Position numbers and translations under genes: made by a program. The notes beneath the pieces are model-generated. The model searched no databases, was not told the DNA's origin, and was given only the letters and a program-made list of their open reading frames with translations. Positions 1 through 64,000 of a stretch of DNA of 64,000 nt are shown piece by piece (the first letter of the stretch is position 1; the number at the start of each line of letters is the position of its first letter). The DNA comes from Promethearchaeota archaeon (GTDB taxonomy: Archaea > Asgardarchaeota > Lokiarchaeia > Sigyniarchaeales > SOKP01), in assembly GCA_048938895.1 (NCBI GenBank), contig JBHLLU010000016.1, forward strand, positions 16,998-80,997. The letters are read 5' to 3'.

Positions 1-1221
1 ATGGAAAATTAACATCCCTATCCAATTATTGTAAATCACACTTACTATATATAGTGGTACCCCAATGCTCCCTTGATTAAAATAAAACATATAAATAAAT
101 GCCAAAATAACAGAAGTCACAATTGCTAGAAATGTTTTTAGATCATGAGTAATTAAAATCAAATCCTTACGAAGATAAGCTCGTTTAGGGGAACAGGGTT
201 TAATCTGAACTTTTATCTTTTTTTTACCCTTTTTGGAGATTTTTTTATCTTTAGAGCTTCGAAATTTAGAAAATGTCAACTTTTCAAGTTGTTTCAAAAC
301 TACAACATAAAGACCCCAAATTATAAGGATATAAATAATCAATCCAATGATTGAACTCACCCATAATCCCAATGGAGTGCGATCTTTTACAATCAAGTTT
401 AAGATTAAATAGCTTGAATTAAACGGATAGGGAATACCACTAAGAAACATATTAGTCATTTCTGGATTTTGGATATGTAAGAATAAACGAAAGAACCTAT
501 CAATTGACCCAAATGCCCACTGAATTAAATACATGCTTCCTAGAGTTATTATTATATAACTTATTATATTAAATAGCCGAATCGTATAGGATCGTCTTGA
601 ATTTATCTCGTTTACGTCTAAGACACGATTTATTCTTCCCCCAACTAAAATAAGGATATTAAGAGAAAACATAACGTTTAACACAGAAATTCCAATGCTC
701 ATTAAAAAAATCAATATATTTGAAGTTCCGAGAAATAATACTATTGGAAAAGTTAATATAATCACAAGAATAGGAATATCAAAACTACGGAAGATGGTAA
801 CGAATACTATTCTCTTTAATTTTTCTCTTGGAATTGGCAGAGTTTCAAACCATTGAAATATTCTACCTGACATTATCATACCGGTTTCTAACATACCCAT
901 TAAAAAGAAGTTAAAAAATTGAAGCATAAAAAATAAGCCAAAATATAAACTCCCATGGAATATAATTATTTCAACCGAAATTAAACTATTGATAAGGTAA
1001 TCTGCGATCTGAAAATAACCCAGAAGAGGAAAAATAGGAAGAATACCAAAAATAATAGCATAAAAAATCTTCACCCGAATAATTTTTAATGACATAGATC
1101 TTTTTCTTTTCTTGGTTTTCTCCCATGATCCTAATTGATTAGTTAAAATTAACCCATCAATCAGTAATTCATGATTTGTGTATTTTGCTAAATAGTAAAG
1201 CGCTAGTTTTTCACTTGTCAT
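1..1221 (-). CDS. Multi-pass membrane protein, probably an ABC-type exporter permease; partial, runs off the window edge
   Basis: Not in the ORF track. Manual translation from ATG at 1221 (MTSEKLALYYLAKY...) stays open to position 1. It has many hydrophobic helices, a WFETLPIPREKL motif typical of ABC-2-like permeases, and a second half beginning AYLRKDLILITHD. Confidence 0.65.
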   Translation of the reverse strand, partial: MTSEKLALYYLAKYTNHELLIDGLILTNQLGSWEKTKKRKRSMSLKIIRVKIFYAIIFGILPIFPLLGYFQIADYLINSLISVEIIIFHGSLYFGLFFMLQFFNFFLMGMLETGMIMSGRIFQWFETLPIPREKLKRIVFVTIFRSFDIPILVIILTFPIVLFLGTSNILIFLMSIGISVLNVMFSLNILILVGGRINRVLDVNEINSRRSYTIRLFNIISYIIITLGSMYLIQWAFGSIDRFFRLFLHIQNPEMTNMFLSGIPYPFNSSYLILNLIVKDRTPLGLWVSSIIGLIIYILIIWGLYVVVLKQLEKLTFSKFRSSKDKKISKKGKKKIKVQIKPCSPKRAYLRKDLILITHDLKTFLAIVTSVILAFIYMFYFNQGSIGVPLYIVSVIYNNWIGMLIFH

Positions 1222-1399
1222 TTGGCTTTTAGTATTAATAAAGAATTTTTTTGAATTCTCATATGAAACTAGTTAATACGGATTTTTAAGAATTATATTT
1301 AAGATATTAATAATGATTAAATGACATTTAAATAAATAAGTATTAGCTTTGATTCATTGAAAAATCTTGAAATAAGAAATAATCTTATGTTTGCAGATT

Positions 1400-2425
1400 T
1401 TACCAACGCCAAAAAATATCCTCAGCATGACCCAACATATTTTTAATTACTATATTTTCACCATTATCTAACACAAGTTCCCCTGAGTATAATCCATGTA
1501 ACAATGAAGAATTTAGATAAATAATTCCAAAATTAATCTTCTCTCTATGTGGAATAAGTGGTTCTAAAACCATATTAAATCGATTATCATTGCTCGTAAA
1601 TGTCCAAGGTTTAGTAGGATCACGATTTTTGTGATGAAAGATCACCTTATCGATTTTGTGAGCCTTACCATCGTAAAATATGATATTTTCTGTGTGAGTT
1701 GATAAATCACCAAACCCATAACCGATATTAAAAGCAACAGGTATATCATCTACTAATCCGCAGGCAGAACCCCATAACCAATGAGTTCGATAAGGCCATA
1801 TCCCACGTCCCCAATCCATGAGTCCAGAGGAAGAATCTGGTTCGAAGTTATAATCAACCTTCCCAATCTGAATTAATCCTTTAGCAGGCATCATGTTAAC
1901 TTTATGATTATAATAAAATCGTTTAGGGTCTTCTTTGTAGCCAGTAACTACAACTGTATTATCCCAATCTGGTTTATCATCAAGTGATATAGTTCCTTTA
2001 ATCCCTTTATCCATAAAAACAGGATCTTCAATTTCTAATATTCTCTGGTTTCCTTTTTTGGTTATAATTGCATGAAATTTCTTTGAAGGAAACTCAATTC
2101 GATTATCTTCTATAGAACTACGAGGCAATAACTTAGATTTTGTAAAAAACTTAAATTCACCTTTTCCTTCTCTCTCTTTTTTATTAAAATCAAGCCATAC
2201 ATAGCTCATCTGGGTAAGAAATCCAATATCTCCGATAGTAAGTTGAAAACCAAAATCTCTATTTAGAACGGAATAATGAACCCACTCCTTTATGCGAAGC
2301 CATCCTTTACCTATGTTTTCCTTATTATAATTTAATACTGGTTTTCTTGCCCATCCACATTGAACAAGAGATCCATCATTTTTAAACAAGTTAGAAGCTT
2401 CTGTTATTTCGGTTTGTGTACCCAT
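1400..2425 (-). CDS. DUF2804-family protein
   Basis: GWARKP, YYNHK and DWGRGIWPYRTHWLW motifs. Confidence 0.75.
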   Translation of the reverse strand: MGTQTEITEASNLFKNDGSLVQCGWARKPVLNYNKENIGKGWLRIKEWVHYSVLNRDFGFQLTIGDIGFLTQMSYVWLDFNKKEREGKGEFKFFTKSKLLPRSSIEDNRIEFPSKKFHAIITKKGNQRILEIEDPVFMDKGIKGTISLDDKPDWDNTVVVTGYKEDPKRFYYNHKVNMMPAKGLIQIGKVDYNFEPDSSSGLMDWGRGIWPYRTHWLWGSACGLVDDIPVAFNIGYGFGDLSTHTENIIFYDGKAHKIDKVIFHHKNRDPTKPWTFTSNDNRFNMVLEPLIPHREKINFGIIYLNSSLLHGLYSGELVLDNGENIVIKNMLGHAEDIFWRW

Positions 2426-2522
2426 TTTCTTTCACAAATTGGAATAGTGATAGTTGATAGTTTTAAAAAGAATAGAGGTAAAATAAAATATATTATAATC
2501 AGTGATTAAAATAAGTGATTAA

Positions 2523-3785
2523 ATGTCTTCGAAGTTTGAGAAAAATCTCGAGAAATATGCTGAATTAATTGTAAAAGTTGGGCTTAATTTGCAAAAAGGA
2601 CAACGCTTATTAATTGGATCACCTGCAATATCTAGAAATGGCGTATCACTTGAATTAGCACCCCTAGTAAGACTTATTGTTAAAAAAGCATACCAAATAG
2701 GAGCAAGATTTGTGGAGGTAATGTGGGAAGATGATCAGACACGTCTTTTTCGATATTTGTATGCTCCTAAAGATTCCTTCGAAGAATATCCAACATGGAG
2801 AACTGATGGAGCATATAAATTTGCAAAAGAAGGTGACGCTATGCTAATTATAGCAGCTCGAAATCCTGATTCACTTTCAGAAATAGATTCTCATTTAATA
2901 TTGACTACAACCAAAACATATCTAAAAAATGTGAAACCTGTAGGTGATTTACGTAGAAAAGGAAAGGTTAATTGGTCAGGTATTACTGCACCTGTTGAAG
3001 GATGGGAAGATAAGGTATTTCCAGATATCCCTCAGAATGAGCGAAAGGCGAAATTTTGGGATACTATTTTTGAAATATGTCGGGTAAATCAAGAAGATCC
3101 TGTTGCCGCATGGAAGGAACATATCACTCAATTAGTAACTCGGAGTTCATATCTCAATAATAAACAATACGCTTCACTTCACTTCAAAGCTGAGGGAACA
3201 GATCTAACTGTAGGACTACCACCTAGCCATATTTGGAAAAGCGCTTACTTCACTACTCAAGGTGGTATTAGTAATGTCGTTAATATACCAACAGAAGAAA
3301 TATTTACCACACCTCATAAAGATAAAACAGAAGGAACGGTATCTGCCACCAAACCTCTTGTCACGGCAGTTACAGTAGAAGATTTAAGCATTACTTTTTC
3401 TAATGGAAAAGTTGTAGAAATTTCTGCTACTAAAGGAGAAGAATATATGCGCGACTTAATTAAAACTGATGAAGGTGCCTCAAAATTAGGAGAGGTGTCA
3501 TTAGTTCCTCACAGTTCTCCAATCTCTCAGACTGGTCGTCTCTTTTATAACATATTAATAGATGAAAATGCTTCCTGCCACTTAGCTTTAGGTAGCGGCA
3601 TTAAAACTTGTATAGAAAATGGAATTCACATGTCTGAAAAGCAGTTTTCTAAAATAGGAGGAAATTCTAGTATGATGCACTTGGATTTTATGATAGGTTC
3701 GGAAAAAATTAATGTTGATGGAATTATGGAAGATGGGGCAACAGAGCCAATTATGCGAAAAGGAGAATGGGCTTTTAAAGTTTAA
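2523..3785 (+). CDS. M29 aminopeptidase (AmpS/AmpT type)
   Basis: LEKYAELIVKVGLN N-terminus; NIPTEEIFT, LGEV, DENASCHLALG and HLDFMIG metal-ligand motifs. Confidence 0.92.
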   Translation: MSSKFEKNLEKYAELIVKVGLNLQKGQRLLIGSPAISRNGVSLELAPLVRLIVKKAYQIGARFVEVMWEDDQTRLFRYLYAPKDSFEEYPTWRTDGAYKFAKEGDAMLIIAARNPDSLSEIDSHLILTTTKTYLKNVKPVGDLRRKGKVNWSGITAPVEGWEDKVFPDIPQNERKAKFWDTIFEICRVNQEDPVAAWKEHITQLVTRSSYLNNKQYASLHFKAEGTDLTVGLPPSHIWKSAYFTTQGGISNVVNIPTEEIFTTPHKDKTEGTVSATKPLVTAVTVEDLSITFSNGKVVEISATKGEEYMRDLIKTDEGASKLGEVSLVPHSSPISQTGRLFYNILIDENASCHLALGSGIKTCIENGIHMSEKQFSKIGGNSSMMHLDFMIGSEKINVDGIMEDGATEPIMRKGEWAFKV

Positions 3786-3788
3786 GAA

Positions 3789-5186
3789 TTAATCTATTTT
3801 TTGACAAATATTATCAATTTTTTGTATAGTGTCATCAATAATCTCATCTGTATGAAGTATACAAGTGTAAAAACGACTTCCTGCGACAGAAATCAGTTCT
3901 TGATCTACAAGAGCAGCACCCATCTCTCCCATAAAGTCTTTCCGAACAGGGATTTGACCAGATTGCTTTGGATCACTCAAATCCAATCCAAACACACAAC
4001 TCGTTTGAAAGTGAACAGTACCACCAAAATTATATGAAAACCACGGTAAATTGTACTTAGCGAAAACATCATTCAAACCAGTAGATAAACGTGTAGCAGC
4101 ATGCCCAGCAATTTCAGTAGCATTCGTTTCTTCTACAAACTTAATTGCCCAATATGCAGCTGCGCAGGTTAGCGGATTAGCTGCGATAGTTCCTCCAGAA
4201 TATGCTCTTTTTCCTCCAGTCACTCCTGCACCACAGACCGCCATAACATCTGCACGTCCACCGATTGCTGCAGCAGAAGGGAAGCCATGACCAACAATTT
4301 TACCAAAAACAGAGATATCTGGAGTATAATTATAATAGGCTTGCCCCCCACCCATATGTAATCGAAACGCACATACCACTTCATCTGATATCATAAGTGC
4401 TCTATTTTCATGGCATAATTCTTCCACTTCTTTATTGAATCCAGGTCTTGTTGGCATTGCTCCACTCTCCCCACCCATAGGTTCGATTATAACTGCAGCC
4501 ACTTTACGTTTTTCTTTAAACATTATTCGAAGTTCTTCGATATCATTAGGAGGGCAGGAATCTGTAAATTTAAATACTGGTTTTGGAATTCCATGTGATT
4601 CTAATAATTTGGTACCTGGTACATGCATATCATAAGTGAGTTGATCACTCCAACCATGGTAGCTACCTCCTATTTTAATAATCCATTTTCTATTTGTAAA
4701 AGCTCTCGCAATTCTAATTGCAAGCATATCTGCTTCTGTACCTGACTGCAACCACCTAATTATTTCACATGAAGGAAAGTGCTTTTGTAGTTGCTCCGCA
4801 GCTAAATATTCATATTCTTGCGTTATTCCATGACAAGGTCCAACTTTTTGAATTGTTTCTACAACTTTATCAATCAATGGTTTGTATTGATGTCCTAATA
4901 TTATTGGTCCGCCACACATTAAATAATCAGTCATAACAATATCATCCACTGTCTCCATATAACATTCATAAACTCTCTTACTTGCTAATGGAAATGGATG
5001 ATTAAATGCCAAATTATGCTCGACTCCTCCAGGAATAATTTTAAGCATTCTATCATATATTTCTTTGGATTTAGGATGATTATTATTATATCTTTCAATA
5101 ATTCCCTTTAATTCTTCCGGTTTAAAGCGACGTATGGGATTATTAACGATATAATCTATTTTTGCTTTAATTTCTTCATATTTCAT
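3789..5186 (-). CDS. Class III PLP aminotransferase (glutamate-1-semialdehyde aminomutase-like)
   Basis: SGTEA, GSYHG, DEV, FGKIVGHG (PLP lysine), GGTIAANP. Confidence 0.85.
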   Translation of the reverse strand: MKYEEIKAKIDYIVNNPIRRFKPEELKGIIERYNNNHPKSKEIYDRMLKIIPGGVEHNLAFNHPFPLASKRVYECYMETVDDIVMTDYLMCGGPIILGHQYKPLIDKVVETIQKVGPCHGITQEYEYLAAEQLQKHFPSCEIIRWLQSGTEADMLAIRIARAFTNRKWIIKIGGSYHGWSDQLTYDMHVPGTKLLESHGIPKPVFKFTDSCPPNDIEELRIMFKEKRKVAAVIIEPMGGESGAMPTRPGFNKEVEELCHENRALMISDEVVCAFRLHMGGGQAYYNYTPDISVFGKIVGHGFPSAAAIGGRADVMAVCGAGVTGGKRAYSGGTIAANPLTCAAAYWAIKFVEETNATEIAGHAATRLSTGLNDVFAKYNLPWFSYNFGGTVHFQTSCVFGLDLSDPKQSGQIPVRKDFMGEMGAALVDQELISVAGSRFYTCILHTDEIIDDTIQKIDNICQKID

Positions 5187-5313
5187 TTAAAAAATCACAC
5201 TTAAAACTTTAGAAACTCAAGGTAACTAAATTAATTATTAAATTGAACCATCAAAAATTAAGTTTTTGTTAGTCTCAAAATGAGTTAGTAATGATCGTTA
5301 AACTGAGGAATTT

Positions 5314-7476
5314 TCAACTCCCATAAGGGAGGATTAATCTTTGTTCAATTAATTTCTCTAATCCATCGATTATTAGATCCTCGTTTTTATCTCTAAATTC
5401 CTCGATAATATCCATTAATCTAAATGTTCTTTTTTCTTCAAGAATCAGAAATATCTTTTCCAAGATATGGACTTGGATTTTTGAAAGTCTGTATTTTTTC
5501 TTTATATTCTGTAGATCTTTATTAGCATATTCAGTTATAAAACTATCCTTATAAAACAAATCAAAATATTCATCTAAAAGAGGAGAAATCAATTGAGAAT
5601 ATTCGGTGACATCATTATCAAAATCTTTTAGACTTTTTGAAATTTTCAGATAGGATGCTAATGTGAAATTAAATAAAGTTTGTTTTAATCTTTTGGAAGA
5701 TCTTGATTTTAGAATAAGTACAGAACGTAATTCTTCAATATCTAAGATTAGACAGAAAAATTGTTTTAGATCTAATTCAATTACTTTTTGACTATCAATT
5801 TTTTTCAAACTTTTAATTTTATCAATATTACTAGGGTCTTCTTGAGAAATTTCCTCACCTATAATTGATATCGCTTGAATGAAACCTGAAAAAAGTGTTT
5901 TCTTACTTTTTATCAACGAGGAATATTCTTTTGAGAAGATAGGAAGACCACTCTCACGATGAATCAAAATTATTCCTTGTATATTCCTTATATCCTTAAA
6001 TTTTTGAGTTCTTAACATAAGATAAGTCTCTCGTTTCTTATGATGAGGTAAAAAGATATAGGATCTTAAACTTAATGCGCCTAAAATCCCAATAACTACA
6101 AATAACAAAGTGAAAATTATTAATAGTGAGAAATCTTTTTCAGGTATTATTTCTTTATAAGAAACCTCAAAGATAACATCATCTAATGTAATTGTAATTA
6201 TATCCGGTAAGGTAAACTCATCTGCGAGATATAATTCAATAGCTACAGAAACATTTTCTTCTTCTGAAATTAATGTCTTAATATTAAAACCTCCTGGTTT
6301 TGCTTCTTGAAAATCTGTAGTAAAATTATTCTCAATGAATTTAATAGTCTCTAAAAGTTTGTTATTGTTTACTAAAATTCTTATTTCAGAATTAGGAGAT
6401 AAGGAAGTGGGCCATTCATCCTCAAGTTTATATTTAAAATTGAGCTTTGCATCAATTAATTCGATATTATTATGACTTAGATCATTAATTTTTCCAGTAA
6501 TTTGATTCCAAGACAAAGTTGTAAATTTGTTAATTTTTTTCTCATAGGTAAACGTGAGATTTACTGATTTTATCCTTAAGAGTTTCCACCAATCACTATC
6601 TTGAGGAAAATTGTCTTCACACCAAATTCTCATACCGATTGTTAAGGTGAAATTATGATTATCACTATTGAGTACTGAAGTTAGGTATATAATCAGTGAC
6701 TCCTCAGTTATAGGGATCAATTGAGTATCATAAAGAAATTCAATTTCAGGACCCGAATCTTGACCTAAATCAGTTGTTTGAAAGTGTGCAATCTCATATT
6801 TTTTACTTTTTTCCAAATCTGAAATTTTTACATAAAATCTAACATAATCACCCATCGAAAATTCTTCACATCCATCGTTAGCAGTATCAATGCCATCTGA
6901 ATAATCAGGAGGATCAGCAGAAAAAGTTGCAACACTCCCATTTACAATAGAAGAAATATTTGCAGAAGTGATCACATAGTCGGACATGTCGACGGGTATA
7001 GTTAAATTTGTATCCCAATTAACAGCAACTGATTGATCTGGTCCTTCTCTCCAATAATGAGAAACCCACGCTCCGCTTTTACCAATACCGTAAAAGTCTG
7101 GAAAAGAGGGATAATCAAGATTGGGAACTGCATCCCAGGTAGAATTAAGAACGGGATTTGAAAGAAATGAAAAAGTCTTGTGTTCTCCCCTTATATTATA
7201 ATGTACTTCGCCTGGGCTTAGTGATGAATTAACATCAGAAAAATCCCCCTCTATTGTTGAATTCCAATATTGTAAAGGAGAATCGAAAGAACAGTCTTTA
7301 AGTAGCTGTGCCGTGCAAGATTTAGTACTTGAAATATTTAGTTTTTGACCACCATTCTTTCTTACATTTCTTGAAGCTAAATCGCTTATTTTGAGCGTGA
7401 TCGTACTTGATAAAAATATAATTAAGATTAAATAAATGAATTTATGTTTATATTTTCGAATTCTTCTATAGAACAA
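5314..7476 (-). CDS. Receptor-like membrane protein: N-terminal anchor, large extracellular beta-rich region, TM helix, cytosolic longin-like domain and winged helix
   Basis: Hydrophobic segments FIYLILIIFLSS and LLIIFTLLFVVIGILGALSL; longin-like pattern IQGIILIHRESGLPIF...LFSGFIQAIS; C-terminal IIDGLEKLIEQRLILP. Confidence 0.6.
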   Translation of the reverse strand: MFYRRIRKYKHKFIYLILIIFLSSTITLKISDLASRNVRKNGGQKLNISSTKSCTAQLLKDCSFDSPLQYWNSTIEGDFSDVNSSLSPGEVHYNIRGEHKTFSFLSNPVLNSTWDAVPNLDYPSFPDFYGIGKSGAWVSHYWREGPDQSVAVNWDTNLTIPVDMSDYVITSANISSIVNGSVATFSADPPDYSDGIDTANDGCEEFSMGDYVRFYVKISDLEKSKKYEIAHFQTTDLGQDSGPEIEFLYDTQLIPITEESLIIYLTSVLNSDNHNFTLTIGMRIWCEDNFPQDSDWWKLLRIKSVNLTFTYEKKINKFTTLSWNQITGKINDLSHNNIELIDAKLNFKYKLEDEWPTSLSPNSEIRILVNNNKLLETIKFIENNFTTDFQEAKPGGFNIKTLISEEENVSVAIELYLADEFTLPDIITITLDDVIFEVSYKEIIPEKDFSLLIIFTLLFVVIGILGALSLRSYIFLPHHKKRETYLMLRTQKFKDIRNIQGIILIHRESGLPIFSKEYSSLIKSKKTLFSGFIQAISIIGEEISQEDPSNIDKIKSLKKIDSQKVIELDLKQFFCLILDIEELRSVLILKSRSSKRLKQTLFNFTLASYLKISKSLKDFDNDVTEYSQLISPLLDEYFDLFYKDSFITEYANKDLQNIKKKYRLSKIQVHILEKIFLILEEKRTFRLMDIIEEFRDKNEDLIIDGLEKLIEQRLILPYGS

Positions 7477-7686
7477 TTGATCTCATCTTCATATTTATGA
7501 AATGAAATTAAATACCTAATTACCCATAACCTTTTATCGATATGATAATGCAATTTTATCTATATAAAAATATGTACAAAAAAGTAATTAAGCGCTTTAT
7601 ATAATCAATTTCTTTAACTTACTTTTTCTATTTCTTGTTAACCTACCAATGAATGTTTATTTACTTTAACAACATTTAGTTAAATT

Positions 7687-9309
7687 ATGACGATTACAGA
7701 AAAAAAATATATTCTTGTAATTGACCATGGAACGCAAGGTCCAAAAACAGCAATAGTGTCAACAAAAGGAGAAGTCCTCGAGTGGGCATATGAAGAAACA
7801 CCAATTCATGCATTCAGTGGGGGAATTGTTGAACAAAACCCAGATGATTGGTGGGATGCGATAAAATCTACTGCTAAAAAAGTTATTGAAAGTGGTCGTG
7901 TACAAGTAGAAGATATAGTTGGAGTTTGTAATACAAGTCAATGGAGCGGTACCGTTGCGGTTGATAAAGATGGATATCATTTAATGAATTCTATTATTTG
8001 GATGGACACTCGTGGAGCAAAGCACATTGAAAAACTGAATAGAGGATTAATAAAAGTTTCGGGATATAATTTAAGAAAAATTCTAAGTCTTTTAAAAAGA
8101 ACTGCTGGGGGACCGGCATCACATGGTAAAGATTCAATTGCACATATCCTAGTTATTAAGGATGAGCTTCCAGATATTTATGAACAAACATTTAATTTTC
8201 TAGAACCCCAAGACTATGTAAACCTTAAATTAACTGGGAAGTTTGCTGCTTCAACTGCATCAATTCATCTCCACTGGCTAACAGATACGAGAGATCTATA
8301 TAACATTCATTATTCAAAGAAATTATTGAGGATGTTCAGAGTTGATAGAAAAAAGTTTCCTGAACTAAAGAATTGTACAGATATTCTAGGTTTACTTAAA
8401 AAGGAAGTAGCAGATGAGCTTGGTTTAGAAAAGAGCACACAAGTGGTTATGGGTGCTCCTGATATTCATTCTGCTACGATTGGTTCCGGTGCGGTAAACG
8501 ATTACGAAGCTCACATTTATATTGGCACAAGTGATTGGATTTTTACTCATATTCCATACAAAAAAACAGATATATTCCATAACTTGGGTTCCTTACCATC
8601 TGCTATTCCCGGAAGATTTATTGTGGGAAATGAGCAAAACATAGCGGGTGGTTCTTTAGCTTTCCTGAGGGATAAGATTCTCTATCACAAGGATGAATTA
8701 TTAAGAGATGAAGCTGTTCCAGATGTATACAAGATTTTTGATAAAATAGTGGAAAATGTCTCACCTGGCTCAAATAATTTGATATATACTCCGTGGCTTA
8801 TTGGTGAACGCTCTCCGGTTGATGATGCTACAATTAGGGGTGGTCTATATAATCTATCATTTGAAATGTCAAGAGAGCATATAATTAGGGCGATATTTGA
8901 GGGTGTTGCTTACAATATCAAATGGCTATTGTCAGTTATAGAAGATTTTATAAGAAAATGGGTAGTAAGAGAACGGGGTGTTCCGAAAAAAGGAATAATT
9001 ATACCAGAGCTTAATATGATTGGTGGAGGGGCTCAGAGTGATATCTGGTGTCAAATTATAGCTGATGTTCTTGATAGAAAGGTTAAACAGGTAGTAGATC
9101 CGATCCAGGCTAATGCTCGTGGTGCTGCTTATATAGCTTCAGTAGCATTAGGGTATTTAAACTGGAATGAAATTCAAACTTGTTGTGAGATTTCAAAAGA
9201 ATTTATACCTAATCAGGAAAATAGGAATATTTATGATAAACTTTTTGGGGAATATGTTAATATTTACAAAACAATGAAAAAAGCTTATAAAAGACTAAAT
9301 ACTCAATAA
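7687..9309 (+). CDS. FGGY-family carbohydrate kinase (xylulokinase-like)
   Basis: IDHGTQGPK, EQNPDDWW, IWMDTRG, PWLIGERSP, RAIFEGV, GGGAQS. Confidence 0.9.
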   Translation: MTITEKKYILVIDHGTQGPKTAIVSTKGEVLEWAYEETPIHAFSGGIVEQNPDDWWDAIKSTAKKVIESGRVQVEDIVGVCNTSQWSGTVAVDKDGYHLMNSIIWMDTRGAKHIEKLNRGLIKVSGYNLRKILSLLKRTAGGPASHGKDSIAHILVIKDELPDIYEQTFNFLEPQDYVNLKLTGKFAASTASIHLHWLTDTRDLYNIHYSKKLLRMFRVDRKKFPELKNCTDILGLLKKEVADELGLEKSTQVVMGAPDIHSATIGSGAVNDYEAHIYIGTSDWIFTHIPYKKTDIFHNLGSLPSAIPGRFIVGNEQNIAGGSLAFLRDKILYHKDELLRDEAVPDVYKIFDKIVENVSPGSNNLIYTPWLIGERSPVDDATIRGGLYNLSFEMSREHIIRAIFEGVAYNIKWLLSVIEDFIRKWVVRERGVPKKGIIIPELNMIGGGAQSDIWCQIIADVLDRKVKQVVDPIQANARGAAYIASVALGYLNWNEIQTCCEISKEFIPNQENRNIYDKLFGEYVNIYKTMKKAYKRLNTQ

Positions 9310-9387
9310 TTCTCCATTTTTTTTATCTAACGACCTAATACGCTAATGTAGTAAAATTAAAAAAAAAGTTTTATGAAAAAGGAGAAG

Positions 9388-10515
9388 TTACTTAATCTTA
9401 CCTGTGGCATTCTTCAATAGACTTTCAGCTTCAGATACCATGTCATTAATGATTTTTGATACACTCTCAATGCTATTAATTACACCAATACTTTGTCCTA
9501 AAAGAACTGCTCCAGAATTAACATCACCTCTGTAAGCTGCAAGATATGCATTAGATGAAGCGATAAGTTCTTTAACATAATCTTCACGAGACATACTCCG
9601 GAGTGCTTGTTCTTCTGCAATTTTTGCTTCTTTATCAGCAACAAGTCCATGATGCAATGAATAATCGTTTCTCCATAATCTTATTGGCCCCAGAGCACCA
9701 GTAACTAAAATAGTATCTGATGCTTTTGAAGGAGGGACAACACCTTTATAGTTTTCATGAAATTCTGAATCTTCACTGGCAATGAATCGTGAACCCATAG
9801 CTATCCCACCTGCACCCATAGCAAGAGCTGCTGCTAAACCTGCTCCATTAGCAAATCCACCACACGCAATTACTGGGAAATCAGGATATTTTGCATGGAC
9901 TTGTTGAAGCAATACGAGAGTACTAACCTTTTCATAAGATTGATGTCCTCCTCCTTCACCACCAGTCACAACCATACCGTCTACACCCGACGCAACGCAT
10001 TTATCTGCTAACCATAAAGCCGGAGCAACATGAAAGTGTTTAATTTCAGATTTCTCCTTTAATTCCTGGAATGACTTACTAGAGGGTAAAATTTTAGAAG
10101 ATCCGGCACTAGTAAGTGCATAAATACACTGATCTCTAATCCTCTGGTTCTCCATTATAAATTTTGGGATTTCTGAACAGAGTTTTGGTGCTTGAATTTC
10201 ATTTCTTGAGGTTCTAATATTAAAACCAAAAGGTTTATCCGTATGTTCCACTACAAATTCCATATTATTTTTCATTGCTTTTACTACATCAATACCCATC
10301 CTTCTCATAGTTGTTTCATCAATTTCAATATCTGCAGATGTAGTTTCCTCCCTAATATCAGATCCTCGTTCTATTGATGTATGGGATAACACACCTAAAC
10401 CCCCTGCTTCACTAACAGCAACGCATAGGTCTGTGGTATAAAAAGGGCCCATTGCAGCACTAAAAATTGGATGTTTAATTCCAAACATCTTGGTAATATT
10501 TGTTTCAAATGTCAT
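9388..10515 (-). CDS. Nitronate monooxygenase / FabK-like FMN oxidoreductase
   Basis: AVSEAGGLG, GGEGGGH, VIACGG, MGSRFIASEDS, GQSIG. Confidence 0.85.
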   Translation of the reverse strand: MTFETNITKMFGIKHPIFSAAMGPFYTTDLCVAVSEAGGLGVLSHTSIERGSDIREETTSADIEIDETTMRRMGIDVVKAMKNNMEFVVEHTDKPFGFNIRTSRNEIQAPKLCSEIPKFIMENQRIRDQCIYALTSAGSSKILPSSKSFQELKEKSEIKHFHVAPALWLADKCVASGVDGMVVTGGEGGGHQSYEKVSTLVLLQQVHAKYPDFPVIACGGFANGAGLAAALAMGAGGIAMGSRFIASEDSEFHENYKGVVPPSKASDTILVTGALGPIRLWRNDYSLHHGLVADKEAKIAEEQALRSMSREDYVKELIASSNAYLAAYRGDVNSGAVLLGQSIGVINSIESVSKIINDMVSEAESLLKNATGKIK

Positions 10516-10788
10516 AATATCACTTCTTTTTTCTTTCTGTCTTCTTAATTCATTTATATCATTTTAATTACGATTTAAATTTTGATCTTTATAATGTTTT
10601 CTATTCGTTATCAATTCTTCTTAGCAAAAATAATAGTTTAAGAGGATTAAGACTTTTATTGAAAAAATGTATATAAAAAAAATTAGAATCATTTAAGGTG
10701 CTCTGTTATATGAAGAATTTTATATTACGCTAATGCAATCGTAATTAGAGCTTAAATTAGTTAATTAAAAAAAAATATAAAATAAAGA

Positions 10789-11277
10789 TTAACTTGATAT
10801 GTCCATTTCGATATGACAAATTTCTGCTGTTTGAAGACGATTTTTAGTTACATTAGGATCGATTCCTCTAGCAAATGAAATTGCTCCCGTTAAGATTCCT
10901 CCTACAGGACAAGCAGTATTTCCTTCAAGATCATATCCTCCAATTCTTTTCGGGCAAATTAGGCATTTTTGCACGACTAATTTTACTTGTTCATCTGTTA
11001 CATCCACATCCAATTCTTCTGCTAAGTTTATAACACTCATTAAACCATTTATCAATTTTTCATCAGTATCTGAAACACTTACAGCTTTATTTTCTAGCAT
11101 TGTCTTCATTAATTCTCTCCCAATCCAAATACTTAATGAATCCATCGCATCTTGGGTAGAAACACCAAATTCTTTATTTAAAATAAAATCTCTAGTTTTT
11201 ATCAAACCATGCCCTAATCCAATGATCACTCTATTTAGATATTTAGTATCTTTAGCTTTTTTTTTGAATATCTTCAC
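10789..11277 (-). CDS. Stand-alone V4R/MetOD1-like (H-NOX/Bet3 clan) Cys-containing protein
   Basis: Helical N-half with IGREL, then VKLVVQKCLICP...ACPVGGILTGAI...ICHIEM, matching the V4R metal-site pattern; start overlaps the upstream stop by 4 nt. Confidence 0.6.
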   Translation of the reverse strand: MKIFKKKAKDTKYLNRVIIGLGHGLIKTRDFILNKEFGVSTQDAMDSLSIWIGRELMKTMLENKAVSVSDTDEKLINGLMSVINLAEELDVDVTDEQVKLVVQKCLICPKRIGGYDLEGNTACPVGGILTGAISFARGIDPNVTKNRLQTAEICHIEMDISS

Positions 11278-11858
11278 ATTACATCACCTCTTAAGGTTGT
11301 CTTAATATCGTTCAATTTATGGTTATTTTTTTCTATTTTAATGAATTGTTTATTAATCATTCCCTTTTCAACATATTTATCAATTATTTTTAATATAGAT
11401 TCTTGATCAATCGTCCTATTTATCGCTTTGTTTAAAATTGAAAGTTTTTGTAATAAACTTGGAATACTTATCTTGTTAGATTTAGAAATTTGTAATATAA
11501 CTTGTTTTTCTATAACATTAGGGAATATTTCTTTTGTTATATATTCAACATCATAGTTCGAGCTCAATACTAATTTCTCCTCTAACTTTGTAGCTGGAAT
11601 AACACTAGGTATAATTAGTTCTTCTTCAATATTATTATCGTTGGTTTGAGTTCTCTTTTTTATTATATTATTAACGGGTTCTATTCCCTTTACTTCGAAA
11701 TTCTCATCCACATAAGCAATTAATGATGCGTTACAGTGCTCAACTAGAAATTGAACAGGGAAACGATCCGATTTCAGAATAAACTCTTTATCTATATCAA
11801 AAATAATTGTCTTATTACAGATTGGACAATTACTCCTAATAGATATTTTCTCAGACAT
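11274..11858 (-). CDS. Hypothetical protein: N-terminal CxxC..HC Zn-binding domain plus C-terminal domain shared with the upstream GTPase
   Basis: CPIC...RFPV..VEHC; residues ~93-177 align without gaps to residues ~333-417 of 11960..13261. Confidence 0.7.
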   Translation of the reverse strand: MSEKISIRSNCPICNKTIIFDIDKEFILKSDRFPVQFLVEHCNASLIAYVDENFEVKGIEPVNNIIKKRTQTNDNNIEEELIIPSVIPATKLEEKLVLSSNYDVEYITKEIFPNVIEKQVILQISKSNKISIPSLLQKLSILNKAINRTIDQESILKIIDKYVEKGMINKQFIKIEKNNHKLNDIKTTLRGDVM

Positions 11859-11959
11859 TTCTTTTACCTTTATATCACTATATATAAGACAAGCTACTAA
11901 ATATGAAGAAAGTTAAAATAATAATAAAGTAATGGATATATAAATTTATTAAAAATAGA

Positions 11960-13261
11960 TCAAATATCTTCTTGTTGTGTAATATTTGATTTTTCAAATT
12001 GTTCTATATCTTTATCAAATTTTAAAATTTGTTTTTTAATTTGACCTTTTTGGATATATTTTTCAGTTATGTTTAACACTGTAGTTTTATCAATCTTTCT
12101 ATTGAGAGCTTTTTCTAAAGGTGCTATCTTATTCAATAGTATTGCTAAGCTTATTTCCTTATACCTAGCTATATTCTTTATTACGTTTTTCTCTAAAACA
12201 TTTGGTATGTTGCTTTTATCGACGGTTTCAACATCGATATTACAAATGAATACAATTTTTTCATCCTCAGTTAACTTTTGAATAAAATCAACTGTAATTG
12301 GTGTAGCAATAACTTTATCATCATAATCAAGAAAAAGATAATTAATTAAGTACTCAATCAATTCATTTAATCCTTGTTTAGTCCGCATTGATGATTCAAA
12401 GAATTGACAATTGTTATTTAAAGCTATTTTTTCAGCAATATTCTTGATCTCATATCTATTAGGTACAAGATCAATTTTATTTCCGACAATTAAAAAAGAC
12501 ACTTCTTTATTATCAACAAACTGATTTACTTCTGAAATCCAATCTTCAACTTCGTGGAGAGACTCTTCTCGGGAGTAATCAAACATTATTATTATGACAT
12601 CAGAATAATTGAAAAAATACCTTCTTATCTTTCCAAAACTTCTAAGACTTGATAAATCAAAAATGTTAATACTGAATTTACTACCTATCTTCGTTTCAAA
12701 TGATTTTTCAATTAAGGAAATTCCGATTGTAGGATGATAATCGTGAATAAAAGTATCATTACATAACCTCCTAACTAAAGCTGTTTTACCTACCGATTCA
12801 GATCCAATTATAATTAAATTTCTACTTCTTGATTTCAAAATAAGATTAGCTTCTTTATTGATACTTGGTAATTCACATGAAATGTCGAATTTATTTAAAC
12901 ATAAAGAAATTCTATCAGCCACGATATGAGCATAAGGAATATAATCATCTAAATGAGAATAAGGATCTCCGATTAACACTAACAATGCTCCCGGATTTTT
13001 CCCTAATTGAATATAGAATAATCGGAATTGATCGATGTCAAATGATCCACTCCCTAATTCTGATTGAGTAAATCTTTTTATTTTATTCAAGGTTTGGTCT
13101 AAAAGTGATGTAATACCACCAATTAACTCCTCATCAAATGTTTTTAATGAACTCTTTACTACAATAAATCCATTAAAATCAACAACTAGGGCAGATAATA
13201 GATCTGGAACTTCTCTTATGAAATTATCTAATAAAATCTGTAAATCCGATGATTTACTCAT
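11960..13261 (-). CDS. Roadblock/LC7 (MglB-like) domain + Rab/Ras-like small GTPase + C-terminal winged-helix-like domain
   Basis: N-terminal SALVVDFNGFIV roadblock pattern; G1 GSESVGKT, G2 YHPTIG, degenerate G3 DLSS, G4 GNKID, G5 ESSM. Confidence 0.85.
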   Translation of the reverse strand: MSKSSDLQILLDNFIREVPDLLSALVVDFNGFIVVKSSLKTFDEELIGGITSLLDQTLNKIKRFTQSELGSGSFDIDQFRLFYIQLGKNPGALLVLIGDPYSHLDDYIPYAHIVADRISLCLNKFDISCELPSINKEANLILKSRSRNLIIIGSESVGKTALVRRLCNDTFIHDYHPTIGISLIEKSFETKIGSKFSINIFDLSSLRSFGKIRRYFFNYSDVIIIMFDYSREESLHEVEDWISEVNQFVDNKEVSFLIVGNKIDLVPNRYEIKNIAEKIALNNNCQFFESSMRTKQGLNELIEYLINYLFLDYDDKVIATPITVDFIQKLTEDEKIVFICNIDVETVDKSNIPNVLEKNVIKNIARYKEISLAILLNKIAPLEKALNRKIDKTTVLNITEKYIQKGQIKKQILKFDKDIEQFEKSNITQQEDI

Positions 13262-13422
13262 AATTTTATTACATATAAAGATTTAATTAAATATTTAGTT
13301 AATTTTTAATAAATATTGACAAATAAAAAGAAGAAAACATAATTTATATAATATTTTTCACGATAGGTATAGTAATCATTCATAATTCAAAGCATAAAAA
13401 GAAAAAATATAAAATTGAAAAT

Positions 13423-15285
13423 TTATCCTTTAATCTCTTTTCCTTGATTAAGTTTATCAAAATCCTTTTCTTGAAGTTCCCTTCTCTGAACCTTTCCAGT
13501 CATGCTCACTGGCATTTTTCTAACGAATTCAATATATTTTGGACTTTTCCATTTCGCCATGTTCTCTCTTGCCCATTCTTTTAGCTGTTCGCTCTCGATG
13601 TCTCTTCCTGCCTTAAAGCCTTTCTTGAGAGTAATCCATGCTTTTACTGCTTCTCCAGTCATCTCATCCGGAATACTGGCTACAGCAACTTCATCCACCA
13701 TTTCATGATGACCTAGCAAATCTTCAACTTCTTTTGGAAATACAGAATGACCAGAAACCTTTATCAGAGATTTCTTTCTGTCTCGTATTTCCACAAAACC
13801 ATGTTCGTCCATGAAGCCGATATCGCCAGTTAAAAGCCATCTTTTTCCGTTCCACGTTTTCAAATTATCTTCTTGTTCTTTCTGAATTCCTAAATAACCC
13901 ATCATCACATGAGGTCCAGCAATGCAAATCTCACCCGTATTTTCGACTCCAAAACCTCCTTTAGCTTTTGTTCCATCAGCAATAGGACCTGCCTCAAAAT
14001 TATCAGAAGGAAAGATAGCCCAATCCGCACCAGGCATGGGTAATCCTAATTTCCCCGTTTTAGTCAGTCCCCAGAAAGGAGCTACGCTGTGAATAGGAGA
14101 GGTCTCCGTTAATCCATATCCTACTCGAATCGGACAAAAAATCTCTTCGAATGGTATTCTCACATAATCGTGTAAGGGTCCTGCACCACTTGTACAATAT
14201 TTAAGTTTCTTCCAAAAATTGTATTTCTCCTTAAATTTTTCTACACCCATACTTTGTACGAATTCTGTTAGTCTTTTGAATAGCATTTCAACTCCTACGT
14301 AAATAATCCCTTCAGGAGCATCTAATTTATTTATTACTTCACAAAGAGTTTCATCATCTGGAGGTTTTGGAAATAGAAGCATCTGCATACCTAGTGAGAG
14401 AGCTCCATTCATTACGCATGTCATCCCAAAACTATGGAAAAAGGGGATACTTCCTATAGTTATCATTCCAGGGCTTAATTTTACCCATTCTTTAACCATA
14501 TAGATGTTAGCTACTAAATTGGCATGACTAAGCATCGCTACCTTAGGTAATCCCGTAGTCCCACCAGTCATAAGGTAAACAGCAGGTGTGGTCCATGGAT
14601 CTATATCAACCTTTATTTCTTTGGATATAGTATTATTCATAATATCATCCATCCAATGCACTTTATAATGTTCTGTCTCAGTTGGTAGTTTGTCTCGTGC
14701 ATTAGGAATTCCTAAAGTTTGAATTGTTGCATCATCCGCAGTTAAGAAATCTACAAAATTTGTTGGAATTACGTGTTTAACACTTGTTTTTGGAAGTATA
14801 TCCTTAGGGCCAGCGATATAGAGCATATCCATCATTACAAAAACTTTTGCATTAGTCATAGCTAAAGAATGTAAAAGTTCCAAAGGACGATATGTTGGAT
14901 TTATACCTTGGGCTATTGCTCCAATATATTGGCAGCCCATATAAGCAACAACAAAATTTATAGAATTAGGCAAATCAATCGCCACCACATCTCCTTGTCT
15001 AATACCCAAAGTATCATACATAAAAGTTCCAAATTTTTTAGCGTATTCAAAGAGAGTTCTTAACTTTACTCGTTCCATATATGGTCCATACACAAAAATA
15101 CAGAGATCGTTGTCTATCGATCCATAATAATCCGCAGCATGTAGATATCCCTCCCACATTGGGGTGATTTCCACACCATCGACATCTTTTAATTGCTTTG
15201 GAACTCCTTCTGGCCAATATCCCTCTGTAAACCAGACTTTATTCTCATCAACTAGAAAATCATCTAAACTTGGCATATTTTTCAC
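13423..15285 (-). CDS. Long-chain fatty acid-CoA ligase (AMP-binding); the true start may be the ATG of MPSL
   Basis: MTGGTTGLPK, GYGLTETSP, TGDIG, DRKKSLIKVSG, TGKVQRREL. Confidence 0.92.
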   Translation of the reverse strand: MKNMPSLDDFLVDENKVWFTEGYWPEGVPKQLKDVDGVEITPMWEGYLHAADYYGSIDNDLCIFVYGPYMERVKLRTLFEYAKKFGTFMYDTLGIRQGDVVAIDLPNSINFVVAYMGCQYIGAIAQGINPTYRPLELLHSLAMTNAKVFVMMDMLYIAGPKDILPKTSVKHVIPTNFVDFLTADDATIQTLGIPNARDKLPTETEHYKVHWMDDIMNNTISKEIKVDIDPWTTPAVYLMTGGTTGLPKVAMLSHANLVANIYMVKEWVKLSPGMITIGSIPFFHSFGMTCVMNGALSLGMQMLLFPKPPDDETLCEVINKLDAPEGIIYVGVEMLFKRLTEFVQSMGVEKFKEKYNFWKKLKYCTSGAGPLHDYVRIPFEEIFCPIRVGYGLTETSPIHSVAPFWGLTKTGKLGLPMPGADWAIFPSDNFEAGPIADGTKAKGGFGVENTGEICIAGPHVMMGYLGIQKEQEDNLKTWNGKRWLLTGDIGFMDEHGFVEIRDRKKSLIKVSGHSVFPKEVEDLLGHHEMVDEVAVASIPDEMTGEAVKAWITLKKGFKAGRDIESEQLKEWARENMAKWKSPKYIEFVRKMPVSMTGKVQRRELQEKDFDKLNQGKEIKG

Positions 15286-15573
15286 ATTTTAAGATAAAGC
15301 TTATTTTAAAATTGTTGATTTTAAATTAATTTACAATAATATAATAATTTAACTTGGATAGGAATATGTTCGTATTGTAAGGATGTACATTTTTAATATA
15401 AGAAGGGCTTCAACAGATAGAATATGAAGAAAATAAGTTAACTTTCAAGCAATTTGAGTTCGTTTCTAGAATCTCTTTCGTCTTTTTATGAAATAATACG
15501 CATTAATAAAAAGTAATATACCCACTACTACCCATTGATATTATAAATATTTTATTTATATTTTGGTATTAAA

Positions 15574-16431
15574 ATGAAATTTAAGAAAAAACTTTCTGAG
15601 AAACTAAGAGATGTATTGACACCACAGGAACTTTCAGTTCTTCCGCGTGGTTTTCAAACTTTAGGAGATATCATAATTTTCAAATTAAATCCTATGTTAA
15701 ATAGTAAAAAAGAAATAGTTGGGAACGCCTACTTAGATTTACTTCCTAGTATAAGATCCGTCTATATTAATAAAGGAAAAATAGTAGGCACTTTTAGAGA
15801 GCCAGAAGAAATTGAATTTTTAGCAGGTATAAATGACCCAATTGTAGAGCATAAGGAACATGGAATACGATATCGATTTGATGTTACTAAAATCATGTTC
15901 AGCAAGGGAAATTTAAAGGAAAGAAAATTCTTAGCAACTTTAGTAGAAACAGGAGAAATAGTAGTAGATATGTTTGCAGGAATTGGTTACTTTTCATTAC
16001 CAATCGGAAAACATTCAGAAGTGAAAAGAATATACAGTATAGAACTTAATCCAGATGCTTTTAAGTATCTTATCGAAAATATCAGGATAAATCATTTAGA
16101 AGAAAAAATTATGGCAATCAATGGTGATTGCAAGAATGAAGTCTTAAAATTAAGTAAATCCGGTATAAGAGCTGACCGTGTTATCATGGGAATATTCCCA
16201 GCTCCTATAGATTATATAAAAGAAGCATTAACATTAACCAAAAAGGAGGGTACTATTTATCATTTTGAGGGTGTGGTTGAAAAAGATAAACATTTATCAC
16301 TTTTTGAGGATTTTAATGAAATAGCTACTAATGAACATTACAAGAGCGATTTAAAATCTTTTAGATATATAAAAAGTTATGGACCAAATTTATTTCATGT
16401 TGTTTTAGATATATTTGTATTAAAAAATTAG
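15574..16431 (+). CDS. taw2: Trm5/Tyw2-family SAM-dependent tRNA-modifying enzyme, likely Taw2
   Basis: HKEHGIRYRFDVTKIMFSKGNLKER, VDMFAGIGYFSL, ELNPDAF, ADRVIMG. Confidence 0.75.
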   Translation: MKFKKKLSEKLRDVLTPQELSVLPRGFQTLGDIIIFKLNPMLNSKKEIVGNAYLDLLPSIRSVYINKGKIVGTFREPEEIEFLAGINDPIVEHKEHGIRYRFDVTKIMFSKGNLKERKFLATLVETGEIVVDMFAGIGYFSLPIGKHSEVKRIYSIELNPDAFKYLIENIRINHLEEKIMAINGDCKNEVLKLSKSGIRADRVIMGIFPAPIDYIKEALTLTKKEGTIYHFEGVVEKDKHLSLFEDFNEIATNEHYKSDLKSFRYIKSYGPNLFHVVLDIFVLKN

Positions 16432-16530
16432 ATAATTTTATTTAAGGAATAAGAGAAATATAACTTATAAGGGACATGGAATGAGGTTTTTTTTTTAATA
16501 AAAACTCAATATTAAAGGATATGAACTAAT

Positions 16531-17787
16531 TTGACAAGAGAAGTAATTATTGGGCTTGATTATAGCCATGGTAATATATTAACCATAGAAGCGTCCAGTT
16601 TTGCCGAATTTACACAATTTTTATTTACTTCGGGTTATAAAATCGGAAAAATAGAAACTGGATTTAACTCTATTTCCGAATTAAGAAAATACAGAGTTAT
16701 TATATTATCCACGCCTAAGAATTCAAAACTCAGTCCAAATGAAATTGAGAATCTTAAGAAATACGTGAAGGGAGGAGGTAATCTTTTAATAACTAGTTCT
16801 AGTGGTGGCGATTATGGAAATAATACGAATTTAAATGAACTGACTCAAAATTTTGGTTTTGAATTTTTAAATGATGAAATAAATGATTCAGTGAATTTTG
16901 TTCATCTTCAAAAAAGACCTCTAATAACAAATTTTAAACCTCACATTGTCACTGAACAAATAAAGAAAGTTGTTTTTTCGAGTTCATGTTCTATTCATAC
17001 TTTGGATTTCATCGATGATGAGAAAAATATCAAAGTAGATGGTATCCTCATCTCTGGGTTAAATAGCTGGCATAGAATATATAATGGAGAAGACTGGGTT
17101 GAGGAAGATAGTCCTAAAGTTCCTCTTTTAGCAGCATCAGAATATTATGCAGGAAAAGTTGTTGGATTTGGTAATATAAGTATATTTTCTTCATTGGCTA
17201 GAGAATATGGTTTTAGTGCTTTTGATAATGATATATTGATTGCGAACATCATTAATTGGTTGATAGGTACTTTAGAATCTGAAGGAAAGGCAGTAACAAT
17301 AGAGCTAAATCTTGATTTATTTTATTGGGCAGAAAAAGTAGTAAAGGAGGAAAAATGGGATGGCATCTCAGATCTTATTAATGTTAGTCTCAAGTACTTT
17401 AAAGATAATTACAAGAGTATTATAGAAGAAATAAAGAAAATTAGACAAGAAAAGCTAGAGAAAAAGAAAGCTTATGAAAAAGCAAAAAAGGAAGCTGAAA
17501 AGGAAGTTACTGATGAAGAAGTACTGGAAAGGATCCCTATTTTTGAAAGAAAAAAAGAAGATCTTGTTGACATTATAAGCGAATTAGAAGAAGTTACTGG
17601 AGAACATTATGAGCTCTCAATAGATTTAGGAGAGGAAGAAGAACAACTAATAGACGAATCAACTCACTTAAGTTATACGAATGATGATATTGTTGAGTTT
17701 GAACGTGGATTTCCCAAGAAAGCGATATGGAAAGGTCAAGCTACTATCGCGTTTAAAACTTGGTTAAAAAAGAAATATAAAACTTAG
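16531..17787 (+). CDS. GIFT/IFT52-GldG-like domain protein with ribbon-helix-helix-like segment, coiled coil and C-terminal Trp motif
   Basis: LDYSHG, LSPNEIENLKKYVKGGGNLLI, NLNELTQNFG, GKVVGFG, DNDILIANIINWL. Confidence 0.65.
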   Translation: MTREVIIGLDYSHGNILTIEASSFAEFTQFLFTSGYKIGKIETGFNSISELRKYRVIILSTPKNSKLSPNEIENLKKYVKGGGNLLITSSSGGDYGNNTNLNELTQNFGFEFLNDEINDSVNFVHLQKRPLITNFKPHIVTEQIKKVVFSSSCSIHTLDFIDDEKNIKVDGILISGLNSWHRIYNGEDWVEEDSPKVPLLAASEYYAGKVVGFGNISIFSSLAREYGFSAFDNDILIANIINWLIGTLESEGKAVTIELNLDLFYWAEKVVKEEKWDGISDLINVSLKYFKDNYKSIIEEIKKIRQEKLEKKKAYEKAKKEAEKEVTDEEVLERIPIFERKKEDLVDIISELEEVTGEHYELSIDLGEEEEQLIDESTHLSYTNDDIVEFERGFPKKAIWKGQATIAFKTWLKKKYKT

Positions 17788-17871
17788 CCAAAAGATTGCT
17801 TAATTCAAATAATTGAAAAATAGATATGGGATCTTTGATTCAATATTCTTGATAAATAAATTTCTTTAATT

Positions 17872-19281
17872 ATGGATAGGTTTATTTTTGTTTTAGGGTC
17901 AAATTGGCAGCTTTCTATAGCAGAACTTGATAATTACCTTTGCTATTCTCCAAATAAGGGTAAAATTATTGATTACTCAGCAAATATCGCTATAGTTGAA
18001 TTTGAAGAATTACATAAAAAACAATTTTATGTAAATGATTTAATGGAAATACAATTTATTTTAGGGGGATGTCAGAAGATCGCTCGTATATTTGATTTTA
18101 TTGATATAGAGACAATTCAAAATGGCTTTCCCTCTAAAATTGAGAAATATTCAAATATAGAAACAGCACGTAAAAAAATTATAAATAAAATTGACAAAAT
18201 TCTTATAGGAAAAGATTTAATCTTCCCCAAAGTTTATGAAAGTATGTTCTTCGCAATATCAATTTATCCCAACCTGTTTGATGATGAATATTATTCTGAC
18301 ATTTTAGTAAAACATTTTCTACCATTTCTCAATAAGGAACTTATGAGAAAATTAAAACAAAAGGGCGCAATAAAAACACTTTATTACAAATATCCAGAAA
18401 AAAATATGAAATCTGGGAACTTAAATCCTTTATTTCCTCATAACGTAATAAAATATGATCTGTTAACAGAAAATCGAGCTGAAATTATTTTTGGGTTCAC
18501 AGATGATGGTTTATATATCGCAAGAACATTTACGGTTGATAACCCTAGTTTTAAGAGGAAAATCGATGAAGAACGCCCCTTTAAAGAATTTAAAAGTAGT
18601 ATTTCTCCTAAATTAACTCTTATTATGTTAAATTTTTTAAATTTATTTGAAAAAAGAGAAAACATGAAAATTCTCGATCCTTTTGTAGGAAATGGTACCA
18701 TTTTTTTATTCAGTCTCTTACAAGAATTTCAAATCTACGGCTCTGATATTGATGAGAGAAAGGTGAAAAATGCAATTCGTAATGTAAATTGGTTATTCGA
18801 ATTACTAGAAGAAGAAATTCCATTTTTTATCAATAACAGAATAATAAATGCGGATATAAAGGAATTGTCTCACCATTTTGAAGATTTGGATGGAATTTTA
18901 ACAGAACCAGAATTAGGACCATATTATTTAGAAAAACCTTATTATCTTCAAGTAAAAAACGTTTTTGAGACAAAACTAAAACCTTTATACAATGATTTTT
19001 TTAGAGAAGCTTACAAAGTATTGAAGAATAAAAGAAGAATTTGCCTTATTGCCCCAATTATCAATACAGTTGATGAAGATGACATTCAAATGGATATTAA
19101 AAAGATTGCTCTTGAAAATAATTTTAAACAGATTCCACTCCTTAATCCTGATAGGTTTTTTCAAAAATTAAATCCAAAGCTTCAGATTTTAAAGAAATCC
19201 CATAAAACACTAATTGACGCTAAAAAAGGTCAGATAGTTAAAAGAAAGATTTTTGTTTTTGAAAAAAATGAGAAAAAATGA
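17872..19281 (+). CDS. Trm11/TrmG10-like RNA methyltransferase
   Basis: SISPKL, ILDPFVGNGT, GSDID, and TEPELG in place of the usual DPPYG. Confidence 0.7.
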   Translation: MDRFIFVLGSNWQLSIAELDNYLCYSPNKGKIIDYSANIAIVEFEELHKKQFYVNDLMEIQFILGGCQKIARIFDFIDIETIQNGFPSKIEKYSNIETARKKIINKIDKILIGKDLIFPKVYESMFFAISIYPNLFDDEYYSDILVKHFLPFLNKELMRKLKQKGAIKTLYYKYPEKNMKSGNLNPLFPHNVIKYDLLTENRAEIIFGFTDDGLYIARTFTVDNPSFKRKIDEERPFKEFKSSISPKLTLIMLNFLNLFEKRENMKILDPFVGNGTIFLFSLLQEFQIYGSDIDERKVKNAIRNVNWLFELLEEEIPFFINNRIINADIKELSHHFEDLDGILTEPELGPYYLEKPYYLQVKNVFETKLKPLYNDFFREAYKVLKNKRRICLIAPIINTVDEDDIQMDIKKIALENNFKQIPLLNPDRFFQKLNPKLQILKKSHKTLIDAKKGQIVKRKIFVFEKNEKK

Positions 19282-19937
19282 ATTATAAACAAATTTTAGA
19301 TAAAATCAGAGCTTCCCTGAAAGGAAAGGCACATCTTGATGAATTAACAATAACAAAACAAGATCCTTTTAAAATTTTGATATCAACAATATTGTCTGCT
19401 AGAACTAGAGATTCTAATACTAAACTTGCAACTGAACGACTTTTCTCGAAATTTCCTACTCCTAAGTTAATTGCTGAAGCGGATTTAGAAGAACTTGAAG
19501 ATCTTGTGAAAATCTCAGGTTTTTATAAAGTAAAGGCAGCACGTATAAAAGATGTTTCTAAAATAATAAAAAATAAATATAATGGAGAAGTTCCTGATAA
19601 TTATGAAGAATTGATTAATCTCCCTGGGGTGGGTGCGAAGACAGCAAATTGTGTGTTAGTTTATGCATTTAAAATTCCAGCAATTCCAGTTGATACTCAT
19701 GTACATAGGATAAGTAATCGTTTGGGTTGGGTAAATACAAGAAATCCTGATAGTACGGAGCAAGCTTTAAAGAAAAAATTACCAACGGAATTATGGATAA
19801 ATGTAAATAGATTATTTGTCAGATTTGGTCAGCAGATATGTTTACCTAATCGCCCCAAATGTGATATTTGTCCTATAAACGAGTGTTGTCCTAAAGATTT
19901 TACAATGGAAAACTCAATGAAAAAGAAAAAGAAATAA
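19278..19937 (+). CDS. nth: Endonuclease III (HhH-GPD glycosylase, 4Fe-4S)
   Basis: ILSARTRD, LPGVGAKTA, PVDTHV, C-x6-C-x2-C-x5-C. Confidence 0.95.
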   Translation: MNYKQILDKIRASLKGKAHLDELTITKQDPFKILISTILSARTRDSNTKLATERLFSKFPTPKLIAEADLEELEDLVKISGFYKVKAARIKDVSKIIKNKYNGEVPDNYEELINLPGVGAKTANCVLVYAFKIPAIPVDTHVHRISNRLGWVNTRNPDSTEQALKKKLPTELWINVNRLFVRFGQQICLPNRPKCDICPINECCPKDFTMENSMKKKKK

Positions 19938-19957
19938 ACTCATTAAAAAAAGAGATT

Positions 19958-20428
19958 ATGATGAAGAAACGATATGATGCTTTCTGTGGTTTGTATTGTG
20001 GTGCTTGTGAAATATTTCTTATGAATGAACTCGGTAGAATTAAAGAAAAAGCTAAAGAATGGGATATGAAGATTGAAGACTTAGAATGTTTTGGGTGTAA
20101 AAGTAATCAAAATGCAATATATTGTAGAGATTGCTTTTTTAAAGAATGTGCTGCATCAAAAGAACTTGATTTTTGTGTAGAATGTATTGATTTTCCATGC
20201 AATAAACTTCGAGATTTCAGAAATGATAAATTTCCTCATCATTCTATCGTACTGAAGAATTTAGAGATCATTAAAGAAAAAGGTTACAAATATTGGTTGG
20301 TGGATCAAGAAAATAGATGGAAATGTAAAAAATGTGGATTAAAATTTACGTGGTACGAAGAATCGTGTGATAATTGCGGAGAAAAATTATATAATTGCAT
20401 AGAAGAAGAAAAAAATCAGATAAGTTAA
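19958..20428 (+). CDS. DUF3795-family Cys-rich protein
   Basis: CGLYCGAC, CFGC, FCVECIDFPC, RWKCKKCG. Confidence 0.8.
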   Translation: MMKKRYDAFCGLYCGACEIFLMNELGRIKEKAKEWDMKIEDLECFGCKSNQNAIYCRDCFFKECAASKELDFCVECIDFPCNKLRDFRNDKFPHHSIVLKNLEIIKEKGYKYWLVDQENRWKCKKCGLKFTWYEESCDNCGEKLYNCIEEEKNQIS

Positions 20429-20443
20429 TTGAAATAAATATTT

Positions 20444-21034
20444 CTACCAATATACATTATATTTTCTATTTTTTCTATAGTAAAACAAATATCCAAACAG
20501 GATTCCACCTAAAAGACCTAGAATATGAGCCCATATATTAATACCGGGAAGGAACGAGGCAATAATATAATAAAACACATATATTAATGCAAAGGGCAAC
20601 ATAGATTGATCTTCAGTTATAATCATTAGCACCATTACACCTAATAATCCAAAAATTGCTCCTGAAGCCCCTAAACTAATGACATCAAGGGGTAATAGAA
20701 ATAAAGAAAAAAGGTTTCCAATTACACCTGAAATAAGATATATAAATATATATTGGAGACTAGTTATTCTTAAATTTAATTCAATAACAGAGCCAAATAT
20801 CAATAAGGCAAACATATTGGAAAATAAATGTATTAGATCGGCATGGAAAAAAATTGGAGTTATAAGTCTCCATATTTCAAAGTTGAATAATATGTTTCTG
20901 TTAATTTGAACAAATAATAAAAGATATTCGACTGGTAAGAAAATATTAAAAATGATAAAGAAAATGCTATTAATTGCAATTAAACATAGGGTAATTTTTG
21001 CATCTTTTATCTTATCTACATCTAAAAGAATCAT
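20444..21034 (-). CDS. Rhomboid intramembrane serine protease
   Basis: WRLIT, HADLIHLFSN, GASG, AHILG. Confidence 0.92.
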   Translation of the reverse strand: MILLDVDKIKDAKITLCLIAINSIFFIIFNIFLPVEYLLLFVQINRNILFNFEIWRLITPIFFHADLIHLFSNMFALLIFGSVIELNLRITSLQYIFIYLISGVIGNLFSLFLLPLDVISLGASGAIFGLLGVMVLMIITEDQSMLPFALIYVFYYIIASFLPGINIWAHILGLLGGILFGYLFYYRKNRKYNVYW

Positions 21035-21135
21035 AATTTCAAATCTCTATTAATGTAGAATTGAACTAAACAGTTAAAAATTATTATAACAAAATATAAT
21101 AAACTAGTTTTATATTATTCTTTTAACACCATTAG

Positions 21136-22374
21136 ATGATAAAATTGGACAGAGAAGAATCGCTTAAAGAAGTATTAAAAAATAAGAAAAAACGTTTATT
21201 AGATACTTTAGTTGTAAATCAAATCCTAAAGGATAAAAGATTAATTAAGGCTTTTATGGAAATTCCTTTAGAGCGATTTATACCTGACAAATTGAGAGAA
21301 TTGGTAAAACTTTATGAAGATGTTCCAAATCTGTTCTATTATGATGAACATAACCCAAAAAATTATCGTACAATCTCAGCACCCCATATGATTACGATAA
21401 TGCTCCAGGGCTTATCTTTAGAATCTAATGATGATCTTCTTATTCTGGGAGCTAAATCGGGTTATATCGCCGCTCTCGCTCATCATTTAGCACCAAAAGG
21501 AGAAATCGTAATTCTTGAAGCGAATGCTGAAATCGCTAGAATTACTGCTGAAAATCTTAAGAAATTAAAATTAGATAATAACATTACTATTATTGTAAAA
21601 AATCCCTTAAACGGAATGCCAGATTTATCTCCTTGGCAAAAAATTTTGGTTACGGGTGCGATTGAACAATCAAAAATATATCCTTTATTATACCAACTTG
21701 ATAAAGATGGTGGAGTTCTATTCGCTCCTATAGGACAGGATAAAGTTCAAATCTATACTCAAATTTTAAGAGAAAAAGATGAATTCTATGGTAAACAGCA
21801 ACTTCAAGTGAAATTTTCACCGTTAATTACTCAAGTTGAAATTGATGAGTTGGAATTGATAACCGATATAGATGAGTTTGATCTCATAAGTCAAAAAGTA
21901 CCCTTTAATTCAGGATCGGAGAAATGGGATTTAAATAAGAAAATTGAAATTAGATATACTACTGACATTCTTGAGAAGATTAGTCATGATTTACCTAAGA
22001 CAAAGAGCAAAACAGTAAGTTCTAAAGATCATAAATTAGTATTATCTCATATAGAAAAAATAGTAGAAAATATACTTAAATTAAAAAAAGAAGAGAATCT
22101 TGATGAATGTTTTAGGATTCTTGATGATAATGAACAAATTTTAGGAGAACTTAGAGCTTATAAAAGCGAATTTGAAATAAAAATTAAAAAAATGCAGCAA
22201 ATCTTAAACCAAATACGATCTTACATTATTGTTAGAAAAGAATTAGAAATGAAAGATCTATCTGAATCGATTAGAATTCAACAGAAATTGGCAATTATTA
22301 ACAAGCAAATTGAAGAGATTAATGGTTTTCTTAGTTTTCTAGCAAATGAAAAGAATAGAATTAAGGCAGTCTAA
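21136..22374 (+). CDS. pcm: Protein-L-isoaspartate O-methyltransferase-like protein with long C-terminal helical extension
   Basis: TISAPHM, LILGAKSGYIAAL, ILVTGA, GGVLFAPIG. Confidence 0.7.
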   Translation: MIKLDREESLKEVLKNKKKRLLDTLVVNQILKDKRLIKAFMEIPLERFIPDKLRELVKLYEDVPNLFYYDEHNPKNYRTISAPHMITIMLQGLSLESNDDLLILGAKSGYIAALAHHLAPKGEIVILEANAEIARITAENLKKLKLDNNITIIVKNPLNGMPDLSPWQKILVTGAIEQSKIYPLLYQLDKDGGVLFAPIGQDKVQIYTQILREKDEFYGKQQLQVKFSPLITQVEIDELELITDIDEFDLISQKVPFNSGSEKWDLNKKIEIRYTTDILEKISHDLPKTKSKTVSSKDHKLVLSHIEKIVENILKLKKEENLDECFRILDDNEQILGELRAYKSEFEIKIKKMQQILNQIRSYIIVRKELEMKDLSESIRIQQKLAIINKQIEEINGFLSFLANEKNRIKAV

Positions 22375-22484
22375 ACAAAATTCTTTCAATAAATTTTATT
22401 TTAAAATACTTAATCTTAAATCTTATTTTAGAGAGTAAAAATATTTTAATTCTTACAATTATATTTTGAAGTAGTGTATTAATT

Positions 22485-23681
22485 ATGATATCAATTGTTC
22501 GAGTAGAGACAGAATCGTTAGAGGATGTTAAAGATGCAATGGGGAAATTAATTGATCAACTTGGTTATAATCCATCCAAACCACGAGTATTCTTAAAACC
22601 AAATATTGTAGATGCTTTACCTCCTGATCATGCTGTAGATGTTGATCCAATAGTAACTGCGGGATTAATTTTAGCACTTAATGAGCGATTTGATATCGAA
22701 GAATTTTTAATTGGGGAAAATTCAGGTTATTTTTCAGAAAAACCTAAAAATTTTGAACGCCTGATTAAAACTTCTGGCTATAAGGATATGGTTGAGAATC
22801 TAAAAAAAAACTATAATATTCCCTTAAAGCTTATTAATCTAGAATATGTAGATATGGATGATTATAACTGGAAATTCAAGCCATTTAAATTAAAGCTTCC
22901 TTCTATTTTAAAAACCCATAGTTATGTTAATATCCCTAAGATGAAGACTCATGGCACCTGTATGGTCACTTTGGGAGTTAAAAATCAAAAAGGTCTTCTT
23001 CTTCTTAGAGATAAGAAAAAGTTCCATCTTGGGTTTAGAGATGATGATGGGAAGTACCATAGTACCTTGCATGAGTGTATTTTTGAATTGGGCAATCTTA
23101 TAAAACCTGAACTTACAATATGTGACGCTACTACCGCACTGGAAGGGAATGGCCCTACAACAAGTCCAAGTACTACTTGGGTAAGAAAATTAGGGATATG
23201 CATTGGAGGGACTGATATGATTGAAGTGGATAATGCCTGTTGTCAAATCATGGGCATTCCAGTGGATCTCGTAAAACATTTGCCTAAAGTTGAAGTTTCT
23301 CTAGCTCAAAGTAGTCTATCATTAGAATGTAAAAAGCCATTTAAAAGACCGATTAAACGCACTGAACCCTATGGAAATATGTATCATCATTCATCTATGT
23401 GGACATGTACAGGATGCCAAATGACCTTAAGTAGAATGAATAGAAAAATATATTATACGCCGGAATTGAAAGAAAAATTAAAAGAGAGAACGAAGAAATA
23501 TAAGAGAATTGACTTTTTTGTGGGAAGGACTGAGGAAGAGGATATTCCTGAAGACCATGGTGTTCTTTTATTTTGTGGGAATTGTACAGCTAAAGTAGCT
23601 AAACTATATCCCAGTGCAGTATATGTGCCGGGATGCCCTCCACATTATCGGGATTTAGCAGATAAATATGTAAACATGTGA
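22485..23681 (+). CDS. DUF362-family Fe-S protein
   Basis: LKPN, PKMKTH, TLGVKN, EGNGP, CTGC, CGNC, PGCPP. Confidence 0.85.
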   Translation: MISIVRVETESLEDVKDAMGKLIDQLGYNPSKPRVFLKPNIVDALPPDHAVDVDPIVTAGLILALNERFDIEEFLIGENSGYFSEKPKNFERLIKTSGYKDMVENLKKNYNIPLKLINLEYVDMDDYNWKFKPFKLKLPSILKTHSYVNIPKMKTHGTCMVTLGVKNQKGLLLLRDKKKFHLGFRDDDGKYHSTLHECIFELGNLIKPELTICDATTALEGNGPTTSPSTTWVRKLGICIGGTDMIEVDNACCQIMGIPVDLVKHLPKVEVSLAQSSLSLECKKPFKRPIKRTEPYGNMYHHSSMWTCTGCQMTLSRMNRKIYYTPELKEKLKERTKKYKRIDFFVGRTEEEDIPEDHGVLLFCGNCTAKVAKLYPSAVYVPGCPPHYRDLADKYVNM

Positions 23682-23685
23682 TTTA

Positions 23686-23721
23686 TTGCTGAGAGTGCTC
23701 AGTGAACACATTCTATAGCAA
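23686..23721. terminator. Hairpin between convergent genes (possible terminator or RNA element)
   Basis: TTGCT(23686-90)/AGCAA(23717-21) enclose AGAGTG/CATTCT; an alternative stem is CTGAG-AGTG-CTCAG. Confidence 0.3.
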
Positions 23722-23811
23722 GATATTAATCATTGATTATACTAGCTTACATTATTGATTATATAATTCCATTTATTATATATTGAAACTAATTGTATTT
23801 TTTAATTTTAA

Positions 23812-24324
23812 TCAATTTTCAAGAAACGCTAATACCGACTTCATAAATTGAGGTAAATCGTCTGGTGTTCTTGAAGTTATGAGATTACTATCAATCACAA
23901 CAGCAGAATCTTCAAAAAGTGCGCCTGCATTTATCATATCATCTTTAATAGCAAAATAACTAGTTGCTTTACGATTCCTTATTATATTCGCAGAGATTAA
24001 GACCCATCCTGCATGACATATAGCACCAACTAATTTTTTTTGATCATTAAGTTCTTTAACAAATTTTAAGACACCAGGTTCCCTTCTAAGATGATCTGGA
24101 TTTGTTGTGCCACCAGGTATTATTACCCCATCATAATTATTTGGATTTGCTTCTCTAATTAATTTATCCGGTTTAAAAGGATATCCAAATTTTCCCTTTA
24201 TTTCTCTTCTATGTAAACTAATTAATTCTGTTTTATATCCCGCTTCAATCAATCTTAATCGTGGAAAATGGAATTCTAACTCTTCATAACCATCAGTAGC
24301 GAGAAATGCTATTATTTTTACCAT
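23812..24324 (-). CDS. pfpI: DJ-1/PfpI-family protease/deglycase
   Basis: DGYEELE, IPGG, AICHAG, LITSRTPDDL. Confidence 0.9.
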   Translation of the reverse strand: MVKIIAFLATDGYEELEFHFPRLRLIEAGYKTELISLHRREIKGKFGYPFKPDKLIREANPNNYDGVIIPGGTTNPDHLRREPGVLKFVKELNDQKKLVGAICHAGWVLISANIIRNRKATSYFAIKDDMINAGALFEDSAVVIDSNLITSRTPDDLPQFMKSVLAFLEN

Positions 24325-24403
24325 AATAAATTATCTCATTACATTATTTATACTTTTTTATACATTATAATATATCAAATTTCCTCATAATTTTTATAAA
24401 ATT

Positions 24404-25036
24404 TTAGGAGATATTGAGAAATCCTACATATATCACCAAAATTGTAATTATTAGAAGAAAAAAGTTTAATGGGGTCGGTATAATGCGATTTGGTGTTTTT
24501 TCCATAAATTTTTTATAATCCTTCCCATATTTTGGGATTAAAATTAGTTTTTCTTCACATAAAGCATGTATATCTACTATTATAAGTAAAATAGGACATA
24601 ATATTAATGAAGTTATTGAATCTGATATTAAAGCTATTCCAAAAAAGATTATTACCCAACCAGAATATATTGGGTGCCTTATAATTCTAAATACTCCCGT
24701 TGTCGCTAATTTAGAACTTGTCTCATCTAGGGATTTAACCTTATACACTTTTTTTGCTCTTTTTGCAAAATTAATACCAACAATAATAAATATTAGCCCC
24801 AATAATGCAAATAAATTCCAATAGTCTTTAAAATAACTCCAGTTATCTTTAATAAAAAATCTTAAGAGCCCTGAATTAACAATAGGTATAGAAATTAATG
24901 TTATTGCCCATATAACTGGAAAAAGTTTAAAAAACAACGAAAAATCTTTTTTTTTGACTTTTAAGAATATTAACCAGTAAAAAAAAATATTAAACATAAA
25001 AACTACAAGGAAGATAATCGTTAAGAATAGTATCAA
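24404..25036 (-). CDS. Isoprenylcysteine carboxyl-/phospholipid methyltransferase-family membrane protein
   Basis: LATTGVFRIIRHPIYSG, EEKL, YGKDY, multiple TM segments. Confidence 0.8.
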   Translation of the reverse strand: MILFLTIIFLVVFMFNIFFYWLIFLKVKKKDFSLFFKLFPVIWAITLISIPIVNSGLLRFFIKDNWSYFKDYWNLFALLGLIFIIVGINFAKRAKKVYKVKSLDETSSKLATTGVFRIIRHPIYSGWVIIFFGIALISDSITSLILCPILLIIVDIHALCEEKLILIPKYGKDYKKFMEKTPNRIIPTPLNFFLLIITILVIYVGFLNIS

Positions 25037-25168
25037 TTTTTTCTAAACTATTTTGTTATGTGTTAAGTAATAGAATTTTTAGAAATGAAATATATTTTTT
25101 TGAAATTGAATATTTTTAAAATTGGCTATTTAATCTTACATATTAATATTATTATTTAGGTAATTAGA

Positions 25169-25519
25169 ATGGAAGAAGAAGACAATTTAACAGGAAAGGA
25201 ATTAGAAGTACTCTATGAAGTTCTGTTTAAAAGAATAATGGAGATAATGAAAGTACCAGAAAGTGATTTAGATCCATTTGGGGAAATGATTAATAGATTA
25301 TCAGTATTATCCGGTATATTTTCATTTAAAGGGATGATATCTTTAATTCCAGAGTTAATAGCATATGCTATAAAATATGGAATGATGGTAGAAAAGGCAT
25401 ATGAAGAAGAATTAATAAATTTAGAAGAAGATACTCAGGGTATTGGAACAGAGGAACAACAGGAAAGAAGAATTTCTCGGATTAGAGACGACATTGATAA
25501 ACTAAGCATGTATTTATAG
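25169..25519 (+). CDS. Acidic hypothetical protein
   Basis: 116-aa ORF filling an intergenic gap; no recognisable motif. Confidence 0.6.
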   Translation: MEEEDNLTGKELEVLYEVLFKRIMEIMKVPESDLDPFGEMINRLSVLSGIFSFKGMISLIPELIAYAIKYGMMVEKAYEEELINLEEDTQGIGTEEQQERRISRIRDDIDKLSMYL

Positions 25520-25630
25520 CATTATAACATTTCACTTACTTTATTTTTTTCTTATTCTTTATAAGCGTTATATAAAAACGAAGTAAAAAAAATAAAATAA
25601 AATAGAATAAGGATATTAAAATTAAGGAAA

Positions 25631-27742
25631 TTAAGTATATTTATTTTTAAAGCTCTTCAATTTGACCATCACTTCGTCTCTAAGAGAACCTACAATTATT
25701 TTATCTCCCAGAGATTTCATTTCTTTAGCAAAAGCTAACATTTGGTGCAGTACAGGACCTGGTGGGAATTCATCTCTCCTTTGTTCTAGGATATTACCTA
25801 ATACTTCACCAGTTGGAGCTCGATCGACAGCTTTATAAATCTCAACAAATGTATCATGTATTTTTCCCGCTTGAGAATCTGCAACATGAGCTTTTGGAGT
25901 TCCTGTAGCTGATTGAGGCATACTAGAGGAACTCGATGATTCACCTCCCCCCCTTCCTAAAACTATTATGACAGGTTCAGATCGATGATAATCACCAGCA
26001 CCAGAGCAATTATAATTTATACTTACTGAAGCTCCTCCTTTAATCTCCGGTACTTTTACATGCAATTCTGATAAATCTCCTTCTTGTACTACTTCATGGG
26101 TTGCACCAGCTGGAGGTGTAAATTCAGTAAGACTAAAACCAGTTGGAATGATATCTTTAACAAGTACATTTTCTAATTCTACATCTCCTTTATTTTGAAC
26201 TCTTACACCAATAGTAAACTCTCCTTCACTAAGACCCGGTTTTATACTTTTAAGAGTTTTTAACTTACGTTTAACATATCTTACTTTAAGCTCTGGTTTT
26301 TCATCAGGGCTTTTTATGAAGGATTTACCTTCCACTGGACTATTAATATCTATTTTTACGGGAGTCATGTATTTAGTTTCTGTGGGAGGTCGAGGATTTC
26401 GTGCTAAAAGTGGATAAGATATTACCATTTGCTTTCCAGGAAGAAATTCATTAGCAAGGTTATATAACTCTACATAAATTTGATGCTTGTGAGAAAAATC
26501 CTGATCACTTGGATCAATCAAAATCTTTTGAACAAATTCCTCTCTTGAACTTATGTCAATATCCCCTAAAAGGATTTTAATATCTTTTACTAAGGGAGGG
26601 ATAAAATCAGGGGGAGTTTCGTCTGATAAGAAAAATTTATCAATTATAGAAGACCCATCATTTACTATATTGTTTGCAATTACCATATCTGTATTAGCAT
26701 AAGCATCTACCTCAGGGGGATTTATATTTTTATCAACTGTAGCACTTAAAACAGTGTAAATTGTGGAGTCTTTTATGATCTTACCGACAACCCTAGGAAT
26801 TAAAACAAACAGGGGAGTAAATCCGATTTCAGAACTTAATTCTGGTACATCTTTTGCTTCGACTTGAAAATCAAAATCCCATGATTCGTCAGGATTTAAG
26901 ACTTTGTCTGGTGTTTGAGACACTACTGTTTCTGTTCCAGTGGTAATTGATTGGGAGACTTTTACATCCTCAAGTCTAACTTGAAAACCAGATTCATTAA
27001 TAAATTCAACATTACAATCCCACATACCAGGTTGAGTCCCCTCATCTCTATCAATCCCACTCATCGAGTCAGTGAGTCCCCTAATTTCAGGGTTTACCAT
27101 CGTTAATTTGTAATTGTTTATTAAATAATCAATAGTTAAAACCCCAAGTTCTTGTGGTGTTAATTCTTTCATATTTACTGTAAAAAATATCTCGAGCTGA
27201 GCATTATTTCCTGCATCCAGGGATGTTAACTCCCAAACTAACGATTTTTTGCCATCCTCTTCTTTTATATTCGCATCTCCGTTACTAGGATTTCTCATTT
27301 CGATTTCTTGAATAAATGCAGGTATATCCCTTCTAACTTTTATCTCTAAAACAGGTAAATTCAAAGGATTTGTTAAAACGAGTTTTAGACTACATTTATT
27401 ATCAGTATTATAAAGAAATGCATTATTTACTTTACCTGAATCGGATTTATCAGTATCAAAAATTTCCTCAACTTTTAGAGTAGAAGCTTTCAGTTCTTTT
27501 ATCTCATACTCTTTTCTAAATTCTTGACTTGGATTCAGTGACCCTACAGTTAGCTCTTTTGATTCAATAGAAGTATTTACTATTTCTTTAACATTACAAT
27601 TTAGATTCCATAATCGACTCTGTTGAGAAGGATTTTTAATTATAAGAGTTCCACTACCTGAAATTTCTTTTAAATTTTGAGATCCGTCGAGAACTATGTG
27701 CTCGCGTTCAGTTAAATCAATTATTACTAGATTTTCTGACAT
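25631..27742 (-). CDS. Cytosolic multi-beta-sandwich protein (mu-homology/delta-COP-like or DUF11-like Ig repeats) with C-terminal helical domain
   Basis: No signal peptide or TM; repeated N-x-G/S..V-x-D-x-I-P beta-sandwich motifs; Ser-rich linker before the helical tail. Confidence 0.55.
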   Translation of the reverse strand: MSENLVIIDLTEREHIVLDGSQNLKEISGSGTLIIKNPSQQSRLWNLNCNVKEIVNTSIESKELTVGSLNPSQEFRKEYEIKELKASTLKVEEIFDTDKSDSGKVNNAFLYNTDNKCSLKLVLTNPLNLPVLEIKVRRDIPAFIQEIEMRNPSNGDANIKEEDGKKSLVWELTSLDAGNNAQLEIFFTVNMKELTPQELGVLTIDYLINNYKLTMVNPEIRGLTDSMSGIDRDEGTQPGMWDCNVEFINESGFQVRLEDVKVSQSITTGTETVVSQTPDKVLNPDESWDFDFQVEAKDVPELSSEIGFTPLFVLIPRVVGKIIKDSTIYTVLSATVDKNINPPEVDAYANTDMVIANNIVNDGSSIIDKFFLSDETPPDFIPPLVKDIKILLGDIDISSREEFVQKILIDPSDQDFSHKHQIYVELYNLANEFLPGKQMVISYPLLARNPRPPTETKYMTPVKIDINSPVEGKSFIKSPDEKPELKVRYVKRKLKTLKSIKPGLSEGEFTIGVRVQNKGDVELENVLVKDIIPTGFSLTEFTPPAGATHEVVQEGDLSELHVKVPEIKGGASVSINYNCSGAGDYHRSEPVIIVLGRGGGESSSSSSMPQSATGTPKAHVADSQAGKIHDTFVEIYKAVDRAPTGEVLGNILEQRRDEFPPGPVLHQMLAFAKEMKSLGDKIIVGSLRDEVMVKLKSFKNKYT

Positions 27743-27913
27743 TCAATAATCTTCTCGTGTTTTTATTATTATGATTTAGAAAATATTTTATACAAAATTT
27801 GTTATCAAAATAATAAAGTTGATCTTTTTATACTTTAGGAAATGTTAAATGAACGGAATTATTAAATGAATACTTTATAATTAGATATAATAATTAATTT
27901 AATTAGAATTATC

Positions 27914-28738
27914 GTGGTTAACGACAAATTTTGGGAAGTTGTTAAAGAGTTTAATTTATTAATGAAGTCAGCGATTAAAGGTCCAAATTGTTTAGATATA
28001 TGTAATGGTGATTGCTGTTCGATTAAGATTGATGTCCCCAAATTACTAGCTCAAGAGTATATTGAACGAGGATATGCTGTCAAAACAGATTTTGTTAGAA
28101 GCGATGTTTTTAGCCTTAAGCTGAGATTTGACGAAAAAAAGGGAAAATGCTTTCTTTTCAACAAAGAGATAAATGGTTGTTCCGTCCATAATTCAGGAAT
28201 AAAACCCCCTCAATGTTGGATTTACCCTACGAATTTTTCAAATTCAGAAAATAACGATTTAAGCTGCAAAAAAGCAGGAGGATGGAAAATTGTTGATCCA
28301 GAAAAAGCCATTGATGCTGAAAGACTCTTAAAATACTATGTTTTTTTATGTAAACTAGAAGCCAGAAAAGAACAAAAAAATGTTATAAATCGTATAAATA
28401 AGAGTATGGTAAATAGAAATTTGCAAAATCTACTAAAAAAGATCTCTCCAAGCCAAATTTCTGGATTTAAAGATAGTTGGGACTGTATTTCTCTATTACC
28501 TGCAGAAGGTATCTCTTTACAATTAAAAAAATTATGTTTATATACGAACCCTTCATGTGAACTAGTTCTATATAATAATTTTTTAGAATGTAAATCGATT
28601 TGTGCTAAAGTTACAGAAAATATTCTTTTTTTTTTACAACAAACTCTGCAGAACTATGTAAACAAAAATGGTGCAGATATAAATGGGGAATATCTTTTCA
28701 ATGATTTAAAATTAAAAGATTTTTCTGTCGGAGAATAG
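27914..28738 (+). CDS. YkgJ-like (CxxCxxCC) Cys-cluster protein
   Basis: CLDICNGDCC, KCFLF, CSVH, KPPQCWIYP. Confidence 0.75.
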   Translation: MVNDKFWEVVKEFNLLMKSAIKGPNCLDICNGDCCSIKIDVPKLLAQEYIERGYAVKTDFVRSDVFSLKLRFDEKKGKCFLFNKEINGCSVHNSGIKPPQCWIYPTNFSNSENNDLSCKKAGGWKIVDPEKAIDAERLLKYYVFLCKLEARKEQKNVINRINKSMVNRNLQNLLKKISPSQISGFKDSWDCISLLPAEGISLQLKKLCLYTNPSCELVLYNNFLECKSICAKVTENILFFLQQTLQNYVNKNGADINGEYLFNDLKLKDFSVGE

Positions 28739-28865
28739 AAGAATCCCAACTCGAAAATTCTATTTAATTGAAAAATCATTGTATTCTCTGCATATTACTT
28801 ATTTTTAAGTAATATTATGTAAATGTTATTCCTATAACATGGTTATATAACAATTGTGAATTTTT

Positions 28866-29234
28866 ATGGCATTTTCTGATAAAACTTTAAATGATTTAGC
28901 CAAAAATGTTTTTTCTGATAAGTATGATTTTGTTAAAGGCCCAATTCAAGTAAAAGGAGATTCTGGAAAATTTTGGAAATTCGATGCAGTGGTAAAAAAT
29001 AAACTTAGTACATTTGGAGTGTTTATTAGAGATTGGAAAAGAGAGATTTCAATCACCCAGCTTCGTCAATTGCATAAAGCTTGTATTGACACGAAAATTC
29101 AGGGAGGTATCATGGTATGTAATATTATTACAGATTTTTCAAGAGATTACAGTTCACAATTTGGAATTCAACTATTATCAAGAGGTCATTTAATTTCTAC
29201 ATTACGTAGAAGGAAATTTCAGAATAATTTTTAA
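28866..29234 (+). CDS. Small Mrr-like PD-(D/E)xK fold protein with atypical catalytic site
   Basis: VKGDSG..FDAVV..GVFIRDW..ISITQLRQL..GGIMV..GIQLL. Confidence 0.6.
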   Translation: MAFSDKTLNDLAKNVFSDKYDFVKGPIQVKGDSGKFWKFDAVVKNKLSTFGVFIRDWKREISITQLRQLHKACIDTKIQGGIMVCNIITDFSRDYSSQFGIQLLSRGHLISTLRRRKFQNNF

Positions 29235-29256
29235 TCATAAATTAGGGTTAATTTAA

Positions 29257-29421
29257 ATGTGTAAAGGTTTCAGTTGTTTAGATTGTCCCGCATTTACTAC
29301 TACCCATTGTTATTATTATGGTAAAGATTTTATGGATTACTATAAAAAAGTTCGACTCGAAAGATATAATGCACCTAATAAATATTATCATAATTTAGAG
29401 ATAGTGGAATTTAAAACTTGA
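29257..29421 (+). CDS. Putative 54-aa Cys/Tyr-rich microprotein (absent from ORF track)
   Basis: ATG 29257 to TGA 29421: MCKGFSCLDCPAFTTTHCYYYGKDFMDYYKKVRLERYNAPNKYYHNLEIVEFKT; co-oriented, 22 nt after the previous stop. Confidence 0.5.
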   Translation: MCKGFSCLDCPAFTTTHCYYYGKDFMDYYKKVRLERYNAPNKYYHNLEIVEFKT

Positions 29422-29548
29422 AGTTCCTTTAGGTTAATTTGAAGAAGCAAAAGGAATAATACCTACTCTTACAAATGTTAAATATTTATAAATTCCCAAT
29501 CAAAAATAATATAATATAGTACAACTTAGAAATTCAAAGGATAGAAAT

Positions 29549-29842
29549 TTGATATTCTTGTACGACTTAAATGAAGAATCTGAGAAATTTGAAGAAATTG
29601 AGATAAAAGAGAATGTCCCCTTGTTTGAAGTATTGGATTCTGATAAGATTCTGCTTTTTGTAGATATGCATAATGAAAAAGTGTGGGTATGGGAGGGTAA
29701 AAACACTTCTACAAGACTTAAATTTATCTCCACTCAGGAAGCACCTAAAATTCGGGATAAATACGATCTTAGTTTTACAATCAGTTCCGTTGATGATGGC
29801 GATGAAACTGCTGCTTTTAAAATATTAGTAGGACTCGTATGA
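29549..29842 (+). CDS. Single-domain gelsolin-like protein
   Basis: LDSDKILLFVD..KVWVWEGKNTS..ISSVDDGDETAAF fits a gelsolin repeat; AAGGA upstream of the TTG start. Confidence 0.8.
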   Translation: MIFLYDLNEESEKFEEIEIKENVPLFEVLDSDKILLFVDMHNEKVWVWEGKNTSTRLKFISTQEAPKIRDKYDLSFTISSVDDGDETAAFKILVGLV

Positions 29843-29911
29843 GTTAATTTTTTATTTTCGAGTAATAGTTTTATATTATATATTTTAAAATTATTTCTAT
29901 TAGTCTAATTA

Positions 29912-31003
29912 ATGGATATTTTATTAAAAATGGAATTTTTAAAAAATACAATTGGTATTAGTAATAAAAAGGGGCGCCCATATGGTCAAATCTCTTCAAA
30001 AGGAAATTATAAAGAGATGTTAATAGAATCTAAAAAGATTGTAAATGAACTCGCAAAGGAAGAAGGTGTAATTGGTATAACTTTATGTGGAGGCCTTAGT
30101 AGAGGATATGCTGATGATTTATCTGAAATAGATCTATTAGTGTTTTTAGAAGAAGAGATTTATGATAAATGGATTACTGGTATGGGTCCAATCCCTCATG
30201 GTGATGCATTATGGAGAGGGAATTATATAGATGTTGAATTTCTATCATATGAAATGGAAAAAACAGAAGATTGGGACTTAATTAAGAAGTGGGATGCTTC
30301 CTATAACTTAATTCTATTTGATCCTCAGGGAAAGATAGAGGCTTTATTTAAAGAGAAAGACATATTTAGTTCAAAGGAAAAATTTCAATGTATCTCAGAA
30401 TATTTTGGGAAGTGTGTGTATATTGGCAACGTAGTAATTGAACAATGGATTAAAAGAGGGGACCCTCTCGCAGCCAACCAATTGGTTAATAGCGGAATCT
30501 ACGGTTTAATAGGGTTAGTATTTCTAGCCAATGACGAATATCCTCCTTTTGAGAAATGGGCTTTGAACTATTCTTATTCTCTCAAATGGTTACCTAAAGA
30601 TTGGAAAAAAAGAATTTCTGAGATTCTTCTTACTAAAGAAATTACTATTAAGGAAGCTGAAAGAAGACATAGATTATTTATTGAGCTATACAAGGATTGC
30701 TGGGTAAAGGTCGTTGGTAAAGAGTTAAAAGATTTGGAATTTATTGACATTATCACTTTAAAAGAGTTACAATTCATAGTAGATAATTCTCCAGTACTTT
30801 TTGATAAATTTAGTGAGACATTTGATATAAAACACTTATCATATGAACCAATATATAAATTAACAAATATTATTACAAAAAAAGGGAAAAAATACATTAA
30901 TTTCAACCATGAAAAGTTCTTCGAACAAAAAAAAGATAATTTCCCCGATATCTTAGAGTGGAGTAAACCTTTACTTAATAAATTAAAATTATATAAAGAG
31001 TAA
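29912..31003 (+). CDS. Pol-beta-superfamily nucleotidyltransferase with DUF4037-like helical domain
   Basis: GITLCGGLSRGYADDLSEIDL, ILFDPQG, LANDEYPPFEKW. Confidence 0.75.
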   Translation: MDILLKMEFLKNTIGISNKKGRPYGQISSKGNYKEMLIESKKIVNELAKEEGVIGITLCGGLSRGYADDLSEIDLLVFLEEEIYDKWITGMGPIPHGDALWRGNYIDVEFLSYEMEKTEDWDLIKKWDASYNLILFDPQGKIEALFKEKDIFSSKEKFQCISEYFGKCVYIGNVVIEQWIKRGDPLAANQLVNSGIYGLIGLVFLANDEYPPFEKWALNYSYSLKWLPKDWKKRISEILLTKEITIKEAERRHRLFIELYKDCWVKVVGKELKDLEFIDIITLKELQFIVDNSPVLFDKFSETFDIKHLSYEPIYKLTNIITKKGKKYINFNHEKFFEQKKDNFPDILEWSKPLLNKLKLYKE

Positions 31004-31012
31004 CATGTAAAA

Positions 31013-33178
31013 TTGAATCAGAATAAAGAAAAGTCGAATGAGGAGTATGTTTTTGAGTTTTATGATGAAGACTACATTGAATCCTTAGAAGTAGAAGTAC
31101 CAAAAATAATAGAAGAATATAAACAAATTAATTTTGAAGATGATTTGAACGACGAACAACTTGAAATTATCAATAACATTAATGGCCCCATGCTTGTAAT
31201 TGCTGGTGCAGGAAGTGGTAAAACGAGAACAATAACTTATTCTGTAGCAAAACTATTATCATCAGGAGCAAGGCCTAGTGAAATTATGCTTGTCACTTTT
31301 ACCAATAAAGCCGCTAATGAAATGATAAGAAGAGTTGAAACTCTTTTAGGTAGACGCCCTAAGGGAATATGGGGTGGAACTTTTCATTCAATCGCTAACC
31401 GTTTTATAAGAATGTATGCAAAAACATTAGGATTAAAAGTGAATTACACAATAATGGATGAAACAGATGCGAAAGCATTAATAAAACTTTCAATTGAGAA
31501 AGCTAATGTGAAAGAAATCGAGGAACGCTTCCCTAATTCAAGAATGGCTAAATCGATATTATCCTACTCAATCAATTGTCATAAAACGATCCAAGAAGTC
31601 ATTCTATGGAAATATCCCCAATTTGATACTGAAGATGTGATTAAAAAATTAGAAGAAGTATTTAAAATCTATAAAGAAAAAAAGGCTCAAGAGAATTTAG
31701 TTGATTTTGATGATCTTTTGATTTATTGGAATCAATTATTGGACGAAAGATCTATAGCCCAGTTGATAGCAAGAAAAATAAAATATATACTTGTTGATGA
31801 ATATCAGGATACAAATTATATCCAAGATGAAATTATACATAAAATAGTAAATCAAAACCCAGATCAGAATGTTATAGCCGTTGGAGATGATGCTCAAAGT
31901 ATTTATGCGTTTCGTGGTGCTAACTTCCATAACATTTTAGATTTTGAAAAAAAATATAAAAATTGTAAGAGATATAGTATAACTTATAATTATAGAAGTG
32001 TACCTCAGATATTAGCTTTAGCAAACAATTCAATTCTTAATAATAAAAAACAATTTAAAAAATCAATGCGTGCTACTCGTCTTGAGGGGATATTACCTTT
32101 TCAAGTTAACGTAGGAGATGATAAAGAACAAGCTTATTTTATTGCCAATCAGATACTAAAATTACGCTCAGAAGGATATAAACTTGAAGAGATGGCTATC
32201 CTTGTTCGGGCTGGTTTTCATTCATTAAGAATAGAACTTGAATTAAAAGCAAAAAACATTCCATATGAAGTACGGGCAGGAGTAGCATTTTTTGAAAAAG
32301 CACATATCAAGGATATTATAGCTCATTTACGTATAATTGAAAATCCATATGATGAGATTTCATGGTCTCGGATTTTTTCTATTATCCAAGGTATCGGAAC
32401 TTCTTCAGGAACAAAAATATTTGAAGCTATATCCAAAACTGAATATCCGATTGATGCTTTAATAGATAAAATGTTTTATGCAGAAAAATTAAAAGGATCA
32501 AAAATATCTAAAGAGGGTATTAAAAATACAATTGCCTATGTTAAGAAACTTGTAGGCTTTTCCTCAGATGATATTCCATCTGAAGTTATTAATAAACTAA
32601 CTTTAATAATTCAAGATTATATTAAATCAAAGTATGATAATTGGCAAGATCGAATTGATGATCTTAACCAGTTGAGTATATATGCTAACAACTTTCTAAC
32701 CATTCAGAAATTCTTAGAAAATTTAAGTTTAAATTTATCAAATTTAGAATCTAAAGCTGTTGTTGCTGGAAATTCAGAAGAAGAAAAACCTTTAATTTTA
32801 TCTACAATACACCGAGCAAAAGGTCTTGAGTGGAGAGTAGTATTTATACCAATGTTGTGTGAAGATTATTTCCCCTCATCAAGAGTGAAAGGTGATTCTG
32901 AGGGACTTGAAGAAGAACGACGTGTTTTTTACGTAGCTATAACTCGAACTAAAGACCTTTTGTACCTTATATCTCCTTCAGTTATGAAAGGATTTCGAGG
33001 AGAACAGATAGTAAGAATCTCTCCCTTTATTTCTGAATTAAATCCTAAAGTATATAAAAAATCCTCAGTGTTTATTGGCCCTGTAAAAGAAAAGGGTAAA
33101 AAAAGTCCCAAAAACCTACAACAATCGCTCTTTCAAACTGCGGACGAATTATTTAAAAAAAAAAAAACAAAAAGATAA
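31013..33178 (+). CDS. uvrD: UvrD/PcrA-family SF1 DNA helicase
   Basis: AGAGSGKT, VTFTNKAA, LVDEYQD, VGDDAQSIYAFRGA, NYRS, STIHRAKGLEW, EERRVFYVAITR. Confidence 0.95.
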   Translation: MNQNKEKSNEEYVFEFYDEDYIESLEVEVPKIIEEYKQINFEDDLNDEQLEIINNINGPMLVIAGAGSGKTRTITYSVAKLLSSGARPSEIMLVTFTNKAANEMIRRVETLLGRRPKGIWGGTFHSIANRFIRMYAKTLGLKVNYTIMDETDAKALIKLSIEKANVKEIEERFPNSRMAKSILSYSINCHKTIQEVILWKYPQFDTEDVIKKLEEVFKIYKEKKAQENLVDFDDLLIYWNQLLDERSIAQLIARKIKYILVDEYQDTNYIQDEIIHKIVNQNPDQNVIAVGDDAQSIYAFRGANFHNILDFEKKYKNCKRYSITYNYRSVPQILALANNSILNNKKQFKKSMRATRLEGILPFQVNVGDDKEQAYFIANQILKLRSEGYKLEEMAILVRAGFHSLRIELELKAKNIPYEVRAGVAFFEKAHIKDIIAHLRIIENPYDEISWSRIFSIIQGIGTSSGTKIFEAISKTEYPIDALIDKMFYAEKLKGSKISKEGIKNTIAYVKKLVGFSSDDIPSEVINKLTLIIQDYIKSKYDNWQDRIDDLNQLSIYANNFLTIQKFLENLSLNLSNLESKAVVAGNSEEEKPLILSTIHRAKGLEWRVVFIPMLCEDYFPSSRVKGDSEGLEEERRVFYVAITRTKDLLYLISPSVMKGFRGEQIVRISPFISELNPKVYKKSSVFIGPVKEKGKKSPKNLQQSLFQTADELFKKKKTKR

Positions 33179-33275
33179 GATTATTAAAATTTAGGTTTAT
33201 GTACTTATTTTCTGGTTAATTTCTAACTTTAAAATTGTTAGAGTCTTCTTCTTTAAATAATAAAAGAGTTATTAT

Positions 33276-33968
33276 GTGTATATGGGAGAGAAGAAAAATT
33301 CAGGGAAGTCATTGATGGAATTTATTGAGTCTCATCAACAAGATGATACAATATCAGATGATCCTTTTATTAATAAGGATATTTCTAGATTAGTGGCTAT
33401 TCGGCTTTTTGATTTCAATTTCTTTTTTGATGTTGCTGAATTAGACAATATTACCAAAAAAGAATTAGCATATATCCTCGATGAAGCAAAATTGTTACCC
33501 GCAGCATTAGGAAACTATCATGGTGCTTATCCTGGAGGCCTATTTGACCATACTCTATTGGTAGTTAATTATTCTTACTACATTTGGAAAACTTTAAAAG
33601 ATCAATCTTGGCTTAGACAAGTTATTTTAACCGCAATATGCCATGATTTTGGTAAAATTCCATATTATGGGACTAAACTTAACCTAATAGATAGAAAAAT
33701 TAGTATCCCTCTTAATAAAACTGAGGTTATTCGTTCAGAAATTAAGGAGAGATTTAGAGTAACTGGGAAGGATAGGCATGTAGAAAACGCCATTGCCGTA
33801 ATTAAGAAATATATAAGTGCATATGACTTATTATTTGATGATGAGATGTATATTGGTTTAATTTTCCATCATGGTAGTTGGAGTAAATATATTCCACAAG
33901 AAATGAACGAATTGGCTTCTGTTATTCATGTAGCTGATATGATCGCGAGTCAAGTATTAAAAATCTAG
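33276..33968 (+). CDS. HD-domain phosphohydrolase (YhaM/TraI-like HD, no OB domain)
   Basis: YHGAYPGGLFDH, CHDFGK, FHHG, HVADMIAS. Confidence 0.8.
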   Translation: MYMGEKKNSGKSLMEFIESHQQDDTISDDPFINKDISRLVAIRLFDFNFFFDVAELDNITKKELAYILDEAKLLPAALGNYHGAYPGGLFDHTLLVVNYSYYIWKTLKDQSWLRQVILTAICHDFGKIPYYGTKLNLIDRKISIPLNKTEVIRSEIKERFRVTGKDRHVENAIAVIKKYISAYDLLFDDEMYIGLIFHHGSWSKYIPQEMNELASVIHVADMIASQVLKI

Positions 33969-34018
33969 AATAAATAATTATTTTCTCTCTTGAAATTCAA
34001 AAAAATTTACTGGTTTCA

Positions 34019-35374
34019 GTGAGTAAAGAAAATTCTGTTGTAGAAATAATAATTCAAGATCTTATCGCAAGATATAAAGAACTGATTATTGCGATTTATG
34101 GAATAGGAAGCTTTTTTGATGAAGAAATCCCAAGTTCATGGAAAAGAAAAGATATTGATATTATTGTAATTGTAGAAACATTAAAACCATTTCCTAAAGT
34201 AGATTGGACTGAAGCAAAATTCTTAAAAAGAAAAATAGAAGGAAAAGAAATTTGGATTGGTTTTAATACCTTAGAAGGATTTCAAAATAAAGAAATTTTT
34301 GAGATCCAATCTTTTTCTAATTATGAATGGAGTGTCTTAGATATTAAGTATCCTCAGAATTCTGTGTTATTATTTGGTCAAGATATTAGAAATCTATTAC
34401 CCAATAATAAGAGTTTGAAATTTGATTTTAATGATGTTTTAGCCAGAGGATTATATCATTTGGATAAAAGTTTAGGTGAAAGAGATCCAAATGATGCTAA
34501 GAATGAATTTTCTAAAGCAGTGTTTAAGATAAGCTTTTATCTTTGCAAATTTTTTAATCCTAATTTTAAAAATACAGGTATTCTACGTATCGGAGAAAAA
34601 TTGAAAGAAACATGTAGAGAAGTAAAGGAAATTAAAGAAATCGAACAATTTTTTGAAGAAACAATAGTTTTTAGGACTACTGGATATTATATCACTAAAT
34701 TTGAGAAACTTCGAGATAATTTTATCAAATTTGTTTTCTTCCTGTTAAAAAATGGAATTTTACATAAAATGATGCAATTTTCTGAGTTAAAAAACTATTT
34801 GGCTAGTTCTTTTAGCGGATTTCATCATCTAATTCAATTGATGAATAAATTCAAAACATCTAATGAATCAGATATAAGATTTACAAAACAAGATCAAGGT
34901 TTACATAGTATTAATATTATTGGAACTGTCACGAAAGTTGGAAGAATGCATAGTTTTACAAAAACAGATGGTTCAAAAATAAGTTATGCATCATTTATTG
35001 TAAGCGACGTGATTGGAGTTCTTCGTGTTGTAATATGGAATGATCAAGTGCGAATCAGACTATTTAATAACAAAAATTTTCAAAGGAATTCTAAAGTAGA
35101 AATTATAAATGGATATTTGAGAAAGGGATATGATGATAAAATAGAGATTCATATTGGGGATTCTAGTAATGTAATTGTACAAGAGATGCCCTTTAGTCCC
35201 GCTGGTAGTATAAAACTAGAAATAACTAAGCTTGATATTATGACACGCCTAAAGTATTTAAATATTAATGAAACAACAATTTCTAAAACTCCATGCCATC
35301 ATTGTGGTGGATTGTGTTCCCCTTCTGCAAAAATATGCCCAAAGTGTGGAGAACCATTAACTTTCAGATTTTAA
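34019..35374 (+). CDS. Nucleotidyltransferase + helical domain + RPA-type OB fold + Zn ribbon fusion
   Basis: YGIGSFF..DIDIIV; INIIGTV..SFTKTDGS..VSDVIGVLRVVIWN..IEIHIG; CHHC..CPKC. Confidence 0.75.
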   Translation: MSKENSVVEIIIQDLIARYKELIIAIYGIGSFFDEEIPSSWKRKDIDIIVIVETLKPFPKVDWTEAKFLKRKIEGKEIWIGFNTLEGFQNKEIFEIQSFSNYEWSVLDIKYPQNSVLLFGQDIRNLLPNNKSLKFDFNDVLARGLYHLDKSLGERDPNDAKNEFSKAVFKISFYLCKFFNPNFKNTGILRIGEKLKETCREVKEIKEIEQFFEETIVFRTTGYYITKFEKLRDNFIKFVFFLLKNGILHKMMQFSELKNYLASSFSGFHHLIQLMNKFKTSNESDIRFTKQDQGLHSINIIGTVTKVGRMHSFTKTDGSKISYASFIVSDVIGVLRVVIWNDQVRIRLFNNKNFQRNSKVEIINGYLRKGYDDKIEIHIGDSSNVIVQEMPFSPAGSIKLEITKLDIMTRLKYLNINETTISKTPCHHCGGLCSPSAKICPKCGEPLTFRF

Positions 35375-35435
35375 AGATTATTGAGACTTACAAAAGAGAT
35401 AAGAATTTCTAATTTGGGATTCCATTTTTCTCTCT

Positions 35436-37523
35436 TTATGAGTTTAATTTTAATACTCTCGTTAAATGGTTTTCTTTTTTAAAATGAAAGATATCGGTTA
35501 CAAAAGAATCAAGGTTCCGTTCATGGGATATTATTATCATTTGAGATGTATTTAAATTTTCAAAAATAGATTGCATTCGATTTATTTGTTGTTGGCTAAA
35601 ACCATCCGTTGGTTCATCTAAGATCAAAAGATCTTTTGTTTTTACTTCCTGATATCTCTCATTGATTATTTTATTTAAAGCTAATCGATATGCTAGAGAA
35701 AGAGCACTTTTTTCCCCTCCAGATAAATCTTTAAATGGTGATTCATATCCGTTTACATGTATTATGGGTTGAAAGTCATCGGTCTTGATCTCAACTTCAA
35801 TATTTCTATCTTCAACTAATTCATGAAACCATTCCTTAAAATAAGAATTAAAATGATAAGCACTTGAGGATAGGATATTCTTCTCAATATCTCGAATTAG
35901 TATAGGAAATTCTTCAGCTATCCAATTTCTTAACTGTGAATAATAAGATAGATTATTCTCTAAGGTTTTTTTCACTACTATATTGGTATTTAATGAAACT
36001 AAATCTTTTTGTAAGTATTCCAACGCCTTTTTTTGTGCACTTGATTCATTTCCTAACATTTCTCTTTTTGAATTTAACTCTTTTAGAGATTTTTTTCTCT
36101 TATCGAGTTTAGATTTTAACTCATCTCCAAAAATTTTAAATTTTTGTAAAGAAGTATTATTAAATTCTGAGAGAATTCCAATTATCTCCTGTTGATTATT
36201 ATTTATTTCAATAAAAAATTCATTTATTCGATTTTCTAAGTCTGCTTTCCTTTTCCGTGTTTCTGAAATTAATGTATTTAGTGATTCTTTTTTATCTTTA
36301 ATTCTATGATATTCACGTAAATTCTTTAACAACTGTTTTTTTTCTTCAATGTTAAGAGTTTGGGTTCTAATTTCTTTTGTAAGCAGTTCAAACTTTGATC
36401 TAGCATCCTGTAATTCCTCCTCAAATCTTTCTTTCTCATGAATTGCTTGTCCACATAAAGCACACTTTCCATCTTCTAATAATTTATCAATATCTGCTAA
36501 AATCTTTTCGATAACGGCTTTTTCTTTTTCTTTTTGAGATTTTAGATTTTGTATTATCTCCATTTGAGATTCTAATTCATCTTCGTTAGATTTTGTGTTT
36601 GGTTTGACTTCCTTTAAGTTTTTTAATTCTTCTTCCCTTTCAAAAATCTCATTTTTAATTTCATTTAGAGAAGACTTACTTTTCAGTTGTTTCCCCTTAT
36701 TTTTTTTAATAGTTTTTTCTTTATTTTCGATTTGATTTAAGTTTTTAATATAGTTATCCAATTCTTTTTGAATTCCTTCGATAGAGTTTTCATGAGAGGC
36801 TATTAATTCTCCTTTTTCTTTAATTTCAGTTTCTTTTTTGTTAATATTCTTTTTTGTTTCTTCTATTTCTTTTTCTTTTAGAAGTATTTCTTCTTCAGGT
36901 TCGCCAATTTGTTTAATTTTAATCTGGATTTCTTTTACTATATCATTTAAAAACTCCTTGATGGTTTCTGCGTTTCTTAAAGCGATTTCATATTTTTCAA
37001 TGCCGAAAACTTCCTTTAATATCTCAAAACGATCATCTGGATCTGCTTGAATAATATCCTTTATCTGTTCTTGAGGTGTATAGACAGTATACCTGAACAA
37101 GGGTAATTTTGTTGCTTTTTCATAACGCGATACAGAATATGAAAGTAATTCCAGAATTTTCCGTCTCATATCAGTAGGAGCATAAGTTGTTGTTGTTCCT
37201 TTATTGTGATCTACAAATTTACATTCCTTTTGAGAAACTCTGCCCTTTTTATCTTTAAATAAGCTACGTTTAATTGAAAATTTCTTACCTTCAATTGAAA
37301 AAGTTAAATTTACAGAAGCTTTAGTTTTACCCCTTCTTAACAAAGAATCCCCACTTAAGTCTCCATGAATTAAGGTGCCAAATAATGCGAACTCTATTGA
37401 TTTTAAAACTGAAGATTTACCACTTCCTACATCTCCAAAAAATAGTAGAGTTGATGAGGGAAATTCAATAGCCTCGCTTTGAATACTCCGTATATTTTTT
37501 ATTTCAATAGATTCTAATATCAT
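35436..37523 (-). CDS. rad50: Rad50 DNA double-strand break repair ATPase
   Basis: Walker A GDVGSGKSS, Q-loop, coiled coil with CALC Zn hook, LSGGE, LILDEPT, ISH. Confidence 0.93.
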   Translation of the reverse strand: MILESIEIKNIRSIQSEAIEFPSSTLLFFGDVGSGKSSVLKSIEFALFGTLIHGDLSGDSLLRRGKTKASVNLTFSIEGKKFSIKRSLFKDKKGRVSQKECKFVDHNKGTTTTYAPTDMRRKILELLSYSVSRYEKATKLPLFRYTVYTPQEQIKDIIQADPDDRFEILKEVFGIEKYEIALRNAETIKEFLNDIVKEIQIKIKQIGEPEEEILLKEKEIEETKKNINKKETEIKEKGELIASHENSIEGIQKELDNYIKNLNQIENKEKTIKKNKGKQLKSKSSLNEIKNEIFEREEELKNLKEVKPNTKSNEDELESQMEIIQNLKSQKEKEKAVIEKILADIDKLLEDGKCALCGQAIHEKERFEEELQDARSKFELLTKEIRTQTLNIEEKKQLLKNLREYHRIKDKKESLNTLISETRKRKADLENRINEFFIEINNNQQEIIGILSEFNNTSLQKFKIFGDELKSKLDKRKKSLKELNSKREMLGNESSAQKKALEYLQKDLVSLNTNIVVKKTLENNLSYYSQLRNWIAEEFPILIRDIEKNILSSSAYHFNSYFKEWFHELVEDRNIEVEIKTDDFQPIIHVNGYESPFKDLSGGEKSALSLAYRLALNKIINERYQEVKTKDLLILDEPTDGFSQQQINRMQSIFENLNTSQMIIISHERNLDSFVTDIFHFKKENHLTRVLKLNS

Positions 37524-38818
37524 ATCTCAGACTCCTTAATTTTTTGAATTTCAAATATCCTTAGGAAAGACTGCTTTAAGGTTTCATTGTAATTCATGAC
37601 TTTTGATCCAACCTGCCTTTCTTCTCCTAGGGTTGTCAAAAGTTGATGTATTTTTTTTTCTAATTCATTCGGTGTAAATTTTTTTATTTTTACTTTATTG
37701 GCATGCTCCTTTATAATTGTGAACTCAATTTCTTCATTAGATTTACCTGTCGAAACACTAATCGCTTGATATTCCATTGTTGTTAAAGCATGTTTATTGA
37801 TTAAGACTTCATAAGCATCTTTAGACCTAAAATTCTGAATAATTTCATGATTTTTTATATCATAAGTTTTTCCTGATGTTAAAGCCCCATATAAACGGAT
37901 TGTAACTATTTTGTCTTTAACATCTCTATTTGATAGTTCGTGCTTTAATTTATTTAGCACTTCAGGAACTGTAATATTTGTACAATCAACAATTATGTTT
38001 TCTATATCAATGATTTTGATTGGTTTGAATTTCACATTCAAGTCTAATTTATCCCCTACAATATCACCTGAAACAAGACAAAATCCTCCATATTTAATTT
38101 TTTCAATTTCTCTGAAATTCGTAGGAAAAACAAAACCTGGATATATTACATTATTTTTGTCATTGATTTGTAGTACCACTCTATCTGCCCTCAATTTATC
38201 TGGAACTAATTTATGGAGATGACCTCCGGCATAATAATCAAAATTTTGAGGTAATAAAGATTTTGGAGCAGATTCCATGTCTTTAAATTCTTTAGGTTTT
38301 AATTCACTTAACATTGTATGGAGAATGAAGATTTTCGGTCCTTTTTCAACTTCTAAGCTTTCTCGATCCAGTTCTTGATATTCTTCAATCTCTAAACTCC
38401 GTTTTCTTGCTCTTAAACCTGCTATTTTAATGTGGGTTTTTGGATCTAAGATAAAATTTAATTTTATTTTATTATCATCTGTAAGCTCTGGAAGCCAAGC
38501 ATCTATAAATAAGCCTGCTGTAATTAATGGTCTAATCATAGACTTGTTTGAAGGAGAAAAGTCATGAGAACCCATTATCCCATATAACGGAATTTCAAGA
38601 TCCTTTAATCTCTTTAATAATTTTGTTGCTAAGTCGATTACCTCGACTTTTGGATTGCTTACATCATAAAGATCACCACTAAGGATAACAAAATCCACTT
38701 CCTCCTCAATAATGTTGTTAACTACTTCTTCAAAGGCTTTATATCCTAATTCATTTATTCGTTCATTTCGCCATGCTCCCAAATGAACATCGGAAATGTG
38801 TGCGAATTTGATTTTCAT
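37520..38818 (-). CDS. mre11: Mre11 nuclease
   Basis: HISDVHLG, SGDLYD, GSHD, GGHLH; overlaps the rad50 start by 4 nt. Confidence 0.92.
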   Translation of the reverse strand: MKIKFAHISDVHLGAWRNERINELGYKAFEEVVNNIIEEEVDFVILSGDLYDVSNPKVEVIDLATKLLKRLKDLEIPLYGIMGSHDFSPSNKSMIRPLITAGLFIDAWLPELTDDNKIKLNFILDPKTHIKIAGLRARKRSLEIEEYQELDRESLEVEKGPKIFILHTMLSELKPKEFKDMESAPKSLLPQNFDYYAGGHLHKLVPDKLRADRVVLQINDKNNVIYPGFVFPTNFREIEKIKYGGFCLVSGDIVGDKLDLNVKFKPIKIIDIENIIVDCTNITVPEVLNKLKHELSNRDVKDKIVTIRLYGALTSGKTYDIKNHEIIQNFRSKDAYEVLINKHALTTMEYQAISVSTGKSNEEIEFTIIKEHANKVKIKKFTPNELEKKIHQLLTTLGEERQVGSKVMNYNETLKQSFLRIFEIQKIKESEI

Positions 38819-38839
38819 ATCTTACACTTATTATATATT

Positions 38840-40423
38840 TTAATTTATTCCGGGAAATGCTTTTCGAATCTTTTTATCTGATTGTTGATTATCTGTTTTA
38901 CCTTTTAGTAAATCATCAAATAAAGGAATCTTAATTGGAATTGCAAATTTAGTAAAATTTGAGGTAACAATGGCTTCACCAATATCTAAGCTAGCAATTG
39001 CCTGGCTATCATCAGAGAGATCTTGAGCTGAGCTTTCTATTAAGGTTCGTCTTTCAGGACCCATTTCATTACCCAATATTATTTTAGTGTTCATATTAGC
39101 TAATATTTCGCGGGGAATTAAGCTTGGTAACTGAGTTAATGCGATTAATCCGATTTTGAATTTTCTTCCTTCCCGTGCTATTTTTCCAAAAACATTTTCT
39201 CCCGCTTCTAACACTTTTTGACCAATAACTCTTGGAGCTTCTTCCAGGACAATTGTTACTACTGGTTTGTCTAGTAATTTGTCTTCATATTTTAAATTCT
39301 TATATTTTTTAAATAATCCATCAACAATAATCGTTGCTATAAATATTTCTTCAGAGCTACTAAATAATGAAGTGTCAATGATAACTGTTTTTCCTTCCAT
39401 CAAAAAGTTTATAATAGAATCAATTGTAGTTTCATGTGTATTAAGAGTGTATATACCCCTTTCTCTGATTACTTTCCCTGCTTCATCTGTCTCAATATCC
39501 AATAGAAGGGATAGTCTTCTTCTTATTACCGATATTGTTACGTCTTGAATACCATTAGGAACTTCTAATGTTTCGTCGAACACTTTTTCGATCCAAAGTT
39601 TTTGATATTTTTTGTAGTAGGTATATAGAGCATCTTTTTGAGGTGGACTAAAACTCAGAGTTCCTACTACATGTGAAGGATATAAACTTTTAATGTTAAA
39701 TTTAAGATCTAATTTCCCGGGGATATTTCTAATTGTAAAATACTTCAAATAATCTGAGTTTTTTGGATGATCTTTAAGTCCTTTTTGACTAAGAGTTCCA
39801 TAATATTCATTATGAGGATCAAATATGAGTTTCCCACATTCATCATTTTCCATTAAGTTATATAAGATTGTTTTTACTAAATTTGATTTTCCTCTTCCTG
39901 TAGTAGCTGGAATTAAAACATGGTGACTTAATACTTTATCTGCCTCAAGTGACACTTCTGTTTTGAGTACTTTAGAACCAGAACGAATCTTTCCCAAGGG
40001 AATGGGATTTTCGATTTTCTCCTCTTTGAAAAATTCAAGATGGTTATCATCAATATCAAAAACATCTAATAAAAAGTCAGGTAATCGTTTAGGAAGGAAT
40101 AGTTTATTTTCTTTAACATATATTAAAGGTCTTGCTAGAGCTAATACATAATTTCTTAATTCAGGTTCATAAACTTTCAAATCTGTTCTGTCTCTTTCTA
40201 ACCCATAACCTGCCATCAATTCAAGAACGTTATCTGGAATCTGACTACCATAAAAAAGATCCTTAATTTGATAAATACTGTATTCTTTTCGGTTTTTCCC
40301 TGCGATAAAGAGTTGTCCTAACTCGAAATCTTGGTCTGATTTCTGTCTTAATATTAATTTAACCAAAGAAGTACCAGTAACAAAACTTCCAATTTTTTTT
40401 CCTAGATCAACCATTTTTCTCAA
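38840..40423 (-). CDS. herA: HerA bipolar helicase/translocase
   Basis: HHVLIPATTGRGKS, DPHNEY, VLEEAP, IAREGRKF, TQLP; operon context. Confidence 0.92.
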   Translation of the reverse strand: MRKMVDLGKKIGSFVTGTSLVKLILRQKSDQDFELGQLFIAGKNRKEYSIYQIKDLFYGSQIPDNVLELMAGYGLERDRTDLKVYEPELRNYVLALARPLIYVKENKLFLPKRLPDFLLDVFDIDDNHLEFFKEEKIENPIPLGKIRSGSKVLKTEVSLEADKVLSHHVLIPATTGRGKSNLVKTILYNLMENDECGKLIFDPHNEYYGTLSQKGLKDHPKNSDYLKYFTIRNIPGKLDLKFNIKSLYPSHVVGTLSFSPPQKDALYTYYKKYQKLWIEKVFDETLEVPNGIQDVTISVIRRRLSLLLDIETDEAGKVIRERGIYTLNTHETTIDSIINFLMEGKTVIIDTSLFSSSEEIFIATIIVDGLFKKYKNLKYEDKLLDKPVVTIVLEEAPRVIGQKVLEAGENVFGKIAREGRKFKIGLIALTQLPSLIPREILANMNTKIILGNEMGPERRTLIESSAQDLSDDSQAIASLDIGEAIVTSNFTKFAIPIKIPLFDDLLKGKTDNQQSDKKIRKAFPGIN

Positions 40424-40436
40424 TATAGTCTTTAAT

Positions 40437-41573
40437 TTACCTTCTAATCACATTTAATAAATCATGTGCATTAATAGATCGAAGACGGGGTAAAATAAAT
40501 TTATGATAATCCTCTTGATTAAATTCTGCTATCAATTGGATCTTTTGAGGTTCAAGTTCCTTAATACTAATCGCAGCGAGTTGATCTGTTTTAATTAGTC
40601 CGTAAGGATATCCTGGATAAGAAAGATCATTAGAATTATTTGCCAAATTGGATATTATAGTCTCACATTCGTTTTCAGACATCTGATTTGCTTGCTTTAA
40701 TAAGATATCAAATCTAAAAGAATAAAATGAGTTTTTATGTAATTTTACGAAATATAAATCAGCTTGCTCCTGAGCTTTTGTGATTCGATAGATAGGATGA
40801 TAATACCAAGGACTATCTGGAAATTTTTTATTACATATGTAATGAATGAGCGAATTTAATGAATTGCCCGTTTGCGTTATTAATCTGCATGTTTTAGAGA
40901 GTCCCGTTGCTATTACATCCTTTTTAATTGCAGTTTTATATAAGTTATCAGCTAGTTCTGTCTCACCAGTATAACCGGATTGAAGAGAACCATCTCTAAC
41001 AAAAATACTTCCTTCATCCAGCTCTTTCAAGATGAATTTAGTAGCATATGTCCATTCGGCAAATCTCATGGCAATTCCCCCAAAAACTTCCATGTTTGGT
41101 AAGCGAGATCCTTTTTCTCTAATAGTTGGATCATTAATTGGGAACTTTATTTCATCTTTAGGTAGATATTCTGAGAACCTAGATTCTGTTGGGAAAAAGT
41201 GAGTAATATAACCTAATGAATCATCCTTGAGAGTATCTAAGACCGTAGCACTATAAAATTCAATTTTTGTTGGTGTTTCAATAGGTTCAGTTAAAGAATT
41301 CTTCGAAAATATAACACCTGCTACACGATTCAAACTGATATTAAAATCAGGACTTCTTAAAATTGGTCCATTTCCACCATCTACAAATCCAATGGTCCTA
41401 ACATCAATATCTTTACATTTAGGGATTTCGAATATTTTTTCTTCTTGAATTTCATAAGTTTCATCTTCAGGATCTATAGAAAAAGGCTTGTCATCTTTTA
41501 AAAATCCCAATTTACGTTTTTCTATAAAATCAACACACTCTTTCAAAGGGCTTTGTCTTTTATCAGCGCACAT
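40437..41573 (-). CDS. nurA: NurA 5'-3' nuclease
   Basis: FVDGG, RDGSL, GLSKT, GYPYGL; first gene of the nurA-herA-mre11-rad50 operon. Confidence 0.88.
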   Translation of the reverse strand: MCADKRQSPLKECVDFIEKRKLGFLKDDKPFSIDPEDETYEIQEEKIFEIPKCKDIDVRTIGFVDGGNGPILRSPDFNISLNRVAGVIFSKNSLTEPIETPTKIEFYSATVLDTLKDDSLGYITHFFPTESRFSEYLPKDEIKFPINDPTIREKGSRLPNMEVFGGIAMRFAEWTYATKFILKELDEGSIFVRDGSLQSGYTGETELADNLYKTAIKKDVIATGLSKTCRLITQTGNSLNSLIHYICNKKFPDSPWYYHPIYRITKAQEQADLYFVKLHKNSFYSFRFDILLKQANQMSENECETIISNLANNSNDLSYPGYPYGLIKTDQLAAISIKELEPQKIQLIAEFNQEDYHKFILPRLRSINAHDLLNVIRR

Positions 41574-41814
41574 GTTTATTATATTGTTATGAGTTTGACA
41601 ATAAATATTATTATTATTAAAAATTCATTAAGACTCAACAGATTTAACAGTTTTCAGACAAATATTTAATTTGTTATTAATAGCATATTGAAATTCTCTA
41701 TTTTTAAATGAAAAACAAAACTTGGTTTTCTCATTTGATCTGAGTTATTATAATCTTAGACCGATGTTTAAATAATAAACAAGAAAAAATAAAAAAAATG
41801 AGTAATGATGAAGT

Positions 41815-42015
41815 TTAAAGATCTCGTGCCTTCACGGTCTTTCTATTATTACCTTGTGCACGTTTAACTGCCTTATCAAGCATACCCATGATGATATTGT
41901 TTAAAGCTTCACCATCAAGAACACCACTGCTTGTATTACAGTCCTTCCCTTTAATATATTCCCTAACCTTTGATTTCACAAACAAAGGTTCTACCTTTGC
42001 GGCTTTTTTGGCCAT
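41815..42015 (-). CDS. Small histone-fold protein with short Lys/Ala N-terminal extension
   Basis: LFVKSKVRE...AVKRAQGNNRKTVKARDL (RxTxxxxD histone motif); N-terminus MAKKAAK. Confidence 0.85.
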   Translation of the reverse strand: MAKKAAKVEPLFVKSKVREYIKGKDCNTSSGVLDGEALNNIIMGMLDKAVKRAQGNNRKTVKARDL

Positions 42016-42025
42016 TTTAATTATA

Positions 42026-42030
42026 CCTCT
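42026..42030 (-). promoter_or_regulatory. Shine-Dalgarno-like AGAGG of the histone gene
   Basis: AAAAAGAGGTATAATTAAAATG on the minus strand. Confidence 0.55.
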
Positions 42031-42315
42031 TTTTTATTTTTTATGAAATTTTGTTTAGAATGCTGTTTAAAATTGAATTTAATAATTGTTTTGTTAAGTA
42101 TTATTTTTTCAACTGTATTATTAAATCTTTGTAATTTTAGCAAAACAATTTGAAATTCTTTTTTTTCTAAGGATATTTGGGAAGATTAAGCTAAATTAGA
42201 TCTCATATTTTCGAGTTATAAGACGTATTTCTTTTAAATTTTGAAAGGATAAATATTATAAAAAAAAAGTAGAGTGTTGTGATTTTGCTTTAGCGAAGAG
42301 AAAATGTAAATCTCT

Positions 42316-42594
42316 TTATTTTGGTGGTGCAAGTACTATTTCGATACTAGAAACATTATTATTTTGTCCATTTTCTCCTTCTAATTGTTCAGTGCTAAGT
42401 TTGATGTCCTTATACTCAGTACCCTTTAAGAATCTATTTCGTAGTATTTCGCATACATCGACAGCATGGGAAATAGCTCTGCCTCGGGCTTTAACAGTAC
42501 ATTCTTCACCCTTGTTAAGGATCATCATAGTGGCCATCACATAGTTCATAGTTGGACGACGGCCAACAAAGACAGCATTTTCTTCTTTTGCCAT
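42316..42594 (-). CDS. albA: DNA/RNA-binding protein Alba
   Basis: [33 protein letters not shown]. Confidence 0.95.
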
Positions 42595-42602
42595 TTTAAT
42601 TT

Positions 42603-42607
42603 CCTCT
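42603..42607 (-). promoter_or_regulatory. Shine-Dalgarno-like AGAGG of alba
   Basis: AAAAGAGGAAATTAAAATG on the minus strand. Confidence 0.55.
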
Positions 42608-42684
42608 TTTGTTTTTAATTTTTTATTGTTTATCTATAATTTTGTTGTTTTATTGTTTTTCCGTATTACGTATTAGCGTTTTCT

Positions 42685-42707
42685 CGTAATTTCAATCTCA
42701 AATTACG
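42685..42707. promoter_or_regulatory. Perfect 8-bp inverted repeat upstream of alba (candidate operator or hairpin)
   Basis: CGTAATTT-caatctc-AAATTACG. Confidence 0.4.
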
Positions 42708-42861
42708 GTAATAACATTCTCTTCAAATTTTAGAAATTTTTTAAACTTTATCGTCTGATTAATAAAGATTTCAGATAATCTGTAGCATTTTGATTATAAC
42801 TCATATTAAAATAAACTTTATTAAAGAGACAAAAATTAAAGAAAAAAAAGGGACTAAAATT

Positions 42862-43095
42862 TTATAATCCTTTCAATTTTACTCCTAAAAAGAAGATAAA
42901 CCAGGAAAGAAATACAACAATTATAGCAATTAAAGACCATGTTTCTATAACGGTAAAATCACCTAGAGTAAAATCAGTATCGATTAAAAATCCGTCAACG
43001 TTTAGAAAGATCAAATCAATTATAATATACACTCCAAATGCCATAAGAAGAAACGCTATTATTACAGTAAATTTACTTGGTGGTGTCCATCCCAT
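42862..43095 (-). CDS. Small two-TM membrane protein
   Basis: Two hydrophobic helices in 77 aa. Confidence 0.65.
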   Translation of the reverse strand: MGWTPPSKFTVIIAFLLMAFGVYIIIDLIFLNVDGFLIDTDFTLGDFTVIETWSLIAIIVVFLSWFIFFLGVKLKGL

Positions 43096-43187
43096 ATTTT
43101 AACAACTCTTTTTAATCAATTTTGATAATTTGTAAATTATTGATATTGTAATAATATTTGACTTAATATTTTATAAATCTAACCAAT

Positions 43188-43856
43188 CTAACTTTCCTTT
43201 GTGTAATCTATTTCAATTTCATTTTTAACATTAGCTTTATTAAACACTTGTTTGTCCTTGCTTAATCCATCTTCGTCTTCTTCTCCCTTAACTAAATCCC
43301 AAATAATACTTACTACTAACAAAACAGACACAATAACGAGTAGGGGAATTAACAATCCTGAATCTGTTAAAATTATTTTTACCCAACCTAAATACGGAAT
43401 CCTACCCACAACTACACCTAGAATTCTCGTTTCAGGAACCCATGCTTCATCAGGGCTAAGATTTGCGTCCCCCTTTGTTAAAAAAAACCACCCGTTATCA
43501 TACTTTTTATCAACAACCCGATGAACAATAGGATCACTGGGAGCGTGTATCCATAATCCGCGTGCATCAAACACAATAATATCCCCCTCTTTTCCTTCAA
43601 TAGTACCATTTTTAATATTTCCAGCATCTTTTCCTTTCAAAAATAATAGATCTCCTTTATGTAAATTAGGTTCCATAGAGCCTGAGACAACCACAACCAT
43701 CGGAGATTTTGTATTTAATGCAATTTGCATTACAAAATAAATTAAAAAAGCACCAGAGAAAGCTATACCAAGTAGAATTATTGTTATTATAATTTTTCTC
43801 TTTAGAGATGTCTCTTTTTCATGTTTCACTGGAGCCTTGATATTTTTTCTTTTCAT
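43188..43856 (-). CDS. sec11: Signal peptidase I, archaeal/ER (Sec11) type
   Basis: VVSGSMEP, PIVHRV, TKGDAN, IPYLGWV. Confidence 0.93.
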   Translation of the reverse strand: MKRKNIKAPVKHEKETSLKRKIIITIILLGIAFSGAFLIYFVMQIALNTKSPMVVVVSGSMEPNLHKGDLLFLKGKDAGNIKNGTIEGKEGDIIVFDARGLWIHAPSDPIVHRVVDKKYDNGWFFLTKGDANLSPDEAWVPETRILGVVVGRIPYLGWVKIILTDSGLLIPLLVIVSVLLVVSIIWDLVKGEEDEDGLSKDKQVFNKANVKNEIEIDYTKES

Positions 43857-44121
43857 AGTTATAATATTGTCGTCTTAAGGAGTATTTAATTATAAAGCTA
43901 ATTAAAATTTTCTTTATTCCATGAAACTGTCGACAAAAAATGATAATTTATAGTTCTATTTTTTGAATTTTACTCTGTAGCTCTTCAAGTATTTATGAAT
44001 TAATTATTCTTACATAACACTATTGACAAAGATTTTGCATTAATGTTTTAAACAATAATTCCTTGATTTTCATAATTGATTGAATCTTATTATAAAATGA
44101 ATTAGGGTTAAGATTTTTTAA

Positions 44122-44907
44122 ATGTTTGAGAAAACTCAATCATTTGACATGAATGGCCAGAATTATGAGGGTATTCGACAAAAAGTAGTAAATATTTTAC
44201 AAAATGACTTAAACTATACCACCAATACCACAAGATTAAGCAAATCTTTACTCCGTATCAACTATTTTAGCGAAAATTTTGATAAAGAAAAGCAAAAAGA
44301 AAATAGAATTACAATATTACAAGAGCCCAAGAGAAGAATCTATATCCAAATAAAAGGAAAGTTGAATGATGACCAAATCGGACAAATTTGGATGAAATTA
44401 GAAAAAGATTTAAATCTGAGCAGGAATATTAAAGAGAAAAAGGTCACAACTCCATCTAAGGAAGATATTATCTATCAAATTATTGAATTAATTAAATTGC
44501 AGGGATACACTATCAATTATAGTGATGCTGAAGAATTTCTTGAAAAATTCTTTTTGAAATATAAAAGATTACCCAAAAATGAAGAATTAAGTTCAATAGC
44601 AAAGGGATACATCATAATGATTAATGAAGATTATCTCTCAAAGCGGGTTGAAGCATTAAACAAATCTGAATTAGTATCTGAGTCGATTTCCACGATTTTG
44701 GAGGAAGAGGAGGAAATAAATATTTCAGGATCTAATAATAGTAGTGTCGTAGATATTGAAGACTCAATAAGTCGAAGAAAATGCCCTAGTTGTGGAGATG
44801 AAAATTCAGTTCATGAGGTCATAGATAAAAGTATTGTTCTAATGGATTATCCCCGCATTTATGGAAAAAAGAAGTATTGTGGTAAATGTGGCTATGATTG
44901 GAGATAA
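44122..44907 (+). CDS. Hypothetical protein with C-terminal Zn ribbon
   Basis: CPSCG...IYGKKKYCGKCGYDW. Confidence 0.7.
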   Translation: MFEKTQSFDMNGQNYEGIRQKVVNILQNDLNYTTNTTRLSKSLLRINYFSENFDKEKQKENRITILQEPKRRIYIQIKGKLNDDQIGQIWMKLEKDLNLSRNIKEKKVTTPSKEDIIYQIIELIKLQGYTINYSDAEEFLEKFFLKYKRLPKNEELSSIAKGYIIMINEDYLSKRVEALNKSELVSESISTILEEEEEINISGSNNSSVVDIEDSISRRKCPSCGDENSVHEVIDKSIVLMDYPRIYGKKKYCGKCGYDWR

Positions 44908-45022
44908 ATCTGTTTTCTTTAATTTTATTTAAAATATCTTTGAAAATAGTTTTAAATATTTTATTATTCAAAGTGTTAATATATTTATTTATAATTTTTA
45001 AATCAATTATCATAATTTCAGA

Positions 45023-45994
45023 TTGATTTGTATGGAAGATTACGCAATTATTTACAATCCTGTTGCTGGTAAAGGAAAAAGAATTAAAAAAGATATTAAG
45101 TTTGCTAGCAAGTGTCTAGATGATTTGAATATATCTTATAAACTTATCGGGAGCGAATATGCAGGAAACGCAATAGAGTTAGCAGCGCAATTTGCAAAAG
45201 ATGGTTACATTGTTATTGGAGCAGGAGGAGATGGTACGTGCAATGAGGTTATGAATGGAGTGGTTAGTTCAAAATCAGGAGCATTATGCGGATTTATTCC
45301 TATGGGATCTGGAAATGATATTCCTGCTGCAATCGGGATCCGTCCTGATATTAAAAGAGCATGCGAGATAATCGCTGAGGGGCATAATTCAAAAGCAGAT
45401 ATCGGTATCGCGAAAACTGATACTGGTGTTCAACGGTACTTTTTAGGGATAGGAAGTCAAGGATTTGATGCGGAAGTTACGAGAAGAGCGAATGAAGCTA
45501 AGAGAAGCAAAAATTACACCATGCAAACACTTTTGGCATTATTTCCTTGGAAAAATAAAGAAGTAAGGGTAATTATGGATAATGATAGCTATGAGGGGAT
45601 GGCGAATTGTTTGGCTGTAGCCAATGGTCCTTCTTACGGTGGTTTTATGTATATCTGTCAAAGAGCTCGAGTAGATGACGGCATTTTTCATGTTAATATT
45701 GTTGATATTGGTAAATTCAAACTTCTTAAACATTTTAATAGAATGTTCAAAGCTACACTCTTGCCTCACCCAAATATTTATGAATACACAAGTAGAAATG
45801 TAAGAGTCGAAATGAAGAATTCTGATAATGAACCATATCACTGCCAAGTAGATGGGGAAGTATTAGGTCCTGTACCCGTTACATATGAAAACATTGAAAA
45901 TGGTCAGGAATTTATTCGTCCCGATCTCGATGAAGTTGCTGAAGCTTTTAAGGTTAAATATGGACGATATTTCTGGGAATGTGAAGATGATTAA
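45023..45994 (+). CDS. Diacylglycerol kinase-family lipid kinase (YegS/BmrU-like)
   Basis: NPVAG, GGDGT, PMGSGND, GFDA, NGPSYGG, QVDGE. Confidence 0.92.
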   Translation: MICMEDYAIIYNPVAGKGKRIKKDIKFASKCLDDLNISYKLIGSEYAGNAIELAAQFAKDGYIVIGAGGDGTCNEVMNGVVSSKSGALCGFIPMGSGNDIPAAIGIRPDIKRACEIIAEGHNSKADIGIAKTDTGVQRYFLGIGSQGFDAEVTRRANEAKRSKNYTMQTLLALFPWKNKEVRVIMDNDSYEGMANCLAVANGPSYGGFMYICQRARVDDGIFHVNIVDIGKFKLLKHFNRMFKATLLPHPNIYEYTSRNVRVEMKNSDNEPYHCQVDGEVLGPVPVTYENIENGQEFIRPDLDEVAEAFKVKYGRYFWECEDD

Positions 45995-46002
45995 CTTTTA
46001 TT

Positions 46003-46626
46003 ATGCCAGATTGGAATGATATTTTTACCAAGGATGGAAAAGTTTTCTTAGAACCACATTCAGATATGGAAAGACTTTCAGGATTATTTAAAAAAAAGAA
46101 TATTCAAACTATTTTAGATCTTGGATGTGGAACAGGACGTCATCTTATTTTCTTTTCCAAAAAGGGATTTGATATTTTTGGACTTGATGGTTCCCTAAGG
46201 GGCATAGAAATTGCACAACAATGGCTATCTGAAGAAGGATTAAAAGTAGAAACGGTTTGTAGTAAAATTGAGGATGATTTTCCATTTGATGATAATTCTT
46301 TTGATGCTGTCATCTCTATACAAGTAATCCATCATAATTTATTGAAAAACATCTTGAAGACAGTTAAAGAAATAGAAAGAGTATTAAAAGAGGGGGGTTA
46401 TCTCTTCGTTACCTTCCCATATTTATATGTTAATTCAAAAAATGGAAACTGGGATTTGAAGAGGGTTGAAAAAAACACCTATCTTCCTCAAAAAGGTAAA
46501 GAAAAAGGACTTCTGCACCACTACTTTTCATCGAATGAAATTGAAGATATTTTTAAAAATTTTGAAGTAATAGAAAGTTATATTGATAATACTAATCATC
46601 GAGCTCTTTTAGGAATAAAAAAGTGA
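46003..46626 (+). CDS. Class I SAM-dependent methyltransferase
   Basis: ILDLGCGTGRH, FDAVIS, RVLKEGG. Confidence 0.88.
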   Translation: MPDWNDIFTKDGKVFLEPHSDMERLSGLFKKKNIQTILDLGCGTGRHLIFFSKKGFDIFGLDGSLRGIEIAQQWLSEEGLKVETVCSKIEDDFPFDDNSFDAVISIQVIHHNLLKNILKTVKEIERVLKEGGYLFVTFPYLYVNSKNGNWDLKRVEKNTYLPQKGKEKGLLHHYFSSNEIEDIFKNFEVIESYIDNTNHRALLGIKK

Positions 46627-46722
46627 AAATTTTCTCAAAATTAAATTCATATGAATCTTTATATTCTATTTTATCTATAATTATAACATTACTTTAAAAA
46701 TTGTGAGATTCAATCCTTATTT

Positions 46723-47715
46723 ATGAGTGCTCAATATTCATCATCAATGACAGGAAATAAGAAGACTTCTCGAGCATGTTGTGGTATTATTTTCATTATA
46801 ATAGGGATAGTTATAGTAGCAGGCCCGTTTTCTTTCTATATAGGAACCGCTTCCACATTCATAGCTACTATCTTAATCCTAGTTGGGGTGATTCTCTTAC
46901 TTGCCGCGGCTAGTTCAAAACAAGGATATTTTAATAGAACGGGATATGACCCTATAGAACAAAATCTTTATAAAAGGTTTGACCGTTGCCCAAAATGCGG
47001 AACAAAAAGATCTCCTGGTTATAAAATATGTTTTTACTGTGGTTATAGGTTCTATGGTGAGAAAATTTCTAGCATTCCACAACCAGCGGAAGTTACTAGT
47101 ACACCTTCTCATGAAAGTACATTCCCTCCAATTTCTGAATTATTACAGAGTAAAGGATCACCCTATGAAAATGCAATTCCAGAGATTAAAGTTGATGATT
47201 ATGAAACTGCTCCTTTAATTCCAGAAGAGAAAAATAAAATTGTCATTAAATTTTGCCCTCAATGTGGGGAGAAATTTCTACAGGGAGCAAAATTCTGTTT
47301 TATTTGTGGTAAGAAGGTAGGAGATGTTGAATCATCCCTGTCAATACCCGAAATTGAAAAAAAAGAAATCAAAATTATTTCTAGCCCTGTACCTCCACCA
47401 ATAGTTCAAGTCTCAGACATTGAAAAAGAAGAAATTGAATCCATTACTACCCCTGAATCTCCACCAAGAATTCAAATCACAGAAATCAAAAAGGAAGAGA
47501 TTGAGACTCCTGAAATTTCACCAATGACTCAAACCTCAAAATTAGAGAGGGAAGTATCTAAGATTATTACCCCCGAAATATTAGAACCAATACCTTCGAT
47601 TCCAGATAAGAAAGCAACTAAACGTAAACACCTTACCTGTAATTTCTGTGGGATTAAACTTCCAGAAAATGCACCGTTCTGTATTCAATGTGGAATGATA
47701 ATAAAAACTAGGTAA
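46723..47715 (+). CDS. Two-TM protein with three double-Zn-ribbon modules and a Pro/Glu-rich repeat linker
   Basis: CPKCG..CFYCG, CPQCG..CFICG, CNFCG..CIQCG. Confidence 0.75.
   Translation: MSAQYSSSMTGNKKTSRACCGIIFIIIGIVIVAGPFSFYIGTASTFIATILILVGVILLLAAASSKQGYFNRTGYDPIEQNLYKRFDRCPKCGTKRSPGYKICFYCGYRFYGEKISSIPQPAEVTSTPSHESTFPPISELLQSKGSPYENAIPEIKVDDYETAPLIPEEKNKIVIKFCPQCGEKFLQGAKFCFICGKKVGDVESSLSIPEIEKKEIKIISSPVPPPIVQVSDIEKEEIESITTPESPPRIQITEIKKEEIETPEISPMTQTSKLEREVSKIITPEILEPIPSIPDKKATKRKHLTCNFCGIKLPENAPFCIQCGMIIKTR
47353..47580 (+). repeat. Degenerate ~66-nt (22-aa) coding repeats, about 3.5 copies
   Basis: IEKKEIKIISSPVPPPIVQVSD / IEKEEIESITTPESPPRIQITE / IKKEEIETPEISPMTQTSK / LEREVSKIITPE. 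Confidence 0.6.
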
Positions 47716-47739
47716 AATGAAAGACTGATCTAAATCTTC

Positions 47740-48900
47740 TTATTTCAACTCGAAATTATCTTCAATAGGTTTGTATTTAATTGTATTTAATATTAATATT
47801 GCAAGAGCAACAATAATTACGATAATTAATAAGAACATTGTCATCTGAATATTGAATCTATTGATATCCTCTCTCCAAGGATAGTTACCATCATATTGAT
47901 AACTAGATATGTTCAAATACTTATTAAAAATAAACTGTTCTACAGTTCGTCCCGTTGCTTGTAAACTATCACTCCTAACGTTTGTAATATTATCACTGAT
48001 TGTGTGATGGAAGGGCCATTTCGAATTATCCCAAAAATTAATAATTAAATCTGCTGAAGGAATCCCAATATTTACAAATGCTCTGTGATCATCTATTATT
48101 CGATTGCTTTCGGGATTAGAGGGAAATTGCTTTTTATACCCTAAAGATCTTCCGACTGCAAATAGTTCTTCCAGCAATGATGAAGTAGAATATAACTCAT
48201 TAATAAATTTTAAATTTCTTCCCCCTACCATATCTAAAAGAAGCATTAACTCAAAATTTTCAGTTTGATTATCATAAAAGTTATCGATATCAGATACAAA
48301 TTTCTTAGATCCTTCGCACCAACCCCATCCAGTTATTCCAGAACCACCACTATCTACTCCTTGGTCCTCTGCGTCAAAGAATAAGAACCATAATTGACAT
48401 GATAGGTTCTCCTTAGATTGATAAAGTACGTTAGCTAACTCAATCAGAACAGCAGATCCACTAGCGCCATCATTTGCGCCTGGTACTGGATCAGATCTAT
48501 TGGAGGGATTAGGATCTTTTGTAGCTTTTGCCCTTGAATCATAATGTGCTCCCAATATAACAATGTTACTTAAATTTTGGTTTATTTTAAATAGGACATT
48601 CTGACATTCAATTGATTGAATATTAAAATTATGCAAAATATATGTTATATTTGGGTCTATCTCTTTAAATCTAGTTATAAAGTAGTTAGTACAATTGATT
48701 CTTTCTGGGGTTCCAGGAATTCTAAATCCCATATCCACCTGATCTTCAACGTATGTATAGGCATTATCACCATTAAAGTTTAATTCTACATCAACATTTT
48801 GAATTTGTAAGTCTGGTATTGAAAAATAGGGTAAGTAATATGATCCGAGACCTATACAAATAAAAATTAGTGGAATTAAAACCTTACTTTGCTTTCTAAT
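47740..48900 (-). CDS. M28 peptidase / glutaminyl cyclase-like protein with N- and C-terminal membrane anchors; start extended from 48738 to a probable ATT at 48900
   Basis: GAHYDSR, GANDGASG, FFDAED, LLDMVG, DDH, HHT. The upstream frame is open and encodes RKQSKVLIPLIFICIGLG and FNGDNAYTYVEDQVDMGFRIPGT. Confidence 0.8.
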   Translation of the reverse strand: MRKQSKVLIPLIFICIGLGSYYLPYFSIPDLQIQNVDVELNFNGDNAYTYVEDQVDMGFRIPGTPERINCTNYFITRFKEIDPNITYILHNFNIQSIECQNVLFKINQNLSNIVILGAHYDSRAKATKDPNPSNRSDPVPGANDGASGSAVLIELANVLYQSKENLSCQLWFLFFDAEDQGVDSGGSGITGWGWCEGSKKFVSDIDNFYDNQTENFELMLLLDMVGGRNLKFINELYSTSSLLEELFAVGRSLGYKKQFPSNPESNRIIDDHRAFVNIGIPSADLIINFWDNSKWPFHHTISDNITNVRSDSLQATGRTVEQFIFNKYLNISSYQYDGNYPWREDINRFNIQMTMFLLIIVIIVALAILILNTIKYKPIEDNFELK

Positions 48901-49007
48901 GATTATTCACCATGACACACGAAATCTTAAGAGTATTCTAATACTTTTCAATTTTATAACACTAATAATTTTTTGAGTTATTAATATTAGAGGAAGGGAT
49001 ATAATAA

Positions 49008-51038
49008 GTGAGTAAAGAAGGATCTGAATTGAATTTATCGAAATTACCTTTTATGGATATTTCCTTAAATTTAGAAAAAAGAGTAGAAGATTTACTAGAA
49101 AGGTTGACCTTAGAAGAAAAATTTATGTTATGTTCTGGAAGAAAATGGTGGTATACTAATCCAATAGAAAGATTAGGAATTCGATCGTTTGCAATGCATG
49201 ATGGACCTCACGGTGTTCGAGTTGATAGAGAAGGAGAAATTAAAACTACCTATTTTCCTTCAGCTATATGCAGAGCGGCTACATGGAATCTTGGTTTATC
49301 TGAAAAATTCGGAATTGCAATAGCACAGGAAATACGAGATGTTGGAGCTCATATGTTGCTTGCACCAGGAATTAACATTCAAAGGACTCCGATGTGTGGT
49401 CGCACCTTTGAATATCAGTCAGAAGATCCATATTTGAATAAGAGGTTAGCAGTTGCAGTTGTAAAAGGCGTACAGAGTCAGAGAATAGCTGCATGTATTA
49501 AACATTTCATTTGTAACAATCAAGAAGCAAATCGATTTACTGTTAGTTCCGAGGTCAGTGAAAGAGCTTTGCAAGAGATATATTATCCCGCTTTTAAGGC
49601 GTCTGTACAAGAAGCTGATGCATGGTCAGTAATGAGTTGTTATAATAAGCTTAATGGGATATATGGAGCAGAAAATAAACATCTCTTAAAGGATGTATTG
49701 ATGAATGAATGGGGATTTAGAGGATTTATAGTTACTGATTGGGCTGCTACAAGATGGGGAACGAGCACAGAAACTTGTGTAAATGCGGGATTAACACTTG
49801 AAATGCCGGCACCAATGAAATATAGTGTTACTAAGATGTCAAAGGCTTATAAGGAAGGGAAATTTACTTTAGAAGCTGTGAATGAAAATGTAAAGCGTTT
49901 ATTACGTGTGATGTTTCTTGTGGGACTCTTTGACGCTGAAAATACCTTACCAAAAGGTAGTCGAAACACTCCTGAACATCAAAATCTAGCACGTGAAATC
50001 GCTGAAGAAGGAATTGTACTTTTAAAAAATACGGGAAATATTCTCCCAATTAACCTAGAGAAAATAAAAGAAATTGCAGTTATAGGACCGACCGCAAATA
50101 AAAGAACTTATTTAGGTGGAGGGAGTTCCGATAATTTTCCGCCATATGAGGTGAAACCAATTGAGGGAATTAAAGAAAAATGTAATGATATAGTAAAGAT
50201 AACTAATAATCCTTCAGAAGCAGATATTACACTACTTTTTGTAGGATTAAAACATAAAGAGGGAGGAGATGCTGAACATTGGGATAAAAATTCATTTAGT
50301 CTCCCTGAAAAGCAAATTGAGCTTATAAATAAAACAGCTGAAGAAAATAAAAATACAATTGTAATCAATACCAGTGGTAGTCCTGTATCTATGATGGAAT
50401 GGATTGATAATATACCTGCTGTAATACAGGCTTGGTACGGCGGAATGGAAGCAGGAAATGCAATCGCTGCCATAATTTTTGGCGAAATAAATCCCTCAGG
50501 CAAACTCCCAATAACATTTCCAAAAAAACTTTCAGATTCACCTGCTCATGTTTCAGATCAAACTTATCCTGGTGATGAGAAGGTTTTTTACGAAGAAGGC
50601 ATTTTTGTAGGGTATCGTCATTTTGATACAAAGAGTATTGACCCACTTTTTCCATTTGGACATGGTCTATCTTATACCGAATTTACCTATGAAAATCTTG
50701 AAATAAGCCAGGAAAAAATATCAGGTAATGAGAAATTCTCCGTTAACTTAGATATTATAAATAAGGGTAATCGATTTGGGGCAGAAGTAGTTCAATTATA
50801 TATCCAAGACGTGGACTGCAGCGTAGAAAGACCAATTAAAGAACTTAAAGGATTTAAAAAGATTGAGATAGAACCTAATGAAAGGAAATCTGTTAAATTT
50901 GAAATAACTAAAGATGATCTCTCATTTTTCGATGAAAAAAGTAATGATTGGAAAGCTGAGAAAGGTAAATATAATATTCTTATTGGAAGTTCCTCACGAG
51001 ATATTAGATTACAAACGGAGATTGAATACTTAGGTTAA
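49008..51038 (+). CDS. GH3 beta-glucosidase/xylosidase
   Basis: DGPHG, GRTFEYQSEDP, IKHF, VTDW (nucleophile), NPSGKLP, YEEGIFVGYR, Fn3-like tail. Confidence 0.93.
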   Translation: MSKEGSELNLSKLPFMDISLNLEKRVEDLLERLTLEEKFMLCSGRKWWYTNPIERLGIRSFAMHDGPHGVRVDREGEIKTTYFPSAICRAATWNLGLSEKFGIAIAQEIRDVGAHMLLAPGINIQRTPMCGRTFEYQSEDPYLNKRLAVAVVKGVQSQRIAACIKHFICNNQEANRFTVSSEVSERALQEIYYPAFKASVQEADAWSVMSCYNKLNGIYGAENKHLLKDVLMNEWGFRGFIVTDWAATRWGTSTETCVNAGLTLEMPAPMKYSVTKMSKAYKEGKFTLEAVNENVKRLLRVMFLVGLFDAENTLPKGSRNTPEHQNLAREIAEEGIVLLKNTGNILPINLEKIKEIAVIGPTANKRTYLGGGSSDNFPPYEVKPIEGIKEKCNDIVKITNNPSEADITLLFVGLKHKEGGDAEHWDKNSFSLPEKQIELINKTAEENKNTIVINTSGSPVSMMEWIDNIPAVIQAWYGGMEAGNAIAAIIFGEINPSGKLPITFPKKLSDSPAHVSDQTYPGDEKVFYEEGIFVGYRHFDTKSIDPLFPFGHGLSYTEFTYENLEISQEKISGNEKFSVNLDIINKGNRFGAEVVQLYIQDVDCSVERPIKELKGFKKIEIEPNERKSVKFEITKDDLSFFDEKSNDWKAEKGKYNILIGSSSRDIRLQTEIEYLG

Positions 51039-51104
51039 ATGAAAAAATAAAAGAAGATAATTTCCTTAAATTTTGATAAAATAATAAAAAAATTGGTTTA
51101 ATCA

Positions 51105-52238
51105 ATGCCCTTAAGAATGCATGAAAACGAGACAATGACACCTAGAGAAAGAGTAGAAGTTGCTTTAGCAATTAAAGAGCCTGATCGAGTTCCTTTCACT
51201 CCATCATTTCATTGTGCTCAAGCAAGATTAACAGGGATGACGATAGAAGAGTTTTTTTTTAATATACCAAAATCTTACGAGGCTACAAAAAAAGTATGGG
51301 AAATGTTTGGTGGTTTTGATATATATTCAGGCTGTTCTCCTATACTTGGTTATTTCGCACCAATACCTAATTCCCATAGTCAATTATATTTTGATTGGAC
51401 TCTTCCGAAAGGAAATATTCCGGAACAAATGCATGAGAGGGAATTAATGAAGCGTGAAGATTATGATCTAGTAATTAATCAGGGATTTGAACCATTTAAG
51501 AGGAGACCTGAGCTCCAAAATGATTTTGCTAGAATTGTCGCTGAATTTGCTAAATTGGATACGGCTACTTGGCTTGAAGAAATGGATGTCATGAGTCTTT
51601 CAGAAGCCTTTATTGAATCCCCTGTGGATATGATTTCATTTTTAAGAAGCTTCAATAAATTTTTAATTGATATAGTGGAAATTCCTGAAAAAGTGGTAGA
51701 AGCTTGTGAAGCTACTGAGCAAGAATTATTAAAAACTTTAGATTTCCAGTTCCAAATTTACAAACGTAAAGATCGTTCGCAGATGTGCCTATTTGGTTTT
51801 TCTAGAATTGCCACAAATTTTATCTCTCCTAAAAAGTTTGAATTATTCTGGCCTCACATCAAAAGGATTACTGAATATATCATTAAAAATGGTTTTATTG
51901 TACAATACCATATAGATAATGATTACACTGATGTTTTAGAATATTTTACAGAATTTCCCAAAGGAAAAATTATGTTTCACTTAGATCTCACCGATATCTA
52001 TAAAGCTAAAGAAATTTTAGGTGATAGAGCATGCCTTATGGGAAATGTTCCACCACAAATTACTGGTAGAGGAAGTCGCAAAGAGGTTGAAGATTATTGC
52101 AAGAAACAGATCGAAGGATGTATGGAGGGGGGAGGGTATATGTTGGGTTCCTCATGCGTTTTACCAGATGAGATCCCAGCAGCAAATCTAAAGATTATGA
52201 AAGATTGCGTAATGAAATATGGGTTCTATAGAAAATGA
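51105..52238 (+). CDS. Uroporphyrinogen decarboxylase-family (MtaA/CmuA-like) methyltransferase
   Basis: MTPRERV..EPDRVP, FISPK, KAKEILG..CLMGNV, GGGYMLGSSC. Confidence 0.8.
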   Translation: MPLRMHENETMTPRERVEVALAIKEPDRVPFTPSFHCAQARLTGMTIEEFFFNIPKSYEATKKVWEMFGGFDIYSGCSPILGYFAPIPNSHSQLYFDWTLPKGNIPEQMHERELMKREDYDLVINQGFEPFKRRPELQNDFARIVAEFAKLDTATWLEEMDVMSLSEAFIESPVDMISFLRSFNKFLIDIVEIPEKVVEACEATEQELLKTLDFQFQIYKRKDRSQMCLFGFSRIATNFISPKKFELFWPHIKRITEYIIKNGFIVQYHIDNDYTDVLEYFTEFPKGKIMFHLDLTDIYKAKEILGDRACLMGNVPPQITGRGSRKEVEDYCKKQIEGCMEGGGYMLGSSCVLPDEIPAANLKIMKDCVMKYGFYRK

Positions 52239-52269
52239 TGGATCTGAATAGATTAAGAGGTTTTAGTTA

Positions 52270-52899
52270 ATGAACAACAAACTTGTAAACGCTATGGCAG
52301 ATTTAGACAGAAATACAGTATTAAATATAGTAAAAGAGGAAATTTCTTCAGGAACTGATCCTTTGAAAATAATAGAATGGCTCTCTGAAGGAATAAAAAT
52401 TGTAGGGGATTATTTTGAAAAGAAAGAATATTTTCTAGCAGAGTTAATAACTAGTGGTGATATATTTGAAAATGCTTTTTTAGATTTAAAACCAATTTTA
52501 GAAAGAAATAATCTTGTCCCTTTGAGTAAAGGAAAAATCGTACTTGGTACCGTTCAAGGAGATGTTCATGATATCGGTAAAAATATTGTAAAAACTATAT
52601 TAATAGCATCAGGTTTTTCTGTTGAAGATTTAGGTGTTGATGTACCACCTGAAAAATTCATCGAAGCTGTTAGAGACCCAGAAGTTAAAATATTGGGACT
52701 TTCTGCTCTACTTACAATAGCTATTGATTCTGTTAAGGATTTAATAAACTTACTTGATAGAGAAAAATTGAGAAGTAAAGTAAGAATTATCATAGGAGGA
52801 AGTGCTTTCACCAAAGAAATTGCGGAAAAATTAGGAGTTGATGCTTTCGGTAAAGATCCCCAAGAAGCTGTAAAAAAATGTCAAAGATTTTTAGAATAA
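52270..52899 (+). CDS. Corrinoid (B12-binding) methyl-carrier protein
   Basis: Cap domain plus GTVQGDVHDIGKN, DLGVDV, SALL, IIGG. Confidence 0.9.
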   Translation: MNNKLVNAMADLDRNTVLNIVKEEISSGTDPLKIIEWLSEGIKIVGDYFEKKEYFLAELITSGDIFENAFLDLKPILERNNLVPLSKGKIVLGTVQGDVHDIGKNIVKTILIASGFSVEDLGVDVPPEKFIEAVRDPEVKILGLSALLTIAIDSVKDLINLLDREKLRSKVRIIIGGSAFTKEIAEKLGVDAFGKDPQEAVKKCQRFLE

Positions 52900-53028
52900 G
52901 TTCTTTTTTAATTCTCTTTCTTATAGTATAATAAACATAATTCAGATTTTCTTTTCAATAACATTCTAAATATTTAATAAATTTAGATATTGTGCAATCC
53001 TTTGAATTAAATAGAAAGGTGTATATGA

Positions 53029-53829
53029 ATGGTAGATCGTTTAAAAGGAAAAATAGCAATAATTATAGGAGCAGGTCAGCATCCTGGAGAAGGTATCGGA
53101 AACGGAAGAGCAATGTCTCTTCTTTTTTCCCGTGAAGGTGCAAAAGTAATGTTGGTTGATAAAAATTCCGATTCTGCTCTAGAAACAAAATCTATGATCG
53201 AGAAGGAAGGTGGAGAATCCTTTATTTTTGAAGCGGATATTACTAAAGAAGATGATTGTCAAAAAATAGCAGAAAAGTGTGTTGAGGTTTATGGTAGGAT
53301 TGATATCTTGGTAAATAACGTTGGTATAGCATCTAGAGATAGAAAGTTAGTTGATATGAGTGAAGAAATTTGGGATAAAATTTTTGATGTCAACCTTAAG
53401 GGAATGTTTTTTACTTGTAAATATGTTTTACCTGTTATGGAAAAACAGGAGAGTGGTTCCATAATCAATATTTCTTCGGTAGCAGCTGTTGCTGCTGTTA
53501 GATATGTCGCTTACAAAATTTCAAAATCAGGAGTCAATTCTTTAACCCATCAGCTTGCAATGAAGTATGCCAAGAATGGCATTCGGGTGAACGCAATAAT
53601 GCCTGGTTTAATGAAGACCCCAATGGCTATAGAGGGAATTTCAAGAGCTAGAACGGTGAATAAAGAAGATTTAATAAATGAGAGGAACAAAAGAGTACCT
53701 TTAAAAGGAGGAATGGGTGATGCATGGGATACAGCTTATGCAGCACTATTTTTAGCATCAGATGAAGCAAAGTTCATTACTTCAGTAATACTTCCTGTAG
53801 ATGGGGGCCAATCTTCAAAAATAGGATGA
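53029..53829 (+). CDS. SDR-family oxidoreductase
   Basis: GIGNG, NNVG, NISS, YKISK (YxxxK), VDGG. Confidence 0.9.
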   Translation: MVDRLKGKIAIIIGAGQHPGEGIGNGRAMSLLFSREGAKVMLVDKNSDSALETKSMIEKEGGESFIFEADITKEDDCQKIAEKCVEVYGRIDILVNNVGIASRDRKLVDMSEEIWDKIFDVNLKGMFFTCKYVLPVMEKQESGSIINISSVAAVAAVRYVAYKISKSGVNSLTHQLAMKYAKNGIRVNAIMPGLMKTPMAIEGISRARTVNKEDLINERNKRVPLKGGMGDAWDTAYAALFLASDEAKFITSVILPVDGGQSSKIG

Positions 53830-53881
53830 TAATATAAATATGGAGAAGTAAGAAAAATTAAGCGTAAATATTCGATATCTT

Positions 53882-55159
53882 TTACCATAAAGTCATAGAA
53901 TCTTTAAATAATTGCTTGAGATCCTCAGCACTTGCAGGTCTCGGAGATAATTTTGTTACTCGATGTTGAGGTAAAGTTCCTTGCACTAAATCTTCAATAT
54001 CGCTTGGTCCATATCCAACTGCTTCCAAACCATTTGGTATCCCCGTGGCTTTCATAAGTTTAATTATTTCAGATGCAAGAACGTCTCCTGCTTCATTTTC
54101 TTTTATGTCTGATATATCTACCCCCATTAATTGTGCAACTTCTAAATGTAATCGTGGATTAGTTTTTGCTGTGAAACGGAATACAGCAGGAGAAACAAGT
54201 ACAACACACATACCGTGTGGAATTATTGGATGATCCGATATAAAACCTTCAGGAAGATATTCTCTAACCATGCCTGAAACAGGATATGACATACCATGTG
54301 CTAAATGAACTCCAGCATTACCAAAACCTATCCCTGCATAAGTAGACGCAAGGATCATTGCTGCTCGGGCTTCATCATCGGAAGAATCTTGAACGACTCG
54401 TACGATATATTTTGAAACCATTTCAACTGCTTTAGAAGCCCATAGATGACTAATTGGATTAGCTCCTTGATAAGCTGGGCGTAAATCAAGACTTTCTGGT
54501 GCTGGACGACTGTTAAATGGGATAGCTGTAATTGATTCTAAGGCATGGCAAATTACATCAAAACCGCAGGAAGCAGTAGCTATCTTTGGTAAAGTCCGAG
54601 TATTATTCGGATCAACGATCCCCATTATGGGGCGTAGTGTACGGTGAGCAATGCCTGTTTTTGCGTGCATTGCCTCCAAATCGAATATTGCAACTCCTGT
54701 TGTTTCACTTCCGGTGCCTGCGGTTGTTGGAATCGCGATCATAGGTTTTAAGGGACCTGGTACAGGTATGCCTTTTCCAATTGGTTTATTAACATAATCT
54801 AAGAAATCTGCGGTGTATGTTGAAAATAAATTTGCTATTTTAGCAGTATCCATACTAGAACCGCCACCAACACCAATAAATCCATCAAATTTACCTTCCT
54901 GTGCAAATTTGATTGCTTTTTTAAAGGAGCTATCCGTTGGTTCAACTCTTACTTGATCAAATAGGACTCCTTCTATATTCTCATCTTTTAAAGCCTTAAG
55001 AGTGACAGTTACAGCTTCGCTATTTGTTAAATTTGGATCAGTAACAACCATCACTCTTTTTACTCCAAGTTTCTTCATATCATACCCCACCTCTTTAGTA
55101 ACTCCTGGACCAAATTTAATACTGGAGGTATCCATCGTAAAGGCTGTTTCATATGACAT
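53882..55159 (-). CDS. Hydroxyacid-oxoacid transhydrogenase (Fe-ADH family, ADHFE1-like)
   Basis: EPTDSS, GGGSSMD, PTTAGTGSETT, RPAYQGANPIS, GNAGVHLAHGMSY, PHG. Confidence 0.88.
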   Translation of the reverse strand: MSYETAFTMDTSSIKFGPGVTKEVGYDMKKLGVKRVMVVTDPNLTNSEAVTVTLKALKDENIEGVLFDQVRVEPTDSSFKKAIKFAQEGKFDGFIGVGGGSSMDTAKIANLFSTYTADFLDYVNKPIGKGIPVPGPLKPMIAIPTTAGTGSETTGVAIFDLEAMHAKTGIAHRTLRPIMGIVDPNNTRTLPKIATASCGFDVICHALESITAIPFNSRPAPESLDLRPAYQGANPISHLWASKAVEMVSKYIVRVVQDSSDDEARAAMILASTYAGIGFGNAGVHLAHGMSYPVSGMVREYLPEGFISDHPIIPHGMCVVLVSPAVFRFTAKTNPRLHLEVAQLMGVDISDIKENEAGDVLASEIIKLMKATGIPNGLEAVGYGPSDIEDLVQGTLPQHRVTKLSPRPASAEDLKQLFKDSMTLW

Positions 55160-55234
55160 ACTTTTGAACCCTCATTTATTTTGTTTATATTTATTATTAT
55201 ATTATTTTTATATTTTTAAAATAGTTTTCTTATT

Positions 55235-56728
55235 CTAATCCCATTCAATTTTGGTGCTCCCGTGAAATTTTTCGATAATAACACGCTCTTGAGTAAAAAA
55301 TTTTAAGCATTCATATCCTTGAGCGTGAAGAGTTCCAAAAAATGAATCTTTTGCTCCCGCAAATGGAAACCAAGCAAGAGGCGCGACAACACCAATATTT
55401 ATACCAAGTTGAACGTTAAAGATTTCACTTCGAAAATATCGTGCTTCTTCTCCACTTTCAGTATAAATTGTAACTGCATTCCCTTTTGGGTTTTTATTAA
55501 TTATTTTTATTGCTTCATCTAAATCATCTACACGATCAAGGCATGCTACAGGTCCAAAGACTTCTTCGTCATAGATTTTCATTCCAGGTTTAGCATTCTC
55601 GAATAAACATGGTCCTAAGAAATACCCTTTCTCGTATCCATTTACTTTAATGTCTCTCCCATCTAAAATAAGTGTCGCTCCCTCATCGATTCCGTTTTGA
55701 ATTTGTTCATGCAGAGTATTGAGTGATTTCTTTGAAATTACAGGTCCCATAAACGTTTCTTTATTCAACCCGTATCCAATTTTGAGCGCATTTGTGGCAT
55801 CTAATAATTGTTCTTTAAATTTGGTATAAAATTGCTGATTCCCAACAATCATAACAACAGCACCTGACAAGCATCGTTGTCCGGTGTTTCCAAAGAGAGA
55901 ATTCATTAGATTCGGCATTATTTGGGTAACATTCGCTTTTTCTGTGATTACTAAAAAGTTATTAGCTCCTCCATGACATTGGGCTCGCTTACATAAACTG
56001 CTAGCTTTTTTATAGATAGCTTGTGCAACTGGTGTTGATCCTACACTTGAAACACCAACAACACTGGGGTGCTCAATTAACAAATTAGCAATTTCTACAT
56101 CTCCATGAATTAAGTTAATGACACCGGGGGGAAAATCTGCTTCATCAATGTATTTAAAGATATTTTGAAAAGCTAATGGTGTTTGTTCATTTGATTTTAT
56201 TATATACGTGTTTCCTGCCGCAACTGCAAATGGCCAAAACCAGAACGGGATCATCGCAGGAAAATTAAAGGGAGGTATCATAATGAAAACACCTAATGGC
56301 TCTAGTATAGAATATTCATCAATTCCCATCGCAATATTAGGCATATACTGCCCCTTTTGATATTCTGGTACGGTAAATGCCGCTTCAATCATTTGATACG
56401 CACGTATAACTTCTCCTACAGCAGCATTCCATTCTTTCCCATGATTTATTACTATAGATTCTGAAATTTCATCAATATTTTCTTTAATCAAATTTAATAG
56501 CCGGAAAAGAGGTTGAATTCTTTGAACACCGGGTAACTTTCTCCATTGTGGATAAGCATTACCAGCGGCTTCTACAACTAAATCTACTTCTTCTTTAGTT
56601 GACATAGGAATTTTACCCAATGGTTCATCCAACGCGGGATTCATAAATTCAATGAATCGACTACTTTTCGAGTCAACAAATTTTCCATCAATATAATTCT
56701 TTAAAACCTTCATAAGACTACTATACAA
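55235..56728 (-). CDS. mmsA: CoA-acylating (methyl)malonate-semialdehyde dehydrogenase
   Basis: PPFNFPAMIPFW, SVGST, GGANN, GQRC, EEVFGP, FPFAGAKDSFFG. Confidence 0.88.
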   Translation of the reverse strand: MYSSLMKVLKNYIDGKFVDSKSSRFIEFMNPALDEPLGKIPMSTKEEVDLVVEAAGNAYPQWRKLPGVQRIQPLFRLLNLIKENIDEISESIVINHGKEWNAAVGEVIRAYQMIEAAFTVPEYQKGQYMPNIAMGIDEYSILEPLGVFIMIPPFNFPAMIPFWFWPFAVAAGNTYIIKSNEQTPLAFQNIFKYIDEADFPPGVINLIHGDVEIANLLIEHPSVVGVSSVGSTPVAQAIYKKASSLCKRAQCHGGANNFLVITEKANVTQIMPNLMNSLFGNTGQRCLSGAVVMIVGNQQFYTKFKEQLLDATNALKIGYGLNKETFMGPVISKKSLNTLHEQIQNGIDEGATLILDGRDIKVNGYEKGYFLGPCLFENAKPGMKIYDEEVFGPVACLDRVDDLDEAIKIINKNPKGNAVTIYTESGEEARYFRSEIFNVQLGINIGVVAPLAWFPFAGAKDSFFGTLHAQGYECLKFFTQERVIIEKFHGSTKIEWD

Positions 56729-56843
56729 AATGTAAGTTATATTTTAGATATTATTTTATAATAAATCATTAAGTACAAAAAAAGTTGAAGAAATACTATT
56801 TTCTTACTATTATGTGAAAACTAATATTTAAGGAGAGATCAAA

Positions 56844-58181
56844 ATGAGTGAAAATCTTGTTCCCAAGGATCTTCGTAAAAAATACACCAAAGAAGAGATT
56901 CTTGCCCTTGAACAAAAATATATAACACCTGCAGTGTCTCACTATTACCAAGATCCAGTTCTAATTATTGAAGGAGAAGGCGCAACAGTTAAAGATAACG
57001 TGGGAAACCAATATATTGACCTGTTTTCTGGTATTTGCACCAAAATTACAGGTCATCGTCATCCTAAATTTGTTGCTACTATCAAATGGCAGATGGATCA
57101 ACTTACTTATACCAGCACTCTTTATTCTACAATCCCTTATGCTGTATTATCACAAAAATTAGCTCAAATTGCCCCTTCGGGATTAACTCAGTCATTTATT
57201 GTCAATAGTGGATCTGAAGCTAATGAATCTGCTTTGTATATGGCAAGAAAATTCACGAAAAGTCCTTATATAGTGGCATGTACTCATGCTTATCATGGTC
57301 GAACTCAATTAACTCGAGAAATTTCCAGTGTTGGATGGAGAACCGTAGCAGAGGCTCACCCTCCAGGGGTTCGTTTTACCCCATATGGTTATTGCTACCG
57401 CTGTCCTTTTAAGAGGCCTTATCCTGACTGTGATATTGAATGTGCTCGTTATCTCCGCGAAGTTATTCGTACTCAGACAAACAAATCTATCGCTGCTTTT
57501 ATTGTGGAACCGATTCAAGGAGTTGGTGGTATAATTCAACCACCCCCAGAATTTTTTCAGATTACATATGAAATAGTAAAAGAATATAATGGATTATTTA
57601 TTGCTGATGAAGTCCAAACTGGATTTGGGCGCACAGGGGATTATTGGTGGGGTATTCAGAATTCAAAAGTAAATCCTGATATTATAACCATTGCTAAAGG
57701 CTTTGGGAGTGGGATACCAATTGCTGGTTTTTTAACACGCCCAGAATATGCCATAGAATATACTATGACAGATTCATTTACGACTTTTGGAGGTAATCCT
57801 TTATCATGCGCAGCGGCAGTGGCAGTTATTGAAATTATTCAAGAGGAAAAATATCTTAAAAAAGCAATTGCACTTGGAGAGATGTTTAAAAAAATCCTTC
57901 ATTCGCTCAAGGACACGCATAAAATTGTTGGAGATGTACGTGGGCAAGGGATGATGCAAGGAATTGAGCTTGTTTGTGATCAGGATACTAAAGAACCCGC
58001 TACCCAAGAAATGTTAAAAGTGATGGAGATATGCCGTCAAAAAGGACTTCTTATAGGTAAAGGCGGTATTGATGGTAATGTTATAAGAATTCAACCACCT
58101 CTTGAATTAACAAAAGAACAGGCGGAGGTAGCAGGTGAAATTCTTGATATGGCTTTTACTGAAGTTGAAAGTGAAATGTGA
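56844..58181 (+). CDS. Class III omega-aminotransferase (AGXT2 / beta-alanine:pyruvate / GABA type)
   Basis: NSGSEANE, YHGRT, EPIQGVGG, DEVQTGFGRTG, AKG, TFGGNP. Confidence 0.88.
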   Translation: MSENLVPKDLRKKYTKEEILALEQKYITPAVSHYYQDPVLIIEGEGATVKDNVGNQYIDLFSGICTKITGHRHPKFVATIKWQMDQLTYTSTLYSTIPYAVLSQKLAQIAPSGLTQSFIVNSGSEANESALYMARKFTKSPYIVACTHAYHGRTQLTREISSVGWRTVAEAHPPGVRFTPYGYCYRCPFKRPYPDCDIECARYLREVIRTQTNKSIAAFIVEPIQGVGGIIQPPPEFFQITYEIVKEYNGLFIADEVQTGFGRTGDYWWGIQNSKVNPDIITIAKGFGSGIPIAGFLTRPEYAIEYTMTDSFTTFGGNPLSCAAAVAVIEIIQEEKYLKKAIALGEMFKKILHSLKDTHKIVGDVRGQGMMQGIELVCDQDTKEPATQEMLKVMEICRQKGLLIGKGGIDGNVIRIQPPLELTKEQAEVAGEILDMAFTEVESEM

Positions 58182-58291
58182 GATAATTAGTGTAAAGTTA
58201 TTCATTAAATTTATACAGAAAGGAAAACTATAAGTTTCAAATATTTAAGCTAACCTTTAATTATCTACCTATTCACTAAATATTAATTGTA

Positions 58292-59185
58292 ATGAAAAAA
58301 ACAAAAATTAAATTTCTATTATTTATTGGTTTTTTACTAATAATTCCATATATTAAAGTTGCTTCTGCTCAAGGATTATATCCCGAAATAGAAGAAGGAG
58401 ATGAATTCCTATGGAAACTCAGTGTATATAGAGCAAATTTTCAATATTTTTTTGAGGATGATTTAGGAGATACATTACGTTATCTTTGGCCAATTAGCCA
58501 AATTCCAGGTATTGATATGAGTTCTGTATACTTCGATTGGTTAGGTTGGCATATTCGTCCCCCACAATCACATTGGCCTTTCAAAATTTTAGCAATGGGT
58601 TCTGAAGAAACTGGAAAATTACTCGCACCCTATGATAATACAATAGTAACATCAATATCTCTCAATGCAACTGCGGGGTGGCATTTACCGCAGATGCCTG
58701 AGTATAACTCATATTATAATGGAACATGGCACATTGTTAATGACACATCAAATTTCTTACGACAAACATTTAATTTATCTCTTGCTTTTAGCCCTTATGC
58801 AATAATGAGAGTTCCTTTTGTACCTTTGACAATAAACTGGGAATCTTTTATAGCAGAATTTCTTGAAGTTATGGATTCTAGAGGAGGATTCTACAAAAAT
58901 ATCTCTGCTACAGCAAATTCTAATGGCTATGCATTACATATCCCAGCAGGTGGATTCGAAAATAATACTCGAGCTATTGATATACAGGTTAAATATAATC
59001 CCAAGGGTGTTTTTACTTATTATAAGTTTTCATTGGGTGAATATATCCTCATCAAATATTACATGGCTAATCCTGATGAAATAGCTTTAGAGGATATGTT
59101 AACGATAATTTGGGGCGGTGGAATAATTGTAGGGATTGCTATAGTCGTCGTAATTACGAGATGGGTTGTAAAGCATAACAAATAA
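58292..59185 (+). CDS. Secreted, C-terminally anchored hypothetical protein
   Basis: Signal peptide MKKTKIKFLLF..VASA; C-terminal TM followed by basic residues. Confidence 0.7.
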   Translation: MKKTKIKFLLFIGFLLIIPYIKVASAQGLYPEIEEGDEFLWKLSVYRANFQYFFEDDLGDTLRYLWPISQIPGIDMSSVYFDWLGWHIRPPQSHWPFKILAMGSEETGKLLAPYDNTIVTSISLNATAGWHLPQMPEYNSYYNGTWHIVNDTSNFLRQTFNLSLAFSPYAIMRVPFVPLTINWESFIAEFLEVMDSRGGFYKNISATANSNGYALHIPAGGFENNTRAIDIQVKYNPKGVFTYYKFSLGEYILIKYYMANPDEIALEDMLTIIWGGGIIVGIAIVVVITRWVVKHNK

Positions 59186-59247
59186 ATAAACAATGATCTT
59201 CTTTTAGATTAAATAGAATAAGAAATAAAAAAAATAAATAGATTAGT

Positions 59248-59679
59248 TTAAGCGGGTTCGAAACCTAAATCTACTCTTGTTTCCCCTCGAATTTCTGTTT
59301 CAATAAAGGTGGCCTTAACAGGCATTCCTATTTTAATAGTTTCAGGTTTACTCTCATCAACACCAATTAATTGCCCACTTATCATAGGTCCTTCATCTAA
59401 TTTAATAACAGAAAAACAATATGGCTTATTTCGATCATACCCCTTTTCCACAAAAAAGGGAGTTCCAACGGTTATACTTGTAAAAGCTTCAACTTTCCCT
59501 TTTCCTGACATTTCAACCCATTCCATGTTTATACTGTTGCATTTCGTGCATAACTTTCGAACAGGTACGTAAGACACACCACAATCTTTACACTTTGACC
59601 CCATTAGCTTCTTCTCAGATAAATAATCAATATAACTTTTAATAGTAAATTCTCTTTCACTATCAGACATTATTTCCAC
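59248..59679 (-). CDS. DUF35 Zn-ribbon/OB-fold thiolase partner
   Basis: CKDCG..CTKC, SGKG, LDEGP, IGMPV; immediately downstream of the thiolase. Confidence 0.9.
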   Translation of the reverse strand: MEIMSDSEREFTIKSYIDYLSEKKLMGSKCKDCGVSYVPVRKLCTKCNSINMEWVEMSGKGKVEAFTSITVGTPFFVEKGYDRNKPYCFSVIKLDEGPMISGQLIGVDESKPETIKIGMPVKATFIETEIRGETRVDLGFEPA

Positions 59680-59681
59680 CT

Positions 59682-60941
59682 CTATTTCTCAAAAATGGTG
59701 ACGACACATGTCGCACCCGAACCACCGAGATTATGAGTTAGCATACGTTCTACATCAAATTTTACCTGACGATTTCTCTCAGCTATTCCTCTCATTTGCT
59801 TAAAAGCTTCGACACAAAATGCTGCTCCAGTGGCACCTACAGGATGTCCTTTACTTTTTAATCCCCCACTTGTATTTATCGGTAATACTCCATCTCGTTT
59901 TGTTTCTCCATTTCTTATTGCTTCTACAGCTTTACCTTTCTCATAAAAACCTAAGTCTTCTAAAGCAACAACTTCAGCAATAGTAAAACAATCATGAACT
60001 TCTGCTACTTGAATATCTTTAGGTTTAAATCCAGACATTTCATATGCTTGTCGTGCTGCTTCTTTTGTAGCTATAAAACTTGTTAAATCTTCTCTATCAT
60101 GCAGTGATAAGGCTGCACTACCCTGACCTGTTCCCGCAATCCAGATTGGAGTATCTGTATAATTTTTAGCAACGTTTTCAGCAGCTAAAAATACACATGC
60201 AGCTCCATCTGTTATTAAACTACAATCGAATAACCTTAACGGATAAGCAATCATAGGATTTGAACTACTTTTAAGATAATCAAATTCATCCTTCCAATTG
60301 GGAATATCCCCTCCAGATTGTTCAATTTTTGCAATTCTGCTTGCCATTAGATCAGCAATTGATCGCTGCATTTGAGCATAAGGATTTTCTTTTCCATTCT
60401 CATGGTTTTTAATTGCAACCCGCATTAAATCTTCCACAGTAGTACCATATTTATTAAAGTGTGCTGATGCTAAAGTTGCATATAATCCTGGGAAAGTCGC
60501 ACCAGCAGGATATTCAAAAAGACTATCAGATGCAGTTGCTAATACGTCAGTAACTCCTGTTGTAGGCAATTCTGTCATACACTCGACCCCCGATACAGCA
60601 ATTACATCATGTACTCCTGATGCAATAGCTAAAATTGCTTGACGTAAAGCGATACCACTACTAGCACAAGCACCTTCAAATCGACCTGCTGGTTTTGGAG
60701 TTAAACCTACCAAATTTGCCATTTGGGGACCCAAATGTCCCTGATGGTTAAATAAATCTGAAGAATAATTACCTACGTAGCACGCATCCACATCTTTTGG
60801 TTCAATTCCGTTATCTACAGTGCTTACTGCGTTTAACCACGCATCAACCCATAAATCAGGATTTCTTTTATGTGGAAAATGAGCTCCAAATTTACTCATT
60901 CCCGCTCCTATCATCGCTACTTTTCTAGCCAATTTACCCAT
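59682..60941 (-). CDS. Thiolase (SCP-x/archaeal type)
   Basis: EGACASS, KNH, DCSLITDGAA, EVHDCFT, NTSGGLKSKGHPVGATG. Confidence 0.92.
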   Translation of the reverse strand: MGKLARKVAMIGAGMSKFGAHFPHKRNPDLWVDAWLNAVSTVDNGIEPKDVDACYVGNYSSDLFNHQGHLGPQMANLVGLTPKPAGRFEGACASSGIALRQAILAIASGVHDVIAVSGVECMTELPTTGVTDVLATASDSLFEYPAGATFPGLYATLASAHFNKYGTTVEDLMRVAIKNHENGKENPYAQMQRSIADLMASRIAKIEQSGGDIPNWKDEFDYLKSSSNPMIAYPLRLFDCSLITDGAACVFLAAENVAKNYTDTPIWIAGTGQGSAALSLHDREDLTSFIATKEAARQAYEMSGFKPKDIQVAEVHDCFTIAEVVALEDLGFYEKGKAVEAIRNGETKRDGVLPINTSGGLKSKGHPVGATGAAFCVEAFKQMRGIAERNRQVKFDVERMLTHNLGGSGATCVVTIFEK

Positions 60942-61042
60942 AATTTCACCATTTTTTTACATGAAATTTTATATTTTTTAAATTCAAAGAATTGAATTAT
61001 CCCAAAATTAAATTTGTTATTGTTTTATAAAAAATAGGATCT

Positions 61043-62275
61043 TTAGTCATGGAAATATTTGAATAAGTACCATAATTCAAAAAAGATACCAAAGAATGAA
61101 ATAAAAAGGGGGGCAATATAATGCACATTTTGGACTAAAAATCCACCAATGTAACCTGTTGGGATAAAACCTAAACCTCTTATCATTCCTACCATTCCAT
61201 ATGATTCTGCTTTCCTTGTCTCATCCAAATCAGTCAAAGCCATTTGTTCAGAAGGTATAAATGTACAAACACTCATTGCAAATGGAATATGACTAATTAA
61301 TAAAGCAGGAAATAAGAATCCAGTAAATCCAGTAGACCATATAAAAAATGCTAATATATTAATCACAAAAAAAGACATTCCAAAGTATTGACTTAAGATA
61401 AGTGATTTCTTTTTTCCAATTTTATCTGCTAAATGACCCCCAGGAATCTGAAAAAGCATATTAGAAGTGTTAAAGGTAATAGTAATCAAAGCAAGTTCTC
61501 CAAGAGAGAATTGATAAAAATCTCTTAAACCCCCACTATAAATTGAAAGCCCTATATTATAGATAAATAGATCCAATGTTAAAAAAATCAAAACAGATTT
61601 ACTTTTTGGATTATTTTTAATTTTTTTCCAGACACTAATTTCTTTTTCAGAAGTAGTAACTGTTAAACTTGTTGGGTTTGCTTCAAACTTAAATTTCTCG
61701 GAAATAAAGCCAAGATTAATACTACCTTCACCTATGATAATTCCGAGAAAAATTGTAAAGAAAAGACGAGTGTCAAAAGCTTCCCAAAATAAAACAAATG
61801 TTGACCCAAATATGGTTCCCCCAAAGAATGAAAACAAAATAAGACCATACATCAAACCTTTTGATTTATTGCTATTTTCGGATACAAAAATCAGACTACT
61901 AAGACTATTTATTACTGCAGCAAAAAAATATAAGACAATTCCAATAATAAGTAAATACTGAATATTGGAAGTTGTGAAAATAAGGCAAGATAATCCTAAA
62001 AAGTAAAATGGAATGCTAGCCAACATCATTTTCTTCCTACCATATTTATCTGATAATTTTCCGATTAAAGGCATTGGAAGGAATTGTACAATCCCTCCAA
62101 TCGTAACCATAATTCCCACCATAAGCACAGAGCCGGTAATATCTAAAATAAATGGCTGATATACCACATTAAACATACCAACACCCATCCCATGGATTAA
62201 ATTAATAAAAAATAGAGCCGAAAGATTTTTCCGTTTTATTTTATCGATTTGCTCAGAAATTCTATTTGTAGGCAT
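61043..62275 (-). CDS. MFS transporter
   Basis: GKLSDKYGRK and GHLADKIGKK motif A; many TM segments. Confidence 0.88.
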   Translation of the reverse strand: MPTNRISEQIDKIKRKNLSALFFINLIHGMGVGMFNVVYQPFILDITGSVLMVGIMVTIGGIVQFLPMPLIGKLSDKYGRKKMMLASIPFYFLGLSCLIFTTSNIQYLLIIGIVLYFFAAVINSLSSLIFVSENSNKSKGLMYGLILFSFFGGTIFGSTFVLFWEAFDTRLFFTIFLGIIIGEGSINLGFISEKFKFEANPTSLTVTTSEKEISVWKKIKNNPKSKSVLIFLTLDLFIYNIGLSIYSGGLRDFYQFSLGELALITITFNTSNMLFQIPGGHLADKIGKKKSLILSQYFGMSFFVINILAFFIWSTGFTGFLFPALLISHIPFAMSVCTFIPSEQMALTDLDETRKAESYGMVGMIRGLGFIPTGYIGGFLVQNVHYIAPLFISFFGIFFELWYLFKYFHD

Positions 62276-62359
62276 AGATTGAGATTCCCTTACACTATTA
62301 TTAAACTTTTAAATACATCTGGATTTATTGAATTATTCATGTCTATCACTATGGATGGT

Positions 62360-63661
62360 TTAAAACTTCCCTTGAATTTCAATTTTATGTTTATCTGCCT
62401 CAGAATCAAAATATTTTGATAAGAACCATAGCAAAAAGATAATCCCTACTATTGTGAGTATAAAAGAAGCAATATAATGCACATTTTGTATTAAGAATCC
62501 TGCAATCACTCCCGTAGGCATTACTCCAATCCCTCTAATAAGTGATACTATCCCATAAGATTCTGCTCTCCTGCTTTCATCTAAATTTGTTAAAGCTATG
62601 CCTTCAGAGGGTATAAATGTAGTAGCAACCAAAGCATTAATGATTTGACCTAGAATTAATAAAGGAAGTAATGAACTATTAAATCCGTTTGACCACAGAA
62701 AGAAAGCTATTATAAGTAAGGTAAAAAATGATAAACCAAATGATTCACATAATATCAAGGTCTTTTTCTTTCCAATTTTATCAGCGAGATGACCTGCGGG
62801 AATTTGTAACAACATTAAACTAAGATTACTGCAAAGAGTTAAGAGTGCTATATCTTGTAGAGTGATGTGGTATTGATCAATTAGACCCGCAGAATATATA
62901 GATAATGAAATACTATAAATGAAAGCATCTAAGGTGAAAAAAATCACAATTGCTCTTAGGCTAGGTTTTGTAAGTATTTTTCGCCAAATTTCTTTTTCAG
63001 TTTTAGTAAACTTACCTGAATTTAAGTGAGGACCAGATTTTCGTGGAATAGGATCAGAATAAAAAATCATAAAGATAATAAGATTAATTATTAGAATAAT
63101 TATAAAAATTAAGAAATATAAGCTGGCATTAACCTTTGAATCGATAAATATAAAATAACTGCCTATAATATATCCCCCAAATAATAGAAAAGTCAAGATT
63201 CCAAAATTTAATCCCTTTTTTGTTTCTTTGCTATTTTCTGACACAAATACCGGATAAACTGAAAATGTTATTGCCCATCCAAACCTAAGGCTCATATTCG
63301 CAACTATTAAAACGAATAAATTATCTGCAATGATGAATAGAAATAGCCCAAAAACTAAAAAAGGAGTATCAAAATACCATATTAGTTTTCGTCCGTATTT
63401 GTCCGACAACCGTCCCAACCACGGCATTGGTAAAAATTGAACTATACTCCCAATCGTTGTTATGACTCCGGTTAGAAAAATGGAGCCTGTGAATTCGTAT
63501 AAAAAAGGCATATATACTATAAAAAACAATATCTGCCCTATTCCATACGAAAAATTATTAAATGCCATAGCATAAAAATTCCTCTGTCGAATTTTCTCAA
63601 GATCTCTCCTATTTTGCAATTGATTCAACTCTTGAGACTGATTCAACTCTTGGGATTTCAT
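62360..63661 (-). CDS. MFS transporter (tandem paralogue)
   Basis: GRLSDKYGRK, GHLADKIGKK; shares IVQFLPMP, LDE.R.AESYG and QNVHYIA with its neighbour. Confidence 0.88.
   Translation of the reverse strand: MKSQELNQSQELNQLQNRRDLEKIRQRNFYAMAFNNFSYGIGQILFFIVYMPFLYEFTGSIFLTGVITTIGSIVQFLPMPWLGRLSDKYGRKLIWYFDTPFLVFGLFLFIIADNLFVLIVANMSLRFGWAITFSVYPVFVSENSKETKKGLNFGILTFLLFGGYIIGSYFIFIDSKVNASLYFLIFIIILIINLIIFMIFYSDPIPRKSGPHLNSGKFTKTEKEIWRKILTKPSLRAIVIFFTLDAFIYSISLSIYSAGLIDQYHITLQDIALLTLCSNLSLMLLQIPAGHLADKIGKKKTLILCESFGLSFFTLLIIAFFLWSNGFNSSLLPLLILGQIINALVATTFIPSEGIALTNLDESRRAESYGIVSLIRGIGVMPTGVIAGFLIQNVHYIASFILTIVGIIFLLWFLSKYFDSEADKHKIEIQGKF
63621..63656. repeat. 18-bp tandem duplication encoding SQELNQ twice
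   Basis: tgattcaactcttgagac / tgattcaactcttgggat. Confidence 0.75.
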
Positions 63662-64000
63662 TTACATTTCCACCCTTATTTTGATTCCTTTTATAATTCA
63701 AATTTGTAGTTCTTTTGATTAATAACCTGTTACTTGTTCATCATTTCTATTTTTCGCTTACTTGATTTTACCAAAATTGATCTAATATAGCCCATCTACT
63801 CTGACTAAATCAATTGAATTTCTCATTTCCTTACTTCTGAAAATGAAGCTCATAACGTATTATCATATATTTTTGAAGTAAGTGGATGTAAAGCAGGATT
63901 CATAGGTTCATAGCAATTTTCTATAATTTTGATAGCTAAAATAAGTACATAGAAAAAAAGTTTAATTCAAAAATGATAATCGCTATAAACTTAATCCATT

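Follow-up and report, generated by a model that had tools for sequence, protein, structure and literature searches.

A nucleotidyltransferase fused to an RPA-type OB fold and its YhaM-like HD partner in Asgard archaea: a possible ssDNA tailing and trimming pair

Described relatives and the locus

A pol-beta nucleotidyltransferase (NTase) core followed by a HEPN-like helical domain makes up the two-domain fold of the aminoglycoside adenylyltransferases AadA / ANT(3'')(9) and ANT(9) (6FZB, 5G4A, 6XXQ, 7UY4) and of ANT(4')/KNTase (1KNY, 6P01). The E87Q mutant of AadA is unable to adenylate, and AadA without its catalytic base only hydrolyses ATP (PMC6065190). The same class of fold is found in HalB, from the bacterial anti-phage system Hailong (9DBH, 9DBJ). 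According to an extract of a review (PMC13434031), HalB makes tyrosine-primed, template-free poly-dA, and the degradation of this product by a nuclease switches the system. Within the scope of that extract, HalB is a precedent for an enzyme of this fold whose ssDNA product is later removed by a nuclease. Among HD enzymes, the OB-HD protein YhaM, a 3'-deoxyribonuclease / 3'-exoribonuclease of Bacillota (9H3F), is presented in an excerpt of PMC12107432 as an ssDNA 3'-deoxyribonuclease.

We analysed a window of 64,000 nucleotides from a Promethearchaeota archaeon of the Lokiarchaeia (contig JBHLLU010000016.1, assembly GCA_048938895.1), which holds two adjacent genes with likenesses to these systems. 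The upstream ORF (33276..33968, +) encodes a short-form HD phosphohydrolase, without OB or SWIM domain. Its product has 230 aa counted from a GTG; the database cluster begins at the ATG at 33282 (228 aa), which is likely the true start. After 50 nt comes the second ORF (34019..35374, +), whose 451-aa product fuses an NTase, a HEPN-like helical domain, an RPA-type OB fold, and a zinc ribbon (hereafter NTase-OB). Our literature search found no published description of this NTase/OB/ribbon architecture. A UvrD-type SF1 helicase gene (31013..33178, +; Pfam UvrD-helicase 1e-74, UvrD_C 1e-52) ends 97 nt upstream of the HD gene, and the ORFs of a Rad50-Mre11-HerA-NurA operon (35436..41573, -) converge on the 3' end of the NTase-OB gene. 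Homologues in dozens of contigs, at 36-79% identity, indicate by sequence comparison that both genes are real and under constraint. The ORFs and the domain layout given in the original prediction (NTase, helical domain, RPA/SSB-type OB fold, CxxC ribbon) agree with the coordinates and motifs found here.

Domain composition of NTase-OB

The NTase core (residues 1-130; 34019..34408, +) was delimited by predicted secondary structure, conservation, and fold match. In the model of the whole protein (pLDDT 84.1), it consists of a helix (6-22), two strands (23-29 and 45-52), a hairpin (68-84) that includes N83, and a further strand (115-120). The motif G28-I-G30-S31 closes strand 23-29 and D45-I-D47 opens strand 45-52. 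Hence, both signatures of the pol-beta superfamily are present: the hG[GS] motif (G28 and G30 in 131/131 distinct members, S31 in 130/131) and, on strand 2, the metal-binding pair [DE]x[DE] (D45 in 130/131, D47 in 131/131). The conservation of GS, D45, D47, K166, K170, and R219 in 130-131 of the 131 members argues for a working nucleotide-Mg site. The second, all-helical domain (residues 135-282; 34421..34864, +; model helices 137-282) is HEPN-like, as in ANT enzymes. Its near-invariant residues among the 131 members are R143, Y146 (130/131), H147, K166, K170, R219, and H249, and its residues 135-252 match the HEPN protein AF_0298 (2hsb_A) with Z 10.7 over 111/126 residues. The HEPN RNase motif is Rx4-6H. 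We considered R143-x3-H147 as such a motif and dropped it, its spacing being one residue short and its position being in the first helix of the domain.

Over residues 1-266, the predicted structure has the fold of the pol-beta superfamily, with Z 10-13.8 to ANT(4'), ANT(9), AadA, and HalB. The AadA/ANT(9) structures give Z scores of 13.8, 13.7, 13.1, and 13.1 (212-220 residues aligned), with AadA 6fzb_B as the best match (Z 13.8, 217 residues aligned) and AAD(9) at 13.1; Foldseek returns ANT(4') at 9e-6 and AAD(9) at 1.2e-5. HalB follows with Z 11.6 and 188-196 of 217-220 residues aligned (9dbh_A: rmsd 4.5, 192/217; 9dbj_A: Foldseek 3.3e-5, TMt 0.58). NTase-OB differs from HalB by its first helix, OB fold, and ribbon, which HalB lacks, and profile searches of the PDB detected no sequence similarity between HalB and the NTase family. 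The near-invariant Y146 may correspond to the tyrosine from which HalB primes its product.

Residues 1-280 have no Pfam match, including NTP_transf_2 and Polbeta; the Polbeta model is matched by 8 of 31 family members (best E 0.016), and the cut-off of NTP_transf_2 is reached only by the distant member P0287. Protein Atlas gives NTP_transf_2/Polbeta-type clusters at 0.90, at the level of a lead only. The NTase profile (A2) retrieved only chance matches from PDB sequences, e.g. myosin and carbonic anhydrase, and with a broader profile (A4) the best matches, KNTase (E 0.073) and AAD(9) (E 0.62), were both sub-threshold. The hhalign comparison of A2 with a profile of 17 AadA homologues (A6) has a probability of 2.7% over 43 columns and aligns only the GS...DxD stretch, pairing it with G35-S36 and D47/D49 of AadA; A6 is a shallow template because its members are 65-100% identical. 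The single AadA1 sequence likewise aligned in the GS...DxD stretch only. In contrast to AadA, the family does not match the AadA_C model (PF13427). A search for PF13427 in the source genome gave no match, which carries no information, as control genomes were equally blank. The same kind of comparison with the family of NT363, the other NTase of the locus, encoded upstream (A5), found nothing (probability 0.4%), and the two NTases are not detectably related.

A difference at the putative active site concerns the catalytic base. E87 of AadA is invariant in A6, whereas the NTase family has no conserved equivalent: none of the strands after DxD (68-73 and 76-84) carries a conserved acidic residue among the 131 members. 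N83 is present in 117 of them and its position is acidic in none, nor in the distant members. The stretch that best matches E87, residues 78-85 (IWIGFNTL), an equivalence taken from aligned ranges and not from coordinates, contains no acid, and its columns are non-acidic throughout the family. Candidates for a third carboxylate lie elsewhere (D108, acidic in 94% of the members; D139, 92%; D136, 91%; D122 and E103, 89%). Given the failure of AadA E87Q to adenylate, the lack of a conserved acid after DxD means that transferase activity is not assured. Of the carboxylate triad on which the original prediction had made the activity of the NTase depend, the DxD pair is intact, as is the GS motif, but no conserved third carboxylate follows DxD.

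The OB fold (residues 295-390; 34901..35188, +) is of the RPA type. It matches the NCBIfam model of replication factor A (E 1.4e-11 over residues 289-384), the first OB fold of the RPA of the same genome (34% identity, E 7e-18), and RPA chains in the PDB (2k50 at 2.4e-5, 8aas at 5e-5). The predicted structure concurs (Z 12.3-13.3 to RPA structures; 8aa9 with Foldseek at 2.8e-8). The C-terminal CxxC...CxxC zinc ribbon (residues 423-447; 35285..35359, +) has weak Pfam matches (DZR 0.0016, Zn_ribbon_3 0.011) and a pLDDT of 62-76, and its cysteines are conserved in 13/13 full-length OB-fused rows of the family alignment (A1). An RPA-type OB fold followed by a zinc ribbon recalls archaeal RPA (P. 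abyssi 8AA9 and 8AAJ, M. thermautotrophicus 2K50). However, NTase-OB has a single OB fold appended to an enzyme and scores 44 bits against the RPA cut-off of 362, so that the full architecture is not reached. These comparisons mark its OB fold as a borrowed, RPA-derived domain and not as an RPA orthologue. The OB fold and ribbon also set NTase-OB apart from the AadA/ANT enzymes.

The HD partner, its pairing, and its genomic context

The HD protein (Pfam HD, E 4e-5) carries the motif YHGAYPGGLFDH, in which the original prediction had recognised the HGxYxGGLxDH signature of YhaM. Its binuclear motif consists of H92, H123-D124, H198-H199, and D221, and mirrors the spacing of H163 / H193-D194 / H250-H251 / D274 in YhaM as described in the extract of PMC12107432; the residues invariant in the family alignment (A3) are H82, D91, H92, H123, D124, H168, H198, H218, and D221. 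The model is all-helical (pLDDT 89.5) and the Pfam matches of the family are of HD type only (HD in 28/28 members, TraI_2 in 23/28, Cas3_HD in 20/28), i.e., we found no OB domain in this protein. The nearest solved structure is YhaM (9h3f_A; Z 13.9, rmsd 3.5, 162/212 residues aligned), by a clear margin of 3.9 Z units over the next best (Z 10.0), and YhaM is also on top of the Foldseek search (E 2e-3). Fold and model thus bear out the early description of a YhaM-like HD protein without OB. The differences are the missing N-terminal OB fold, about 70 additional N-terminal residues, and a sequence homology that is not significant (profile A3 against PDB YhaM, E 0.87). The HD protein also matches phrog_5889 (7.6e-15).

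The NTase family comprises 104 clusters among 1.84 billion representatives; of the 120 homologues of the NTase-OB gene listed, 31 cover at least 96% of its length. Unlike the AadA/ANT enzymes, it is confined to one Asgard family, where it was found in 21 of the 301 sampled Asgard genomes. In this sample it is multi-copy and patchy, with many remnants and in-frame stops, and the genome of NTase-OB itself contains a 104-aa remnant. The partners are nucleases, as opposed to antibiotic-resistance contexts. Other members are fused to a Cas4-like N-terminus (PADLOC Cas4, 7e-6), SNase, RNase_T, or Exo5, and RNase_H_2 and NYN genes are neighbours at further loci. In some fusions, the NTase is preceded by a membrane segment and an SNase of extracellular appearance, an arrangement hard to reconcile with DNA-end repair. 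We found no match for NTase-OB in PADLOC and PHROGs, and no relative of the family in viral contigs.

The short-form HD gene adjoins the NTase in 12 of 41 genome loci. In metagenomes, an NTase lies beside the short HD in 13 of 24 short-HD loci, and in 8 of the 12 loci whose flanks extend for at least about 1 kb to each side. All four gene orders occur (HD>NT, NT>HD, convergent, and divergent), and two loci (L031 and L124) encode single NTase-HD proteins of 511 aa. The divergences of the two proteins are correlated (Mantel r 0.864 for 22 pairs, a value reached by 0/2000 permutations). In the HD tree, the NTase-adjacent proteins are basal, and the derived clade of SWIM-HD loci is without NTase in 21/21 cases. 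The adjacency, the four orientations, the two fusions, and the correlated divergence support a functional coupling of HD and NTase, as had been proposed for this locus. The predicted complex of the NTase domain (A2) and the HD protein (A3) scored 0.21 against a mark of 0.32, which counts neither for nor against binding.

Linkage of the two genes is nevertheless incomplete. In genus g4, the NTase occurs in 9/27 genomes and the HD in 1/27; among the 19 genomes of the 301-genome Asgard sample with a near-full NTase, the HD is adjacent in only 3; and 13 of the 41 NTase loci lie in a housekeeping block by TFE and RpoB, without HD. The original prediction was to be refuted if the genes were unlinked elsewhere: they are so in many genomes, as in g4 and at the SWIM-HD loci, but elsewhere they recur as a pair. 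Furthermore, the OB fold is present in no more than 4 of the 26 HD-linked NTases, and at 5 of the 8 OB-fused loci an HD gene is missing inside 10 kb. OB fusion and HD pairing vary independently.

As for the repair genes, UvrD belongs to a CxxCxxCC-Mrr-orf97-NT363-UvrD block whose synteny extends to relatives without the pair. In two of these (G177 and G323), UvrD runs directly into NurA-HerA-Mre11-Rad50, in the same direction and with no pair between. The pair flanks this operon in the source locus and in L004, L005, and L008, on either side, and the Rad50-Mre11-HerA-NurA orthologues of these three loci are 71-93% identical. At L039, the pair lies beside an SF1 helicase and Mre11-like and SMC/Rad50-like genes. 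Most NTase loci lack a repair context. The pair looks, from these gene orders, like a two-gene insert between UvrD and the Mre11-Rad50-HerA-NurA operon, and the placement is local to one sublineage, so it does not characterise the family as a whole. The DNA-repair locus of the original prediction describes this window, with UvrD upstream and rad50 converging, and its sublineage, but not the relatives at large. LmuB and MkoA matches of the neighbours at L039 and L021 were considered as signs of a defence island and dropped as unspecific: the housekeeping Rad50 next to NTase-OB matches the same LmuB model equally well (1.4e-30).

Possible roles of the pair

Given their recurrence side by side or within a single polypeptide, the two proteins probably act together, on ssDNA by our prediction. 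Our preferred reading, a tentative one whose chances we put somewhat short of even, is that of a lineage-restricted module for tailing and trimming ssDNA 3' ends. The OB-ribbon module would keep the enzyme on ssDNA, while the NTase would add nucleotides, template-free, to a hydroxyl, either at a DNA 3' end or on a protein tyrosine serving as primer for a DNA tail, as in HalB. The HD enzyme would take off such additions or trim the 3' end, as YhaM does. Given the insertion between UvrD and Mre11-Rad50-HerA-NurA, resected or unwound DNA ends would be the most likely substrate in this genome. The earlier idea of a writer/eraser pair on ssDNA gains a more concrete form from the structural likeness to HalB, which makes poly-dA independently of a template. 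Overall, the domain reading, the type of HD protein, and the coupling have held up; the split-YhaM alternative is weak, the repair locus is confined to one sublineage, and linkage is partial. Several observations weigh against tailing and trimming: the nearest structural enzymes modify small molecules and not DNA, the sequence link to AadA is undetectable beyond GS...DxD, the acid after DxD is not conserved, HD pairing is not universal and is independent of OB fusion, and a repair context is absent from most loci.

The likeness to HalB also lends itself to a Hailong-like module for conflict or defence, which we hold to be rather unlikely. The NTase would constitutively make a signal, in the form of short DNA or of a nucleotide, and retain it on its own OB fold; the HD enzyme or a nuclease of an invader would destroy it, and its loss or gain would trigger a response in which the nuclease domains of other members are the effectors. 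HalB is indeed among the nearest folds (Z 11.6; TMt 0.58), and the review extract has its product degraded to switch the system. Patchiness and multiple copies in 21/301 genomes of one family, frequent remnants and in-frame stops (one remnant, of 104 aa, in this very genome), variable nuclease fusions, and the behaviour of the pair as a two-gene insert would also suit such a module. However, the locus has no HalA-type membrane effector, the adjoining genes being HD, UvrD, and Rad50; PADLOC gives no match for NTase-OB, viral contigs hold no relative, part of the family lies in stable housekeeping synteny, and the LmuB-like matches near L039 and L021 are unspecific. One may alternatively see a split YhaM-like exonuclease, with the HD protein as sole catalyst and the NTase fold, having lost its transferase chemistry, as a nucleotide-binding regulator or scaffold that brings ssDNA via OB and ribbon. 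The HD protein is YhaM-like yet lacks the OB that its partner has, a third conserved carboxylate was not found, and AadA without its base only hydrolyses ATP (PMC6065190). Against these points stand the nucleotide-Mg site kept in 130-131/131 members, the OB fold on only 4/26 HD-linked NTases and its descent from RPA (34% identity to that of the genome) and not from YhaM, and the NTases without HD of genus g4. The proposal that the OB is supplied in trans, an alternative in the original prediction, is weak in this light, and we judge the split exonuclease to be unlikely.

The best fold matches, at Z 13.1-13.8, are aminoglycoside adenylyltransferases, and KNTase is the best sub-threshold sequence match (E 0.073), which would fit an ANT-like adenylyltransferase acting on a small molecule or a protein hydroxyl. 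GlnD and the bacterial CCA enzymes have an NTase domain followed by an HD domain, and the L031 and L124 fusions resemble them in this order; by analogy, the HD protein would remove the nucleotidyl group as in GlnD, and the part of OB and ribbon would be limited to localisation or regulation. We find this quite improbable, considering that the proteins fused to the NTase or encoded next to it are overwhelmingly enzymes of nucleic acids, along with an ssDNA-binding module, that the HD protein is nearest to a DNA exonuclease and not to small-molecule HDs, that AadA_C is unmatched, and that the AadA base is not conserved. Finally, the adjacency could be accidental and the functions of HD and NTase unrelated, since many genomes have one gene and not the other and contexts vary. 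This is hardly credible: it is already disfavoured by a gene fusion of one kind that arose twice independently, and the side-by-side placement persists through four gene orders, NTases occur at 0/21 SWIM-HD and 13/24 short-HD loci, and the divergences are correlated.

Returning to tailing and trimming, a more specific version would make the pair a self-contained ssDNA writer/eraser of Loki-type Asgard archaea, with an AadA/HalB-fold writer that builds template-free tails on a DNA 3' end or a protein tyrosine and holds them by its own RPA-derived OB fold, and a YhaM-like HD eraser that removes them, wired in this lineage to Mre11-Rad50 end resection. We regard this version as doubtful; if it is true, Hailong-type DNA synthesis would have its first counterpart in archaea, and broken DNA ends would be marked or protected in a new way. 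Should the NTase tail ssDNA, template-independent DNA synthesis by ANT/HalB-fold enzymes would extend from bacterial phage defence to archaea near the eukaryotic stem, and this chemistry would be linked to ssDNA binding, 3' trimming, and possibly double-strand-break processing. The pair is a small two-protein system that can be tested. Even while its function is not established, the NTase family illustrates modular evolution cleanly: a single core is joined to an OB fold plus ribbon in some members and to Cas4-like, SNase, RNase T, or HD modules in others.

Domains and active sites of the two proteins

In the window, which belongs to a Loki-type (Promethearchaeota) Asgard genome with a G+C content of about 30%, the gene of a 230-aa HD protein (33276-33968) is followed after 50 nt by that of a 451-aa nucleotidyltransferase with an OB fold, NTase-OB (34019-35374). 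Both are on the forward strand, as are the upstream genes of the 363-aa nucleotidyltransferase NT363 (NTP_transf_2 and DUF4037; 29912-31003) and of UvrD (31013-33178), and a Rad50-Mre11-HerA-NurA operon on the reverse strand converges on the NTase-OB gene. In its database version, the HD protein starts at an ATG six bases inside the window ORF start. The original prediction presented the two proteins as a writer/eraser pair at a DNA-repair locus, and the motifs it quoted for them are present in the sequence. NT363, whose gene ends 9 nt before UvrD, has in-frame stops in 5 of 12 near-full copies and is reduced to remnants in three genomes; hhalign found no relationship between it and the NTase-OB family.

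Pfam gave no match within residues 1-280 of NTase-OB, and NCBIfam RPA models matched residues 289-384 (E 1.4e-11). In the AlphaFold model (34 homologues as input, mean pLDDT 84.1), an alpha/beta core formed by helix 6-22 and strands 23-29, 45-52, 68-73, 76-84, and 115-120 precedes a helical domain at residues 137-282; a disordered linker then leads to an OB barrel (297-387) and a short ribbon (423-447). In fold searches, the OB retrieved proteins of the RPA and SSB type (8aa9, Foldseek 2.8e-8; Z 12.3-13.3), and it shares 34% identity (E 7e-18) with the first OB in the 574-aa RPA of the same genome. Residues 1-250 match two-domain aminoglycoside adenylyltransferases: AadA (6fzb_B, Z 13.8, 217 residues aligned), 5g4a (Z 13.7), AAD(9) and ANT(3'')(9) (both 13.1), and ANT(4') (10.0). 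The same part aligns with HalB, the template-free poly-dA synthase of Hailong (9dbh/9dbj), with Z 11.6 over 192-196 of about 217 residues (Foldseek 3.3e-5, TMt 0.58), and the helical domain alone matches the HEPN protein 2hsb (Z 10.7). The NTase part has the fold common to AadA and HalB, but it falls outside AadA in sequence, in AadA_C, and in the catalytic base, and the partner of HalB is missing beside NTase-OB. A full-text literature search retrieved no paper describing the combination of NTase, RPA OB, and ribbon or its pairing with an HD protein.

We analyzed site conservation in 131 distinct members of the NTase family (relatives of the nucleotidyltransferase and helical parts) spanning residues 15-255. 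G28, G30, S31, D45, D47, W104, G120, R143, Y146, K166, K170, and R219 are conserved in 130-131 of them, and hhalign places the GS and DxD motifs on G35-S36 and D47/D49 of AadA. Since these residues are nearly invariant, the nucleotide-Mg site of the family looks intact at the sequence level. According to an excerpt of PMC6065190, AadA binds two Mg ions through D47, D49, and E87, the latter being the essential base. E87 is invariant across the AadA alignment, and its equivalent is expected within residues 78-85 (IWIGFNTL), as judged from aligned ranges, not coordinates. No member has an acid at N83 (0/131, with Asn in 117), nor do distant members. Other acids are conserved without being invariant: D108 (94%), D139 (92%), D136 (91%), D122 and E103 (both 89%). 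Hence, of the complete carboxylate triad on which the original prediction depended, the DxD pair is kept, whereas a third carboxylate is not identifiable by conservation or aligned ranges. In the first helix of the HEPN-like domain, R143-G-L-Y146-H147 (nt 34445-34459) is near-invariant, its numbered residues occurring in 130, 130, and 127 of the 131 members; by analogy with HalB, Y146 is a speculative candidate for an acceptor or priming residue.

The 28 aligned HD proteins all match Pfam HD, 23 also match TraI_2, the HD model of MobH relaxases, and 20 match Cas3_HD. Residues H92, H123-D124, H198 (adjoined by H199), and D221 are invariant, with the spacing of the binuclear site of YhaM (H163, H193-D194, H250-H251, D274). 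The model consists of helices only (pLDDT 89.5), and its best match among solved structures, by a margin, is YhaM (9h3f_A, Z 13.9, rmsd 3.5, 162 of 212 aligned), followed by a match of Z 10.0 and by Cas3-HD at 7.3. The Foldseek match to YhaM is modest (E 2e-3), and the HD profile does not match the YhaM sequence significantly (E 0.87). YhaM is described in an excerpt of PMC12107432 as an ssDNA-specific 3'-deoxyribonuclease whose OB domain is required for substrate binding. The HD protein shares its fold and motif but lacks this OB.

Linkage and genomic setting of the pair

The HD gene adjoins the NTase gene in 12 of the 41 loci of species-representative genomes. In our sample of 301 Asgard genomes, the pair is adjacent in only 3 of the 19 genomes with a near-full NTase (the window's own, G135, and G282). 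Asgard-type HD loci on metagenome contigs (n=45) comprise 24 short forms, like that of the window, and 21 331-aa forms with a putative N-terminal SWIM-like segment (CxC...CxH, recognized by eye). An NTase lies beside 13 of the short forms (8 of the 12 with at least about 1 kb on both flanks), none of the 21 SWIM forms, and none of 35 more distant HD genes. The pair occurs in every arrangement (HD>NT, NT>HD, convergent, divergent), and in L031 and L124 as a single 511-aa NTase-HD protein. Distances between HD proteins correlate with those between NTases (22 pairs, Mantel r 0.864, 0 of 2000 permutations as high), to which shared species history contributes. We conclude that the NTase and the short HD protein truly form a functional pair.

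The predicted co-occurrence is thus borne out by adjacency, fusions, and correlated distances, but not by genus g4, where 9 of 27 genomes have the NTase and one the HD gene, or by the SWIM forms, found without NTase. The latter include the HD copies of genus g1 (HD in 19 of 22 genomes, NTase in 7) and are part of a housekeeping block that also holds thioredoxin, methyltransferase, Ras-like GTPase, and acyl-CoA dehydrogenases (L048-L054, L095-L129). In a tree built by a quick method, they form one derived clade nested among NTase-adjacent short forms. The pairing is probably ancestral for the HD family, and either partner is able to persist alone. Two more distant short HD genes (L126, L127; 35-36% identity) have no NTase beside them and are embedded among numerous small genes of the same direction, in arrays that may be mobile or viral elements.

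A CxxCxxCC-Mrr-orf97-NT363-UvrD block is syntenic in 13 of 30 sampled genomes of the genus, some without the NTase family. UvrD is followed by a contiguous, co-directional NurA-HerA-Mre11-Rad50 operon in G177 (L083) and G323 (L088), and by a different HerA-like gene in four others. The window, L004, and L005 have this operon in inverted orientation, with the pair at its junction with UvrD, whereas in L008 the pair lies at the opposite end of the Mre11-Rad50 operon. Hence, the pair behaves as a two-gene insert kept beside the operon through rearrangement. Elsewhere, a Cas4-NTase and HD pair is divergent from an SF1 helicase, a Mre11-like phosphoesterase, and an SMC/Rad50-like ATPase (L039), and L021 carries an SMC-like ATPase, with genes for MoxR and VWA proteins upstream. 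The DNA-repair setting holds for the four loci beside Mre11-Rad50, but most other NTase loci have unrelated neighbours; a link to repair is suggestive for the window's sublineage only.

Possible functions of the pair

We observed the folds, an intact-looking nucleotide-metal site, a complete binuclear site in the HD protein, an OB derived from RPA, and coupling by adjacency and fusion; from this anatomy we infer the chemistry of the two proteins. The most economical reading, which we hold tentatively, is a module for tailing and trimming ssDNA 3' ends: the NTase would extend the ends and the HD protein would then trim them. This reading is suggested by the partners of the NTase core (enzymes acting on nucleic acids or an ssDNA-binding module in nearly every case), by the fold kinship with HalB, and by the HD protein being closest to an ssDNA 3' exonuclease. 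In an excerpt of PMC13434031, HalB synthesizes ssDNA without template and a nuclease then removes the product.

The kinship with HalB could also indicate a Hailong-like conflict system, but with HalB's partner missing we find this rather unlikely. Alternatively, NTase-OB might supply the OB of a split YhaM while its NTase fold is non-catalytic; the elusive third carboxylate would fit such an arrangement, the near-invariant nucleotide-Mg site would not, and we regard it as unlikely. A role like that of ANT or GlnD, modifying a small molecule or a protein, would agree with the adenylyltransferase fold, yet it sits poorly with the nucleic-acid partners and seems quite improbable. Chance adjacency of the two genes, compatible with the solitary copies but hardly with the fusions, is very improbable.

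Extent and architectures of the NTase family

A word-indexed search returned 155 relatives of NTase-OB; among the 120 listed, 31 cover its full length and the others are about 295 aa long, without OB. Among 1.84 billion representatives, a profile built on residues 1-280 matched only 104 proteins (E <= 1e-3). The family occurs in 21 of the 301 sampled genomes, all of one GTDB family (the window's own and 20 of 68 others), and is absent from the 232 sampled genomes of 29 other Asgard families. The labels Odin-, Thor-, and Hodarchaeota given to relatives by submitters are unsupported by this sample. Several copies are remnants or bear stops. One, of 104 aa, is the remnant of a second copy in the window's genome (contig C90, L047 1486-1800, reverse strand), 64% identical over residues 4-99 and with unrelated residues at its end.

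Besides the OB and HD fusions, the NTase is fused to Cas4/Exo5-like, SNase-CARDB-membrane, RNase_T, and TFIIB-cyclin partners (the latter C-terminal). In the NTase tree, OB fusions fall in four separate clades, each with OB-less sisters, and HD adjacency in at least five. The SNase fusions (L013 8558-10822; L060 6279-8267; P0051, P0202, P0242) have a signal-like N-terminus, SNase, sometimes CARDB, a hydrophobic segment, and the NTase. They are apparently extracellular nucleases tethered to a cytoplasmic NTase, which none of the readings offered accounts for. In L036 (4809-7045), the genes of a 261-aa stand-alone nuclease (Exo5/Cas4-like), an ArsR-type regulator, an NTase fragment of 110 aa, and an NTase of 265 aa lie in succession, in what looks like an unfused counterpart of the Cas4-NTase architecture.

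TFE-alpha and RpoB adjoin 13 of the 41 NTase loci. A 295-aa paralogue without OB or HD (L017, L019, L020, L022, L023, L025-L027, L029, L030, L033, L035, L042) is flanked by a 260-aa protein and TFE-alpha on one side and by an Ost5-like small membrane protein and RpoB on the other; in this block, the family may serve a housekeeping function. Two contigs assigned to genomes of Patescibacteria and Nanopelagicaceae (L037, L042) also carry Asgard-type copies, that of L042 together with the whole Asgard TFE/RpoB block; both contigs are probably mis-binned.
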